From: a virus
Direction: 5' to 3' (one strand)
UHGV virus genome: UHGV-0124208
Length of the DNA stretch: 33,408 bases
Part shown: positions 1-33,408 of the stretch, one piece after another
Layout of the letters: every line of letters starts with the position of its first letter
Numbering within the stretch: the stretch's first letter is position 1
Made by a program: the position numbers and the translations under genes
The notes under the pieces: generated by a model
What the model was told of the DNA's origin: nothing
The model's input: only the letters and a program-made list of their open reading frames with translations
The model's database searches: none

Positions 1-1138
1 CGCTGAGCGGGAACACGGACGCGAGATCGTCAACAAACTCGCACATCAGCAGGTTCTGGTATTCGTCCGGGCTGTACTCCAAGCGTAGCTGGTCGAGGTC
101 GAACAGGTTACAGCCGCCGCGCACCGCATCTTCCACGGTGACTATCTGGCGGTATTGCCCGTCTGCGCACAGCAGGCCTGGGGCCAGATTGCTGTGGGAC
201 AGGTCGATGTCCACCTTGTCAGCTTTGTTGCGTCCACGGTTGAACAGCGCACCGGACCAGAACGGATAAGCACTGTGGGTCAGGCTGGATGGCGTGGAAA
301 AATAGGTTTGTCGCCATTTTTTGTGAATAGCCATCCCGGAAGCCACTTTGCGCAGCTCCTGGAATTTCGGTATCCAGAAATATTCATCCAGATACAGGTT
401 GCCGTGATAACTCTGGGCCGTGCGGGCATTGGTGCCGAGGAAGTAAAGCGTGGCTCCGTTAGGAAGCACCATCGGATCGCCTTTCAGCTCCACCTCGACT
501 TCTTTGGCGAAGTCGATGATGTATTGTTTAAAGACGTGGGCCTGAGCCTTACTGGCAGAAAGGAAAATCTGGTTACGTCCGGTAAGTAGGGCGTCAATCA
601 GGGCTTCACGGGCAAAATAGAAGGTCGCGCCGATCTGGCGTGACTTCAGCAGGTTGCGGATGCGGTTGGTTTTTCCGGCTTCCCACCAGTGGCGCTGGTA
701 GTTGAACATGGAGGAATGGAAGATTTCTTCCAGCTTCTCAATCTGCTCATCGGTGAAAACATTCTTTTCCGGCTGACGGCGTGGGCCTTTATTGCGGTTG
801 GCGACGTTAGGGTTTAAGTCGGCTTCGTTGCCGCCATTGTTAAACTTGCCGATCCGCGCGTGGCGCTCAGACTGGCGCGCCAGCAGGTCAATCTCTTTGA
901 AATCTTTCCCTTCTTTGTGCTCCTTCATAATGAGCTGGCAGTAGCGTGCGGCGGTGGTGAGCTGCATCTGATCCAGCGGCCCATAGTCACCCCACTTGTC
1001 GCGTTTTTTCCAGCTGTGAACGGTTGCAACTTTCTCGCCCAGCATTTCAGCAATGCGGGCTACGCGGTATCCCTGAAAGTACAGCAGCATGGCCTGCCGA
1101 CGGGGATCGAGATCTGCGGGTGTCAGTGTGGTGTTCAT
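1..1138 (-). CDS. P: Terminase large (ATPase) subunit gpP, N-terminal 379 codons; ORF runs off the window start and continues in frame at 32783..33408
   Basis: Manual translation of the minus strand from ATG (rc of cat at 1136-1138) gives [36 protein letters not shown]... with no stop down to position 1. It sits divergent from O, as in P2. Not in the ORF track because it lacks an in-window stop. Confidence 0.85.
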
Positions 1139-1184
1139 GGCACAAACCTACAGCCTTGAATGACGGCTTTCCCCGCCTGCGGTT

Positions 1185-1202
1185 TGTGTGGTTGTCGGTA
1201 CA
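1185..1202. promoter_or_regulatory. TGT-N12-ACA dyad (Ogr/Delta-type late-promoter activator site) in the divergent P/O control region
   Basis: Sequence TGTGTGGTTGTCGGTACA read directly; P2 late promoters carry a TGT-N12-ACA element near -55 (established knowledge). Which of the two divergent promoters it serves is not resolved. Confidence 0.5.
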
Positions 1203-1280
1203 AATACCGCGCATTGTTTCACTGCCCCCATCACCGCAACCATAAGGCTCCAGTAAGTTTTTTCTAACGGAGCACGGCTC

Positions 1281-2114
1281 ATGACAGTGAAAGCAAAGCG
1301 TTTTCGCATCGGGGTGGAAGGTGCCACCACCGACGGACGCGAAATCCAGCGTGAATGGCTGGAACAGATGGCAGCCAGCTACAACCCGGCGGTGTATACC
1401 GCGCTGATTAACCTTGAGCACATCAAGTCTTATCTGCCGGACAGCACCTTTAACCGCTACGGCAAGGTGACGGCGCTGTTTGCTGAAGAAATCACGGAAG
1501 GTCCGCTGGCAGGCAAGATGGCGCTGTATGCCGACGTTGAGCCAACGGAGTCCCTGGTGGAGCTGGTGAAAAAAGGCCAGAAATTATTCACCTCTATGGA
1601 AGTCAGCCCGAAGTTCGCTGATACGGGCAAAGCCTACCTGGTCGGCCTGGCTGCCACTGATGACCCTGCCAGTCTGGGCACTGAAATGCTGACATTCAGC
1701 GCCAGTGCAGCCCATAACCCACTGGCAAACCGCAAGCAGAATCCTGCCAATCTCTTTACCGCTGCAGAGGAAACGGTGATCGAACTGGAAGAAATCCAGG
1801 ACGACAAACCGTCCCTGTTTGCCCGTGTCACGGCGCTGTTTACCAAAAAAGATCAGTCCGATGACGCCCGGTTCTCTGATGTGCATAAGGCCGTGGAGCT
1901 GGTCGCCACTGAGCAGCAGAACCTGAGCGCACGCACCGAAAAATCCCTGTCTGAGCAGGAAGAACGCCTGTCTGAGCTGGAGACTGCCCTGCAGGCACAG
2001 CAAACCGCCTTTAACGAACTGGTGGACAAGCTGAGTCATGAAGACAGCCGCCAGGACTACCGCCAGCGTGCAACAGGCGGTAACGCCCCCGCTGACAGTC
2101 TGACCAATTGCTGA
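1281..2114 (+). CDS. O: Capsid scaffolding protein gpO
   Basis: 277-aa ORF directly upstream of the major capsid gene; position and size match P2 gpO (about 284 aa). Confidence 0.85.
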   Translation: MTVKAKRFRIGVEGATTDGREIQREWLEQMAASYNPAVYTALINLEHIKSYLPDSTFNRYGKVTALFAEEITEGPLAGKMALYADVEPTESLVELVKKGQKLFTSMEVSPKFADTGKAYLVGLAATDDPASLGTEMLTFSASAAHNPLANRKQNPANLFTAAEETVIELEEIQDDKPSLFARVTALFTKKDQSDDARFSDVHKAVELVATEQQNLSARTEKSLSEQEERLSELETALQAQQTAFNELVDKLSHEDSRQDYRQRATGGNAPADSLTNC

Positions 2115-2130
2115 TGGAGCACAAAACCCG

Positions 2131-3189
2131 ATGAAGAAGAATACCCGCTTTGCTTTTAACGCTTACCTGCAGCAGCTGGCGCGTCTGAACGGTGTGGCAG
2201 TTGAAGAACTGTCCAGCAAGTTCACCGTGGAGCCGTCTGTGCAGCAGACGCTGGAAGACCAGATCCAGCAATCCGCCGCTTTCCTGACGCTGATTAACGT
2301 CACGCCAGTGACCGAGCAGTCCGGTCAGCTGCTGGGGTTGGGTGTTGGTAGCACCATTGCCGGAACCACTGACACCACCGCGAAAGAGCGTGAACCTGTC
2401 GATCCTACGCTGATAGTCGATGTGGAATACAAATGCGAGCAGACCAACTTTGACACGGTGCTGACCTACGCGAAGCTGGACCTGTGGGCGAAGTTTCAGG
2501 ATTTCCAGGTGCGTATTCGTGACGCGATCGTGAAACGTCAGGCACTGGACCGCATCATGATCGGCTTTAACGGCGTGAAGCGTGCGAAAACCTCAAACCG
2601 TAGCGAAAACCCGCTGCTGCAGGATGTGAATAAAGGCTGGCTGCAGAAAATCCGTGAGGATGCACCGGATCACGTCATGGGCAGCACCACCACGGGCGGT
2701 GAAACCACACCGGGTGCGGTGAAAGTCGGGAAAGGTGGCGAATATGCCAACCTGGACGCCGTGGTGATGGATGCCGTCAATGAGCTTATCGACGTGGTCT
2801 ACCAGGACGATGACGATCTGGTGGTGATTTGCGGTCGTGAACTGTTGTCTGACAAGTATTTCCCGCTGGTCAACAAAGAGCAGGAGAACAGTGAAAAACT
2901 GGCTGCAGATATGATCATCAGCCAGAAACGCATGGGTGGCCTGCAGGCCGTGCGTGCGCCGTTCTTCCCGCCGAATGCGCTGCTGATCACCCGTCTGGAT
3001 AACCTGTCCATCTACTGGCAGGAGGATACCCGCCGCCGTTCAGTTATCGACAACCCGAAACGTGACCGGATTGAAAACTTTGAATCCGTTAACGAAGCCT
3101 ATGTGGTTGAGGACTACCGCTGCGCCGCACTGGTGGAAAACATCCAGATTGGCGACTTCAGCGCCGCCGCAGCAGAAACCGGAGCGTAA
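2131..3189 (+). CDS. N: Major capsid protein gpN
   Basis: 352-aa ORF (P2 N is about 357 aa); translation contains stretches I recall from P2 gpN (e.g. KFTVEPSV, DLWAKFQDFQVRIRDAIVKRQ, AADMIISQKR). Confidence 0.9.
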   Translation: MKKNTRFAFNAYLQQLARLNGVAVEELSSKFTVEPSVQQTLEDQIQQSAAFLTLINVTPVTEQSGQLLGLGVGSTIAGTTDTTAKEREPVDPTLIVDVEYKCEQTNFDTVLTYAKLDLWAKFQDFQVRIRDAIVKRQALDRIMIGFNGVKRAKTSNRSENPLLQDVNKGWLQKIREDAPDHVMGSTTTGGETTPGAVKVGKGGEYANLDAVVMDAVNELIDVVYQDDDDLVVICGRELLSDKYFPLVNKEQENSEKLAADMIISQKRMGGLQAVRAPFFPPNALLITRLDNLSIYWQEDTRRRSVIDNPKRDRIENFESVNEAYVVEDYRCAALVENIQIGDFSAAAAETGA

Positions 3190-3192
3190 TCC

Positions 3193-3843
3193 ATGAGCCT
3201 GAGTCCCGCACGGCAGCATCGCCTGCGCGTTCAGGCTGAACAGGCCGCCCGCGAGGGCGGCAGCGTTCGCCACGCGTCGGGCTATGACCTGATGCTGCTG
3301 CAACTGGCGGAAGACCGACGCCGTCTCAAGGGTGTTCAGTCCACGGTCAAAAAAGCGGAAATCAAAGTGGAGCTGCTGCCGAAGTACGCCGCCTGGGCGG
3401 AGGGTGTTCTGGCTGCCGGAGGCGCTCAACAGGATGACGTGCTGATGTACGTGATGCTGTGGCGTATTGATGCCGGAGATTATGCCGGGGCGCTGGAGAT
3501 CGGGCGTCATGCCCTGCGTCATGGCTGGGTGATGCCGCTGGGTAACCGCAACGTGCAGACCGTGCTGGCAGAGGAAATGGCAGACGCGGCACAGAGCGCA
3601 ATGCTTGCCACTACCGGCTTTGATGCCGATCTGTTGCTGCAGACGCTGGAGCTGACAGACGGTCTGGATATGCCGGACCAGTCACGGGCGCGTCTGCATA
3701 AAGCGATTGGCGCTGTCCTGAGTGAAAGTAATCCGGCTTCCGCCCTTAATCATCTCAACCATGCGTTACAGCTCGATCCCCGCTGTGGCGTGAAAAAAGA
3801 CAAACAGCAGCTGGAGCGCAGACTGCGCAATGACAGCCGCTGA
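3193..3843 (+). CDS. M: Terminase small subunit / endonuclease gpM
   Basis: 216-aa ORF after N; contains MYVMLWRIDAGDYAGALEIGRHAL, which resembles the P2 gpM core as I recall it. Confidence 0.8.
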   Translation: MSLSPARQHRLRVQAEQAAREGGSVRHASGYDLMLLQLAEDRRRLKGVQSTVKKAEIKVELLPKYAAWAEGVLAAGGAQQDDVLMYVMLWRIDAGDYAGALEIGRHALRHGWVMPLGNRNVQTVLAEEMADAAQSAMLATTGFDADLLLQTLELTDGLDMPDQSRARLHKAIGAVLSESNPASALNHLNHALQLDPRCGVKKDKQQLERRLRNDSR

Positions 3844-3938
3844 CAGAACGTGCCCCCGCGCACGGGCGGCACGGGGTGGCGAAAGGCACTGCCACATCAA
3901 AACCCCGTCCACCGCCCTTTATTTCAGGAGAAAGCAGC

Positions 3939-4403
3939 ATGAAGTTTGTTGCGCCAGAACAGGCACCGGAACAGGCGGAAATCATCAGAAATACGCCGTT
4001 CTGGCCTGATGTGGACCTGTCGGAGTTTCGCAGCGTGATGCGCACTGACGGCACGGTGACGCAGCCGCGTTTAAAACAGGTTGCGCTGTCGGCAATTTCG
4101 GAGGTCAACGCAGAGCTGTATGAGTTTCGCAGACGTCAGCAGATGCTGGGATATGCCTCGCTGGCAGAGGTTCCGGCGGAACAGCTGGACGGCAAAAGTG
4201 AGCGCATTCATCACTATTTCAACGCGGTTTACTGCTGGGCACGCGCCATGCTCAACGAGCGTTATCAGGACTATGACGCCACGGCATCCGGTGTGAAGCG
4301 GGGCGAGGAACTGGCGGAAGCAAGCGGTGATTTGTGGCGTGACGCCCGCTGGGCCATCAGCCGGGTGCAGGATGCGCCGCACTGCACAGTGGAGCTTATC
4401 TGA
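3939..4403 (+). CDS. L: Head completion/stabilisation protein gpL
   Basis: ATG at 3939 preceded by GGAGAAAGCAGC; the track start at 3876 is a GTG without an RBS. Product begins MKFVAPEQ... and contains NAELYEFRRRQ and LWRDARWAISRVQ, P2 gpL-like. Confidence 0.8.
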   Translation: MKFVAPEQAPEQAEIIRNTPFWPDVDLSEFRSVMRTDGTVTQPRLKQVALSAISEVNAELYEFRRRQQMLGYASLAEVPAEQLDGKSERIHHYFNAVYCWARAMLNERYQDYDATASGVKRGEELAEASGDLWRDARWAISRVQDAPHCTVELI

Positions 4404-4606
4404 TGAAAGTGCGTGCGCATCAGTATGACACGGTGGACGCGCTTTGCTGGCGTCATTACGGGCGCACGCAGGGTGTCACGGAGCAGGTACTGAAGGCAAA
4501 TCCGGGGCTTGCCGAATACGGCCCCTTTTTACCTCACGGGCTGCAGGTGGAGCTGCCGGACATACCGACAACCACCACCGTGCAGACCGTCCAGCTATGG
4601 GACTGA
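4403..4606 (+). CDS. X: Tail protein X
   Basis: 67-aa ORF; the motifs YGRTQGVTEQVLKANPGLAE and LPHGLQVELPD resemble P2 gpX; start overlaps the L stop. Confidence 0.85.
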   Translation: MKVRAHQYDTVDALCWRHYGRTQGVTEQVLKANPGLAEYGPFLPHGLQVELPDIPTTTTVQTVQLWD

Positions 4607-4609
4607 ATT

Positions 4610-4825
4610 ATGACGCTTGAGCGAATCAGTGCCTTTATCACGTATTGCATCGCCGTCGTGCTGGCCTGGCTGGGCGATTTGTCCATCAAGGATGCCTCAA
4701 CGCTGGGCGGCCTGATGATTGGTGTGCTGATGCTGGCTATCAACTGGTACTACAAACACAAAGCCTACCAGCTTCTGCGCGACGGGCAGATCTCGCGGGA
4801 GGACTATGAATCCATCAATCGTTAA
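4610..4825 (+). CDS. Holin, two predicted TM helices (pinholin-like)
   Basis: 71-aa ORF with two hydrophobic segments (AFITYCIAVVLAWLG; LGGLMIGVLMLAINWYY) and a charged C-terminus; immediately upstream of, and overlapping, the endolysin gene. Confidence 0.7.
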   Translation: MTLERISAFITYCIAVVLAWLGDLSIKDASTLGGLMIGVLMLAINWYYKHKAYQLLRDGQISREDYESINR

Positions 4826-5318
4826 ACGCTGCCTTGTCGGGGCCGTGCTGGCTATTGCTGCCGCGCTACCGGGTTTTCAGCAGCTTCACACCTCCGTGGA
4901 GGGGCTGAAACTGATTGCCGATTACGAAGGCTGTCGTCTGCAGCCGTATCAGTGCAGCGCGGGTGTCTGGACCGACGGCATTGGTAATACATCTGGCGTC
5001 ATTCCAGGCAAAACCATTACGGAACGACAGGCCGCGGAAGGGCTGATCTCCAACGTGCTGCGTGTGGAGCGGGCACTGGAAAGGTGTGTGAAGCAACAGC
5101 CACCGCAGAAAGTGTATGACGCGGTGGTGTCATTTACCTTCAACGTGGGGACAGGCAATGCCTGCAGTTCCACGCTGGTGAAATTGCTCAATCAGCGGCG
5201 CTGGGCGGATGCGTGCCGACAGTTGCCGCGCTGGGTTTATGTAAAAGGTGTGTTTAATCAGGGGCTGGATAACCGCCGTGCGCGGGAGATGGCCTGGTGT
5301 TTACAGGGAGCAAACTGA
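4806..5318 (+). CDS. Endolysin, lysozyme-type, with N-terminal signal-arrest-release (SAR) segment
   Basis: 170-aa ORF; N-terminal weakly hydrophobic CLVGAVLAIAAALPGF segment followed by an EG...D...T lysozyme-like catalytic pattern (LIADYEGCRLQPYQCSAGVWTDGIGNT). Confidence 0.8.
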   Translation: MNPSIVKRCLVGAVLAIAAALPGFQQLHTSVEGLKLIADYEGCRLQPYQCSAGVWTDGIGNTSGVIPGKTITERQAAEGLISNVLRVERALERCVKQQPPQKVYDAVVSFTFNVGTGNACSSTLVKLLNQRRWADACRQLPRWVYVKGVFNQGLDNRRAREMAWCLQGAN

Positions 5319-5319
5319 A

Positions 5320-5697
5320 ATGAAAAAGAAATTAATCAGCGGACTGTTTCTGATGTTATGGATGGCGCTGTTAATCGCAGCAATGGTGTATCCGCAGGGG
5401 ATTTTTCCGGTACTGGCAGCGTCCGGCGTTTGGGTAGCCTGTTTGCTGACATGGGCGGTAATTCCGGTAGCACTGGCTGCGTTAATTAAGAATGGCCCGC
5501 TCTGGCAGGAGTTGAGGGCATCTTTGCTGAAGACAATTACCCGAAAAGAAAACGTATTTATCAGCTGGGTGATGCGATTGCTGATTGTCGTCAGTCTCGC
5601 CTGGACGGGGTGGGCTATTACCCTGGTCTTTTATCTACTGACCGTTATTGCCTTCTGGATCACCCGTAATCAGATGGCGCAACAGGTAGCAGCATGA
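5320..5697 (+). CDS. lysA: LysA-like lysis-region membrane protein (about 4 TM)
   Basis: ATG at 5320 (MKKKLISGLF...) right after the endolysin stop; the product is almost entirely hydrophobic helices. Position matches P2 lysA. The track start at 5248 lies inside the endolysin gene. Confidence 0.65.
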   Translation: MKKKLISGLFLMLWMALLIAAMVYPQGIFPVLAASGVWVACLLTWAVIPVALAALIKNGPLWQELRASLLKTITRKENVFISWVMRLLIVVSLAWTGWAITLVFYLLTVIAFWITRNQMAQQVAA

Positions 5698-6122
5698 ACC
5701 GGTTGCTGCTGGTTGTGCTGGCGTTATTACTGGCGGCGCTGGGCTGGCAGACGTGGCGGCTGGCTGATGCCAGCCAGACCATCAGCACGCAGGCAGACGA
5801 GCTGCAGAGCAAAAGCCAGGCACTGGCAAAGAGCAACAGCCAGCTTATCAGCCTGTCCATTCTGACTGAAACCAATAACCGGGAGCAGGCGCGGCTCTAT
5901 GCCGAAGCAGAACAGACCAGCACACTGCTGAGTCAACGACAACACCGGATCGAGGAACTGAAACGTGAGAACGAGGATTTACGCCGCTGGGCTGATACTC
6001 CTTTGCCTGCTGACATTATCCGGCTGCGGGAACGTCCGACACTCACCGGAGGTGCAGCTTACCGTCAGTGGTTGTCCGCGAGTGACGCCGTGTCGGCTGG
6101 ATCAGGCAGCGCCGCGCACTAA
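5694..6122 (+). CDS. lysB: LysB / Rz-like inner-membrane spanin
   Basis: 142-aa ORF with an N-terminal TM anchor (LLLVVLALLLAALGW) then a coiled-coil-like Q/E/R/L-rich region; position matches P2 lysB. Confidence 0.75.
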   Translation: MNRLLLVVLALLLAALGWQTWRLADASQTISTQADELQSKSQALAKSNSQLISLSILTETNNREQARLYAEAEQTSTLLSQRQHRIEELKRENEDLRRWADTPLPADIIRLRERPTLTGGAAYRQWLSASDAVSAGSGSAAH

Positions 6123-6255
6123 CGGTGATCTGAACGCGTTGCTGGATGAAACGGAGGCCGCCTGGGCGGTCTGTGCAGACAAAGTGGACATGATTATTGC
6201 GTGTCAGGAGCGAAACAGTGAACAAACCACAATCCCTGCGCCACGCCCTCAATAA
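5965..6255 (+). CDS. lysC: LysC / Rz1-like outer-membrane lipoprotein spanin, overlapping lysB in the +1 frame
   Basis: Begins in a different frame inside the 3' end of lysB; product has a lipobox (LLTLSGC) and a Pro-rich tail. Start codon uncertain. Confidence 0.65.
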   Translation: MRTRIYAAGLILLCLLTLSGCGNVRHSPEVQLTVSGCPRVTPCRLDQAAPRTNGDLNALLDETEAAWAVCADKVDMIIACQERNSEQTTIPAPRPQ

Positions 6256-6649
6256 AGCGGTGCCTTATGTCCGCAATAACCCGGACAAACTGCATCTGTT
6301 TGTGGATAACGGTTCGCTGGTTGCCACGGGGGCCAGCTCCATGTCGTGGGAGTACCGTTACACCCTGAACGCGGTGATTGAGGATTTCAGCGGCGACCAG
6401 AATCTGCTGATGGCCCCGGTTTTGCTGTGGCTGAGGGATAACCAGCCCGATGCCATCAATAACCCGGCGTTACGGGAAAAACTATTCACCTTTGAGGTGG
6501 ATATTCTGCGCAACGATGTCTGTGATATCAGCCTGAACCTGCAACTGACGGAGCGTGTGTTGGTCAGCACTGACGGCAGTGTGTCGAGCGTTGAAGCTGT
6601 AGCGGAACCTTATGAACCTGAAGAAATGTGGACGGTGAAACGTGGCTGA
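6218..6649 (+). CDS. R: Tail completion protein gpR
   Basis: Start chosen at GTG 6218, preceded by AGGAG at 6205-6209; the track's TTG at 6197 is less likely. Product contains LHLFVDNGSLVATGA and LLWLRDNQPD, P2 R-like. Confidence 0.75.
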   Translation: MNKPQSLRHALNKAVPYVRNNPDKLHLFVDNGSLVATGASSMSWEYRYTLNAVIEDFSGDQNLLMAPVLLWLRDNQPDAINNPALREKLFTFEVDILRNDVCDISLNLQLTERVLVSTDGSVSSVEAVAEPYEPEEMWTVKRG

Positions 6650-7088
6650 ATTGCAGAAGGTGGACGACTGGCTGAGTGCCTTGCTGGCGAATCTGGAGCC
6701 AGCCGCAAGAAGCCGCATGATGCGCCAGCTGGCGCAGGAACTGCGCCGGACACAGCAGCAGAATATCAGGATGCAGCGCAACCCTGATGGCAGCAGTTAT
6801 GAACCGCGCAGGCTAACAGCAAGCAGCAAAAAGGGGCGCATCAAACGTCAGATGTTTACAAAGCTGCGCACCACAAAATACCTGAAAACTGCTGCCAGCG
6901 CCGATTCTGCCAGCGTGCAGTTTGAAGGTAAGGTGCAGCGCATTGCCCGCGTTCACCATTACGGCTTGCGTGATCGCGTCAGTCGCAAAGGACCTGAGGT
7001 CCGTTATGCAGAGCGTCGCCTTCTGGGTGTAAATGATGATGTTGAGGCAATGACCCGCGACATGATTCTGCAATGGCTGGCGGGGTGA
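6642..7088 (+). CDS. S: Tail completion protein gpS
   Basis: 148-aa ORF overlapping the R stop (GTG start as in the track); position and size as P2 gpS. Confidence 0.75.
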   Translation: MAELQKVDDWLSALLANLEPAARSRMMRQLAQELRRTQQQNIRMQRNPDGSSYEPRRLTASSKKGRIKRQMFTKLRTTKYLKTAASADSASVQFEGKVQRIARVHHYGLRDRVSRKGPEVRYAERRLLGVNDDVEAMTRDMILQWLAG

Positions 7089-7092
7089 TCTT

Positions 7093-7110
7093 TGTATCAG
7101 CACTGATACA
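7093..7110. promoter_or_regulatory. Perfect 18-bp palindrome TGTATCAGCACTGATACA (TGT-N12-ACA), candidate Ogr-dependent late promoter element for the V operon
   Basis: Read directly; centred about 55 bp upstream of the V ATG at 7157; matches the P2 late-promoter dyad pattern. Confidence 0.55.
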
Positions 7111-7156
7111 AGTTGCAGTACTGCCGCCTTTCTTCCCCTGATGGCAACCTTTCCCT

Positions 7157-7735
7157 ATGAACGCACAATTAACAGAAATCATGCGCCTTATCACCAACCT
7201 GATCCGCACTGGGGTAGTCACCGAAGTGGACCGGGAGAACTGGCTTTGCCGGGTGAAAACGGGCGACCTCGAAACCAACTGGATCAGCTGGCTGACGCTG
7301 CGTGCCGGGAATGCCCGGACATGGTGGCGACCATCGGAAGGTGAGCAGGTGGTGCTGCTGAGTCTGGGCGGAAATCTGGAAACCGCCTTTGCGCTGCCCG
7401 CTGTGTATTCGAATCAGTTCGCACCACCGTCGACGTCGGCGGACGCCTGCGTGACAGAACATCCTGACGGTGGCTGGTTTGAATACGACCCCGCCACCGG
7501 GCGCTGGTATGTCAGGGGCATCAAATCAATGGTCATTGAGGCCGCTGACAACATCACCATGAAAACCAGTGAGTTTGTACTGGAGGCTGACCGCACGCGT
7601 ATTAACAGCGAAGTAGTGATCAATGGTGGCGTTACCCAGGGCGGCGGAGCGATGAGTTCTAACGGGATCGTGGTTGATGCGCATCAGCATACAGGCGTCC
7701 TGAAAGGCGGCGACACAACCGGAGGTCCGGTATGA
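7157..7735 (+). CDS. V: Baseplate assembly / spike protein gpV
   Basis: 192-aa ORF; N-terminus (LIRTGVVTEVD) and the WWRPSEGEQVVLLSLGG stretch resemble P2 gpV. Confidence 0.85.
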   Translation: MNAQLTEIMRLITNLIRTGVVTEVDRENWLCRVKTGDLETNWISWLTLRAGNARTWWRPSEGEQVVLLSLGGNLETAFALPAVYSNQFAPPSTSADACVTEHPDGGWFEYDPATGRWYVRGIKSMVIEAADNITMKTSEFVLEADRTRINSEVVINGGVTQGGGAMSSNGIVVDAHQHTGVLKGGDTTGGPV

Positions 7736-8091
7736 CGCTTTATAGCGGGATGAACAATACCAGCGGCAAAGTCATTACTGATATTGACCATCTGCGCCAG
7801 TCGGTGCGGGACATTCTGCTGACGCCGCAGGGTAGCCGCATTGCCCGCCGGGAATATGGTTCCCTGCTGTCGGCACTGATAGATCAGCCACAAAATCCGG
7901 CGTTACGCCTGCAGGTTATGTCGGCTGTGTATGTGGCACTGAGTCGCTGGGAGCCACGGCTGACGCTGGATTCCATCACTATTAACAGCAATTTTGACGG
8001 TTCAATGGTGGTGGAGCTGACCGGGCTGCGGAGTAACGGTGTGCCTGTTTCCCTTTCCGTATCAACAGGAGCAGAGAATGGCAGTGATTGA
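7732..8091 (+). CDS. W: Baseplate wedge protein gpW
   Basis: 119-aa ORF overlapping the V stop (ATGA); contains LLTPQGSRIARREYGS, typical of the gpW / T4 gp25 family. Confidence 0.85.
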   Translation: MTLYSGMNNTSGKVITDIDHLRQSVRDILLTPQGSRIARREYGSLLSALIDQPQNPALRLQVMSAVYVALSRWEPRLTLDSITINSNFDGSMVVELTGLRSNGVPVSLSVSTGAENGSD

Positions 8092-8986
8092 CCTTTCGCA
8101 GTTGCCTGCGCCGCAGATTGTGGATGTGCCGGACTTTGAGACGCTGCTTGCCGAACGCAAGGCCGAATTTGTGGCGCTTCATCCGAAAGATGAGCAGGAA
8201 GCAGTGATCCGCACGCTGGAACTGGAATCTGAACCCGTTACCAAATTGTTGCAGGAGAACGCTTATCGTGAGTTGCTTCTGCGCCAGCGCATTAACGAAG
8301 CCGCGCAGGCGGTGATGGTGGCTTATGCCATAGGGAGCGATCTGGACCAGCTCGCTGCCAATTACAACGTGAAACGCCTGACGGTGACGCCTGCTGATAA
8401 TGACGCTATACCGCCCGTTGCGGCTGTGATGGAAAGTGATGAAGCGTTACGCCTGCGTGTGCCTGCAGCCTTTGAAGGGCTTTCAGTTGCGGGGCCAACT
8501 GCAGCTTATGAATTTCATGCCCGAAGCGCCGACGGTCGGGTGGCGGATGCCAGTGCAACCAGCCCGGCACCTGCAGAGGTGGTGCTGACTGTCCTTAGCC
8601 GCGAAGGCGATGGAACTGCAGAAAAAGACCTGCTGGACGTGGTGGAAAAAGCTCTGAACAGTGAGAACGTCCGCCCGGTGGCTGACCGTCTGACGGTTCG
8701 CAGCGCAGAAATCATCCCGTACCGCGTGGAAGCCACCATTTTTCTCTATCCGGGGCCGGAAGCAGAGCCGGTAATGGCAGCGGCAAAAGCCAGCCTGCAG
8801 AGGTACATCGCCAGTCAGACGCGGCTGGGTCGGGATATTCGCCGTAGCGCCATTTTTGCCGCCCTGCATGTGGAGGGTGTGCAGCGTGTGGAACTGGCTT
8901 CCCCGCTGGCGGATGTGGTCCTGAACAAAACGCAGGCGGCATCATGTACGCAGTGGAGCGTGACCAACGGGGGAACGGATGAATAG
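8078..8986 (+). CDS. J: Baseplate protein gpJ
   Basis: ATG at 8078 preceded by AGGAGCAGAGA gives a 302-aa product (P2 J is about 302 aa); the track start at 8039 is a GTG upstream extension. Confidence 0.85.
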   Translation: MAVIDLSQLPAPQIVDVPDFETLLAERKAEFVALHPKDEQEAVIRTLELESEPVTKLLQENAYRELLLRQRINEAAQAVMVAYAIGSDLDQLAANYNVKRLTVTPADNDAIPPVAAVMESDEALRLRVPAAFEGLSVAGPTAAYEFHARSADGRVADASATSPAPAEVVLTVLSREGDGTAEKDLLDVVEKALNSENVRPVADRLTVRSAEIIPYRVEATIFLYPGPEAEPVMAAAKASLQRYIASQTRLGRDIRRSAIFAALHVEGVQRVELASPLADVVLNKTQAASCTQWSVTNGGTDE

Positions 8987-9584
8987 TCTGCTGCCACCGG
9001 GTTCAACACCACTGGAGCGCCGACTGGCGCACACCTGCAGCGGGATTTCTGATCTGCAGGTGCCACTGCGTGACTTATGGAATCCGGCGACCTGTCCGGT
9101 CAGTTTCCTGCCTTATCTCGCCTGGGCATTCTCTGTGGATCGCTGGGACGAGAGCTGGACAGAAAGCGTCAAGCGCCAGGTGGTGAAGGATGCTTTTTAT
9201 ATTCATCAGCATAAAGGGACCACCAGTGCCGTGCGGCGGGTGGTGGAGCCGTTCGGCTTTCTGATCCGCATTATTGAGTGGTGGCAGACCGGAGAGGCAC
9301 CGGGCACGTTTCGCCTGGATATCGGCGTGCAGGACCAGGGCATCACTGAAGATACCTATCTGGAACTTGAGCGACTGATAAGCGATGCCAAACCATGTAG
9401 CCGCCACATGATCGGCATGTCCATCAATCTGCAGACCAGCGGACCGCATTGGGTGGGAGCCGCCAGCTATCTTGGCGAAGAAATCACGATCTATCCGTAT
9501 ATCAACGAAACGATTATTTCCGGTGGCACCGCGCATGAAGGCGGGGCGGTCCATGTTATTGACACAATGAGAGTGAATCCATGA
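8979..9584 (+). CDS. I: Baseplate / tail protein gpI
   Basis: 201-aa ORF overlapping the J stop; position between J and H as in P2. Confidence 0.8.
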   Translation: MNSLLPPGSTPLERRLAHTCSGISDLQVPLRDLWNPATCPVSFLPYLAWAFSVDRWDESWTESVKRQVVKDAFYIHQHKGTTSAVRRVVEPFGFLIRIIEWWQTGEAPGTFRLDIGVQDQGITEDTYLELERLISDAKPCSRHMIGMSINLQTSGPHWVGAASYLGEEITIYPYINETIISGGTAHEGGAVHVIDTMRVNP

Positions 9585-11044
9585 GCACAAAATTTTATAC
9601 CCTGCTGACGGATATTGGCGCGGCGAAACTTGCCAGCGCCGCCGCGATCGGTGTGCCGCTAAAAATTACCCATATGGCGGTGGGCGATGGCGGCGGAGTA
9701 TTGCCAACGCCGGACGCAAAGCAGACGGCACTGGTAAATGAGAAACGCCGGGCTGCGCTGAATATGCTTTATATCGACCCGCAGAATAGCAGCCAGATTA
9801 TTGCTGAACAGGTGATCCCTGAAAACGAGGGCGGTTGGTGGATACGTGAAGTGGGCCTGTTTGATGAGTCAGGGGCATTGATTGCCGTGGGGAACTGCCC
9901 GGAAAGCTATAAACCGCAACTGGCTGAAGGCAGCGGGCGTACCCAGACCGTGCGCATGGTGCTGATTACCAGCAGTACGGACAATATCACACTGAAAATT
10001 GACCCTGCCGTAGTGCTGGCAACCCGCAAGTATGTGGATGATAAGGTACTGGAGCTGAAGGTGTACGCGGATGATCAGATGGCAAAACATCTTGCCGCAC
10101 CGGACCCGCATTCACAGTATGCGCCAAAAGACAGCCCGACGTTTACCGGAACCCCCAAAGCGCCAACGCCAGCGGCGGGGAATAATACTACGCAGCTTGC
10201 GACCACCGCGTTTGTTCAGGCGGCACTGACGACCCTGATTAATGGTGCGCCAGCCACGCTGGACACGCTGAAAGAAATTGCCGCAGCCATTAACAATGAC
10301 CCGAAATTCAGTACCACCATTAACAATGCGCTGGCACTGAAAGCGCCGCTGTCGAGTCCGGCACTCACCGGAACGCCAACCGCACCTACTGCGGCACAGT
10401 CGGTCAACAATACACAGATTGCCACCACGGCATTTGTGAAATCGGCGATTGCGGCAATGGTGGGTTCTGCACCTGCGGCACTGGATACACTGAACGAACT
10501 GGCGGCGGCGCTGGGGAATGACCCGAACTTTGCCACGACAATGCTTAATGCACTGGCAGGTAAACAACCGCTGGACAATACGCTGACTAATTTGAGTGGA
10601 AAGGATGTAGCTGGTCTTCTCACATACCTTGGTTTAGGAGAAGGCTCTGCATTACCCGTAGGTGTGCCTGTTCCGTGGCCTTCAGTCACACCGCCAACAG
10701 GCTGGCTGAAATGCAACGGTGCAGCTTTTTCTGCCGAAGAGTATCCGGAACTGGCAAAAGTTTATCCGACAAATAAATTGCCAGATTTACGCGGCGAATT
10801 CATTCGTGGGTGGGATGATGGAAGAGGAATTGATTCAGGACGGACTCTCCTGTCTGCTCAGGACGGGAGCATTGAGGCACACGGCCATGATTACAATGGG
10901 GTCATCTATACTTCTAGCGGTCCTTCCTGGGCTAATACGACGGATGCGGGACACCGGGCATATTCGGGATTTACATCATCATATGGCGGAAGCGAAACCC
11001 GTCCACGAAATATTGCATTTAACTATATCGTAAGGGCTGCATAA
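9581..11044 (+). CDS. H: Tail fibre protein gpH; the C-terminal receptor-binding tip (from about residue 351) lies inside an invertible segment
   Basis: 487-aa ORF; N-terminus MSTKFYTLLTDIGAAKLA... is P2 H-like; internal about 73-aa tandem repeat; crossover site at 10617-10642 within the coding sequence. Confidence 0.85.
   Translation: MSTKFYTLLTDIGAAKLASAAAIGVPLKITHMAVGDGGGVLPTPDAKQTALVNEKRRAALNMLYIDPQNSSQIIAEQVIPENEGGWWIREVGLFDESGALIAVGNCPESYKPQLAEGSGRTQTVRMVLITSSTDNITLKIDPAVVLATRKYVDDKVLELKVYADDQMAKHLAAPDPHSQYAPKDSPTFTGTPKAPTPAAGNNTTQLATTAFVQAALTTLINGAPATLDTLKEIAAAINNDPKFSTTINNALALKAPLSSPALTGTPTAPTAAQSVNNTQIATTAFVKSAIAAMVGSAPAALDTLNELAAALGNDPNFATTMLNALAGKQPLDNTLTNLSGKDVAGLLTYLGLGEGSALPVGVPVPWPSVTPPTGWLKCNGAAFSAEEYPELAKVYPTNKLPDLRGEFIRGWDDGRGIDSGRTLLSAQDGSIEAHGHDYNGVIYTSSGPSWANTTDAGHRAYSGFTSSYGGSETRPRNIAFNYIVRAA
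10133..10573 (+). repeat. Tandem duplication (2 x about 73 codons) inside tail fibre H
   Basis: Protein residues 185-257 (SPTFTGTPKAPTPAAGNNTTQLATTAFVQAALTTLINGAPATLDTLKEIAAAINNDPKFSTTINNALALKAPL) and 258-331 (SSPALTGTPTAPTAAQSVNNTQIATTAFVKSAIAAMVGSAPAALDTLNELAAALGNDPNFATTMLNALAGKQPL) are clearly homologous. Confidence 0.85.
10617..10642. promoter_or_regulatory. Hin/Gin-type 26-bp inversion crossover site inside H (left boundary of invertible segment)
   Basis: TTCTCACATACC-TT-GGTTTAGGAGAA: imperfect dyad with a 2-bp core, same layout as hix/gix/cix sites; the right half encodes G-L-G-E in the H frame. Confidence 0.7.
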
Positions 11045-11646
11045 TGGATAACGCCGTATTAAATAGCGAGATTATTGCCACGAAGGCGGGGAATATTACC
11101 GTCTATAACTATGATGGTAAAACTCGGGAATATATTTCTACTTCAAATGAATATCTTGCCATTGGTGTCGGTATCCCTGCATATTCCTGTTTAGATTCAC
11201 CAGTTACACGTAAAGCTGGTTATGCAATCTGCCGTTCTGCAGATTTTAACTCATGGGAATATGTGCCAGATCATCGCGGTGAAATCGTTTTTAGCACCGA
11301 AACAGGAGAATCAAAAGAAATCACAGCACCAGGTGATTACCCTGAAAATACAACCACTATCGCCCCGTTAACGCCATACGATGAATGGGATGGTGAGAAA
11401 TGGGTGACGGATACCGAGGCACAGCATAGCGCCGCAGTAGACGCGGCAGAAGCACAGCGCCAGTCGCTGATTGATGCTGCAATGGCTTCCATTAGTCTGA
11501 TTCAGCTGAAATTACAGGCCGGGCGGAAGCTGACGCAGGCAGAAACCACCCGGCTTAACGCCGTGCTTGATTACATTGACGCGGTGACGGCAACAGATAC
11601 GAGCACCGCGCCGGATGTCATCTGGCCTGAACTGCCGGAGGCGTAG
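11044..11646 (+). CDS. G: Tail fibre assembly chaperone gpG (paired with the currently expressed H tip)
   Basis: 200-aa ORF overlapping the H stop (TAATGG); ends ...DVIWPELPEA, the typical Tfa C-terminus. Confidence 0.8.
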   Translation: MDNAVLNSEIIATKAGNITVYNYDGKTREYISTSNEYLAIGVGIPAYSCLDSPVTRKAGYAICRSADFNSWEYVPDHRGEIVFSTETGESKEITAPGDYPENTTTIAPLTPYDEWDGEKWVTDTEAQHSAAVDAAEAQRQSLIDAAMASISLIQLKLQAGRKLTQAETTRLNAVLDYIDAVTATDTSTAPDVIWPELPEA

Positions 11647-12058
11647 GCCATTCAATATCTGGCGCACCGGAAGTATCGACCAGTTCCAGTGCGTCCAGAT
11701 AATCCAGCCACAAATTATATTGCGCCAGTTCGTCACCTTTCAGACGACCAATAGCCGCTTTACCAGGCCATTGTTTACTGTTCATATAATCGTTGGCCTG
11801 ATTAATCAATTGCTGCTTTTCCAGTTCGGCTGCAGCAATCTGTTCCTCATGTGTTGGTGGTGGAATTTCAGACCATGCAGGAAAACCATTTTCTCCAGCG
11901 ATACGGATTTTTCCTTTCGGCGGTAATCCGGAAAACTCAATATACACCTGCTCATCAACTTCAACAGCATCATCTGGCCATGAGTCAGCTTGAGTGTAAT
12001 CCTCTTTCATCTCCAGCGGATAGAAAGAGTTTGTAGTCGCGGAATATATATAATTCAT
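11618..12058 (-). CDS. Alternative tail fibre assembly chaperone (G'), paired with the silent alternative H tip
   Basis: 146-aa minus-strand ORF convergent with, and overlapping, G; ends ...APDIEWPTPPAVQAR, the same Tfa C-terminal signature. Confidence 0.75.
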   Translation of the reverse strand: MNYIYSATTNSFYPLEMKEDYTQADSWPDDAVEVDEQVYIEFSGLPPKGKIRIAGENGFPAWSEIPPPTHEEQIAAAELEKQQLINQANDYMNSKQWPGKAAIGRLKGDELAQYNLWLDYLDALELVDTSGAPDIEWPTPPAVQAR

Positions 12059-12079
12059 TTCTCATTCCATATAGCTAAA

Positions 12080-12472
12080 TTAACAGCCTAACGCTAAAAA
12101 TGAAGCGCCGAGACCTGGAGTACCGGCTCTGGATATAAATTTAACCGGGTCGGAACTAAAACCTGCACAGGCAATATAACCAACAGCCCCGCTATCTGGT
12201 GTGTAGTCTTGTGAGACCAAAACACGCAGACATCTGTTCGGAAATGCAATCGGGAAATGGGTTACCACATCCTGTGCAATGCCTGGAGTGCTGATTGAGC
12301 CCCACTGAAGAATCAAACCAGATGGTAATTTTTGATATCCAGTACCTGAAACAGAAAGCGTGAAGCTACCCATATCAGGTATCTGATTCGCCCCTGTCCC
12401 CACATTCCTTTTTGCCGCTTCTCCCAAACCAACGTTTATGAAAATGCAGAGATAACGGCTAACTGGCATCAT
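12080..12472 (-). CDS. Alternative tail-fibre C-terminal tip segment (Hv'), promoterless; would fuse in frame to the H constant part after inversion
   Basis: Minus-strand ORF whose N-terminal region spans the 12419-12444 crossover site and encodes the same G-L-G-E junction as H; no independent start is expected (the ATG at 12472 is probably fortuitous). Confidence 0.65.
12419..12444. promoter_or_regulatory. Hin/Gin-type 26-bp inversion crossover site (right boundary of invertible segment)
   Basis: TTCTCCCAAACC-AA-CGTTTATGAAAA; its reverse complement aligns with the 10617 site (core TT, flanking half GGTTTGGGAGAA vs GGTTTAGGAGAA). Confidence 0.7.
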
Positions 12473-12499
12473 CTCCGGTTTTTATTCAGGGGGATGATC

Positions 12500-13066
12500 A
12501 TGCTTATTGGCTATGTACGCGTGTCAACAAATGACCAGAACACCGATTTGCAACGCAATGCACTGAACTGTGCGGGATGTGAGCGGATTTTTGAGGATAA
12601 AATCAGTGGCACCAAGTCCGACAGACCGGGGCTGAAAAAGCTGCTCAGGACACTATCGGCAGGAGACACGCTGGTTGTCTGGAAGCTGGACAGACTGGGG
12701 CGCAGTATGCGGCATCTTGTTACGCTGATAGAAGAGCTGCGCCAGCGTGGCGTGAATTTCCGAAGCCTGACTGACAGTATTGATACCAGCACCCCAATGG
12801 GCCGTTTCTTTTTTCATGTCATGGGTGCCCTGGCTGAAATGGAACGCGAACTGATAGTTGAACGTACCAGGGCGGGGCTGGCTGCAGCTCGTGCTAAAGG
12901 CAGAGTAGGTGGACGCCGTCCTAAGTTGACCAGCGAACAGTGGGCACAGATTGGGCGTTTACTCGAGGCCGGAGAATCAAGACAGCGTATTGCACTGATT
13001 TTTGATGTAGGCGTTTCTACCATTTATCGAAAATTTCCGGCAAATAAGAACAATAAATCTCCCTGA
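12500..13066 (+). CDS. Site-specific DNA invertase, serine recombinase of the Gin/Hin/Pin/Cin family
   Basis: MLIGYVRVSTNDQNTDLQRNAL...GDTLVVWKLDRLGRS...MGRFFFHVMGALAEMERELIVERT... is near-identical in motif content to Gin/Hin as I recall them (catalytic Ser in YVRVS). ATG 12500 chosen over 12494 for spacing to the GGGGG RBS. Confidence 0.9.
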   Translation: MLIGYVRVSTNDQNTDLQRNALNCAGCERIFEDKISGTKSDRPGLKKLLRTLSAGDTLVVWKLDRLGRSMRHLVTLIEELRQRGVNFRSLTDSIDTSTPMGRFFFHVMGALAEMERELIVERTRAGLAAARAKGRVGGRRPKLTSEQWAQIGRLLEAGESRQRIALIFDVGVSTIYRKFPANKNNKSP

Positions 13067-13114
13067 ATCAGCTTTATTTTGATTATCCCTGAAAGCAGAC
13101 AAATACCGTCATTT

Positions 13115-13132
13115 TGTGTGAATAACGGTACA
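13115..13132. promoter_or_regulatory. TGT-N12-ACA dyad, candidate Ogr-dependent late promoter element for the FI operon
   Basis: TGTGTGAATAACGGTACA read directly; closely resembles the dyad at 1185-1202; upstream of FI (ATG 13209). Confidence 0.5.
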
Positions 13133-13208
13133 ACTGCGCTTAGCTGTTTGTCAGGCACAATCACTTCAACATAGGGCGAAGCCTAATCCAATCAGGAGGT
13201 TCGCCACT

Positions 13209-14381
13209 ATGGCTCAGGATTACCACCACGGGGTGCGCGTTGTTGAAGTCAACGAAGGCACCCGATCCATTACCACGGTGAGCACCGCCATCGTGGGTAT
13301 GGTCTGCACGGGCGATGATGCCGATGCAAAAATGTTTCCTCTTAATAAACCCGTGCTGATCACTGATGTGCTGACTGCCAGCGGTAAAGCGGGTGAGTCA
13401 GGCACGCTGGCTCGTTCGCTGGATGCCATCGCTGACCAGGCAAAACCCGTGACCGTTGTTGTGCGTGTGCCGCAGGGTGAAACGGAAGAAGAAACCACGA
13501 CCAATATCATCGGAGCAGTGACCGCTGAAGGTAAAAAAACAGGCATGAAAGCCCTGTTATCTGCCCAGTCACAGCTCGGCGTTAAACCGCGCATTCTCGG
13601 CGTGCCAGGTCACGACACGAAGGCGGTAGCTACTGAGTTGCTGAGCGTGGCGCAAAGCCTGCGTGGATTTGCTTACCTGTCAGCGTATGGTTGCAAGACA
13701 GTGCAGGAAGCAATCACTTACCGTGAAAACTTCAGTCAGCGTGAAGGAATGCTGATCTGGCCCGACTTTACTGGCTGGGACACGGTGCTGAATGCCGAAG
13801 CAACGGCTTATGCCACCGCCCGTGCGCTTGGTCTGCGCGCCAAAATTGACGAGCAGACCGGATGGCACAAAAGCCTGTCCAACGTGGGCGTTAACGGTGT
13901 CACCGGAATTTCTGCTGATGTGTTCTGGGATCTGCAGGACCCGGCAACCGATGCGGGACTGCTGAACCAGAACGACGTCACCACCCTTATCCGCAAAGAC
14001 GGTTTTCGCTTCTGGGGTTCCCGCTGCCTGAGTGATGACCCGCTCTTTGCCTTCGAAAACTACACCCGCACGGCGCAGGTGCTGACGGACACGATGGCAG
14101 AAGCGCACATGTGGGCGGTGGATAAACCGCTGAATCCGTCGCTGGCCCGCGACATTATCGAGGGTATCCGCGCCAAAATGCGCAGCCTGGTCAGTCAGGG
14201 CTATCTCATTGGTGGTGATTGCTGGCTGGATGAGTCGGTGAACGACAAAGACACGCTGAAAGCCGGAAAACTCACCATCGACTACGACTACACGCCAGTG
14301 CCGCCACTTGAAAACCTGATGCTGCGTCAGCGCATCACCGATCAGTACCTGGTGAATTTCTCCAGCCAGGTCAGCGCGTAA
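13209..14381 (+). CDS. FI: Tail sheath protein gpFI
   Basis: 390-aa ORF with a good RBS (AGGAGG); size and position as P2 FI. Confidence 0.9.
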
Positions 14382-14390
14382 GGGGACAAC

Positions 14391-14906
14391 ATGGCTTTAC
14401 CACGCAAATTAAAACACCTGAACCTGTTTAATGACGGGAACAACTGGCAGGGGATCGTTGAGTCGCTGACGCTGCCGAAATTTACCCGCAAATATGAGAA
14501 GTATCGCGGCGGCGGAATGCCGGGTGCAGTGGATGTGGATCTGGGGCTGGATGACGGCGCACTGGATACGGAATTTTCCATTGGTGGTACTGAACTGCTG
14601 CTGTTTAAGCAGATGGGCAAAGCCACGGTGGATGGTATCCAGTTGCGCTTTACCGGCTCTATCCAGCGTGACGATACCGGGGAAGTGCAGGCCGTGGAGC
14701 TTGTGGTGCGTGGACGTCACAAAGAAGTGGATTCCGGCGAGTGGAAGACGGGCGAAAGCAACACCACCAAAGTGACCAGTACCAACAGCTACGCGAAGCT
14801 GACTATAAATGGTGAGGTGCTCTATGAAGTGGACCTTATCAACATGGTGGAAATTGTGGACGGTGTGGACCTGATGGAAGCGCACCGCAACGCCCTCGGC
14901 CTCTGA
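14391..14906 (+). CDS. FII: Tail tube protein gpFII
   Basis: 171-aa ORF immediately after the sheath gene; begins MALPRKLKHLNLFNDGNNWQG, P2 FII-like. Confidence 0.9.
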   Translation: MALPRKLKHLNLFNDGNNWQGIVESLTLPKFTRKYEKYRGGGMPGAVDVDLGLDDGALDTEFSIGGTELLLFKQMGKATVDGIQLRFTGSIQRDDTGEVQAVELVVRGRHKEVDSGEWKTGESNTTKVTSTNSYAKLTINGEVLYEVDLINMVEIVDGVDLMEAHRNALGL

Positions 14907-14960
14907 TGTATCTGAACGGCGCGGGATACCGCGCCAGAACCCAATTTACAGGACAGCAAA

Positions 14961-15263
14961 ATGAGCGATAAGCAGACTGAAAAGACTATTCAACTGGATA
15001 CCCCCATCAAGCGCGGTAAAACAGAAATCACCGAAATTGTGCTGCGTAAACCGCAGTCCGGTGCGCTGCGCGGTACACGCCTGCAGGCCATTATGGATAT
15101 GGATGTGAACGCGATGATGACCGTGATCCCCCGCATCTCCAGTCCGGCACTGACTGCACAGGAAATTGCAGAGATGGACCCGGCAGATCTCACTGCCATG
15201 TCGGTTGAGGTTGTCACTTTTTTGTTGAAGAAGTCGGTGCTTGCCGGTTTACCGACAGCCTAA
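14961..15263 (+). CDS. E: Tail assembly chaperone gpE (zero-frame product)
   Basis: 100-aa ORF preceding the tape-measure gene; contains the slippery heptamer near its 3' end. Confidence 0.8.
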   Translation: MSDKQTEKTIQLDTPIKRGKTEITEIVLRKPQSGALRGTRLQAIMDMDVNAMMTVIPRISSPALTAQEIAEMDPADLTAMSVEVVTFLLKKSVLAGLPTA

Positions 15264-15397
15264 CGGTTGACGATCTGGTGGCAGATATCGCCACCATTTT
15301 TCACTGGCCGCCATCCGTTACTGACGTTATGCCGCTGACCGAAGTGCTGGAATGGCGGTATAAAGCGATTCAGAGAAGCGGGGCCAACGATGAGTGA
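15218..15397 (+). CDS. E' extension reached by a programmed -1 frameshift at T_TTT_TTG (15218-15224), giving an E+E' fusion that ends inside the start of T
   Basis: Slippery heptamer read directly in the E zero frame (ACT TTT TTG). The -1 frame from 15224 is open for 57 codons (VEEVGACRFTD...RSGANDE) to TGA at 15395-15397. This has no ATG, so it is absent from the ORF track. The E/E' frameshift is established for P2. Confidence 0.7.
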   Translation, partial: FFVEEVGACRFTDSLTVDDLVADIATIFHWPPSVTDVMPLTEVLEWRYKAIQRSGANDE

Positions 15398-18300
15398 TAA
15401 CAACCTGCGGCTGCAGGTCATTCTTAATGCGGTTGACAAACTCACCCGCCCATTCCGTGTTGCACAGGCCAGTTCGAAAGAGCTGGCTGGCGCAATCAGA
15501 AACTCCCGTGACGCATTAAAGCAACTCAATCAGGCGGGTAATAGCCTGGAAAAATTTCGCAAGCTGCAGGCTGATAACAAGAAGTTAGGCGACAGGCTGA
15601 ACTATGCCAGACAGAAGGCTAATTTGCTTAGCTCTGAGCTGGAGGCGATGGAACAACCATCACAACGGCACCTTGTGGCTTTAGGTCGGCAAACGCTGGC
15701 AGTCCAACGCCTGGAAGAACAGCAAAAATATTTGCAGAAGCAAACGGCGCTTGTGCGTGCAGAACTGTACCGGGCGGGAATTTCTGCGAAAGATGATGCG
15801 GGAGCAACTGCCCGTTTAGCCCGTGAAACATCACGTTATAACCAGGAATTGTCGAAACAGGAGGCGCGGCTGAAGCGACTGGGTGAAGCTCAGCGCAGGA
15901 TGAATGCGGCGCGTGCCAGTTATGCCCGTTCGCTGGAGGTGCGCGATCGTATTGCAGGAGCCGGAGCCACTACCACGGCTGCAGGGCTGGCAATGGGGAC
16001 GCCAGTGATGGCGGCAGTAAAAAGCTATACCAGCATGGAAGATGCCATGAAAGGTGTGGCAAAGCAGGTCAATGGTCTGCGTGACGATAATGGAAACCGT
16101 ACTGCACGTTTTTATGAAATGCAGGATGCCATCAAGGCTGCCAGCGAACAGTTGCCGATGGAAAACGGTGCGGTGGACTTCGCTGCACTGGTTGAAGGTG
16201 GTGCGCGCATGAACGTCGCAAACCCTGACGACAGCTGGGAAGACCAGAAACGTGACCTGCTGGCCTTCGCCAGTACGGCAGCAAAGGCGGCAACAGCCTT
16301 TGAGCTGCCAGCGGATGAACTGTCAGAAAGTCTGGGGAAAATCGCCCAGCTCTACAAAATCCCTACCCGCAATATTGAACAGCTCGGTGATGCGCTGAAT
16401 TATCTGGATGATAACGCCATGTCGAAAGGTGCAGACATCATTGATGTCATGCAACGCCTGGGCGGTGTGGCTGATCGTCTGGATTATCGTAAAGCGGCGG
16501 CGCTGGGTTCCACCTTCCTGACACTGGGCGCTGCGCCAGAGGTTGCAGCCAGTGCAGCAAACGCGATGGTGCGTGAATTGTCCATTGCCACCATGCAAAG
16601 CAAGAGTTTCTTTGAAGGGATGAATCTGCTGAAACTCAATCCTGAAGTGATTGAAAAGCAGATGACGAAGGATGCGATGGGAACCATCCAGCGCGTGCTG
16701 GAGAAGGTGAACGCACTGCCGCAGGACAAGCGTCTGTCTGCCATGACCATGTTGTTTGGTAAAGAGTTTGGTGATGACGCGGCGAAACTGGCAAACAACC
16801 TTCCGGAACTGCAGCGCCAGCTAAAACTGACAGCGGGCAATGATGCGCTCGGTTCCATGCAGAAAGAATCCGACATCAACAAAGACTCACTTTCTGCTCA
16901 GTGGTTGCTGGTCAAAACCGGAGCGCAGAACACCTTCAGCAGCCTGGGCGAAACGCTGCGCCAGCCGCTGATGGATATTCTGTACACGGTGAAAAGCATC
17001 ACGGGGGCGTTGCGCCGCTGGGTGGAAGCTAACCCGGAACTGACAGGCACACTGATGAAAGCAGCGGCTGTTGTGGCTGCGGTTACTGTCGGCCTCGGCA
17101 CCTTAGCGGTGGCGCTGGCTGCAGTGCTGGGGCCGCTGGCAGTGATCCGTCTGGGATTCTCTGTGCTGGGTATCAAAACGTTACCTTCCGTTACGGCAGC
17201 AGTAACTCGAACCAGCAGCGCGTTGTCCTGGTTAGCTGGCGCACCACTGATACTGCTGCGACGCGGACTTGCTTCATCGGGCAACGCTGCGGGTCTACTT
17301 ACTGCACCGTTGTCATCTTTGCGCCGCACGGCATCACTGACGGGAAATGTCATGAAAACTGTAGCAGGTGCGCCGGTTGCACTTTTGCGGTCTGGATTAT
17401 CCGGTTTACGTGCTGTTGCTGTGATGTTTATGAATCCTCTGGCGGTACTGCGCGGTGGACTGGTCGCCGCAGGCACGGTGCTGCGAGTACTGGTATCTGG
17501 TCCACTGGCGATGCTGCGCGTTGCCCTGTATGCCGTATCTGGTCTGTTAGGTGCTCTGCTCAGTCCGATAGGTCTTGTGGTTACTGCACTGGCGGGCGTG
17601 GCGCTGGTTGTCTGGAAATACTGGCAACCCATCACCGCATTTCTTGGTGGCGTGGTGGAAGGATTCAAAGCGGCGGCAGGTCCCGTCAGTGCAGCATTCG
17701 AACCACTTAAGCCTGTGTTTCAGTGGATTGGCGACAAAGTGCAGGCGCTCTGGGGCTGGTTTACTGATCTGCTGACGCCCGTTAAGTCGACCTCTGCCGA
17801 ACTGCAGAGTGCAGCGGCAATGGGGCGGCGATTCGGGGAGGCACTGGCGGAAGGGCTGAATATGGTCATGCATCCGCTGGACTCCCTGAAATCCGGCGTT
17901 TCCTGGTTGCTGGAGAAACTCGGCGTTGTCAGTAAAGAGGCCGCAAAGGCGAAACTACCGGAAAGTGTGACGCGTCAGCAACCTGCGACGGTGAATACAG
18001 ACGGTAAAGTGATGATGCCATCGGGTGGTTTTCCGTCATGGGGATATGGCTTTGCGGGGATGTATGACAGCGGCGGCTATATCCCGCGCGGGCAGTTTGG
18101 CATCGTCGGTGAAAACGGGCCGGAAATTGTTAACGGCCCGGCAAACGTGACCAGCCGGAGAAATACAGCTGCACTGGCTGCCGTTGTCGCCGGAATGATG
18201 GGTGTTGCTGCCGCGCCAGCAGAGCTTCCACCGTTACATCCTTTGGCACTTCCCGCGAAAGGTGGAGAAGCAATTGTGAGTCGCGCAGCCACTGTGCCGC

Positions 18301-18467
18301 TCGTTCAACGGATTGAGGCACCGACGCAGATCATCATTCAGACGCAGCCAGGACAAAGTGCGCAGGATATTGCGCGGGAGGTGGCACGCCAGCTTGATGA
18401 ACGTGAACGCAGGCTAAAGGCAAAAGCCAGGAGTAACTACAGCGATCAGGGGGGATACGACGCATGA
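15390..18467 (+). CDS. T: Tail tape-measure protein gpT
   Basis: 1025-aa ORF after E/E'; long coiled-coil N-terminal region and hydrophobic central segments typical of tape-measure proteins. Confidence 0.9.
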   Translation: MSDNNLRLQVILNAVDKLTRPFRVAQASSKELAGAIRNSRDALKQLNQAGNSLEKFRKLQADNKKLGDRLNYARQKANLLSSELEAMEQPSQRHLVALGRQTLAVQRLEEQQKYLQKQTALVRAELYRAGISAKDDAGATARLARETSRYNQELSKQEARLKRLGEAQRRMNAARASYARSLEVRDRIAGAGATTTAAGLAMGTPVMAAVKSYTSMEDAMKGVAKQVNGLRDDNGNRTARFYEMQDAIKAASEQLPMENGAVDFAALVEGGARMNVANPDDSWEDQKRDLLAFASTAAKAATAFELPADELSESLGKIAQLYKIPTRNIEQLGDALNYLDDNAMSKGADIIDVMQRLGGVADRLDYRKAAALGSTFLTLGAAPEVAASAANAMVRELSIATMQSKSFFEGMNLLKLNPEVIEKQMTKDAMGTIQRVLEKVNALPQDKRLSAMTMLFGKEFGDDAAKLANNLPELQRQLKLTAGNDALGSMQKESDINKDSLSAQWLLVKTGAQNTFSSLGETLRQPLMDILYTVKSITGALRRWVEANPELTGTLMKAAAVVAAVTVGLGTLAVALAAVLGPLAVIRLGFSVLGIKTLPSVTAAVTRTSSALSWLAGAPLILLRRGLASSGNAAGLLTAPLSSLRRTASLTGNVMKTVAGAPVALLRSGLSGLRAVAVMFMNPLAVLRGGLVAAGTVLRVLVSGPLAMLRVALYAVSGLLGALLSPIGLVVTALAGVALVVWKYWQPITAFLGGVVEGFKAAAGPVSAAFEPLKPVFQWIGDKVQALWGWFTDLLTPVKSTSAELQSAAAMGRRFGEALAEGLNMVMHPLDSLKSGVSWLLEKLGVVSKEAAKAKLPESVTRQQPATVNTDGKVMMPSGGFPSWGYGFAGMYDSGGYIPRGQFGIVGENGPEIVNGPANVTSRRNTAALAAVVAGMMGVAAAPAELPPLHPLALPAKGGEAIVSRAATVPLVQRIEAPTQIIIQTQPGQSAQDIAREVARQLDERERRLKAKARSNYSDQGGYDA

Positions 18468-18949
18468 TGATGGTGCTGGGATTGTACGTGTTTATGCTGC
18501 GCACCGTTCCGTATCAGGAACTGCAGTATCAACGCAGCTGGCGACATGCGGCAAACAGCCGGGTAAACCGTCGTCCGTCCACGCAGTTTCTGGGACCGGA
18601 AAACGACATGCTGACGCTTTCCGGTGTTCTTATGCCGGAGATAACAGGCGGCAGGCTGTCGTTGCTGGCACTGGAGCAGATGGCAGAACAGGGGAAAGCA
18701 TGGCCCCTGATTGAAGGCAGCGGCACGATTTACGGCATGTATGTGATTGAGGGACTGAATCAGACTAAAACGGAGTTTTTCCGCGACGGTATGCCGCGCA
18801 GGATTGAGTTCACCCTTTCGCTAAAACGGGTGGATGAATCCCTGTCCGATATGTTCGGTGATCTCAGTACTCAACTGAATAATCTGCAGGACACGGCAAC
18901 GTCTGCCTTAAGCGATATCAGTAAAACGGTGGGAGGGCTGCTGTCGTGA
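18464..18949 (+). CDS. U: Tail protein gpU
   Basis: 161-aa ORF overlapping the T stop; position as P2 U. Confidence 0.85.
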   Translation: MMMVLGLYVFMLRTVPYQELQYQRSWRHAANSRVNRRPSTQFLGPENDMLTLSGVLMPEITGGRLSLLALEQMAEQGKAWPLIEGSGTIYGMYVIEGLNQTKTEFFRDGMPRRIEFTLSLKRVDESLSDMFGDLSTQLNNLQDTATSALSDISKTVGGLLS

Positions 18950-20046
18950 ATTTCAGCTCTGAACTGCTTAACAAAGGCAACAAAACTCCCGCATTCAGCA
19001 TCAGTATTGAGGGGAAGGATATCACCACTGTGCTGGATAACCGCCTGATGAGTCTGACGTTGACGGACAATCGGGGCTTTGAAGCAGACCAGCTTGATCT
19101 GGAGCTGGACGACGCCGACGGAAAAATCGTGCTGCCGCGCCGTGGTGCGGTCATCACGCTGGCGCTGGGCTGGAAGGGGCAGCCGCTTTTCCCGAAAGGG
19201 GCATTCACGGTGGACGAGATTGAACACACTGGCGCACCGGATCGCCTGACTATCCGGGCGCGAAGTGCTGATTTTAGGGAAACGCTGAATACCCGCCGTG
19301 AAAAATCGTGGCATAAGACCACCGTCGGGGAAGTGGTGAAGGAAATAGCCGCGCGGCACAAGCTGAAGATGGCACTGAGTAAAGACCTGTCGGATAAGCC
19401 CGTGGAGCATATAGACCAGACTAATGAGAGTGACGGCAGTTTTCTGATGCGGCTGGCGCGACAGTACGGTGCCATCGCGTCGGTGAAAAATGGCAATCTG
19501 TTATTCATCCGGCAGGGGCAGGGCAAAAGCGCCACTGGTAAACCTCTGCCAGTGATCACTATCACACGCAAGGACGGCGACAGTCACCGATTTACCCTGG
19601 CAGATCGCGGAGCCTACACGGGCGTAATTGCCAGCTGGTTGCATACCCGCGAACCTGCGAAGAAAGAAAGCACCACGGTGAAGCGTAAGCGCAGAACTAA
19701 GAAGCAGAAGAAAGAGCCAGAAGCGAAGCAGGGCGATTACCTGGTGGGTACGGATGAAAACGTGCTGGTACTTAATCGCACTTATGCCAACCGGAGCAAC
19801 GCCGAACGAGCGGCGAAAATGCAGTGGGAACGCCTGCAACGCGGCGTTGCGTCATTTTCTCTACAACTGGCAGAAGGGCGGGCAGATCTCTACACGGAAA
19901 TGCCTGTGAAGGTCAGTGGTTTTAAACAGCCGATAGATGATGCGGAATGGACCATTACGACTCTGACGCATACCGTAAGCCCGGATAATGGTTTTACGAC
20001 CAGTCTGGAGCTTGAAGTGAGGATTGATGATTTCGAAATGGAATGA
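18946..20046 (+). CDS. D: Tail protein gpD
   Basis: 366-aa ORF overlapping the U stop; last gene of the tail operon, as P2 D. Confidence 0.85.
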   Translation: MNFSSELLNKGNKTPAFSISIEGKDITTVLDNRLMSLTLTDNRGFEADQLDLELDDADGKIVLPRRGAVITLALGWKGQPLFPKGAFTVDEIEHTGAPDRLTIRARSADFRETLNTRREKSWHKTTVGEVVKEIAARHKLKMALSKDLSDKPVEHIDQTNESDGSFLMRLARQYGAIASVKNGNLLFIRQGQGKSATGKPLPVITITRKDGDSHRFTLADRGAYTGVIASWLHTREPAKKESTTVKRKRRTKKQKKEPEAKQGDYLVGTDENVLVLNRTYANRSNAERAAKMQWERLQRGVASFSLQLAEGRADLYTEMPVKVSGFKQPIDDAEWTITTLTHTVSPDNGFTTSLELEVRIDDFEME

Positions 20047-20136
20047 TTCTTCGCAATGGAGAACTTTTAAGTTTGCAAAATGGAATAATGCGGTATCATT
20101 ATTGTGAATTTAGCAAAAATGGGGAGAACTCGAAAA

Positions 20137-20355
20137 ATGATGATTTGCCCACTGTGTGGAAGTGCCGCCCATACTCGCAGCAGTTTTCAGGTATCTTCAT
20201 TGACCAAAGAGCGTTACAACCAGTGCCAGAACATTAACTGCAGCCATACTTTTGTTACCCATGAAACTTTTGTTCGTTCGATTGCAACGCCAAAAGAGTC
20301 AAATCCGGTTCAGCCGCATCCAATGAAATCAGGACAGGTAGCGCTCTCTCTTTGA
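20137..20355 (+). CDS. ogr: Ogr/Delta-family zinc-finger late transcription activator
   Basis: From ATG 20137: MMICPLCGSAAHTRSS...KERYNQCQNINCSHTF... (72 aa) with CxxC...CxxxxC spacing like P2 Ogr; the track start at 20104 is a GTG extension. Confidence 0.9.
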   Translation: MMICPLCGSAAHTRSSFQVSSLTKERYNQCQNINCSHTFVTHETFVRSIATPKESNPVQPHPMKSGQVALSL

Positions 20356-20520
20356 CGCTGCCGCCATTTTGTCGCCATCGTTAAAAAACAGTGCTTCTAA
20401 CATCATGATCTTAAACACCATAAATTTCAGGCAACAAAAAACCCATTTATGTAAACGGGTTAATGAAAACAATAAGTTAGAGTAAAAACAATAAGTTGGG
20501 TTGGTGGTCAGTGGTGGTTA
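20356..20520. other. Probable attP region between ogr and int
   Basis: AT-rich non-coding segment in the P2 attP position. It contains a near-palindrome ACCCATTTATGTAAACGGGT (20441-20460) and tandem AAAACAATAAGTT repeats (20466-20478, 20484-20497). It is flanked by a 21-bp direct repeat (20357-20377 and 20540-20560). The core itself is not identified. Confidence 0.5.
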
Positions 20521-21573
20521 TTACGGGGTAATGCCAACCGCTGCCGCCACTTTGTCGCCACTTGGCAGCGTTGCCAGAGGATTGAAACGGAGCGCCGTTT
20601 CCAGATGATCTGGTGCCAGATGTGCGTAACGCATAGTCATTTTTATATCGTGGTGTCCGAGAATTTTTTGTAAGGCGAGAATGTTTCCACCCGACATCAT
20701 GAAGTGCGCCGCAAACGTATGGCGCAGAACGTGTGTGAGTTGACCGCGAGGGAGCACGATAGACGTTTTTTCCATCACGGATAAAAATTGAAAATAGCAG
20801 TCTGTAAAGAAATTGAACCCATCAAGCGCCATGATCTCTTCGTAAAGCTCTTTACTGATAGGGATGCTTCTGTTTTTCTTCCCCTTCGTTCTGACAAAGG
20901 TAATTCGGTATTTGGTCACCTGTGAGCGGGTAAGATTTACGGCTTCACGCCAGCGTGCGCCTGTGCTTAAGCATATCTTAACTACCAGTGCCAGAATTGG
21001 GTCCTGACGTTTGCAATCAGCCAGCAATTCAACAATCTGCTCATGGGTAAGCCATGCCATCTCTTTTTCTGCGATGGTGAATTTTCGCATGTTCTCCAGT
21101 GGGTTCGGATACGACCATTCGCCCAGACGGGATAGTTCGCTAAAAACACTACTTAGATAGCTTTGCTCCAGGTTAATGGTGACCGGGCTTGCTCCTTTCT
21201 TCCATTTCTCGCTGAAGTAGATCTCGCCTGTCAGGCGTTTATCTCGATAGTGGGCAAACATTTTAGAGGTGAGATCGGTTGCAAGAGGATTACCCAGAGC
21301 GTCAACCATCAACAGCAATTTGTCATAGACATGCTGCCCAGCTGTCAGAGATTTACCATGTAGTTTGAACCATAGCTCAACCACGTCTTTCAGTGTTCGA
21401 CGATCCACTGATTCACCCAGCCAGGGCTTTGCTTCGGTTTCTTCTATCGTGTGGCGCTCAAAAGCCAGAGCTTCGCCTTTGGTGGCGAATTGTTTACGCA
21501 CCCGACGCCCACTACGTCCGGCGGGGTAACATTCGCAAAGCCATTTTCCTGTGGTGAGTTTTCGTACTGCCAT
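20521..21573 (-). CDS. int: Tyrosine integrase
   Basis: 350-aa minus-strand ORF; the C-terminus has HVLRHTFAAHF...GHHDIKMTMRYAHL (the R..HxxR..Y tyrosine-recombinase signature); adjacent to attP as in P2. Confidence 0.9.
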   Translation of the reverse strand: MAVRKLTTGKWLCECYPAGRSGRRVRKQFATKGEALAFERHTIEETEAKPWLGESVDRRTLKDVVELWFKLHGKSLTAGQHVYDKLLLMVDALGNPLATDLTSKMFAHYRDKRLTGEIYFSEKWKKGASPVTINLEQSYLSSVFSELSRLGEWSYPNPLENMRKFTIAEKEMAWLTHEQIVELLADCKRQDPILALVVKICLSTGARWREAVNLTRSQVTKYRITFVRTKGKKNRSIPISKELYEEIMALDGFNFFTDCYFQFLSVMEKTSIVLPRGQLTHVLRHTFAAHFMMSGGNILALQKILGHHDIKMTMRYAHLAPDHLETALRFNPLATLPSGDKVAAAVGITP

Positions 21574-21597
21574 AAAAAAGCCCTCATGTCAGAGGGC
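21574..21597 (-). terminator. Intrinsic-terminator-like hairpin plus U6 on the minus-strand transcript, ending immediately 5' of the int start codon
   Basis: Plus strand aaaaaa-GCCCTC-atgtca-GAGGGC; on the int-sense RNA this is GCCCUC-UGACAU-GAGGGC-UUUUUU-AUG. The 3' arm also contains the only SD-like sequence (GAGGG) for int. Confidence 0.55.
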
Positions 21598-21646
21598 TAA
21601 ATTTAACTGTATGTTTGACCAGTGGTCAATGTATGTAAATATTAAA

Positions 21647-23416
21647 TCATACGTCAGGGGTAATCCAGTCGACTAAAGCCTCAATACTTTCGAAATCTGC
21701 ACAGATATCTGAAAGAGGTTGTGTATCTGCTTTTGTTTTGAAATCAGCCCATACTGATTCATTTTTTTCTGTAAGACCCAAATGGTTTTCTATCGAACCA
21801 TTTAGCCAAATCCAAATATTTGCATTTCTCAGTTTTGCGGCTAATGATGACAAAAATTCTCTGGCGCCGGGCTTTTGAGACATAATAGCAAATGCTTCAG
21901 CTGCGGTAGTGTTACTACCCTTTGTAGGCAAACCGGATCCATCGAGAGTGCATTCTCCATTAGCATGCATACTTCTCAAGATTTCTTTTAGTCGTAAAAT
22001 ATCCTCGTCATTATGTTCTAAGAAGTTGTTCCTTATTGCACCGCGGAACGCAAAATCTAAATCAACAATTGCTTTTGTAGGTATATCCATTGAATTTAGA
22101 ATTTGCATCGTTTTAGATATACTTTCAACGGACCCTGTTTCAATTAGTGCTATTTGCATCTGACCTAATGTTTTATTTTTAACTTTGTTAAAAATAAATG
22201 GGAGCAGAGTAGTCTCTGTTTTACCTTCTGTTAGTATTACATTGTTAGCAAACAAAACTTTTGAAGACTGTGTTAATGAAAATAAATGGGTTGCTTGTGC
22301 TGGTCGTTGTTCGATTACTTTATTGACTGCTTCTTTTAATGTTAATCTGCAATGAGTGCCACGCTGACTGTTTTTTCTGATTAACACAGTGTCTTTTGCT
22401 AAGTCAGAGGTAATCATTTGAGATGAATGGGTAGAGAAAATTATTTGATATCCATGATGAGATAGTGTTTTTAGAGATTCTCTAATTTGTTCGATAGCAA
22501 ATGGGTGAAGATATAACTCAGGTTCATCTATTAACAGTAGAGTAGTTGTTTTAATATCATCACCGTTGGTTATATCAGCTAAATGTCTTATTAGAGACAT
22601 CTGAATCGAACGCTGTGTGCCATGACCATAAGAAGAACAGTCACGAGCAATGCCGGGAAATGAATCTTCATATACTTTTACAGTCCCAGATTTAAATATA
22701 TCCTTGAAGTCAGGGAGTTCGAAGTGTAGTTTTAAACTTATCCCAGGGAAGAAATCAGCAAGTTTACTACTTATTGAATCATCAATATCATTGAGGTCCG
22801 ATATTCGTTTATTACCGGTTGCAGTCATTCTTCTATTAACGGCATTTAAATGGCTTAGTATCCTTTGAGTGTGCTTCTCTTCTATTTTGCAACTCAATTC
22901 TGCCAGCAACTTACCTATTGTAGTTCCTGTTTTTGATTTTGAAGAATCATCCGCTGCATTTTCCATTGCACCTATACGTATTGGGTCTGGAAATAAAGCT
23001 TTTATCGCATTCTCAATACCCGTTGGTGATGTCCTGAATTCGTTATTTTCTGGGTTTTTAATTAATAATCTGACGTCTTTTGCACTTTGAGCACCAACAG
23101 TCTGTTGACGCTTAAATATCAATACCCCATCAATAATGTAGGGTGAAATTCTAGTTCTGTTTTCTTCTGTTAAAGCTGACAAAATATCTTCAGTAATACC
23201 CTTAACTGTACCTATAACTTCTATAGGGTTATCTGGATTAGTATAATCATCAGAGGACAAAAGTTTTTTCTTAAAAAGCCATTCAATAGCATTTAAAATC
23301 GTTGACTTACCAGCATTGTTGTAACCGATTAAAGGCGTGAATGAAGAAAAATTGATATCAATATCTTTGCAAGATCTAAAGTTTTTTATAGAAATCTTTG
23401 AAAGATGATGATTCAT
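21647..23416 (-). CDS. old: OLD-family ATP-dependent nuclease (N-terminal ABC-type ATPase + C-terminal Toprim), P2 Old-like, single-gene
   Basis: 589-aa ORF. N-terminal Walker A in ISIKNFRSCK...LIGYNNAGKSTILNAI; central FGHGTQRSIQM and LLIDEPELYLHP (Walker B-like); C-terminal VILTEGKTET...VDLDF Toprim-like acidic motifs. AT-rich relative to flanks. Located between cI and int. Confidence 0.75.
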   Translation of the reverse strand: MNHHLSKISIKNFRSCKDIDINFSSFTPLIGYNNAGKSTILNAIEWLFKKKLLSSDDYTNPDNPIEVIGTVKGITEDILSALTEENRTRISPYIIDGVLIFKRQQTVGAQSAKDVRLLIKNPENNEFRTSPTGIENAIKALFPDPIRIGAMENAADDSSKSKTGTTIGKLLAELSCKIEEKHTQRILSHLNAVNRRMTATGNKRISDLNDIDDSISSKLADFFPGISLKLHFELPDFKDIFKSGTVKVYEDSFPGIARDCSSYGHGTQRSIQMSLIRHLADITNGDDIKTTTLLLIDEPELYLHPFAIEQIRESLKTLSHHGYQIIFSTHSSQMITSDLAKDTVLIRKNSQRGTHCRLTLKEAVNKVIEQRPAQATHLFSLTQSSKVLFANNVILTEGKTETTLLPFIFNKVKNKTLGQMQIALIETGSVESISKTMQILNSMDIPTKAIVDLDFAFRGAIRNNFLEHNDEDILRLKEILRSMHANGECTLDGSGLPTKGSNTTAAEAFAIMSQKPGAREFLSSLAAKLRNANIWIWLNGSIENHLGLTEKNESVWADFKTKADTQPLSDICADFESIEALVDWITPDV

Positions 23417-23459
23417 TTTAGACTCCTCCAGTAAGTATTTAAAAGTAATGTCTGCAATG

Positions 23460-24398
23460 TTATTGTATTGTTAAGATAATGCTGGCTATAATTTGAATAT
23501 CCTCAATGGAACACTCAAAATCCTTACTCCCACCAGAAACAAGAATTTTGTTCTTAGGTAAACGAGTTAACTCTTTTAAAGATAACTCATTGTCAATTCC
23601 TACTAACCATTTTCCATCTCTAATTAGGTGAAATTCTTTATCACATATGACATGTTTTTCTCCATTGCTTACAAACATCAAGCTGCTAGTTTCTTGCTTC
23701 GGAAGTAGACACCGATCCATGGATAAAAAACCTGACTCGACAAGCACGCCATTGACCAAATTGAACTTATTTAAAATTACAGTGTTTTCTTCTTGTGAAC
23801 TATTTGGTGTTTCGATTCCTGTAACTAGCCAGGCGAGATCCGCTTTGGTTTCTAATGCGCATTTAATCACCCAATCCGCAGGGAAAGAATCTCGCATGTA
23901 TCGTGTGGCTAATGTGCTTTTTGAAATACCAAGGTGGTCGGCTAAGGCTTGGCGGGTTTTAAACCCGTAAGCATTAACAATCCTCTCTATCGCGGCTTTT
24001 CCTCCGTTAGTAAGCTCAATGTGATTCTCAATGCGGCGCTTAAAGGATGATTGATGAGCGTTGCTGTTAAACCCCTCATGTGGGACTGTTTCATCATGTT
24101 GTTCCACATAAGGGGGGAAACTTTCTTCTGCATTGTTAGAACCAAAGGCCAGCCATTCTAGGGATGCGCCAGTTTCCATTGAACATATAACAACCCAATC
24201 AGCAGGGAAGGTATCGCGTGCATATCTATTAGCCATTGTGCTTTGTGAAATACCAAGATGCTTACAGAAGGCTTGGCGTGATTTGAAACCATAGGCCTTG
24301 AGTATCCTCTCAATGACTTTTTGCCCTCCACGATTCTGCATGACCATAGCTTTCAGACTATCTTCAATATGGCGAAATGTGATTTTTTGAGTTGACAT
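23460..24398 (-). CDS. cI: Immunity repressor CI, coliphage 186 type, with a tandemly duplicated N-terminal DNA-binding domain
   Basis: 312-aa ORF. Residues about 28-85 (VIERILKAYGFKSRQAFCKHLGISQSTMANRYARDTFPADWVVICSMETGASLEWLAFG) and about 128-185 (AIERIVNAYGFKTRQALADHLGISKSTLATRYMRDSFPADWVIKCALETKADLAWLVTG) are two copies of the 186 CI N-terminal domain motif; about 125-aa C-terminal domain. Divergent from apl-cII. Confidence 0.75.
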   Translation of the reverse strand: MSTQKITFRHIEDSLKAMVMQNRGGQKVIERILKAYGFKSRQAFCKHLGISQSTMANRYARDTFPADWVVICSMETGASLEWLAFGSNNAEESFPPYVEQHDETVPHEGFNSNAHQSSFKRRIENHIELTNGGKAAIERIVNAYGFKTRQALADHLGISKSTLATRYMRDSFPADWVIKCALETKADLAWLVTGIETPNSSQEENTVILNKFNLVNGVLVESGFLSMDRCLLPKQETSSLMFVSNGEKHVICDKEFHLIRDGKWLVGIDNELSLKELTRLPKNKILVSGGSKDFECSIEDIQIIASIILTIQ

Positions 24399-24420
24399 AT
24401 TCTTTATGTGAACCTATTCT
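24392..24420 (+). promoter_or_regulatory. Candidate rightward lytic promoter (pR-like) for apl-cII, overlapping the cI start codon
   Basis: TTGACA (24392-24397), 17-bp spacer, TATTCT (24415-24420); about 65 bp upstream of the apl ATG. Sequence-only call. Confidence 0.4.
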
Positions 24421-24485
24421 CCGTTTTGTGATGTTTTGTCACGATTAATACCGGCTCACCACAAGCCAATAGGAGATGTTGCATC

Positions 24486-24707
24486 ATGACCCCTAACATT
24501 TCAATAACTCTGAATACGCCACACGTCACAATTGAGCGTTATAGCGAACTTACTGGTCTTTCTATCGACACCATCAACGATATGCTGGCTGATGGTCGTA
24601 TCCCTCGCCATCGCCTTCGGAAAGACAAGAAAAGAGAAAAGGTAATGATCAACCTTGCTGCTCTTACCGTTGATGCACTTACTGATTGCAATGTTGTATT
24701 CAACTAG
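24486..24707 (+). CDS. apl: Apl/Cox-like small HTH protein (excisionase / lytic-switch repressor)
   Basis: 73-aa ORF, first gene of the rightward operon opposite cI; contains an HTH-like segment [24 protein letters not shown]. Confidence 0.7.
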
Positions 24708-24739
24708 TTCCATTTTGGGATGCATCAGGAGTGTCGACT

Positions 24740-25249
24740 ATGTTTGATTACCAAGTTTCCAAACATCCACATTTTGATGAAGCCTGTCGTGCATTTGCAC
24801 TGCGCCACAACCTGGTGCAACTGGCAGAACGTGCAGGCATGAATGTACAGATTCTGCGGAACAAGCTGAACCCAGCTCAACCTCATTTATTAACCGCACC
24901 AGAAATCTGGCTGCTTACCGATCTGACTGAAGATTCAACGCTGGTAGATGGTTTTCTGGCACAGATTCATTGTCTGCCATGTGTTCCGATTAATGAGGTA
25001 GCGAAAGAGAAACTGCCGCATTACGTTATGAGTGCAACTGCAGAGATAGGGCGTGTCGCGGCAGGTGCGGTTTCTGGCGATGTAAAAACCAGTGCAGGCC
25101 GTCGTGATGCGATCAGCAGCATTAACTCTGTTACACGACTGATGGCGCTGGCTGCTGTTTCATTGCAGGCCCGTTTACAGGCTAATCCTGCGATGGCGAG
25201 TGCAGTTGATACCGTGACTGGCCTCGGTGCCTCATTCGGTTTGCTGTGA
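24740..25249 (+). CDS. cII: CII-like lysogeny-establishment activator (186 CII family)
   Basis: From ATG 24740 (RBS AGGAG): [45 protein letters not shown]...[25 protein letters not shown]..., which matches 186 CII as I recall it; 169 aa. Confidence 0.8.
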
Positions 25250-25256
25250 GGTGCTT

Positions 25257-25457
25257 ATGCTGACGAAAGAACCATCATTTGCATCGCTGCTGGTAAAACA
25301 AAGCCCGGCAATGCACTACGGTCACGGCTGGATCATGGGGGAGGATGGTAAACGCTGGCATCCGTGCCGTTCACAAGATGAATTGCTGGCAGAACTATCT
25401 ACGAAAAAACGGGGGAACAAATGGCTATTGAAGGCGCTGCGGCGACTGTTCCATTAA
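25257..25457 (+). CDS. Small early protein, function unknown (occupies the position of fil in 186)
   Basis: 66-aa ORF from ATG 25257 (MLTKEPSFASLLVKQ...); the assignment is positional only. Confidence 0.5.
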   Translation: MLTKEPSFASLLVKQSPAMHYGHGWIMGEDGKRWHPCRSQDELLAELSTKKRGNKWLLKALRRLFH

Positions 25458-25762
25458 GCCCCGGTGAACGCCTGAATGGACTTAACCATATTGCGGAGTT
25501 AAGGGCGAAAGTATTTGGCCTGAATATTGAGTCAGAGCTTGAGCGGTTTATTAAAGATATGCGTGATCCACGGGATATCAATAACGAACAAAATAAACGG
25601 GCACTGGCTGCTATATTCTTTATGGCAAAAATTCCAGCTGAACGTCATAGCATCAGCATTAATGAGCTGACCACTGACGAAAAGCGGGAGTTGATTAAAG
25701 CAATGAATCATTTTCGTGCAGTGGTGAGCTTATTTCCCAGACGGCTAACCATGCCGAATTAA
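25421..25762 (+). CDS. Hypothetical early protein
   Basis: 113-aa ORF with RBS GGGGGAACAA before ATG 25421; no family recognised. Confidence 0.5.
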   Translation: MAIEGAAATVPLSPGERLNGLNHIAELRAKVFGLNIESELERFIKDMRDPRDINNEQNKRALAAIFFMAKIPAERHSISINELTTDEKRELIKAMNHFRAVVSLFPRRLTMPN

Positions 25763-25829
25763 CCAACTAATGAAATTGATGGCGTAAACCCGCCGGGTAT
25801 CCCTTTATCTAAATTCAGGAGAATTGATT

Positions 25830-26063
25830 ATGCGTAATATTGAAACCCTCACGACTAAAACCGGACCGGATGATGCAGGGCTTAATAGTTTACTGACAGA
25901 GGCTCGTCTGGAAGAACGCCGGGCAAGGGCTGAAGCAATGGCAGCTCGCCTTGATAGCCTGGCGTGTCATATCACATCCCGCCAGCTAAACCACGTCGAA
26001 GCAGCAGAACTACTTCGTGTAACTGCTGAAGCAATCCAGAACGAAGCGCAGGAGATCCACTAA
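25830..26063 (+). CDS. Hypothetical early protein
   Basis: 77-aa ORF from ATG 25830 (RBS AGGAG at 25817-25821); no family recognised. Confidence 0.5.
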   Translation: MRNIETLTTKTGPDDAGLNSLLTEARLEERRARAEAMAARLDSLACHITSRQLNHVEAAELLRVTAEAIQNEAQEIH

Positions 26064-26290
26064 TGGCTGATGCAATGGATCTTGTACAGCAGCGCGTTGA
26101 AGAAGAACGCCAGCGCCATATCCGTGCTGCCCGTGCCAAAACGCCGGGCGTGTCCCGCGTGCTTTGCATTGAGTGTGAAGCGCCAATTCCGCCAGCACGC
26201 CGCCGCGCCATTCCAGGTGTGCAGCTTTGCATTACCTGTCAGGAAATCGCAGAGCTGAAAGGCAAACATTACAACGGAGGTGCTGTATGA
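26063..26290 (+). CDS. TraR/DksA-family C4 zinc-finger protein
   Basis: 75-aa ORF with CIECEAPIP...CITCQ (CxxC-N17-CxxC), characteristic of phage TraR-like proteins (P2 orf82-like position). Confidence 0.75.
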   Translation: MADAMDLVQQRVEEERQRHIRAARAKTPGVSRVLCIECEAPIPPARRRAIPGVQLCITCQEIAELKGKHYNGGAV

Positions 26291-27144
26291 GCACCATCCT
26301 GAAATGGGCGGGAAATAAAACCGCAATTATGTCCGAACTGAAAAAACACCTTCCTGCTGGCCCGCGACTGGTTGAACCTTTCGCGGGTTCCTGTGCTGTG
26401 ATGATGGAGACGGATTATCCAAGCTATCTGGTTGCGGATATTAATCCTGATTTAATCAACCTCTATAAAAAGGTTGCCGCTGATTGTGAATCGTTTATAT
26501 CTCGCGCCAGAGTTTTATTTGAGATCGCAAACAGGGAGGTGGCTTATTACAACATAAGGCAGGAGTTTAATTACTCCACTGAAATTACTGATTTCATGAA
26601 AGCGGTATATTTCCTGTATCTCAATCGTCACGGTTACCGTGGTTTATGTCGCTATAACAAGAGCAGGCATTTCAACATTCCCTACGGTAATTATAAAAAT
26701 CCGTATTTCCCTGAAAAAGAACTTCGCACATTTGCAGAAAAAGCCCAGCGAGCAACGTTTGTCTGCGCCAGCTTTGATGAAACGCTGGCGATGTTGAAGG
26801 CGGGGGATGTGGTGTATTGCGATCCGCCGTATGACGGTACGTTTTCCGGCTATCACACTGATGGTTTCACTGAAGATGACCAGTATCACCTGGCATCCGT
26901 TCTTGAACATCGGTCATCAGAAGGACATCCGGTCATTGTTTCTAACAATGACACATCCCTGATTCGTTCGCTGTATCGCAATTTTACTCACCACTATATC
27001 AAGGCAAAACGCAGCATCGGCGTGTCAGCTGGCGAGGGTAAATCTGCAACAGAAATCATTGCTGTTTCCGGGCCGAGTTGCTGGTTGGGATTTGATCCTT
27101 CGCGTGGCGTGGATAGTTCTGCCGTGTACGGAGTGTGTGTATGA
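26287..27144 (+). CDS. DNA N6-adenine methyltransferase (Dam/D12 class)
   Basis: From ATG 26287: [11 protein letters not shown]...EPFAGSCAV... (AdoMet-binding region) and VYCDPPYDG (DPPY catalytic motif); overlaps the upstream stop (ATGA) and the A start. Confidence 0.85.
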
Positions 27145-29555
27145 GTCATGACGATATGAACAATTGCAGCGGCTTTAACGAGGCCGCCGCAGCATTTTCA
27201 TGGAACGGCCCGAAAAAGGCCATTAACCCTTATCTGGACCCGGCGGAAGTTGCGCCGGAGTCTGCACTTTCAAACCTGATCACTCTGTACGCTGCCGATA
27301 ACGAGCAGGAACAACTGCGCCGCGAGGCACTGAGTGAGCAGGTCTGGGAGCGTTATTTCTTTAATGAATCCCGTGATCCTGTCCAGCGCGAAATGGAGCA
27401 GGATAAGCTCATTAGCCGGGCAAAGCTGGCGCATGAGCAGCAGCGTTTTAATCCGGACATGGTCATTCTGGCGGACGTAAACGCCCAGCCTTCCCATATC
27501 AGCAAGCCGCTGATGCAACGTATTGAATACTTCAGCAGCCTGGGCAGGCCAAAGGCTTATTCCCGCTATTTGCGTGAGACGATTAAGCCATGTCTGGAGC
27601 GACTGGATTGTGTACGTGACAGTCAGCTATCTGTTTCTTTCCGTTTTATGGCAAGCCATCAAGGGCTGGAGGGTCTGCTGATCCTGCCTGAAATGAGCCA
27701 GGATCAGGTGAAACGCCTGTCCACCCTGGTAGCAGCGCATATGAGCATGTGTCTTGAGGACGCTTGTGGTGATTTGTATGCCACCGATGACGTTAAGCCA
27801 GAAGAAATCCGCAAGACATGGGAAAAGGTGGCAGCGGAAACCCTGCGTCTGGATGTTATCCCGCCTGCGTTTGAGAAACTTCGTCGGAAAAGAAACCGCC
27901 GCAAACCAGTGCCCTATGAACTCATCCCGGGTTCGCTGGCGCGTATGTTGTGTGCCGACTGGTGGTATCGGAAATTATGGAAGATGCGTTGCGAATGGCG
28001 GGAAGAGCAGTTGCGTGCTGTCTGCCTGGTCAGCAAAAAAGCATCCCCCTATGTCAGCTATGAAGCCGTGATGCATAAACGTGAGCAGCGCCGTAAGTCG
28101 CTGGAGTTTTTTCGTTCTCATGAACTGGTGAACGAAGACGGCGACACGCTGGATATGGAAGATGTGGTAAACGCCAGCAGCAGCAACCCGGCGCATCGCC
28201 GCAATGAGATGATGGCCTGTGTTAAAGGTCTGGAGCTTATCGCGGAAATGCGCAGTGACTGTGCCGTTTTCTACACTATCACCTGTCCGTCGCGTTTCCA
28301 TTCCACGCTCAATAACGGCAGACCAAACCCGACCTGGACAAACGCGACGGTAAGACAAAGTAGCGATTATCTGGTCGGCATGTTTGCTGCATTTCGTAAG
28401 GCTATGCATAAAGCCGAGTTGCGCTGGTATGGCGTGCGGGTAGCTGAGCCGCATCATGACGGTACTGTGCACTGGCATCTCATGTGTTTCATGCGTAAAA
28501 AAGACCGCCGCGCCATCACTGCATTACTGCGTAAGTTTGCCATCCGTGAAGACCGCGAGGAGCTGGGCAATAACACGGGACCACGCTTTAAGTCTGAGCT
28601 GATAAACCCGCGCAAAGGTACGCCAACAAGCTATATCGCGAAATACATCAGTAAGAACATTGACGGGCGTGGTCTGGCTGGGGAGATCAGCAAGGAAACG
28701 GGTAAATCCCTGCGTGATAACGCTGAATACGTTAATGCCTGGGCGTCTCTGCATCGTGTTCAGCAATTCCGCTTCTTTGGCATTCCGGGGCGTCAGGCTT
28801 ACCGTGAACTGCGATTGCTGGCTGGTCAGGCGGCAAGGCAACAGGGTGACAAAAAAGCAGGTGCGCCGGTACTGGATAACCCGCGTCTTGATGCAATCCT
28901 GGCTGCTGCTGATGCTGGTTGTTTTGCCACCTACATCATGAAGCAGGGCGGCGTTCTGGTTCCCCGCAAATATCACCTCATCAGAACTGCTTATGAAATC
29001 AACGAAGAACCGACCGCATATGGCGATCACGGTATTCGTATTTATGGCATCTGGTCACCCATTGCAGAGGGCAAGATCTGCACTCATGCGGTGAAGTGGA
29101 AAATGGTTCGTAAGGCCGTTGACGTTCAGGAGGCGGCAGCCGACCAGGGCGCTTGCGCCCCTTGGACTCGTGGCAATAACTGTCCCCTTGCTGAAAATTT
29201 GAACCAACAAGGGAAAGACAAATCAGCTGATGGGGACTCCAGAACGGATATTACCCGTATGAATGACAAGGAGTTGCACGATTACCTGCACAGTATGAGC
29301 AAAAAAGAGCGCCGGGAACTGGCTGCAAGGTTACGCCAGGTGAAACCGAAACGGCGTAAAGACTACAAACAGCGAATTACAGACCATCAGCGACAGCAGC
29401 TCGTCTATGAACTGAAGTCCAGGGGATTTGATGGCAGCGAGAAAGAAGTCGATTTGCTCCTTCGCGGCGGCAGTATTCCGTCAGGAGCAGGCCTGCGTAT
29501 CTTCTATCGGAACCAGCGTCTGAAGGAAGATGATAAGTGGCGGAACCTGTATTAA
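27141..29555 (+). CDS. A: Replication initiator gpA (rolling-circle HUH endonuclease)
   Basis: About 804-aa ORF (ATG 27141) containing [13 protein letters not shown] (HUH-type motif of P2 gpA-family initiators); position as P2 A. Confidence 0.85.
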
Positions 29556-29649
29556 TTACGCGGGTTAACAATTCGTGCTCTTAATAATACCAGGCATATC
29601 AGGCCGATGAACGTAAAAAAACGTTTTACATCAGTAAGATTATTATATA

Positions 29650-29665
29650 CTGTAAATATAAACAG
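29650..29665. promoter_or_regulatory. LexA operator (SOS box) upstream of the DinI/Tum-like operon
   Basis: CTGTAAATATAAACAG = CTGT-N8-ACAG with an AT-rich centre, flanked TA...TG (consensus TACTGTATATATATACAGTA); 43 bp upstream of ATG 29708; a -35-like TTTACA at 29625-29630. Confidence 0.75.
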
Positions 29666-29707
29666 TGGTTATGTATACAGTATTGTTTTGGTGTCATAGG
29701 AGGAAAG

Positions 29708-29896
29708 ATGCAGGACTATTTTTTGGAGTCTTTGAAGCTCCAGCGCATTGATTTTTTTCTTAAGCTTGTAGCGGCTAGTGAGTGTAGTGATGAAGAGAAG
29801 GGGCTGGCTCTGCAGTGGGTTTCTGAATTGACTGATGAACTCATGGCAAAAATCAGAAGCCACGAATACAACCGCTCAATGGATGTCATCAGCTGA
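29708..29896 (+). CDS. Small SOS-regulated protein, first gene of the Tum-like module (function unknown; candidate antirepressor component)
   Basis: 62-aa ORF with RBS AGGAGG, directly downstream of the LexA box. Confidence 0.55.
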   Translation: MQDYFLESLKLQRIDFFLKLVAASECSDEEKGLALQWVSELTDELMAKIRSHEYNRSMDVIS

Positions 29897-29906
29897 GGTG
29901 ACTTTT

Positions 29907-30140
29907 ATGCGCATTGAAATAATGATCGATAAAGAGCAGAAGATTAGCCAGTCTACCCTGGACGCACTTGAATCCGAGCTTTACCGCAATCTGCGCCCCC
30001 TGTATCCCAAAACGGTAATTCGCATTCGCAAAGGTAGCTCTAACGGTGTGGAACTAACCGGACTGCAACTGGATGAAGAAAGAAAACAAGTGATGAAAAT
30101 TATGCAGAAGGTGTGGGAGGACGACAGCTGGCTGCATTAA
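29907..30140 (+). CDS. DinI-family protein (Tum C-terminal-domain-like)
   Basis: From ATG 29907: MRIEIMIDKEQKISQSTLDALESELYRNLRPLYPKTVIRIRKGSSNGVELTGLQLDEERKQVMKIMQKVWEDDSWLH, which aligns by eye with E. coli DinI (MRIEVTIAK...; ...ILQETWESADDW). Confidence 0.75.
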   Translation: MRIEIMIDKEQKISQSTLDALESELYRNLRPLYPKTVIRIRKGSSNGVELTGLQLDEERKQVMKIMQKVWEDDSWLH

Positions 30141-30332
30141 GAAATGTTGCCCCCAGGAGGATTCATTCTGATGGGGGCTAGTTTGGGCAATGAGTGAAAT
30201 AAGGCGTAAGGTGGGCGGTTATTTTGATAAGTGATCGTCCGCTTTGTGTCAGAAGCAGAAGTGGGAGTGTCTGAGACTCTCTAAAAGTTGATGATTCACT
30301 TACAAAACCATTTTCCTGATGGATGCTTACAC

Positions 30333-30668
30333 TTACGAATGATCATTCTGTTTAGTCTTCATGAGAAAATCCCGAATCTTTGCCAAGTTTGAATTTTCGG
30401 GGATTGAATCCATGTACGGATCACGCTCAAACACTAATTGCTCAGATTCAACGAAAGCCTGCCACTCTACTGGGTCTAGCTCAAATCCCATTGCTGTCAT
30501 ATCACTTTCATCTTCCCCCTCGATCCAGTGGACTAAATAAAACAATTCATCATCAGGAGAATCATCCTCACCATCAACAATATCAACATCGGTTACAGTG
30601 ATACGTAGGGTGGGATCGATTTTTGAGACATAAATTCCTAACTGTGGTATAGGGGGAATATTGTTCAT
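30333..30668 (-). CDS. Highly acidic small protein of unknown function (accessory / moron gene)
   Basis: 111-aa minus-strand ORF with a strong RBS (AAAGGAGTTTCC before ATG); D/E-rich (e.g. DVDIVDGEDDSPDDE, EGEDESD); AT-rich; lies between the DinI-like gene and the putative cos site. Confidence 0.65.
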   Translation of the reverse strand: MNNIPPIPQLGIYVSKIDPTLRITVTDVDIVDGEDDSPDDELFYLVHWIEGEDESDMTAMGFELDPVEWQAFVESEQLVFERDPYMDSIPENSNLAKIRDFLMKTKQNDHS

Positions 30669-31047
30669 GGAAACTCCTTTTATTGGTGTTTGCTATTTGA
30701 ATAAAAATACGCCAAACAGAGTGTTAACTGTGAATATGGAAAGAATCGTTGTAAGTACCCCGCTTAGGTGTCCCATTCTATTTTAGAGGTTCTCGTGCAT
30801 ATGGATTATGTTATCTGAAAGTTAACTTCCGCTTCCCGTTCACAGCGAACATTCATCTTTGTAAACCCGTATGATCCGTTTTTCAAGTGGCCATTCAGAT
30901 ACGGATTTTCACTTCCTTGACAGTGCATGACTATGCTGCATGAAATCGCATGATCGATTGAGGATCGTCTTTGCTCAGATCCGCCAGAACTGGCGGGCTT
31001 TTGCTCATGTCATGCATGTGCATGAAAACCACTGCATAAAGCGGGCA

Positions 31048-31066
31048 GGCGTGGCGGGGATACGAG
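31048..31066. other. Candidate cos (cohesive-end) site
   Basis: GGCGTGGCGGGGATACGAG: the first 13 nt match the 19-nt cohesive end I recall for 186 (GGCGTGGCGGGGAAAGCAT; P2 GGCGAGGCGGGGAAAGCAC). Lies in the only sizeable non-coding stretch between A and Q. The last 6 nt differ, so the exact ends are uncertain. Confidence 0.45.
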
Positions 31067-31155
31067 CGCGCGCTGATGGGGGACGCAGTGCTTTTGGCAT
31101 AGTTATGAGGTAGAATTTCAAAATACTTTTTAGCGCTGTTGGAGGTATAGACAAA

Positions 31156-31701
31156 ATGGACGTTATAACTGGAGTTGCAGAGTTTTTTCGAAAAGTACCT
31201 GCAGCATTTCTTGTGGCTATTACATGTGTTTTAGGTCTTATACTTTTTCTGCCAGACTCTTTGGCAGTAAAAGTGGCTGTTGATGGCTTTCGTAATGAGT
31301 ATAGGATTTTTATTGGACCTGCATTTTTACTGTCTGTATCTTATTTAGTTGCAAGAGTCTATCTCTCTTTCTATGACTTACTTGGTGAAAGGCAGGCTAA
31401 GAAGGTACGCACTTCCTACCTTGAGAAGCTAACAGCAGAAGAAAAAGGATATTTAAAGTCTTATATTACCGAAGGTGTTAATTCACTTATGTGTGGGCCT
31501 GAGGATGGGGTCATGGGGGGACTTGTGGCTAAGGGGATTACTTATAGAGCCACCAGTGTTGGGGATATGATCTACGGTTTTGCTTTCAACTTACAGCCAT
31601 GGGCGCGTGAACATTTAGAGAAAAATAGTCATTTATTAGATGGGGCTATTGGGCGTGCAATGACTCCAAGAGAAAAATTAAACTTTAGATTGGGACGCTA
31701 A
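31156..31701 (+). CDS. Membrane protein with two N-terminal TM helices, unknown function (accessory gene between cos and Q)
   Basis: 181-aa ORF with RBS GGAGG; hydrophobic segments AAFLVAITCVLGLILFLP and IFIGPAFLLSVSYLVARVYL followed by a soluble domain; AT-rich; followed by a strong hairpin. Confidence 0.65.
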   Translation: MDVITGVAEFFRKVPAAFLVAITCVLGLILFLPDSLAVKVAVDGFRNEYRIFIGPAFLLSVSYLVARVYLSFYDLLGERQAKKVRTSYLEKLTAEEKGYLKSYITEGVNSLMCGPEDGVMGGLVAKGITYRATSVGDMIYGFAFNLQPWAREHLEKNSHLLDGAIGRAMTPREKLNFRLGR

Positions 31702-31730
31702 CCAGTCACACATTACCAATGTGTGACTGG
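31702..31730. terminator. Perfect 13-bp stem / 3-nt loop hairpin between the convergent 181-aa gene and Q (putative bidirectional terminator)
   Basis: CCAGTCACACATT-acc-AATGTGTGACTGG read directly, followed on the plus strand by a T-rich run (TGGTGGTTATTTCTTTTATT). Confidence 0.6.
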
Positions 31731-31745
31731 TGGTGGTTATTTCTT

Positions 31746-32783
31746 TTATTCAATGTCAAATTTATATGGTTCAAAAGAAATAACCTTTTCCCCCAACCAC
31801 TCATTTAGTTCTTCGAGTCTTTTTTGTAGCGGTATTAACTCATTACGGACAAAGACGCGGCTGGCTTTTTCCACATCACCAAAGCCGCCGGTATTGTTGG
31901 GAATAATCCCCATCATCTGCGGCGGTACGCGGTGTGCTGCCATCATGTCATCGCGGCTCACGTTCTTAATGTTCAGAAATTCATCCTTTGCTGCAACCTC
32001 AGACAGTGGGATGATCTGGATGCCGTCTTTTTTACCGTTGGGCGAATACATAAACAGGTTGCGGAAGTTGCCCGGACCTTTGGCGCTTTTCATCGCGTTG
32101 CGGAGGTTGTTCACATCCTCCTGGTTCTGCGCGGCGTCAGTCATATACATGATGAAGCCTGCATGGCTGCCGTTGATGTAATACTTACGGCGGAACAGCG
32201 TGGCGGACTCGTTGAGCAGGGCTGACGGAATGGCAGAAAGATAACCGGGCAGGCCGTAGATCTCCTGATTAATATCCGGTTCCATCAGATGAAAAATGCT
32301 GCCTTTCGTGAACTGATACGGCTGGGTTGTCATACCGTATTGCACAAACCAGTAGGTATCCAGGTCTAATCCGCGTCGGGTGTATTTTGCCAGCGCAGGT
32401 TCAAGGGCGATCACTTCACCGAAGCGGTTCGTGCGTTTCTCCAGATAGGCATTGCCAAATACCAGATAGTCCTGCACAAAACGCGAAAAAGCCTGCTGGC
32501 TGAGCAGAGGATGAGGGATATAGGTACTGGTCAGAATGTTACACTTTACTGCAATCGGGGAACTGTGATGCACGGCAGCGCGGAAGGTGCGCGCCAGTCC
32601 GTTAAAGCTGACGGGAGGCTCATACCAGCGGTCCATCTGTACGCATTCCACATAGTCCAGCAGTTCACGGCGGTCCAGAACAGGAACGGGATCGCCGAAG
32701 CTGAATGCTTCGGCTGTAGTTTGACTTTTAAGCTGGATCTGATTCGTCGCCGCAGCGCGGTTCTTCTTACTCTTTCCCATCAA
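31746..32783 (-). CDS. Q: Portal protein gpQ
   Basis: 345-aa minus-strand ORF immediately downstream of, and overlapping, the terminase gene; size and order as P2 Q. Confidence 0.85.
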   Translation of the reverse strand: MMGKSKKNRAAATNQIQLKSQTTAEAFSFGDPVPVLDRRELLDYVECVQMDRWYEPPVSFNGLARTFRAAVHHSSPIAVKCNILTSTYIPHPLLSQQAFSRFVQDYLVFGNAYLEKRTNRFGEVIALEPALAKYTRRGLDLDTYWFVQYGMTTQPYQFTKGSIFHLMEPDINQEIYGLPGYLSAIPSALLNESATLFRRKYYINGSHAGFIMYMTDAAQNQEDVNNLRNAMKSAKGPGNFRNLFMYSPNGKKDGIQIIPLSEVAAKDEFLNIKNVSRDDMMAAHRVPPQMMGIIPNNTGGFGDVEKASRVFVRNELIPLQKRLEELNEWLGEKVISFEPYKFDIE

Positions 32784-33408
32784 AAAATCTCCACAATATT
32801 GCTGGTATTGGCGGATTCGCCCTGCAGCGGTTCGTTAAACAGTGCGTGCATCGTTGCCCAAGCCAGATCGGCGTGGCTGGCTTCTTCGCTGCGGCTGGCT
32901 TCATAGGTCGGGCGGTTGCCACTGGCGGTGGTGGCGCGACGGATTGCCATGAATGACTGCGCAATGTCGGTGTGCCCGGCGTCAAACTCCAGACGGCGGT
33001 GGCTGATAATGTCGTAGGCCTTGAGTACCAGGGCGTTTTTAACGTTGGGGTTGTAGACAAACTCCCGGACGGCAGGAAAGAACGCTTTCACGTTCTCATA
33101 AACCCCGTGACCAACGCCGGTTGAGTCGATACCGATGTATGTCACGTTGTACTGTTCAGTCAGTTTTTTGATGGCGTTAGCCTGGGCGCGGAAGTCCATC
33201 CCGCGCCACTGGTGACGCTCAAGAATGCGGAACTTACCGCCCGGCACGGCTGGCGGTGCCACCACCACGCACCCGGCGCTGTCGCCGTTTTGCGTACCTT
33301 TTGCCGGGTCATAACCGATCCACACTTCGCGCCAGCCAAACGGGCGCAGGGCCAGTGCATGAAAGTCGGTCCAGACTTCCCAACTGTCCACCATGCACGC
33401 CTGCAGCT
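32780..33408 (-). CDS. P: Terminase large subunit gpP, C-terminal portion (208 codons + 2 nt); N-terminal part is at 1..1138
   Basis: Minus-strand ORF open to the window end; positions 33407-33408 plus position 1 form a GAG codon, so the two pieces join in frame (379 + 1 + 208 = 588 codons; P2 gpP is about 590 aa). Confidence 0.85.
   Translation of the reverse strand, partial: LQACMVDSWEVWTDFHALALRPFGWREVWIGYDPAKGTQNGDSAGCVVVAPPAVPGGKFRILERHQWRGMDFRAQANAIKKLTEQYNVTYIGIDSTGVGHGVYENVKAFFPAVREFVYNPNVKNALVLKAYDIISHRRLEFDAGHTDIAQSFMAIRRATTASGNRPTYEASRSEEASHADLAWATMHALFNEPLQGESANTSNIVEIF

What the first reader, a model, noticed from the sequence alone, without database searches (positions are those of the whole stretch)
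26287..27144. Dam-class adenine methyltransferase translationally coupled between the TraR-like gene and A
An orphan Dam-type MTase (DPPY motif) overlaps its neighbours by ATGA on both sides in the early replication operon. Such enzymes can protect phage DNA from restriction or alter host gene expression; 186 and P2 themselves do not carry one as far as I recall.
Basis: partly seen in the sequence, partly recalled or inferred. Interest (0 to 1): 0.3.

Follow-up and report, generated by a model that had tools for sequence, protein, structure and literature searches.

The report
Known prophage Dam adenine methyltransferase gene
This is an ordinary, already annotated DNA adenine (Dam-type) methyltransferase gene that many P2/186-like prophages of E. 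coli, Klebsiella and Salmonella carry just upstream of their replication gene A; it is real and probably active, but not new.

Summary
Window 26287-27144 (+) is an intact 285-aa ORF. Its ATG overlaps the stop of the upstream TraR/DksA zinc-finger gene (ATGA), and its stop overlaps the ATG of replication gene A (ATGA). It is a full-length D12-class Dam-family enzyme: PF02086 E=8e-76, and TIGR00571 at 317 bits against a cutoff of 115. It is 46% identical to E. coli Dam. The DPPY motif, the SAM-binding residues and six of seven GATC-recognition residues are conserved. No restriction enzyme lies next to it.

It is not novel. The exact protein is already in NCBI. The gene occurs at >=90% identity in 1239 of 5426 complete E. 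coli genomes and in 56 phage records. It is 96% identical to a protein annotated 'retron EC67 DNA adenine methylase', described in 1990. Among 80 related viral contigs, 67 carry it in the same slot, with the overlaps conserved and dN/dS of 0.08-0.24.

Most likely it is an early-lytic, CI-repressed GATC methylase that tops up methylation of replicating phage DNA. Its translation is probably coupled to that of A. The biological role and the GATC specificity are inferred, not shown. Interest is low.

The parts
26287..27144 (+). Dam-family orphan DNA N6-adenine methyltransferase gene (285 aa plus stop)
   Evidence: PF02086 E=8e-76; TIGR00571 316.8 bits (cutoff 114.85); PADLOC best match 'orphan methyltransferase' E=1e-110; 46% identity to E. 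coli Dam (PDB 2G1P/4GOL, E=2e-73)
26276..26280 (+). Shine-Dalgarno sequence GGAGG for the Dam gene, inside the 3' end of the TraR-like gene
   Evidence: Read directly from the sequence
26287..26290 (+). ATGA start/stop overlap between the TraR-like gene and Dam
   Evidence: ATGA at this junction in 66 of 67 related loci
26374..26394 (+). Motif I / SAM-binding stretch E30-P-F32-A-G34-S-C36 (EcoDam E33, F35, G37; G39 is replaced by C). D51 (EcoDam D54) follows at nt 26437-26439.
   Evidence: Pairwise alignment with EcoDam
26626..26697 (+). Target-recognition hairpin, residues 114-137 ([24 protein letters not shown]). It holds Y117, L120, R122, P132 and Y136, which correspond to EcoDam Y119, L122, R124, P134 and Y138. 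R118 replaces EcoDam N120.
   Evidence: Alignment; residue roles from PMC4417163; the stretch is >=95% conserved in 63 distinct phage homologues
26821..26832 (+). Catalytic motif IV, DPPY (residues 179-182)
   Evidence: present in 66 of 67 related loci
27130..27133 (+). GGAG Shine-Dalgarno-like element for gene A, inside the 3' end of Dam
   Evidence: Read directly from the sequence
27141..27144 (+). ATGA start/stop overlap between Dam and gene A
   Evidence: ATGA (38) or GTGA (21) at this junction in 67 related loci
26063..26290 (+). Upstream neighbour: TraR/DksA-family C4 zinc-finger gene (P2 Orf82 / 186 CP81 position)
   Evidence: PF01258 E=3e-11; TIGR02419 65.8 bits. Its start overlaps the preceding DUF2732 gene (TAATG at 26061-26065)
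27141..29555 (+). Downstream neighbour: rolling-circle replication initiator gpA (804 aa). The predicted ori nick site is near 29164.
   Evidence: PF05840 E=4e-127; alignment to the P2 and 186 ori regions
27163..27197 (+). Possible (weak, inferred) hairpin plus T-run inside the first 60 nt of A. It could terminate untranslated transcripts, by analogy with 186 tM1.
   Evidence: RNA fold of 27111-27270; 186 record note on tM1. The terminator scan did not detect it and its conservation was not tested.

Best explanation
The gene encodes a functional, stand-alone (orphan) Dam-family DNA methyltransferase. It uses S-adenosylmethionine to methylate N6 of adenine, most probably in GATC.

It is the second-to-last gene of the early lytic operon of a 186/Fels-2-type (Peduoviridae) prophage. 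That operon runs Apl/Cox-like, CII, a small ORF in the position of 186 fil (not tested here), DUF5347, DUF2732, TraR-like, Dam, A. The gene should therefore be silent under CI repression and be made only after infection or induction, together with the rolling-circle replication initiator A.

Its reading frame is joined to both neighbours by 4-nt ATGA overlaps, each with its own Shine-Dalgarno sequence. Ribosomes finishing the TraR-like gene can therefore restart on Dam, and ribosomes finishing Dam can restart on A. Dam and A would then be made in a fixed ratio, and A expression probably depends on translation through Dam.

The most likely biological role is to supply extra Dam activity while phage DNA is replicating faster than the small pool of host Dam can follow. 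Progeny genomes (112 GATC sites in this window) would then leave the cell fully methylated. That should protect them from methylation-sensitive GATC restriction enzymes in the next host. It should also keep them from being treated as hemimethylated or unmethylated DNA by SeqA and MutH.

Shown here: the gene anatomy, family membership, residue conservation, purifying selection, and conserved position and overlaps. Inferred: catalytic activity, GATC specificity, timing of expression, coupling, and the biological role.
For: Family and fold:
- PF02086 matches end to end (E=8e-76). TIGR00571 'dam' scores 316.8 bits (cutoff 114.85).
- The best solved relatives with E <= 1e-16 are all GATC enzymes: E. 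coli Dam (E=2e-73), DpnM (2e-33) and T4 Dam (6e-17).

Residues:
- Catalytic DPPY is conserved. So are EcoDam F35, G37 and D54 (SAM binding) and K9, Y119, L122, R124, P134 and Y138 (GATC contacts and intercalation). Their roles are taken from PMC4417163.

Orphan status:
- The neighbours are a zinc-finger gene and A. The best PADLOC model is 'orphan methyltransferase'.

Selection:
- 40 ungapped homologous genes give dN/dS of 0.08-0.24 over residues 1-263.
- DPPY is intact in 66 of 67 loci.

Operon and coupling:
- The gene order with CI, CII, DUF5347, DUF2732, TraR and A matches the 186 early operon.
- Overlaps are conserved in 66 of 67 loci (5' junction) and 59 of 67 (3' junction).
- The 186 GenBank record states that translation to the end of the gene preceding A 'appears necessary for translation of A protein' and annotates a terminator for untranslated A transcripts.

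Co-inheritance:
- Dam identity tracks A identity across loci (r=0.96).

Prior description:
- The protein is 96% identical to one annotated 'retron EC67 DNA adenine methylase'.
- The Ec67 34-kb 186-like element was reported to encode a Dam methylase (Hsu et al. 1990, as cited in PMC7826664).

Literature supporting parts of the proposed role:
- A prophage Dam homologue in ST131 was transcribed at a low level in the lysogen (PMC4659465). I could not verify that it belongs to the same family.
Against: - No methylation data exist for this sequence.
- The hosts (E. coli, Klebsiella, Salmonella) already have Dam, so the enzyme looks redundant and its benefit is unproven.
- EcoDam N120, which hydrogen-bonds DNA bases, is R118 here. 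Five residues after DPPY are deleted. Altered or relaxed specificity is therefore not excluded.
- The protein scores below the cut-off of the host-Dam equivalog model (286 against 441 bits).
- GATC is neither enriched nor strongly avoided in the window (observed/expected 0.72, mid-range for 4-bp palindromes). The genome composition gives no signal either way.
- About nine close relatives lack the gene, so it is dispensable for the phage.
Confidence: 0.8

Rival explanations
1. The enzyme mainly acts on the host rather than on phage DNA. A burst of Dam activity early in lytic growth would over-methylate the chromosome. That would abolish the hemimethylated state needed for SeqA sequestration of oriC and for strand discrimination by MutH, or would change Dam-sensitive host promoters, to the phage's benefit.
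For: The gene is made with other early genes whose 186 counterparts interfere with the host: Fil (cell division) and Dhr (host replication). Host Dam already methylates GATC, so extra activity would chiefly change the kinetics of methylation. Dam overproduction has host-level effects, for example triggering retron-Sen2 toxicity by methylating msDNA (bioRxiv 10.1101/2020.06.22.160242).
Against: There is no direct evidence. This reading is not exclusive of the main explanation. The tight linkage and co-divergence with the phage replication initiator (r=0.96) fit a role on replicating phage DNA at least as well.
Confidence: 0.2
2. The enzyme is a Dam-fold methyltransferase with a specificity other than plain GATC (a related or relaxed site). 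It would then add a mark that host Dam cannot supply.
For: N120 is replaced by R118, and there is a 5-residue deletion after DPPY relative to EcoDam. The protein scores below the host-Dam equivalog cut-off. A 2015 methylome paper stated that no recognition site had been determined for homologues of a prophage Dam-like enzyme, because none could be assigned in a dam+ background (PMC4659465). The D12 class is known, from my own knowledge, to include non-GATC enzymes such as M.EcoRV.
Against: Six of the seven EcoDam residues that read or intercalate GATC are identical, including R124, the main discriminator. All close solved relatives are GATC enzymes. The Ec67 homologue was described as having Dam methylase function, though I know this only from the paper's title as cited.
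Confidence: 0.07
3. The ORF is kept mainly as a translational conduit that delivers ribosomes to gene A. Its enzymatic activity would be dispensable or decaying.
For: The slot before A holds unrelated genes in other phages: DUF5405 in P2; exonuclease, DUF5405 and PAPS reductase in 186; DUF3850, PAPS reductase or nothing in close relatives. In 186, translation of the preceding gene is reported to be needed for A.
Against: Purifying selection acts across the whole catalytic body (dN/dS 0.08-0.24). Catalytic and DNA-contact residues are conserved in 63 distinct homologues. A mere conduit would not preserve these.
Confidence: 0.04
4. The gene is the modification half of a restriction-modification system carried by the prophage.
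For: PADLOC type II MTase models also match (E=4e-85). The prophage carries other defence genes, an Old-family nuclease and a SieB-like protein.
Against: No restriction endonuclease gene is adjacent. Both neighbours are identified, and the arrangement TraR-Dam-A is conserved in 67 loci. The best PADLOC model is the orphan class. Annotated near-identical phages list no restriction enzyme in this region.
Confidence: 0.01

Closest known systems
Dam methylase of the retron-Ec67 element (a 186-related prophage) and of Felsduovirus/Elveevirus phages (Salmonella RE-2010, Klebsiella 4LV2017 and KP12, Escherichia vB_EcoM-813R9)
   Same: Same length (285 aa), 93-97% identity, and the same position between the TraR-like zinc-finger gene and A with the same overlapping junctions. 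The exact protein sequence is already deposited for E. coli.
   Different: Only a few substitutions. This prophage carries a SieB-like gene in the cos-portal slot, where Ec67 and 4LV2017 carry a retron.
Escherichia coli chromosomal Dam (EcoDam, PDB 2G1P/4GOL)
   Same: Same fold family and domain order. 46% identity over 269 aligned residues. DPPY, the SAM-binding residues and K9, Y119, L122, R124, P134 and Y138 are conserved.
   Different: It is not the orthologue: it scores below the NF008152 equivalog cut-off. N120 is R. There is a 5-residue deletion after DPPY. A poorly conserved 22-residue C-terminal tail carries the ribosome-binding site for A. It is phage-borne and, by its operon position, expressed only in lytic growth.
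Dam enzymes of other phages (T4 Dam, P1/P7 Dam-Dmt)
   Same: These are also orphan, phage-encoded GATC adenine methyltransferases of the D12 class. Phage Dams are regarded as anti-restriction functions (bioRxiv 10.1101/2020.06.22.160242).
   Different: They are only distantly related: about 35% identity to P7 Dam, and E=6e-17 to T4 Dam. Their genomic contexts differ. From my own knowledge, P1 needs Dam methylation of its pac site for packaging; no such dependence is known here.
The variable slot between the zinc-finger gene and A in P2 (Orf83) and 186 (orf82-orf84)
   Same: Same position in the early operon, non-essential cargo, and the last gene overlaps the A start. The 186 record reports dependence of A translation on the preceding gene.
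   Different: The gene content is unrelated (DUF5405, exonuclease, PAPS-reductase-like). P2 and 186 have no Dam homologue anywhere in their genomes.
Dam plus Dcm methyltransferase pair upstream of A in Senquatrovirus SEN5 and Irrigatiovirus SW3
   Same: A methyltransferase cargo sits immediately upstream of A in other Peduoviridae genera.
   Different: Their Dam is a different lineage (38-42% identity, 327 aa) and is accompanied by a C5-cytosine methyltransferase, which is absent here.

Membership tests
D12-class / Dam-family N6-adenine DNA methyltransferase (PF02086, TIGR00571) | Full-length match to the family profiles above the curated cut-offs | tested here: met
   PF02086 255.5 bits (cutoff 22), profile positions 1-253 of 253. 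TIGR00571 316.8 bits (cutoff 114.85).
D12-class / Dam-family N6-adenine DNA methyltransferase (PF02086, TIGR00571) | Catalytic motif IV (D/N)PP(Y/F) | tested here: met
   DPPY at residues 179-182; conserved in 66 of 67 relatives.
D12-class / Dam-family N6-adenine DNA methyltransferase (PF02086, TIGR00571) | SAM-binding motif I (FxGxG) and the acidic residue of motif II, placed N-terminal to the recognition domain and motif IV (alpha-group order) | tested here: met
   F32-A-G34-S-C36 (the last G is replaced by C) and D51 (EcoDam D54). The order is motif I (30-36), recognition hairpin (114-137), DPPY (179-182).
D12-class / Dam-family N6-adenine DNA methyltransferase (PF02086, TIGR00571) | Residues that read GATC in EcoDam (K9, Y119, N120, L122, R124, P134, Y138) | tested here: met
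   Six of seven are identical; N120 is R118. Residue roles are from PMC4417163.
D12-class / Dam-family N6-adenine DNA methyltransferase (PF02086, TIGR00571) | Methylation of adenine N6 in GATC (enzymatic activity) | not testable with these tools
   This needs DpnI/MboI digestion or SMRT/nanopore methylome analysis of a dam- host expressing the gene.
Chromosomal Dam orthologue (NCBIfam equivalog NF008152 / PRK10904) | Score above the equivalog cut-off | tested here: not met
   286.1 bits against a cut-off of 441. This is a phage paralogue, not the host dam gene.
Orphan (solitary) methyltransferase | No cognate restriction endonuclease gene adjacent | tested here: met
   The neighbours are the TraR-like gene and gpA. 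The best PADLOC model is oMTase PDLC03729, E=1e-110. The same arrangement is found in 67 loci.
Retron-Ec67 / Felsduovirus-type prophage Dam | Near-identity in sequence and length to the described protein | tested here: met
   271/283 identical to P0148, annotated 'retron EC67 DNA adenine methylase', 285 aa. That name was given by an annotation source. The original 1990 sequence itself was not available for comparison.
Retron-Ec67 / Felsduovirus-type prophage Dam | Location in the early operon of a 186-like prophage, between the TraR-like gene and A | tested here: met
Type II restriction-modification system | Paired restriction endonuclease of the same specificity | tested here: not met
   No candidate lies next to the gene, and none is annotated in this region of near-identical phages. 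The whole window was not exhaustively screened for endonucleases.

The most novel reading that the evidence does not exclude
The phage Dam may be part of a methylation checkpoint on packaging, as in P1 pac. Two GATC sites 11 bp apart sit at a fixed -96/-85 bp from the cos site (window 30952 and 30963). They are present in about 70 of 77 related contigs, while P2 and 186, which lack Dam, have no GATC in the 160 bp before cos. Methylation of this pair by the early-expressed Dam could control terminase binding or read-through of the adjacent terminator. A second, related possibility is that the enzyme is the determinant sensed by GATC-bearing retron msDNAs. This would set up an arms race with the retrons that occupy the cos-portal slot in sister prophages (Ec67, 4LV2017).
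Probability: 0.05. Interest if true: 0.45.

Novelty: already known. Interest (0 to 1): 0.1.

Why it matters
It matters little as a discovery. The gene is correctly annotated in public records, and its family has been known since the description of the Ec67 element.

Its practical relevance is modest:
- About a quarter of E. coli genomes carry this second, lytic-phase Dam. In dam+ hosts its activity is invisible to methylome studies, so its specificity and benefit have never been cleanly measured.
- Phage Dam activity is a known trigger of some retron defences and a presumed anti-restriction function. Presence or absence of this gene could therefore influence the host range of P2-like temperate phages and of the satellites they mobilise.
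- The conserved overlaps make this a convenient natural case for studying translational coupling to the replication initiator.

Tried and rejected
- Invalid result: the first tblastn of Dam against P2 and 186 printed 'none' only because the files were not where the script looked. I repeated it properly and found no homologue.
- Rfam: a scan of the whole window at gathering thresholds found nothing.
- GATC cluster at 30952/30963/30978: by a Poisson estimate, about 0.5 such clusters are expected by chance in this window, so the cluster is not significant on its own. Its conservation cannot be separated from the general conservation of the cos region. I kept it only as a speculative lead.
- GATC at the replication origin: the nick-site equivalent maps near 29164, and the nearest GATC sites are 90-140 bp away. 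I dropped this idea.
- C-terminal tail (residues 264-285, absent from EcoDam): I suspected an extra conserved module, but its non-synonymous divergence is high (mean pN 0.19 against 0.08 in the body). It is a loosely constrained tail that carries the A ribosome-binding site.
- Antisense promoter-like site at 26717-26690 inside the gene: the scan found fewer promoter-like sites than in shuffled sequence (3 against 10.9), so this is not meaningful.
- Hsu et al. 1990: I tried to read it (PMC55184) but it is not held. What I say about it rests on citations in PMC7826664 and PMC8989520 and on the annotation name.
- M.EcoMIV: I tried to locate the ST131 EC958 Phi2 prophage to test whether M.EcoMIV belongs to this family. 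Two 50-kb stretches did not contain it, so the link is left unverified.
- Retron RNA: a search for a retron msr RNA in Klebsiella phage 4LV2017 found no Rfam match.
- Structure prediction was not run. 46% identity to a solved structure over residues 4-263 makes it unnecessary.

Full report
**Observation**

- It runs from ATG 26287 to TGA 27142-27144 on the + strand and encodes 285 aa.
- Window 26287-26290 reads ATGA. The start codon overlaps the TGA of the upstream 75-aa ORF (26063-26290).
- Window 27141-27144 also reads ATGA. The ATG of the 804-aa downstream ORF overlaps the Dam stop.
- A GGAGG lies 6 nt before the Dam ATG, and a GGAG lies before the downstream ATG.
- The longer TTG-initiated version listed by the ORF tool (26227) is not the likely start. 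The alignment to E. coli Dam begins at residue 4 of the ATG-initiated protein, and annotated homologues use the 858-nt frame.

**Identity of the gene and its neighbours**

The protein matches Pfam PF02086 (D12-class N6-adenine methyltransferase) over the whole profile, E=8.1e-76. It matches NCBIfam TIGR00571 'Dam family site-specific DNA-(adenine-N6)-methyltransferase' at 316.8 bits against a cut-off of 114.85. It falls below the cut-off of the equivalog model for the chromosomal enzyme (286 against 441 bits).

Against solved structures, the matches with E <= 1e-16 are all GATC-specific enzymes: E. coli Dam (E=2e-73), DpnM (2e-33) and T4 Dam (6e-17).

The upstream neighbour is a TraR/DksA C4 zinc-finger protein. 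The downstream neighbour is the P2-type replication initiator gpA (PF05840, E=4e-127). Further upstream lie DUF2732, DUF5347, a CII (CP76) homologue, an Apl/Cox-sized ORF and a divergent CI repressor. This is the early lytic operon of a 186-type phage.

No restriction endonuclease is adjacent, and the best PADLOC model is 'orphan methyltransferase'.

**Residue-level check against E. coli Dam**

A pairwise alignment gives 46% identity over 269 positions (this part of the call is valid).
- Conserved: the catalytic DPPY (179-182), and F32, G34 and D51, which correspond to the SAM-binding F35, G37 and D54.
- Conserved: K6, Y117, L120, R122, P132 and Y136. These correspond to K9, Y119, L122, R124, P134 and Y138, the residues that recognise or intercalate GATC in EcoDam. 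R124 is the main discriminator (PMC4417163).
- Different: N120 is R118, five residues after DPPY are deleted, and there is a 22-residue C-terminal tail.

I therefore predict GATC specificity. This is an inference.

**Is it new? No.**
- The exact protein sequence is already in NCBI as 'DNA adenine methylase [Escherichia coli]', seen on 39 contigs.
- The gene is found at >=90% nucleotide identity in 1239 of 5426 complete E. coli genomes. It is annotated 'DNA adenine methylase', flanked by 'TraR/DksA family transcriptional regulator' and 'replication endonuclease'.
- It is found in 56 phage records (Klebsiella 4LV2017, KP12 and the Kp48xx series; Escherichia vB_EcoM-813R9; Salmonella RE-2010; a Felsduovirus record), with the same gene order.
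- It is 96% identical to a protein that an NCBI source names 'retron EC67 DNA adenine methylase'.
- The 34-kb Ec67 element was reported in 1990 to encode a Dam methylase (Hsu, Inouye and Inouye, cited in PMC7826664 and PMC8989520). It was later shown to be a 186-related prophage (Dodd and Egan 1996, cited in PMC6868368 and PMC7826664). I could not read the 1990 paper itself.
- The homologue search found 6438 proteins at E<=1e-40 across Enterobacterales.

**P2 and 186**

tblastn of the protein against the complete P2 and 186 genomes gives only noise (best E 0.46 and 0.067).
- In P2, the space between the zinc-finger gene (Orf82) and A holds Orf83 (DUF5405).
- In 186, it holds an exonuclease-like gene, a DUF5405 gene and a PAPS-reductase-like gene.

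**Survey of relatives**

I fetched 80 IMG/VR contigs encoding the closest gpA relatives (76-98% identity). I then classified what lies upstream of A.
- 67 contigs carry the Dam gene. Most have TraR, Dam, A in that order (46 with the full upstream set, plus 3 with a shorter or partial upstream set). Twelve have a DUF3850 gene inserted before Dam. Five have a PAPS-reductase gene between Dam and A. One has an exonuclease gene before Dam.
- About nine contigs with enough upstream sequence lack Dam.
- The pre-A position is therefore a modular cargo slot, and Dam is its commonest occupant in this lineage.
- The 5' junction is ATGA in 66 of 67 loci. The 3' junction is ATGA in 38 and GTGA in 21. DPPY is intact in 66 of 67.
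- Dam identity to the window ranges from 59 to 97% and tracks gpA identity (r=0.96). This points to co-inheritance with the replication module rather than frequent exchange.
- Nei-Gojobori estimates on 40 ungapped genes give dN/dS of 0.08-0.24 for residues 1-263. The tail (264-285) is much less constrained.
- In other Peduoviridae genera (SEN5, SW3), a different Dam lineage plus a C5-cytosine methyltransferase occupy the same slot.

**Mechanism**

The position in the operon implies CI-repressed, early-lytic expression together with A. This is inferred.

A low transcript level for a prophage Dam homologue in an ST131 lysogen fits this (PMC4659465). I could not confirm that this enzyme is of the same family.

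The chain of overlaps runs DUF2732/TraR (TAATG), TraR/Dam (ATGA), Dam/A (ATGA), each with a Shine-Dalgarno sequence. This chain and its conservation argue for translational coupling.

The 186 GenBank record states that translation to the end of the gene preceding A appears necessary for A translation. It also annotates a terminator inside the start of A that acts when A is not translated.

A weak hairpin followed by TTTT lies at 27163-27197 in this window. It was not found by the terminator scan, and I did not test its conservation.

The likely purpose of the enzyme is to keep rolling-circle progeny DNA fully GATC-methylated when host Dam is limiting. [quoted passage not shown] A host-directed effect of a Dam burst is a non-exclusive rival.

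**Checks that gave nothing**
- GATC occurs 112 times in the window. Observed/expected is 0.72, unremarkable among 4-bp palindromes.
- There is no GATC at the predicted ori nick site (~29164).
- There are no Rfam matches.

**A lead**

A cos-like 19-mer (GGCGTGGCGGGGATACGAG) lies at 31048. Two GATC sites sit at -96 and -85 from it, and this pair is present in about 70 of 77 related contigs, including those lacking Dam. P2 and 186 have no GATC in the 160 bp before cos. The whole -120 to +26 block is conserved, so this is not independent evidence of a Dam-dependent signal. I record it as the basis of the most novel reading, with low probability.

**Verdict**

The feature is an ordinary, already described and routinely annotated prophage gene. 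Novelty: already known. Interest: 0.1.

Noticed in passing
window 30952-30981 and 31048-31066: A cos-like 19-mer (GGCGTGGCGGGGATACGAG) lies at 31048. Two GATC sites 11 bp apart sit at -96/-85 from it, and a third overlaps a terminator-like hairpin at 30980-30997. The pair is present in about 70 of 77 related contigs, including Dam-less ones. P2 and 186 have no GATC in the 160 bp before cos. The whole cos-proximal block is conserved, so the significance is unclear.
   Followed up: partly
window 31156-31701 (+), with hairpin 31701-31731: A SieB-like superinfection-exclusion gene (PF14163, E=4.5e-25) sits between cos and the terminator of the portal gene. This is the slot where retrons Ec67 and Ec86 sit in 186-related prophages.
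   Followed up: partly
window 21647-23416 (-): A 589-aa Old-family ATPase/TOPRIM nuclease (PADLOC Old 776 bits; PF13175 and PF20469) is inserted between the integrase and the cI repressor. This is a different place from the old gene of P2.
   Followed up: partly
window 23460-24398 (-): The CI repressor is 312 aa and contains two copies of the Phage_CI_repr helix-turn-helix domain (2 matched stretches) plus the CI C-terminal domain. 186 CI is 192 aa. The same 939-bp CI is listed for the Klebsiella Kp52145 prophage (PMC7826664).
   Followed up: no
window 29835-30140 (+): A DinI/Tum-like gene (PF06183, E=1e-22) lies downstream of A, in the position of the 186 SOS-inducible antirepressor tum. Its promoter and any LexA box were not examined.
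   Followed up: no
window 11618-13066: A Hin/Gin-type serine invertase (PF00239, E=2e-53; 12494-13066, +) lies next to minus-strand tail-fibre C-terminal and tail-fibre assembly genes (12080-12472 and 11618-12058). This suggests an invertible host-range segment.
   Followed up: no
window 30333-30668 (-): A 111-aa acidic ORF with no Pfam or PADLOC match lies in the variable region between the DinI-like gene and cos.
   Followed up: no
L091 (Klebsiella phage 4LV2017) 5984-6841 and 10905-12888: A sister phage with a 96.6% identical Dam gene carries a 'retron St85 family effector' plus a polymerase (reverse transcriptase) in the cos-portal slot. St85/Sen2-type retrons are reported to be triggered by Dam over-expression. 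No Rfam msr match was found in the region.
   Followed up: partly
L088 (Salmonella phage SEN5) 2998-4987; L089 (phage SW3) 2998-5128: Other Peduoviridae genera carry a different, longer Dam (327 aa, about 40% identity) together with a C5-cytosine methyltransferase immediately upstream of gene A.
   Followed up: partly
proteins P0008, P0009, P0075: Some E. coli records hold 456-496-aa proteins in which this Dam domain is fused to a Phage_GPD (PF05954) domain. These are probably deletion remnants of degraded prophages or annotation artefacts.
   Followed up: no
window 26821-26824: The codons for Asp-Pro of the catalytic DPPY motif (GAT CCG) themselves form a GATC site, so the gene carries its own predicted target inside its catalytic motif.
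   Followed up: no

Follow-up and report, generated by a model that had tools for sequence, protein, structure and literature searches.

The segment at positions 29625-30140 of the window, by which we mean the whole 33,408-nucleotide stretch of UHGV virus genome UHGV-0124208, is very probably the operon for SOS induction in a prophage of the P2/186 type that resembles Fels-2. The window represents an entire P2/186-type prophage, a close relative of Salmonella phage Fels-2, in which the module follows the replication gene A (27135-29555) and is itself followed by cargo genes and the portal gene. The corresponding modules of 186, PSP3 and Fels-2 likewise lie 3' of gene A, where the early region ends. 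The two-gene tum layout, real but ordinary, is already known from Fels-2 and PSP3.

Operator and promoter

Searching for the pattern CTGT-N8-ACAG revealed a single occurrence in the window, CTGTAAATATAAACAG at 29650-29665 on the + strand (LexA box 1), which lies 42 nt upstream of the ATG of the first open reading frame, ORF1. The 16-mer pattern by itself is not rare, with 0.6 occurrences expected and at least one found in 46 of 100 shuffles; the 20-mer that encloses it, TACTGTAAATATAAACAGTG (29648-29667), shares 17 of its 20 bases with the LexA consensus, a match that none of 100 shuffles equalled. The sequence-only reading, which had placed a near-consensus LexA operator upstream of a 62-residue ORF, was thus borne out on this point. 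Comparison of 37 sequences, comprising the window, Fels-2 and 35 related loci, further revealed that a box with at least 7 of the 8 core bases precedes the ORF1 homologue in every one of them, all 8 bases being present in 28.

A second LexA-like box, overlooked by that reading, was found at 29665-29680 on the + strand (GTGGTTATGTATACAG), and has one nucleotide in common with box 1. It retains 6 of the 8 core bases, with ACAG intact, and is weaker than box 1. Among the relatives it takes the form of GTGG or GTGT, N8 and ACAG, its first base being the last base of box 1, and it is found in 22 of the 37 sequences, the window and Fels-2 among them. Two boxes with one base in common, located just 3' of the -35 element, make up the arrangement of a colicin-type double SOS box. 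Colicin operators similarly consist of CTGT-N8-(A/C)CAG and then GTGG-N8-ACAG with one base in common, and the operator of colicin R (cra, pColR), directly upstream of the gene, is 87.5% identical to the window over 47 nt (29643-29689). In the colicin double boxes, two LexA dimers bind and the repression is very tight (PMC2994835). The two settings differ in that the colicin boxes belong to a plasmid bacteriocin and lysis operon, whereas the putative box pair of the window precedes a phage antirepressor operon. As far as can be read from the sequence, this colicin-type double SOS box with a 1-nt overlap appears to be a modest addition of the present analysis to the known system.

The LexA box overlaps a likely promoter directly 5' of the operon. 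The likely -35 element TTTACA (29625-29630, + strand), which resembles that of the 186 promoter p95, has an A-tract in front of it and is kept as (T)TTTAC-A in an alignment of 35 related upstream regions. It is separated by a spacer of 17 nt from the hexamer TACTGT within the likely -10 region TATACTGT (29646-29653, + strand), in which either TACTGT, as in 186 p95, or the overlapping TATACT could serve as the -10 element. The A-tract and the -35 element are conserved, TATACTGT is kept in nearly all related loci, and the sequence of the 17-nt spacer varies; together with the layout of 186 p95, this conservation makes the -10 assignment at 29646-29653 likely. A generic sigma-70 promoter scan called nothing in the upstream region of the operon, and our promoter call therefore relies on the comparison with p95 and on conservation. 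The 186 promoter is LexA-repressed, and its -10 element (TACTGT) forms the left end of the LexA 20-mer, with the -35 element TTCACA located 18 nt upstream. By analogy with the work on 186, PSP3 and Fels-2, LexA would bind to the putative operator of the window. Folding of the ORF1 leader found no stable RNA structure, and the Rfam and tRNA scans of the window gave no matches.

ORF1, ORF2 and the two halves of Tum

ORF1 (29708-29896, + strand) encodes a TumA-like putative antirepressor of 62 residues, 97% identical to its Fels-2 homologue STM2728. It starts with an ATG at 29708, preceded by AGGAGG at 29698-29703, and ends with a stop codon at 29894-29896. ORF1 has no family in Pfam, NCBIfam or PADLOC, is listed as a hypothetical protein in RefSeq, and matches PHROG 698, the function of which is unassigned. 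BLASTP gave no alignment of ORF1 with either 186 Tum or PSP3 TumA, nor of TumA with Tum, so that profile-profile comparison was needed. We compared profiles of the ORF1 family, of the homologues of 186 Tum residues 1-70 and of the homologues of PSP3 TumA. In hhalign, the ORF1 family matched the 186 Tum N-terminal family with a probability of 95.3% (E 2.2e-8) over columns 4-44 of both profiles, and the latter matched the PSP3 TumA family with a probability of 90.6% (E 1.3e-6). The direct match between the ORF1 and TumA families was weak (E 0.008, probability 5%), in an unchanged register, and the link from ORF1 to TumA therefore runs via 186 Tum. The three families have a common core of approximately E-x-(V/L)-x-(L/I)-(Q/E)-R-(I/V)-(D/E)-x-x-A-R-L-x-A-x-x-x-C-x-x-x-D-(K/R)-E-(L/I)-A-(L/I)-x-(W/L)-I-A-E-(L/I). 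Judged by these profile matches, ORF1 is homologous to the half of Tum other than the DinI-like half.

The AlphaFold2 model of ORF1 (pLDDT 87) is a helical hairpin composed of two helices (residues 2-23 and 28-61), with the conserved cysteine sitting in the turn. A Foldseek search of this model against the PDB returned nothing below E 0.5. HMMER over 1.84 billion representative proteins found 67 relatives (clusters) of ORF1, nearly all of which are stand-alone proteins of ~60-70 residues, and those with a named source are almost all from Enterobacterales. None of the 67 carries a C-terminal DinI domain, and there is thus no fused "Rosetta stone" within the ORF1 subfamily. In some records, homologues of ORF1 bear the name "levan regulatory protein". 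We discarded this label, as no evidence ties the name to the family; the single paper found with the levan name applied it to Erwinia rlsB and rlsC and gave no sequences. The ORF1 gene, which RefSeq and phage records list as "hypothetical" or, erroneously, as "levan regulatory protein", could reasonably be relabelled a TumA-like antirepressor, and the practical value of the present check lies mostly in annotation.

ORF2 (29907-30140, + strand) encodes a DinI-family, TumB-like protein of 77 residues. It is read in a different frame from ORF1 after a gap of 10 nt, and GAGG stands in front of it at 29895-29898. ORF2 matches Pfam DinI (PF06183) over profile positions 1-63 of 63 (E 6.6e-23; score 81.3 bits, cut-off 24.2), and E. 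coli DinI (PDB 1GHH) with E 2.7e-6. Its C-terminus VWEDDSW aligns with TWESADDW of 1GHH, which preserves the acidic W-E-D/E motif of DinI. The claim that a DinI-family protein follows the 62-residue ORF is thereby confirmed. Its score against the NCBIfam equivalog of host DinI is 42.7, under the cut-off of 111, and ORF2 is therefore a phage paralogue rather than host DinI. Its identity is 78% to PSP3 TumB, and ~41% to residues 71-145 of 186 Tum. A longer, 101-residue version of ORF2 starting at 29835, taken from a mechanical ORF list, was rejected, as the homologues and the Fels-2 annotation begin at MRIEI. Likewise rejected was a structure-mediated translational coupling of the two genes, since the hairpin that spans the stop codon of ORF1 and the ribosome-binding site of ORF2 is no better than those of shuffles (z -0.98).

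In phage 186, both halves are fused into a single Tum of 146 residues, the N-terminal one homologous to ORF1 and the C-terminal one to ORF2. It also differs from the window in having one SOS box and a CI with a single helix-turn-helix (HTH) domain; its target, in turn, is likewise a 186-type CI without self-cleavage. Induction of 186 proceeds via the LexA-controlled Tum, an inhibitor of CI (PMC7708051). According to the 186 record, the DinI-like product is also initiated separately from an internal GTG, and the truncated products are annotated as modulating induction. In the databases, many proteins closely homologous to the N-terminal half of 186 Tum stand alone and have 63-78 residues, which suggests that the fused 186 Tum may be the less common form.

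PSP3 resembles the window in organization, with a LexA-boxed two-gene operon after gene A that encodes a 60-residue TumA and then the DinI homologue TumB. Its tumA is annotated as "similar to 5' end of 186 tum; UV induction of prophage" and its tumB as "similar to dinI and 3' end of 186 tum". The CI of PSP3 has the same tandem HTH layout as that of the window. PSP3 differs from the window in its single SOS box, and in a TumA that is barely alignable to ORF1.

The module DNA is 96.9% identical to that of Fels-2 from Salmonella LT2, where the two genes are STM2728, annotated as "hypothetical protein", and STM2726.1, annotated as "DinI family protein, similar to TumB of PSP3". With the P2-like prophage of E. 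coli B/REL606, the identity of the module DNA is 99.8%. The proteins of these two prophages are 97-100% (ORF1) and 100% (DinI) identical to those of the window, and both share the double SOS box and the position after gene A. The CI of the window is of a different immunity type, with a best phage match of 59% identity and tandem HTH domains. Its identity to the CI proteins of Fels-2, RE2010 and 4LV2017-type phages is 44-59%. In a passage of Lemire et al. 2011 that cites Bunny et al. 2002, the tum genes of Fels-2 and PSP3 are described as split in two by a stop codon, and the designation of the upstream gene of PSP3 as the antirepressor is quoted there second-hand, as a personal communication (PMC3121763). 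The sequence-only reading had seen the Tum-like function as split into two ORFs, which set it apart from the single Tum of 186. The separate translation of the two ORFs, compared to the fused 186 protein, holds, but the novelty it implied does not, given the tumA/tumB genes of PSP3 and the gene pair of Fels-2.

Related loci and the CI repressor

The presumed target of ORF1 is a 186-type CI of 312 residues, encoded at 23460-24398 on the - strand, in which a tandem pair of HTH domains is combined with a CI C-terminal domain. Pfam matches Phage_CI_repr (PF07022) twice, the two HTH copies being 55% identical to each other, and Phage_CI_C (PF16452) once, with no peptidase (autocleavage) family among the matches. 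The C-terminal part of this repressor is thus PF16452, instead of the S24 peptidase, LexA/UmuD-like, that would be expected of a lambda-type repressor. On the basis of these matches, CI is of the 186 type without an evident autocleavage domain, in agreement with what had been read from the sequence at the outset.

A one-genome-per-species scan yielded 37 loci with relatives of ORF1 at 65-98% identity. As a wide alignment (A1) was too diverse for the locus search, a narrower alignment was used. The loci come from Escherichia, Citrobacter, Enterobacter, Klebsiella, Serratia, Pantoea, Erwinia, Tatumella and other genera. Across these genera the conservation of the operator and of ORF1 is directly observed, as are the sequence features and homologies of the module. 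ORF1 has 62 residues in nearly all of the loci, at 71-98% identity, and the maintenance of length and identity indicates that it is under purifying selection. The DinI gene behaves differently: it is apparently intact, at +10 to +14 nt after ORF1, in about 17 of the 37 loci, and missing or decayed in 17, with ORF1 and the LexA box retained in every one of these. Three of the loci (L018, L021 and L039) have a DinI copy that is cut or frameshifted. In loci without DinI, ORF1 is followed by a hairpin and by unrelated cargo. Since DinI is often lost where ORF1 and the box are kept, the latter two constitute the conserved core of the module and DinI is accessory to it. The dispensability of the DinI gene, as suggested by these comparisons, is a further modest addition of the present analysis.

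Such frameshifted DinI copies, together with the fused 146-residue Tum of 186 and the location of the two ORFs in different frames 10 nt apart, would fit a decaying pseudogene, namely the remains of a broken 186-like tum in a prophage that is not SOS-inducible. We consider this highly unlikely, as both ORFs start from an ATG of their own behind a separate Shine-Dalgarno sequence, and the intact pair with a gap of 10-14 nt recurs in Fels-2, PSP3, SopEPhi, RE2010 and Klebsiella phages, in addition to about 17 of the 37 loci. The purifying selection on ORF1, the abundance of stand-alone homologues of the Tum N-terminal half and the separate start of the DinI-like part in 186 all point in the same direction. 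Moreover, loss of lexA is lethal with Fels-2, which has the same layout: the relevant passage of one source, citing Bunny 2002, states that the survivors of lexA null mutation in Salmonella LT2 were all without Fels-2 (PMC12626290; see also the passage in PMC3121763).

The recurrent loss of DinI also bears on which of the two products would act as the inducer. DinI is the sole named domain in the module, PHROGs places the whole Tum family under DinI, and some ORF1 homologues bear the levan regulatory (domain) protein label; one might therefore take ORF2 as the real inducer, acting via RecA or on CI directly, and ORF1 as an unrelated small protein. This appears very improbable given that DinI is lost or decayed in 17 of 37 loci that keep the LexA box and ORF1, that ORF1 is homologous to the non-DinI half of Tum, and that the truncated DinI-like products of 186 are annotated only as modulating induction. 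The account of PSP3 in the passage cited above assigns the antirepressor to the upstream gene (PMC3121763). In addition, CI has no peptidase match and thus no evident RecA-stimulated cleavage for DinI to modulate, and no experiment could be traced that connects the levan label with the ORF1 family. We therefore retain ORF1 as the candidate antirepressor.

If ORF1 recognizes CI, the two proteins would be expected to co-vary. Among 31 sequences, pairwise identity averages 83% for ORF1, compared with 63% for the HTH domain of CI and 39% for the CI C-terminal domain, and the expected co-variation was not seen (Spearman -0.06 and -0.15). Where the ORF1 proteins of a pair are 95% identical or more, the identity of the CI C-terminal domains ranges from 24% to 99%, with a median of 32%. 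Nearly identical ORF1 proteins are found beside CI proteins with C-terminal domains of only 24-40% identity. The absence of co-variation is unexpected for a specific CI-binding partner, unless the target surface is itself conserved. If ORF1 does bind CI, its likeliest target would be a surface that is conserved, with the HTH domain as the most plausible site. That the putative antirepressor seems far more conserved than its presumed target is another modest addition of the present analysis.

The missing co-variation would also suit an operon without any role in induction, in which case the module would be SOS-controlled cargo that modulates or defends the host, for example a DinI-based dampener of the SOS response. 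The module does adjoin a variable cargo hot spot, and LexA-controlled homologues of DinI exist in Gifsy prophages too (PMC3121763). To such a role we attach only a very small probability, as the position of the module is fixed and its homology to Tum is found in phages whose CI has no other known route of SOS induction, and the genetics of 186 (PMC7708051) and of Fels-2, as covered in passages of two further sources (PMC3121763, PMC12626290), point to induction. Taken with the p95-like layout, the homologies to both Tum halves and the 186-type CI, this favors the route proposed in the sequence-only reading, in which a prophage with a CI that cannot cleave itself would be induced by a 186 Tum-type antirepressor under LexA repression.

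Proposed induction circuit and the 3' flank

We propose that in the undamaged cell LexA occupies the double operator over the -10 element and the presumed transcription start, so that the operon would be silent. Upon DNA damage, activated RecA would stimulate the self-cleavage of LexA, and the p95-like promoter would fire. ORF1 and ORF2 would then be made from their separate start codons. ORF1 is expected, from the work on 186, PSP3 and Fels-2, to bind the 186-type CI and would block its binding to the operator, thereby turning on the early lytic operon. ORF2, the counterpart of the C-terminal half of Tum, probably tunes the activity of the RecA filament and the timing of the SOS response as an accessory factor. 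That the prophage of the window is SOS-inducible is likewise suggested by analogy with these three phages. Such a circuit would explain how a prophage responds to DNA damage when its repressor cannot cleave itself.

A comparable logic is found among Gifsy prophages, in which the LexA-controlled antirepressors GfoA and GftA act against a non-cleavable repressor and the operon also contains a dinI homologue (PMC3121763). However, the order of genes is reversed compared to the window, with dinI first, and the repressors of the Gifsy prophages are members of the gfoR/gtgR group, with DicA and RacR as named relatives (PMC3121763), whereas the window encodes a 186-type CI.

Since ORF1 is conserved while the adjacent CI has diverged into many immunity types without co-variation, a conserved surface of the HTH domain might be the common target. 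The Fels-2-type TumA-like protein could then be a generalist antirepressor, a tentative reading that we consider possible but rather doubtful. If it were true, one SOS-induced copy could induce co-resident Fels-2-like prophages of different immunity, and the double SOS box would delay commitment until damage is sustained. The shared box sequence would further hint that colicin plasmids and P2-like phages have exchanged regulatory DNA.

Downstream of ORF2, a GC-rich hairpin at 30149-30178 (+ strand) occupies a position like that of t95a in 186 and may tentatively be regarded as a weak or partial terminator. Its folding energy is -20.3 kcal/mol (z -1.95) and its T-tract is weak; a terminator scan did not call it. 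The cargo beyond it lies in a variable hot spot: the window has a DUF8087 gene and a SieB-like gene beside the module, Fels-2 has STM2726 and STM2723.1, and the E. coli B prophage has a retron St85-family system. The induction circuit is thus of relevance to Fels-2/P2-like prophages that carry cargo, which in the window comprises Old, the SieB-like gene and DUF8087, and in E. coli B the retron.

Repressor and SOS operator

The CI repressor of the window (312 residues; 23460-24398, minus strand) consists of two tandem HTH domains, which share 55% identity with each other, followed by the CI C-terminal domain. This tandem-HTH form is common to the CI proteins of PSP3 and Klebsiella phage 4LV2017, whereas the CI of coliphage 186 has only one HTH domain. 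As its top phage match is only 59% identical, the CI of the window probably represents a distinct immunity type.

The operator upstream of ORF1, the 62-residue TumA-like antirepressor homologue, has a LexA box and a second, LexA-like box, compared to a single box each in 186 and PSP3. The putative box 2 (29665-29680) shares one base with box 1 (29650-29665). In addition, the 47-nt operator shares 87.5% identity with the colicin R promoter region of plasmid pColR.

Stand-alone Tum-like proteins and DinI loss

Many close homologues of the N-terminal half of 186 Tum, the fused antirepressor and DinI-like protein, are stand-alone proteins of 63-78 residues (P0216, P0233, P0249 and others), some of which are themselves named "Tum protein"; the split form therefore occurs inside the 186-type subfamily as well. 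Some of these short proteins may be assembly fragments. Some databases give ORF1 homologues the name "levan regulatory protein" (UniRef and GenBank names of P0021, P0141 and P0424; phage record MK416009). A search for a link between the ORF1 family and levan regulation found no evidence, and the name therefore appears to be a misannotation that has been propagated.

Of the 37 species-level loci, 17 lack the DinI gene 3' of the ORF1 homologue or have a frameshifted copy of it; the loci listed for this state are L008, L010, L018, L019, L021, L022, L026-L037, L039 and L040. The LexA box and ORF1 are retained in every one of them. In L034 and L037, a CI-like gene sits just 1.5-1.8 kb 5' of the ORF1 homologue, compared to ~5-8 kb in other loci, which suggests that these two are deleted or rearranged prophage remnants.

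Cargo, exclusion and neighbouring genes

Between the integrase gene and cI lies the gene (21647-23416, minus strand) for a 589-residue protein homologous to Old, the exclusion nuclease of P2, with ATPase and TOPRIM domains (PADLOC Old, E = 6e-234). A variable cargo hot spot (30141-31745) separates the DinI gene from the portal gene, and harbors a 111-residue DUF8087 protein (30333-30668, minus strand) and a 181-residue SieB-like superinfection-exclusion protein (31156-31701, plus strand; Pfam E = 4.5e-25). The same spot holds DUF8087 and a retron St85-family system in E. coli B, but two other genes in Fels-2. A Dam-type N6-adenine DNA methyltransferase gene (26227-27144, plus strand; Pfam E = 1e-75) directly precedes replication gene A, whose start it overlaps, an arrangement shared with Fels-2.

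Follow-up and report, generated by a model that had tools for sequence, protein, structure and literature searches.

A small acidic DUF8087 protein from the gpA-gpQ hotspot of a P2-family prophage: its mobile cassette and apparent origin in lysogeny operons

The leftward open reading frame (ORF) at positions 30333 to 30668 of the window (the whole 33,408-nucleotide stretch of virus genome UHGV-0124208 that was analyzed) encodes a protein of 111 amino acids, which profile and sequence matches place as an ordinary member of DUF8087 (PF26332, phrog_17127), a catalogued but uncharacterized family. The gene sits in a mobile cassette of 550 bp (30297 to 30846, minus strand), and gene order in related prophages indicates that DUF8087 is at home in the lysogeny operon, with the immunity repressor on one side and the integrase on the other. 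Tentatively, the product may be a soluble, acidic, protein-binding decoy that is made by the resident element and acts in trans as a conflict factor. The exact protein is already in RefSeq and the family is already catalogued, and the window thus contributes no novel entity; the new findings are the limits of the cassette, the integrase scar that it carries, the lysogeny-operon origin, its independence from five types of cargo, and a link to small elements carrying int, HTH_17, and GPA genes.

The frame begins with an ATG (30668 to 30666) that is preceded, across a 5-nt spacer, by the Shine-Dalgarno sequence AAGGAG (30674 to 30679, minus strand), which is nearly invariant among seven copies of the cassette. 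This agrees with the preliminary description, made from the letters alone, of an independently translated leftward gene with a strong Shine-Dalgarno sequence. In the same seven copies, which come from different genera, codon positions 1 and 2 are 94 to 98% identical, against 78 to 92% for position 3, indicating that the protein is under purifying selection. Together with 61 homologous protein clusters (E ≤ 1e-3) and a full-length match to the phrog_17127 profile (E = 2e-70, residues 1 to 111 of 111), this codon pattern shows that 30333 to 30668 is a genuine protein-coding gene and not a chance ORF. Its G+C content is 40%, against 51% for the window.

The protein contains 15 aspartates and 11 glutamates (26 acidic residues) against 4 lysines and 3 arginines (7 basic residues), giving a net charge of −19 and a computed pI of 4.05, which is the floor of the calculator. 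The highest Kyte-Doolittle mean over any 19-residue span is 0.64, and the protein therefore has no membrane segment. Both features had been read correctly at the outset, when the product was described as strongly D/E rich with no hydrophobic segments.

Assignment to DUF8087 rests on precomputed PF26332 matches, carried by all homologues and, in the called contigs, by the gene itself, on the RefSeq product name of the cassette-gene copies (“DUF8087 domain-containing protein” or “hypothetical protein”), and on phrog_17127. A Pfam-A scan of the protein and 32 family members, run with a copy of the database that lacks the PF26332 model, gave nothing meaningful, and PADLOC and NCBIfam scans of the 111-amino-acid protein gave no match. 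The family is small, with 34 members retrieved by an exhaustive hidden Markov model search of 1.84 billion representatives. Members from Enterobacterales are 103 to 111 amino acids long, and distant members are 70 to 106 amino acids long and match residues 1 to 80 only. Across 32 sequences, down to approximately 30% identity, P8, G11, and W69 are invariant, and Y13, V25, V28, V46, D56, E63, and L78 are at least 90% conserved. Acidity is a family-wide property, with a median net charge of −15.5 and a median D+E fraction of 0.23 among 108 members. A distant subfamily (proteins P0072 to P0075 and P0093 to P0110 in alignment A4) carries a conserved basic N-terminal extension, MGQAKLRGSKEERIAQ, ahead of the acidic barrel, with 7 K/R in 22 residues; this extension is predicted to be helical with low confidence.

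Homology to a characterized, unrelated family, which the preliminary description had named as evidence that would count against its reading, was looked for and not found. A search of PDB sequences with the family profile retrieved nothing at E ≤ 10 and hence no solved DUF8087 relative, and queries of the searchable literature with PF26332, DUF8087, phrog_17127, WP_001059831, and the BL21/REL606 locus-tag stems returned nothing relevant. The original caution that function cannot be assigned from sequence is upheld.

An AlphaFold2 (AF2) model built with 29 homologues (mean pLDDT of 76.6) predicts five strands (residues 11 to 15, 22 to 31, 43 to 50, 61 to 64, and 78 to 82), with one helix between strands 4 and 5 (66 to 76) and another at the C terminus (94 to 108). 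The most acidic stretches, 32 to 41 and 50 to 57, fall largely in the loops between strands 2 and 3 and between strands 3 and 4. An independent AF2 model of the MGQAK subfamily, which is about 40% identical, repeats this arrangement of strands and helices and adds a helix at the N terminus, and the order β1-β2-β3-β4-helix-β5 is thus common to the models of both subfamilies. These models suggest that the product is a soluble, very acidic, small β-barrel with two acidic loops. Its structural neighbors are SH3- and Tudor-like protein-binding barrels, to which the similarity is weak. DUF1653 (PDB 3BE3), FeoA, and the N-terminal Tudor-like domains of CarD/CdnL align with marginal scores and 7 to 13% identity, and a Foldseek search of the model against the PDB and BFVD found nothing at E ≤ 0.001, so that these proteins give no basis for a transfer of function.

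Gene content identifies the window as a P2-family prophage of the 186/Fels-2 type, with an integrase (20521 to 21573), a 186-type CI repressor (23460 to 24398, minus strand), the replication endonuclease A (Phage_GPA, 27135 to 29555), and portal and terminase genes running from 31746 on the minus strand. The convergent left neighbor of the DUF8087 gene is a DinI-like (TumB-like) gene (29907 to 30140, plus strand), which belongs to the phage backbone, lies outside the cassette, and is accompanied by an ORF of 62 amino acids. The DUF8087 gene thus lies between A/DinI and the portal gene Q, in the gpA-gpQ hotspot, the site of old and tin in P2 (PMC9122126), as was first proposed. Rousset et al. 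(2022, PMC9122126) showed that hundreds of different cargo arrangements occupy this hotspot in E. coli, and WP_001059831 is present among the hotspot loci of Table S5A of that study, as a “hypothetical” passenger only. Although DUF8087 occupies the same genomic slot as old, tin, and the other hotspot systems, it lies on the constant flank beside DinI, unlike the variable defense systems, which lie beyond 30922 to 31073.

In P2-like phages without the gene, the backbone matches that of the window as far as position 30150 and again from 30922 to 31073. Relative to these phages, the window carries an insertion of 771 bp at 30151 to 30921, where phage vB_EcoM-813R9 has 68 bp. Within it, the cassette consists of the ORF, 178 bp upstream, and 36 bp downstream. 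Copies in Serratia, Symbiopectobacterium, Lonsdalea, and Proteus are 85 to 88% identical and lie in unrelated genomic contexts, and a Morganella copy is likewise homologous to 30297 to 30846. The 178 bp that travel upstream of the gene (30669 to 30846, minus strand) are made up of the last approximately 11 codons of a lost ORF, with its stop at 30806, and 137 bp of noncoding DNA, the conservation of which is similar to that of synonymous sites or slightly higher.

A scan for consensus promoters from 29500 to 31800 found none. A looser scan gave only weak promoter-like candidates, namely, TTCACA-19-TATTTT, ending 35 nt before the ATG, and a −10-like hexamer, TAGAAT, ending 106 nt before the ATG. 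No LexA box was present upstream of the gene; an ACAG-N8-CTGT sequence occurs there in the wrong orientation, since the LexA consensus is CTGT-N8-ACAG. An Rfam scan from 29400 to 31900 gave no match.

The backbone element at 30922 to 31073 is kept with or without the cassette and bounds the variable cargo slot. It contains terminator-like hairpins on both strands (30980 to 30997 on the plus strand and 31044 to 31029 on the minus strand) and is probably the terminator of the Tum/DinI operon as well as the boundary of the slot. With the cassette inserted, read-through from DinI would be antisense over DUF8087. In the window, the slot holds a SieB-family superinfection-exclusion gene (PF14163, E = 4.5e-25; 31156 to 31701, plus strand), the divergent right neighbor of DUF8087, which has a G+C content of 40% and no PADLOC match. 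A perfect hairpin with a 14-bp stem (31701 to 31731), likely a bidirectional terminator, lies between the SieB stop and the portal stop.

The identical 111-amino-acid sequence is present in 19,248 blocks of an assembly index, and among 5,426 complete E. coli genomes, 221 have the 550-bp cassette (at 99% identity or more in 133 records and at about 87% in 82). In tblastn searches, 50,697 phage records yielded no copy of the protein, and 1 of 72,556 plasmids carried it. All contexts seen are integrated ones: prophages, small int/GPA elements, CP4-like or ICE-like islands, and the neighborhood of a filamentous prophage. The exact protein is encoded in BL21(DE3) (CP001509.3), where it adjoins retron Ec86, and likewise in BL21-Gold, where its RefSeq accession is WP_001059831.1. 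In the group at about 87% identity, the cassette is followed by a conserved protein of 127 amino acids with an N-terminal membrane helix (6446 to 6829 in contig L028; 8538 to 8921 in L009/L010) and then by variable large helicase/TPR genes, within IS-rich islands.

Within the E. coli hotspot, the identical protein lies between DinI and one of five kinds of cargo: retron Ec86 (St85 family) in B strains and a strain labeled C, a reverse transcriptase of the retron Ec67 family, GmrSD in E. coli W, a ParA+SIR2 pair, and the SieB-family gene of the window. In every case, the cargo starts beyond the conserved element at 30922 to 31073. The reverse also occurs: the SieB DNA of the window is present at 100% identity in 21 complete E. 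coli genomes, one of which was inspected and has two other genes in place of the cassette, and the GmrSD accession of the E. coli W locus occurs in loci without WP_001059831. The combination of DUF8087 and SieB seen in the window is found in none of the complete E. coli genomes, and a single DinI allele is found both with and without WP_001059831. The identical protein beside five cargoes, and the presence of SieB and GmrSD without it, show that the DUF8087 gene is independent of the neighboring cargo.

It had also been proposed that the protein might be the immunity partner of a toxin, and the adjacent cargo would supply candidates (SieB here, GmrSD or a retron effector elsewhere). Nucleases are often neutralized by small acidic proteins, and the DUF8087 gene of the distant subfamily lies immediately upstream of an SRA-HNH nuclease. 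However, an identical protein beside five unrelated cargoes, cargo that persists in hotspots without DUF8087, and a divergent orientation with a conserved backbone element in between make a role as immunity protein or antitoxin highly improbable, and this part of the preliminary description does not hold. Two narrower associations were also considered and set aside. A specific link to retrons was rejected because retrons are only three of the neighbor types seen, and a link to membrane-protein neighbors (SieB, Flk_N, and the 127- and 87-amino-acid proteins) was rejected because such neighbors are absent beside the BL21 and E. coli W copies.

The native setting of the family is seen in P2-like prophages of Klebsiella aerogenes, Enterobacter kobei, and Buttiauxella, where the gene order is C repressor, Flk_N-domain protein, DUF8087, and int. 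DUF8087 overlaps the start of the intact integrase gene by 4 nt in contig L017 and by 14 nt in L030. P2-like contigs from IMG/VR with an S24-type repressor present a similar order, with Cro/CI followed by DUF8087 and int, in some cases with a BRCT protein before DUF8087 and a protein of 124 amino acids after it. The repressor-to-int order in P2-like prophages thus shows that the window copy is a secondary relocation that retains an int scar; the cassette escaped from the lysogeny operon of a P2-like phage into the gpA-gpQ hotspot of a 186/Fels-2-like prophage. The Flk_N-domain protein of the native operon (6343 to 6990 in L016 to L020, 5341 to 5976 in L030, and 7341 to 7964 in L011) is 211 to 215 amino acids long and has a C-terminal membrane anchor, and its N terminus repeats the motif GNxNRxxGRDxNEN found at the C terminus of the preceding C repressor. 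The 178 bp upstream of the window gene were considered as a possible remnant of the Klebsiella Flk_N gene, and tblastn found no such remnant.

The scar is a dead remnant of the 5′ end of an integrase gene (30296 to 30346, minus strand) that reads MIIRKCKHPSGKWFCK* and overlaps the DUF8087 stop codon. The integrase start is formed by the 36-bp downstream piece together with the last codons of the DUF8087 ORF. Other copies of the cassette read MIVRKHPSGKWLSECY... at this position, and the window copy is broken by a 6-nt duplication. The remnant is the scar of the ancestral junction between DUF8087 and int.

A gene that has moved away from its operon could be a relic, either a hitchhiker from the lysogeny operon or the former translational-coupling leader of int, with no function of its own here. 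Consistent with this, the once-coupled integrase is dead in the window, and no clear promoter was found for the cassette. Nevertheless, every cassette copy, whatever its genus, retains an intact frame that is under purifying selection, the protein sequence is conserved to approximately 30% identity with the same three residues invariant, and the exact protein recurs throughout the assembly index, which makes a relic very unlikely.

All distant members with a long enough contig lie in small integrative elements. These encode a tyrosine integrase, an HTH_17 protein (AlpA/Xis-like), a Phage_GPA replication gene, and variable defense cargo, which includes SRA-HNH, an SMEK_N protein, Hachiman, OLD+UvrD, a BglII-type restriction-modification (R-M) system, TIR-STAND, and GmrSD_N. 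DUF8087 adjoins int in these elements, is the only gene common to them besides int, HTH_17, and GPA, and is divergent from the HTH_17-GPA operon in L015, L025, L038, L039, and L042. The elements (L015, L021, L023 to L026, and L038 to L042) are roughly 8 to 12 kb long. They look like a coherent defense-carrying class related to P2-like replicons and are possibly satellites. The HTH_17-DUF8087 intergenic regions that were compared (L015, 6560 to 7060; L025, 6570 to 7060; L038, 100 to 500; L039, 2050 to 2560; and L042, 7380 to 8060) share an inverted repeat, CTGTCTCC-N(14-17)-GGAGACAG, that covers the ribosome-binding site of HTH_17. They also contain a consensus TTGACA directed toward DUF8087, 250 to 330 nt before its ATG, which implies a long leader.

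The company of the integrase in native contexts raises the question of a regulator intrinsic to the element, in which DUF8087 would be an acidic decoy of the element's own DNA-binding switch or directionality protein (Cox/Apl/AlpA-like HTH_17) or of the integrase arm-binding domain, keeping the element integrated and quiescent as a protein-level immunity or anti-excision factor. In nearly all native contexts, int is adjacent or within one or two genes, in two of the contigs its start is overlapped, and among the P2-like phages with DUF8087 in the repressor operon, three types of repressor occur. In the small elements, it is the sole extra conserved gene, divergent from HTH_17-GPA, where a repressor would sit, and CarS provides a precedent for an acidic SH3-like barrel that docks a recognition helix. 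On the other side, every gene of a small element is close to int, and most P2-like phages have no DUF8087. Furthermore, the escaped cassette is 85 to 100% identical in elements with unrelated switches and without its int, which is hard to square with an element-specific partner. This reading is considered unlikely. The position beside int or overlapping its start in native contexts is that of the Xis, Cox, Apl, and AlpA directionality factors, but the protein itself does not resemble these small basic HTH proteins, given its net charge of −19, the absence of an HTH family match, and its β-barrel model.

The preliminary description had pointed to a DNA mimic or an anti-restriction or anti-defense factor, following the logic of Ocr or ArdA. 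In its classical form, such a factor would imitate DNA with its acidic surface and block R-M, BREX, or similar enzymes as the element enters a new cell. Like Ocr (T7 gp0.3) and ArdA, DUF8087 is small, bears a strong negative charge, and travels on mobile elements; it is also soluble and has its own Shine-Dalgarno sequence, the cassette has spread over unrelated mobile elements in many genera, and an Antirestrict (PF03230) gene is present in the island that holds one of the copies. The Ocr fold is helical, and ArdA is an elongated, three-domain protein, in contrast to the β-barrel predicted here. The structure prediction and comparison with DNA-mimic folds that had been suggested as a check matched no known mimic; in neither sequence nor fold was a likeness to Ocr, ArdA, Arn, or another solved mimic detected.

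Anti-restriction genes that act on entry are a typical feature of virulent phages and of the leading regions of plasmids. The ancestral seat of DUF8087 is instead, by the gene orders above, a lysogeny operon with repressor and int and not an early or leading region. Its near absence from sequenced phages and plasmids, despite its presence in 221 complete E. coli genomes, argues against an Ocr/ArdA-style entry factor. DNA mimics are acidic, with a pI of about 3.8 to 5.5 (PMC2926617), and in this respect DUF8087 conforms, the strong acidity being conserved across the family. On balance, an entry-phase DNA mimic is judged unlikely.

The preferred explanation, held tentatively, is that of an acidic decoy of the resident element. 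In this proposal, the DUF8087 product would bind and block a positively charged, probably nucleic acid-binding, protein. Stoichiometric action is most likely, because neither a catalytic nor a DNA-binding signature is present in the protein. The protein would be made while the element is integrated and not during entry, a role in the resident state being suggested by the restriction of the family to integrated elements and by its seat in the repressor-int operon. The target would act in trans and be common to different hosts, and could belong either to the host or to competing elements, since a near-identical cassette persists in unrelated elements from many genera of Enterobacterales; its retention amid unrelated regulatory switches likewise argues that the target is not specific to one element. 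In the integrated state, DUF8087 would thereby act as a conflict factor that serves in exclusion or protects the resident element.

By analogy, a plausible mechanism for DUF8087 is offered by the CarS antirepressor of Myxococcus xanthus (PDB 2KSS), a DNA-mimicking decoy to which a repressor binds through its DNA-recognition helix (PMC2926617). CarS is a small, very acidic SH3-like β-barrel (pI of approximately 4), a fold that the modeled DUF8087 barrel may resemble. Under a CarS-like reading, W69 and Y13 are candidate residues only. A bolder version, which is quite unlikely as it stands, would make DUF8087 a protein-level “immunity” factor of P2-like phages and of the small int/HTH_17/GPA elements, a previously undescribed class that carries defense cargo. 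Its DNA-mimicking barrel would sequester an excisionase or activator of the AlpA/Cox type, encoded by the same element or by competing satellites and phages, and so lock elements in the integrated state without binding DNA, and the escaped E. coli cassette would block the excision or activation of satellites and phages in trans.

The gene is common in E. coli, including BL21(DE3), REL606-type B strains, and E. coli W, and lies directly beside the much-studied defense systems retron Ec86, retron Ec67, and GmrSD. Its status as an autonomous cassette is useful for the cloning and interpretation of hotspot systems, and its conserved link to the lysogeny side is a concrete lead that can be tested cheaply in common laboratory strains. 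If DUF8087 is a decoy of a DNA-binding regulator or defense protein, it would add a new fold to the few inhibitors of this kind. The small int/HTH_17/GPA elements loaded with defense genes may merit separate study.

The window prophage also carries a 589-amino-acid OLD-family nuclease (AAA_15 plus an OLD-like TOPRIM domain; 21647 to 23416, minus strand) between the CI repressor and int, in the slot that holds DUF8087 in other P2-like phages, and the repressor-int interval is therefore a second cargo slot of this prophage. The adjacent CI repressor is 312 amino acids long and contains two tandem Phage_CI_repr helix-turn-helix stretches followed by the CI C-terminal domain; its BL21 homologue has 189 amino acids, and a duplicated DNA-binding domain is unusual in an immunity repressor.

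Follow-up and report, generated by a model that had tools for sequence, protein, structure and literature searches.

Short direct repeats crowded beside a sequence that resembles a phage cohesive end raise the question of whether the locus is a DNA-packaging site and, if it is, how much of it the terminase would recognise. Such a locus occurs in the window (the whole 33,408-nucleotide stretch of viral DNA analysed here, UHGV virus genome UHGV-0124208), for which a first-pass annotation had proposed a putative cos site preceded by a cluster of GCATGA repeats. We consider it probable (roughly 0.8) that positions 30923-31073 are the cos (DNA-packaging) site of a P2-like phage, consisting of a nicking core and a one-sided terminase recognition array.

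The window holds a complete, circularly permuted P2-like genome in which the structural, lysis, tail, int/cI and gene-A modules were all found. That it is circularly closed and permuted follows from the large terminase gene, which runs across the ends of the window. The nearest deposited phages are the Klebsiella phages KP12 and 4LV2017, which are 96% identical to it across 81-86% of its first 25 kb. The genes and elements around the locus, and the two terminase genes, are as follows.

27135-29555: gpA
29835-30140: DinI/Tum-like gene
30333-30668, minus strand: 111-aa ORF in the left (gene-A side) hotspot
30923-31073, plus strand: the whole conserved cos block, 151 bp, from -125 to +26 relative to the top-strand cut
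31156-31701, plus strand: SieB-family superinfection-exclusion gene (PF14163, 4.5e-25)
31701-31731: strong hairpin, perfect over 14 bp, between the SieB-like gene and the 3' end of Q
31746-32783, minus strand: portal protein, gpQ homologue (Pfam Phage_portal), pointing toward cos
32780-33408, minus strand: C-terminal part of the large terminase gpP; the gene continues at 1-1138 over the junction
1-1138, minus strand: N-terminal part of gpP, including its helix-turn-helix (HTH) domain
3193-3843, plus strand: small terminase subunit, gpM homologue, acting in trans (Pfam PF05944, 1.4e-40)

The cos block is placed between the accessory region on the gpA side and the 3' end of the portal gene Q, as in P2 and 186. 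The portal protein is 91-100% identical to its IMG/VR relatives. The SieB-like gene is cargo of the hotspot between cos and Q, and the hairpin at 31701-31731 is probably a bidirectional terminator, the counterpart of tQ/tW in P2 and 186. On the gene-A side, searches of Pfam and PADLOC matched nothing to the 111-aa ORF. A full-length Old-family nuclease (21647-23416, minus strand; PADLOC Old, 6e-234) is found elsewhere in the window, flanked by the integrase (20521-21573) and cI (23460-24398), whereas the old gene of P2 adjoins cos; the position of this gene suggests a third accessory-gene slot in the window's lineage. The cI-like ORF (23460-24398, minus strand) is 312 aa long and contains two stretches that match the Phage_CI_repr HTH domain, it may have a duplicated N-terminal domain or a start that was called too far upstream.

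The repeat coordinates given in the first-pass annotation are correct, with GCATGA on the plus strand at 30925, 30938, 30948 and 31020 and GCATGT at 31014. GCATGA had been taken as the repeated motif; the copies are real, but the conserved core is YGCATG in the window's clade and GCAT across the family. The GCATGT at 31014 is likewise present but is not conserved in relatives, which keep the inverted copy CATGCA instead. An extra GCATGA lies on the minus strand at 31010-31015, so that the proximal pair forms the palindrome TCATGCA-tg-TGCATGA at 31010-31025. Over its full length the window is not enriched in GCATGA (24 sites, with 29 expected), and five of the 24 sites crowd into 101 bp, the densest cluster in the window. 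The Poisson tail for this cluster is 2e-8 per 110-bp scanning window, or about 7e-6 after the whole window has been scanned, and none of 20,000 random placements equalled it; the clustering is non-random. The repeats, with positions counted from the top-strand cut, are the following.

30924-30929, plus strand: R1, distal repeat TGCATG, GCAT at -123 (YGCATG in 118/125 clade blocks, GCAT in 65/66 satellite cos regions)
30937-30943, plus strand: R2, distal repeat TGCATGA, GCAT at -110 (YGCATG in 123/125 clade blocks, GCAT in 66/66 satellites)
30947-30953, plus strand: R3, distal repeat CGCATGA, GCAT at -100 (YGCATG in 122/125 clade blocks, GCAT in 66/66 satellites)
31010-31025, no strand: proximal palindromic pair, GCAT at -28 and its inverted copy at -37

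Each of the four GCAT sites reads YGCATG in at least 94% of 125 unique clade blocks. For the proximal pair, TGCATG is present at 31019 in 119 of the 125 blocks and CATGCA at 31011 in 110. The spacing of R1, R2 and R3 is 13 and 10 bp, which is about one helical turn. A further TGCAT at 31033 is specific to the window and is not conserved among the 125 blocks.

Comparison with related phages delimits the block. Relatives were collected as 80 IMG/VR loci found through the portal protein and 80 more found through the exact cos pattern. In 62 unique relatives anchored on the cos core, the major-allele frequency per column is about 0.4 up to 30922, rises to 0.9-1.0 at 30923-31073 and is again about 0.4 from 31074. 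The ends of BLAST HSPs fall at 30922-30925 on the left and at 31073-31077 on the right. Against deposited phages the sole match was an HSP of about 152 bp (30922-31074) with 86-91% identity; the records matched include Fels-2, SopEPhi, RE-2010, SEN8, the Yersinia phage MLG42 and many Klebsiella prophage-derived records. The island is kept in more than 120 related phage contigs in which the flanking cargo is unrelated on both sides, and cos and Q are separated by anything from about 180 bp to more than 2450 bp. Among the relatives no other non-coding island is conserved as well as this block, which is present in one copy in the window. These edges and the unrelated flanks fit the cos-adjacent hotspots described in PMC9122126.

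Among complete Escherichia coli genomes, 1,305 of 5,426 match part of the query 30300-31800. All eight of the best-scoring matches listed start at 30922-30925 and extend rightward with about 98% identity. In the best-scoring E. coli prophage matches the cos-sieB-Q arrangement is alike at about 98% identity, and the sequence left of 30922 is different.

Part of the block belongs to the clade only. The segment GATCGATTGAGGATC (30951-30965, no strand) contains two GATC (Dam) sites and is conserved at 0.96-0.98 within the clade, it is not conserved in 186, P2 or P4. One contig, IMGVR_UViG_3300011853_000021, carries two full cos blocks in inverted orientation (3441-3474, minus strand, and 6695-6728, plus strand) about 3.2 kb apart. 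The homology of the paired copies reaches beyond the block, and the pair probably reflects either misassembly or an inverted duplication.

The right-hand part of the block was compared with the termini of 186 and P2. For each phage the two ends of the record were joined, the first 19 bases being annotated as cohesive ends, and the window aligns with them column for column. The elements of this part are listed here, with the three 19-nt ends below them.

31019-31073, plus strand: counterpart of the 55-bp core shared by P2 and P4 (TGCAT...YGCGCGC), which runs TGCAT-AAAAC...cos19...YGCGCGC
31041-31047, plus strand: left nick half-site GCGGGCA, cut at its 3' end; GCGSGCR stands directly 5' of the top-strand cut in 9/9 lineages
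31048-31066, plus strand: predicted 19-nt 5'-protruding cohesive end, aligned with 186 cos (1..19) and P2 cosL
31067-31073, minus strand: right nick half-site, bottom strand GCGCGCG, cut at its 3' end; GCGCGCR stands directly 5' of the inferred bottom-strand cut in 9/9 lineages

Window cohesive end, 19 nt: GGCGTGGCGGGGATACGAG
186 cohesive end, 19 nt: GGCGTGGCGGGGAAAGCAT
P2 cohesive end, 19 nt: GGCGAGGCGGGGAAAGCAC

The 19-mer of the window is identical to that of 186 at 15 of 19 positions and to that of P2 at 14 of 19. The 13-mer GGCGTGGCGGGGA, on which the putative cos had been based, is confirmed at 31048-31060 as the sole exact copy in the window, and it equals annotated positions 1-13 of the 186 cohesive end (13/13). 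The full 19-mer is identical to bases 1-19, the putative cos, of Salmonella phage SEN8, whose record starts at the base equivalent to 31048 and ends at the equivalent of 31047. The SEN8 cos is itself putative and was assigned during annotation, not by experiment (PMC5427200). The same 19-mer is present in 61 of 67 relatives in the window's clade. The putative cos is thus strongly supported by homology with 186, P2 and SEN8 and by its position beside the portal gene Q.

The cos of P2 and P4 is given as 55 bp in passages of PMC9594776, PMC2231350 and PMC3931495 that quote Ziermann and Calendar (1990). Over this core P2 and P4 are identical at 52 of 55 positions, and positions 31019-31073 of the window are identical to P2 at 42, to P4 at 43 and to 186 at 44 of the 55. 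The two half-sites mirror each other with twofold symmetry, 19 nt apart, in nine lineages; this symmetric feature was derived from our own alignment and is not a published definition. This symmetry accounts for the end of conservation at +26 (31073). The terminase of P2, 186 and P4 is established to cut cos and leave 19-nt cohesive ends, and the twofold symmetry supports the prediction that the 19-nt stagger holds for the window phage too.

The repeats had been thought to differ from those of P2. This is wrong: the GCAT array is shared by P2, 186 and P4, where it stands equally far from the cut. Nine lineages were compared (the window, SEN8, 186, P2, P4, YenM201.16, ENT90, pro483 and LPM4), with positions counted from the top-strand cut, and GCAT was found in them as follows.

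Window, SEN8, 186, P4 and Yersinia phage YenM201.16: -123, -110, -100 and -28
P2: -122, -110, -100 and -28
ENT90: -124, -111, -101 and -28
pro483: -110, -100 and -28 (R1 missing)
Aeromonas phage LPM4: -28 only

In strict register, the pairwise identity between lineages is 0.71 in the motif columns and 0.2-0.4, about random, in the spacers. In the Aeromonas phage vB_AsaM_LPM4 three copies of AGGATC at about -128 to -96 replace the GCAT triple, and the 55-bp core and a GC dyad are kept. This AGGATC triple may represent a switch in packaging specificity.

The P4-like satellites carry the array as well. P4 has been reported to share only cos with P2 (PMC9122126, PMC9594776). Among 66 unique cos regions from 74 P4-like satellites, 64 keep all four GCAT positions, and this retention extends to satellites in which Psu is only 64-68% identical and the intervening sequence has diverged. 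Retention of the GCAT positions in satellites is the strongest comparative test of the predicted array. Satellites bearing the ATACGAG variant of cos that is found in the window were also sought. The exact-pattern scan of IMG/VR gave 80 loci, nearly all of which have gpA upstream, Q downstream or both. The one apparent P4-sized exception, IMGVR_UViG_3300013991_000001, is a P2-like fragment with an IS inserted after cos; its IS-type transposase (rve) lies at 1840-2673, directly downstream of cos. The variant occurs in none of the 74 satellite loci from the Psu-based search.

Both terminase subunits are encoded in the window. The gpM homologue is 49-51% identical to P2 M and 186 R, and the PDB gave no match to a solved structure of a gpM relative. 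The gpP of the window is a 591-aa ORF over the window junction, 63% identical to P2 gpP, with a Terminase_5 HTH domain (residues 11-68) followed by an ATPase (Terminase_6N) and also a nuclease domain. The HTH helix TV..WK.RD.W of gpP is invariant across the window, P2, 186 and LPM4. Co-variation of gpM or of the gpP HTH with the distal array was uninformative, the proteins being 40-54% identical in all comparisons, including those with LPM4. A passage of PMC2231350 gives monomeric circles as the preferred packaging substrate of P2 and P4.

If it acts as its homologues in P2 and 186 do, the gpP/gpM terminase would nick the top strand between 31047 and 31048 and the bottom strand between 31066 and 31067. 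The nuclease of gpP would be positioned on the two half-sites, each cut falling just 3' of GCGSGCR, and the predicted product is the 19-nt 5' overhang GGCGTGGCGGGGATACGAG. The conserved sequence beyond the nicking core sits on one side of the cut, with the palindromic GCAT pair and an A-tract at -38 to -18, and further out an optional GC dyad at -67 to -52 and the three direct GCAT repeats at -123, -110 and -100. We infer that this one-sided GCAT array would serve in terminase recognition and assembly, in the manner of lambda cosB. Should the likeness to lambda hold, the end bearing the array (30923-31047) would be the first to be packaged. The candidate readers of the array are gpM, the N-terminal helix-turn-helix of gpP, or both. 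It is plausible that the repeats are terminase binding sites, as their positional conservation in phages and P4-type satellites suggests. Since gpP has its own N-terminal HTH, gpM is not the only candidate reader, and a negative result from a gel shift that uses gpM alone could therefore be misleading.

The GC dyad described in the first-pass annotation was also found, as an inverted repeat CCGCCAG/CTGGCGG.

30981-30996, no strand: GC-rich dyad CCGCCAG-aa-CTGGCGG, followed by CTTTTG, centred at -59.5

A dyad with the same centre and a different sequence is present in 186, P4, ENT90 and several satellites. The stems across the window and these genomes are CCGCCAG, CGCCAG, ACCGCGCC, ACGGGGCCA and CGCC or CACC, and the last pair includes a compensatory change from G-C to A-T. 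P2 has no such dyad, those of pro483 and YenM201.16 are weak, and the fold energy of the window's dyad is ordinary; we therefore rejected it both as a strong terminator and as a universal element. It would be an auxiliary element, possibly a transcription stop before cos, and not a defining part of the site.

The dyad and its T-run might mainly be an intrinsic terminator that halts rightward transcription of the DinI/Tum-like operon before cos, with no role in terminase recognition. The terminator scan does give a weak match at 30980-30997 followed by CTTTTGCTCA, the T-run is conserved in the window's clade, and ENT90 has a strong terminator-like version with a 9-bp stem and T8. The stem in the window is, however, just 7 bp with four T and an unremarkable fold z-score of -1.1, 186 and P4 have the dyad at the same centre with no T-run, the annotated terminator t95b of 186 lies further upstream, and P2 has no dyad at all. 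We regard this reading as rather unlikely, and it is compatible with the cos explanation and not exclusive of it. A different proposal is that only the 55-bp core (31019-31073) packages, the distal GCAT triple and the dyad being passively retained or used otherwise, for example as a promoter or operator of the adjacent accessory genes. The shared cos of P2 and P4 is described at just this length in the passages cited above, R1 is missing from pro483, and LPM4 has none of the three distal repeats. The annotated starts of the old/tin transcript of P2 (33424/33426, minus strand) put a -35-like TTGAAT over R1 by our own reading of the sequence, and on this reading part of the old promoter of P2 may coincide with the left edge of the cos block (33424-33463 of the P2 record). 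Against it, the GCAT positions are fixed while the spacers are randomised, and the array is constant while the cargo varies in nearly every relative. The array is also kept in the P4-type satellites and in 186, where the neighbouring gene reads toward cos and there is no leftward gene that would need a promoter, and no sigma-70-like promoter was found in 30200-31800. We consider this proposal improbable.

The GCAT elements might also be bound by a DNA-bending accessory protein of the host or phage in place of the terminase, which would shape cos as IHF does at lambda I1. The repeats are about one helical turn apart and roughly in phase with the proximal pair, the distances from R3, R2 and R1 to the proximal GCAT being 72, 82 and 95 bp. 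With one mismatch allowed, 30880-31110 contains no match to the IHF consensus WATCAANNNNTTR. The lineages with the shared motif also conserve both terminase subunits and the gpP HTH, and no enterobacterial nucleoid protein is known to recognise TGCAT; together these points make a bending protein very improbable. That the region is no packaging site, its likeness to cos being a remnant or a coincidence, is effectively excluded, since the genome, which is apparently complete and has its terminase, portal and capsid genes intact, contains the block once, and the block is conserved beyond any other non-coding island of its relatives.

From the reading of the block as a cos site with a one-sided array a wider proposal can be made. 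The functional packaging signal of the P2/P4 type may be, in place of the textbook 55 bp, a unit of about 150 bp in which the four fixed GCAT elements form the array for terminase assembly, swaps of the distal elements such as AGGATC in LPM4 set the specificity between helper and satellite, and the edges of the array are the borders of two cos-adjacent defence-gene hotspots. We put this forward tentatively, at somewhat less than even odds. Dissection of the P2/P4 cos reportedly showed that about 125 bp are needed, which we have not used as evidence. The prediction fixes the genome ends, so that 31048 can serve as the first base of a re-oriented record. P2-like phages have an accessory-gene hotspot on either side of cos, and the prediction also places the exact borders of the two, at 30923 (left) and 31073 (right). 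For the design of P2/P4 cosmids it suggests keeping about 125 bp from the cut toward gene A and not the 55-bp core alone.

The predicted site can be compared with several known cos systems. The lambda cos, with cosN, a one-sided cosB with R sites and an IHF site, appears to follow a like logic, in which a symmetric staggered nicking site is combined with one-sided repeats. There is no sequence relationship between the two; the overhang is 12 nt in lambda and 19 nt in the window, the window has no IHF consensus, and the terminase subunits belong to different families, the P2-type large subunit bearing its own HTH.

P4 and the P4-like satellites share the architecture of the window at the same distances from the cut. 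The satellites sampled carry 19-mers of the P2/186 type (AAAGCAC, AGAGCAT and similar), unlike the ATACGAG of the window.

The site can also be set beside those of 186 and P2. In all three the 19-nt GC-rich 5' overhang begins GGCG(T/A)GGCGGGGA, and GCGSGCR half-sites at both nicks, the AAAAC tract and the location by the 3' end of Q are held in common. The overhangs differ at positions 14-19, which are TACGAG in the window, AAGCAT in 186 and AAGCAC in P2. Unrelated sequence separates the repeats, the two GATC sites of the window's clade are missing from 186 and P2, and P2 has no dyad.

The closest counterparts are found in SEN8 and the Fels-2/SopEPhi/RE-2010 group (Felsduovirus) and in related P2-like phages of Klebsiella and Yersinia. 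In these the 19-mer is identical and the 151-bp block is 86-91% identical, and the repeats, dyad, half-sites and location between the accessory genes and Q are as in the window. The window differs from them in its cargo, the SieB-like gene between cos and Q, and in the extra TGCAT at 31033. The predicted cos of the window is of the Fels-2/SEN8 type. It is a standard site of the P2 family and of an already known kind, and in this family the repeats are ancient components of the cos region, fixed in position.

Follow-up and report, generated by a model that had tools for sequence, protein, structure and literature searches.

What kind of gene lies between the cos site and the portal gene Q of a P2/186-like phage genome, and what might it do there? 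In P2 no gene lies in this interval, and the end of cos is separated from the Q stop codon by 167 bp. In the genome considered here, the same distance (to the Q stop at 31746) is 679 bp, in agreement with the roughly 680 bp estimated in a first-pass annotation made from the letters alone, and most of it is taken up by an open reading frame (ORF) of 181 codons (Table 1). The window, i.e. the whole 33,408-nucleotide stretch that was analyzed, is evidently a complete, circularly permuted genome of ~33.4 kb without terminal overlap, as joining its end to its start closes a 591-aa ORF for the terminase large subunit (32780-33408 plus 1 to about 1140, minus strand). Its CI and CII/CP76 genes place the genome in the 186-like branch; the matching RefSeq loci also have Fil.

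The cos-Q slot and its gene

The gene lies between the replication gene A (27135-29555) and Q (31746-32783), a layout that agrees with annotated RefSeq loci. On the left, matches to P2-like phage records within 30700-31800 (87-91% identity, 45 records) are confined to the conserved cos region, which also matches 1268 Escherichia coli genomes. On the right, the 3' end of Q varies too, which leaves the module boundary near the Q stop codon without a definite position. Within the conserved region and to the left of cos, a G+C-rich 7-bp hairpin (30980-30997, plus strand) is followed by CTTTTGCT and is kept both in prophages that bear sieB and in those that bear a ParA/SIR2 pair instead. This element could be a terminator that insulates cos, or else a piece of the packaging signal.

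The ORF is a real gene under strong purifying selection. Comparison with a 78%-identical allele (WP_000338835.1), which is found in the same place in other E. coli P2-like prophages, gives a dN of 0.163 and a dS of 2.26, the latter being saturated, and hence a dN/dS of ~0.07. The start codon is in register with the N-termini of homologues in alignments of first 39 and then 124 of them. The ribosome-binding site that had been credited to the gene is indeed present as GGAGG, 10 nt ahead of the ATG, and two other sieB alleles have GAGG and AAGGA at the corresponding position. Equally, the early remark that the gene is markedly more AT-rich than its flanks holds: its G+C content of 0.403 lies below that of Q (0.506), of the adjacent part of P (0.582) and of the whole window (0.514).

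A promoter of its own, by comparison, could not be confirmed. A consensus scan of both strands of 30600-31850 returned no sigma-70-like promoter, and the one candidate is a weak -10 element, TAGAAT, for which no matching -35 was found. This hexamer is embedded in a 17-nt block (GTTATGAGGTAGAATTT) that is identical in two E. coli sieB alleles, the remaining leader having diverged. Expression of the gene from the prophage is therefore assumed.

Downstream, the perfect 13-bp hairpin terminator of the first-pass annotation corresponds to a structure of 14 pairs closed by a 3-nt loop. It folds with -25.9 kcal/mol (z = -6.7), better than any of 200 shuffled sequences. The T-tract that follows it is interrupted (GGTGGTTATTTCTTTTATT). 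As the hairpin ends 15 bp from the stop codon of the convergent portal gene, it probably constitutes a terminator common to sieB and Q. P2 has its tQ terminator after Q in the equivalent place, and the 78%-identical allele as well as a 67%-identical one have weaker hairpins in the corresponding place. An Rfam search of the window and a tRNA search found no RNA families and no tRNAs.

Table 1. Coordinates of the cos-Q junction, of the sieB-family gene and of the segments it encodes, given in window positions.
Feature	Position	Strand	Remarks
Conserved cos region (packaging signals)	30922..31075		Common to P2-like phages; the cargo slot lies to its right, up to Q
cos, 19-nt cohesive end GGCGTGGCGGGGATACGAG	31048-31066		Aligns column for column with annotated P2 cosL, NC_001895 positions 1-19
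Candidate -10 element TAGAAT	31111-31116	+	Weak; no matching -35 found
Shine-Dalgarno GGAGG	31141-31145	+	10 nt before the ATG, read from the sequence
sieB-family gene	31156..31701	+	ORF with ATG start, 181 aa; PF14163; identical to WP_021548667.1
First transmembrane helix, codons 14-32	31195..31251	+	Kyte-Doolittle 2.71; modelled helix 16-31, pLDDT >90
Second, weaker hydrophobic helix, codons 51-69	31306..31362	+	Kyte-Doolittle 1.66; part of a single modelled helix 43-90
Winged-helix-like domain (predicted cytoplasmic), codons 94-161	31435..31638	+	Holds most invariant residues
Hairpin, 13-14 bp	31701-31731		Between convergent sieB and Q; starts right at the sieB stop
Portal gene Q	31746..32783	-	Right-hand anchor of the slot; phage portal protein in matching RefSeq loci

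Family and predicted architecture of the protein

The gene had initially been described as a moron for lysogenic conversion, superinfection exclusion (SieB-like) or abortive infection, of a family that was not recognized. The likeness to SieB proves to be literal. The protein matches the Pfam model PF14163 (SieB, Super-infection exclusion protein B) with 88.4 bits against a cut-off of 26 (E 4.5e-25) over profile positions 2-146 of 147, by which it classifies as a full-length member of the SieB family. The two founders of the family, taken from annotated records (34482-35036 of NC_001416 for lambda; 29758-30336 of NC_002371 for P22), score 103.5 and 101.4 bits, respectively, with the same model, so that the SieB name is not borrowed. 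Furthermore, all 130 close homologues among the matches listed carry the precomputed PF14163 label, and the protein is 100% identical to RefSeq WP_021548667.1, a "superinfection exclusion B family protein" encoded between cos and the portal gene in a P2-like prophage of E. coli TO6.

Direct comparison with the founders reveals a remote relationship. Identity to the lambda and P22 proteins amounts to 18-22% overall; it is 22% for lambda SieB (E 0.006), and pairwise similarity to P22 SieB is undetectable. Aligning the subfamily profile to the single lambda and P22 sequences with hhalign gave weak probabilities of 8.6% and 0.3%, and the link to the founders thus rests on the Pfam model, the register of shared motifs and a structural hit in BFVD. 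In a joint alignment, register with both founders is kept by P33, where the first membrane helix ends, by the LTxEE..YL motif and by L123 and F142, as well as by an L..KG(I/V) segment that follows the motif in all three proteins. Among the predicted viral structures of BFVD, the top match of the model is P22 SieB (Q38660), with a probability of 0.99 but an E of 0.014 and a TM-score of 0.37. P22 SieB (NP_059604), lambda SieB (NP_597779) and the present protein are also alike in size (181-192 aa) and in having an N-terminal helix followed by two hydrophobic helices. Given the low identity to the lambda and P22 proteins, which are the ones that have been tested, any transfer of function rests on remote homology.

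Other resources are silent on this protein. No family in PADLOC-DB 2.0 matches it at E up to 1, PHROGs and NCBIfam return nothing significant, and a sequence search of the PDB gives nothing meaningful, the best entry being an old yellow enzyme at E 0.17. Because PADLOC is without this subfamily, defence-annotation pipelines overlook the gene.

Two N-terminal transmembrane helices and a soluble C-terminal domain had been proposed for the protein, and both hydropathy (Kyte-Doolittle 19-residue maxima) and structure prediction agree, with the qualification that a maximum of 1.66 for residues 51-69 makes the second membrane segment marginal. An AlphaFold model based on an alignment of 125 sequences reached a mean pLDDT of 90.1; with 40 sequences the C-terminal half had stayed below 50. 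In this model an N-terminal helix is followed by a membrane hairpin of two helices, then by a long basic stalk and, at the C-terminal end, by a winged-helix-like domain. Its predicted helices comprise residues 2-13, 16-31 in the membrane, a short loop helix at 34-39, the long helix at 43-90 and a terminal one at 171-180, and the compact domain is built from helix 94-105, strand 110-113, helix 118-125, a hairpin (129-137/141-146) and helix 148-161. The helix at residues 2-13, which precedes the first transmembrane helix, is conserved (F11, R12, K13 and P15). The second membrane helix runs on to residue 90 as a basic stalk predicted to be cytoplasmic; residues 67-95 contain six K/R, whereas the 33-50 loop has three and a net charge of 0, a distribution that favors an N-in/C-in topology. 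Invariant residues are found mostly in the winged-helix-like domain (T93, E96, L100, G118, L123, G136, G141, N145, A150 and L154). The best structural matches of this C-terminal domain in the PDB are DNA-binding winged helices of the MarR/ArsR type.

Homologues and exchange of cargo

A matching P2-like portal/cos region occurs in 1288 of 5426 complete E. coli genomes. Of these 1288, 24 carry the gene at the junction, 21 with the present allele and three with the 78%-identical one. A search of 50,697 phage records found no sieB-family protein in any P2-like record, the only protein matches being SPbeta YopH and one from an Akkermansia phage. A structural or packaging component conserved in all P2-like genomes, which the first-pass annotation had named as the outcome that would speak against its proposal, is not what is seen, as P2 has no such gene and only 24 of the 1288 E. 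coli genomes do.

The same annotation had raised the question of whether related genomes hold different cargo at the cos-Q junction, and they do. A sister prophage (L016) that is 99.5% identical left of cos has a pair of ParA-family and SIR2-family genes at the junction, with identity to the window stopping 8-10 bp past the cohesive end. In a spread sample of other E. coli genomes the junction holds PIN, TIGR02391, DUF4145, LPO_1073/Vpar_1526 or hypothetical proteins, or is empty. The sieB gene is accessory and is replaced by other cargo in sister prophages. Citrobacter P2-like prophages have the 67%-identical allele in this slot. The 78%-identical allele, which also occurs in it, is next to a DUF4145 gene. 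On the other side of cos, the present allele is accompanied by an HNH endonuclease gene in TO6 and by a gene for a 111-aa phrog_17127 protein in the window. Since the same left side occurs with different right-hand cargo, and the converse, cargo to the left and right of cos assorts independently, and cos itself sits inside the P2 hotspot.

Several small genes share this neighborhood. The 111-aa protein just left of cos (30333-30668, minus strand; phrog_17127, E 2e-70) is acidic and has no Pfam, PADLOC or NCBIfam match. At its position L016 has a 111-aa ORF (WP_001059831); the locus table of Rousset et al. 2022 (PMC9122126) shows this accession together with an RVT_1 gene as well. At the edge of the hotspot next to gpA (29708-30140, plus strand) there are two small conserved genes, one for a 62-aa protein (phrog_698) and one for a DinI-like protein (Pfam DinI, E 1.2e-22) that is 101 aa long according to the ORF finder and 234 bp (77 aa) in matching RefSeq loci; both recur in most hotspot arrangements of the same table (PMC9122126).

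That the slot is a site of defence genes is established. Rousset et al. 2022 described the cos-proximal region between gpA and gpQ of P2-like prophages as an anti-phage hotspot, and their supplementary locus table has WP_021548667 entered as "SieB" in several arrangements (PMC9122126). Their main text does not mention SieB, which was therefore apparently not among the systems that were cloned (PMC9122126). Vassallo et al. 2022 reported four defence systems, all of them validated, from this position (PMC9519451), and a survey of 2026 describes the gpA-gpQ hotspot again (PMC13586616). The gene, its family name and the hotspot were thus already public through RefSeq and the published locus table, and this is not a new kind of system. 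By its family and existing annotation the sieB gene would be an unremarkable piece of exchangeable anti-phage cargo; as a discovery it counts for little, and its remaining value is mechanistic. A literature search on exclusion activity of this ~180-aa subfamily found no experiment.

Beyond the P2-like prophages, an exhaustive profile search of 1.84 billion cluster representatives returned 2121 at E up to 1e-3, including 1063 at E up to 1e-10. Of the full-length proteins among the best 150 of the 2121, nearly all have 160-215 aa and match from end to end, which makes this a family of one gene and one architecture. Close relatives of ~180 aa and 50-60% identity are found in Gammaproteobacteria (Vibrio, Pseudomonas, Halomonas, Aeromonas, Methylophaga and Acidihalobacter) and also in Candidatus Desulfarcum, and the subfamily alignment has 15 invariant columns. 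A second search, with an alignment that included lambda and P22 SieB, recovered nearly the same close relatives, at least 120, and no distant members among the matches listed. In Vibrio, Pseudomonas, Halomonas and Aeromonas the homologues stand alone in islands rich in integrase, IS and toxin-antitoxin genes (among them IS110 transposases, HipA or CcdAB), and these loci have no conserved neighbor gene in common. An unannotated ORF does lie directly upstream on the same strand in the Vibrio locus L006 (4930-5694, 254 aa) and in the Pseudomonas locus L009 (5254-5907, 217 aa). A conserved upstream partner was rejected, the two ORFs being unrelated and the Halomonas, Aeromonas and P2-like loci having other neighbors.

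Proposed mode of action and its rivals

The solitary sieB-family gene is exchangeable cargo of the gpA-gpQ hotspot, by which a P2/186-like temperate phage probably aborts foreign infections. The prophage would express the protein from a weak promoter of its own just right of cos, and the protein would reside in the inner membrane with both of its ends in the cytoplasm. By analogy to P22 and lambda SieB, entry of DNA would not be blocked. The cytoplasmic domain would instead meet a product that certain unrelated phages, on superinfection, make in the middle of their lytic cycle, whereupon macromolecular synthesis would be shut down, most plausibly, again by analogy, through a membrane compromised by the hairpin. 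The infected cell would yield no progeny, and the clone of the resident prophage would be protected, as in other forms of abortive infection.

This proposal draws on what has been described for the founders, in that P22 SieB allows superinfecting P22-like phages to inject their DNA and begin their lytic cycle, in the middle of which macromolecular synthesis comes to a halt (PMC10883804). Like the present gene, each founder stands alone in its prophage and brings its own expression signals. The settings differ: lambda and P22 are lambdoid carriers with sieB in the leftward early region adjoining N/24, whereas the carrier here is a P2/186-like myovirus with the gene at the cos-Q junction. Another counterpart is YopH of the Bacillus phage SPbeta, which is annotated as a superinfection exclusion B family protein and has 27.8% identity over 92% of the protein (E 4e-14); SPbeta is a Gram-positive siphovirus, and the genome context of yopH differs from the cos-Q slot.

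A second difference concerns self-protection. In P22, Esc is an in-frame, N-terminally truncated sieB product that protects the phage from its own exclusion and is switched on by the sas antisense RNA (GenBank annotation; PMC12197685, PMC7067206). While P22 esc starts at codon 25 of sieB, the present gene has no in-frame ATG before codon 112, the sole earlier alternative start being a GTG at codon 20 that is without a Shine-Dalgarno sequence. The 125 homologues have no conserved Met where the first membrane helix begins, and the scan of 30600-31850 disclosed no antisense promoter of the sas type, although a weak one may have escaped it. The features of a P22-type sieB-esc-sas module thus seem to be absent here. 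If the trigger is supplied by foreign phage types, a P2-like carrier would need no Esc-type antidote, and the absence of the Esc/sas layer fits a trigger that the carrier itself does not make.

How the signal would reach the membrane is a matter for a bolder and rather doubtful extension, in which SieB would be a sensor and effector in a single chain. The winged-helix-like domain would sense a phage protein or a nucleic-acid intermediate, and the hairpin would respond with a membrane lesion, so that one polypeptide would be the equivalent of RexA plus RexB. Lambda Rex is likewise expressed by the prophage and acts after DNA entry, and in the Rex model its membrane component collapses membrane function once a cytoplasmic sensor has been triggered. 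RexA and RexB are two proteins, RexB having four membrane helices, whereas here a membrane part and a cytoplasmic domain would be joined in one chain; neither is related to the present protein by sequence or family, and the comparison may be drawn in functional terms only. SieB is among the oldest phage-exclusion phenotypes with an unsolved molecular mechanism, and the structural model offers concrete residues and truncations for its study. Were the sensor-effector reading true, the P2-borne subfamily, being highly conserved, free of an Esc/sas layer and represented by a confident model, would provide the simplest handle in E. coli on this decades-old exclusion mechanism, and P2-borne SieB may target a different set of phages from the lambdoid SieBs.

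Three further, less likely explanations compete with abortive infection. It is unlikely that the protein stops the injection of DNA in the manner of P22 SieA, T4 Imm or P1 Sim, leaving the infected cell alive. As a small prophage-borne protein predicted to lie in the inner membrane, it does resemble those for which SieA-type blocks are well documented (PMC10883804), but its homology is to SieB and not to SieA, SieB is described as acting after entry and midway in the lytic cycle (PMC10883804), and its conserved residues lie mostly in the predicted cytoplasmic domain and not in the short periplasmic loop. The MarR/ArsR-type winged helices that the C-terminal domain matches best would also suit a membrane-tethered regulator or DNA binder of the ToxR/CadC style, which would influence host or phage transcription or anchor DNA and would serve lysogenic conversion or control of the carrier, not defence; such a role is improbable. 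Finally, a component of the carrier's own life cycle, such as a packaging or lysis-timing accessory beside cos, is very improbable: the gene does adjoin cos and the portal-terminase operon and its two membrane helices recall holins, but it is absent from P2 and all P2-like phage records and present in only 24 of 1288 portal-bearing E. coli genomes, its close homologues stand alone in chromosomal islands without phage structural genes, it lies outside the lysis cassette, and holins are much smaller than its product. On its distribution in P2, phage records and E. coli genomes, a role as a holin or in packaging was rejected.

With P2 Old, Tin and Fun, and with further cargo genes of the P2 hotspots, the gene has in common the niche and the presumed role of an accessory exclusion gene; their proteins and mechanisms are unrelated to the SieB-family protein. 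The window also encodes a full-length Old homologue (21647-23416, minus strand; PADLOC Old, 776 bits; Pfam AAA_15 plus OLD-like TOPRIM). It is flanked by the integrase (20521-21573) and a CI-type repressor gene, whereas P2 old is in the cos-proximal gpA-gpQ locus. The Old homologue and the sieB-family gene bring the exclusion-type genes of this phage to at least two, each in a hotspot of its own.

Two other parts of the genome deserve mention. The CI-repressor-like ORF (23460-24398, minus strand) encodes 312 aa with two separate Phage_CI_repr helix-turn-helix stretches and a Phage_CI_C domain. As the CI protein of phage 186 has ~190 aa, this is unusually long, and either an over-extended start or a duplicated DNA-binding domain could account for it. 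A serine invertase of the Hin/Gin/Cin type (Resolvase plus HTH_7; 12494-13066, plus strand) adjoins an opposed C-terminal segment of a tail fibre (Gp53-like_C; 12080-12472, minus strand), and a tail-fibre assembly gene (Caudo_TAP; 11618-12058, minus strand) lies in the same region. The stretch from 11618 to 13066 looks like a host-range inversion switch.
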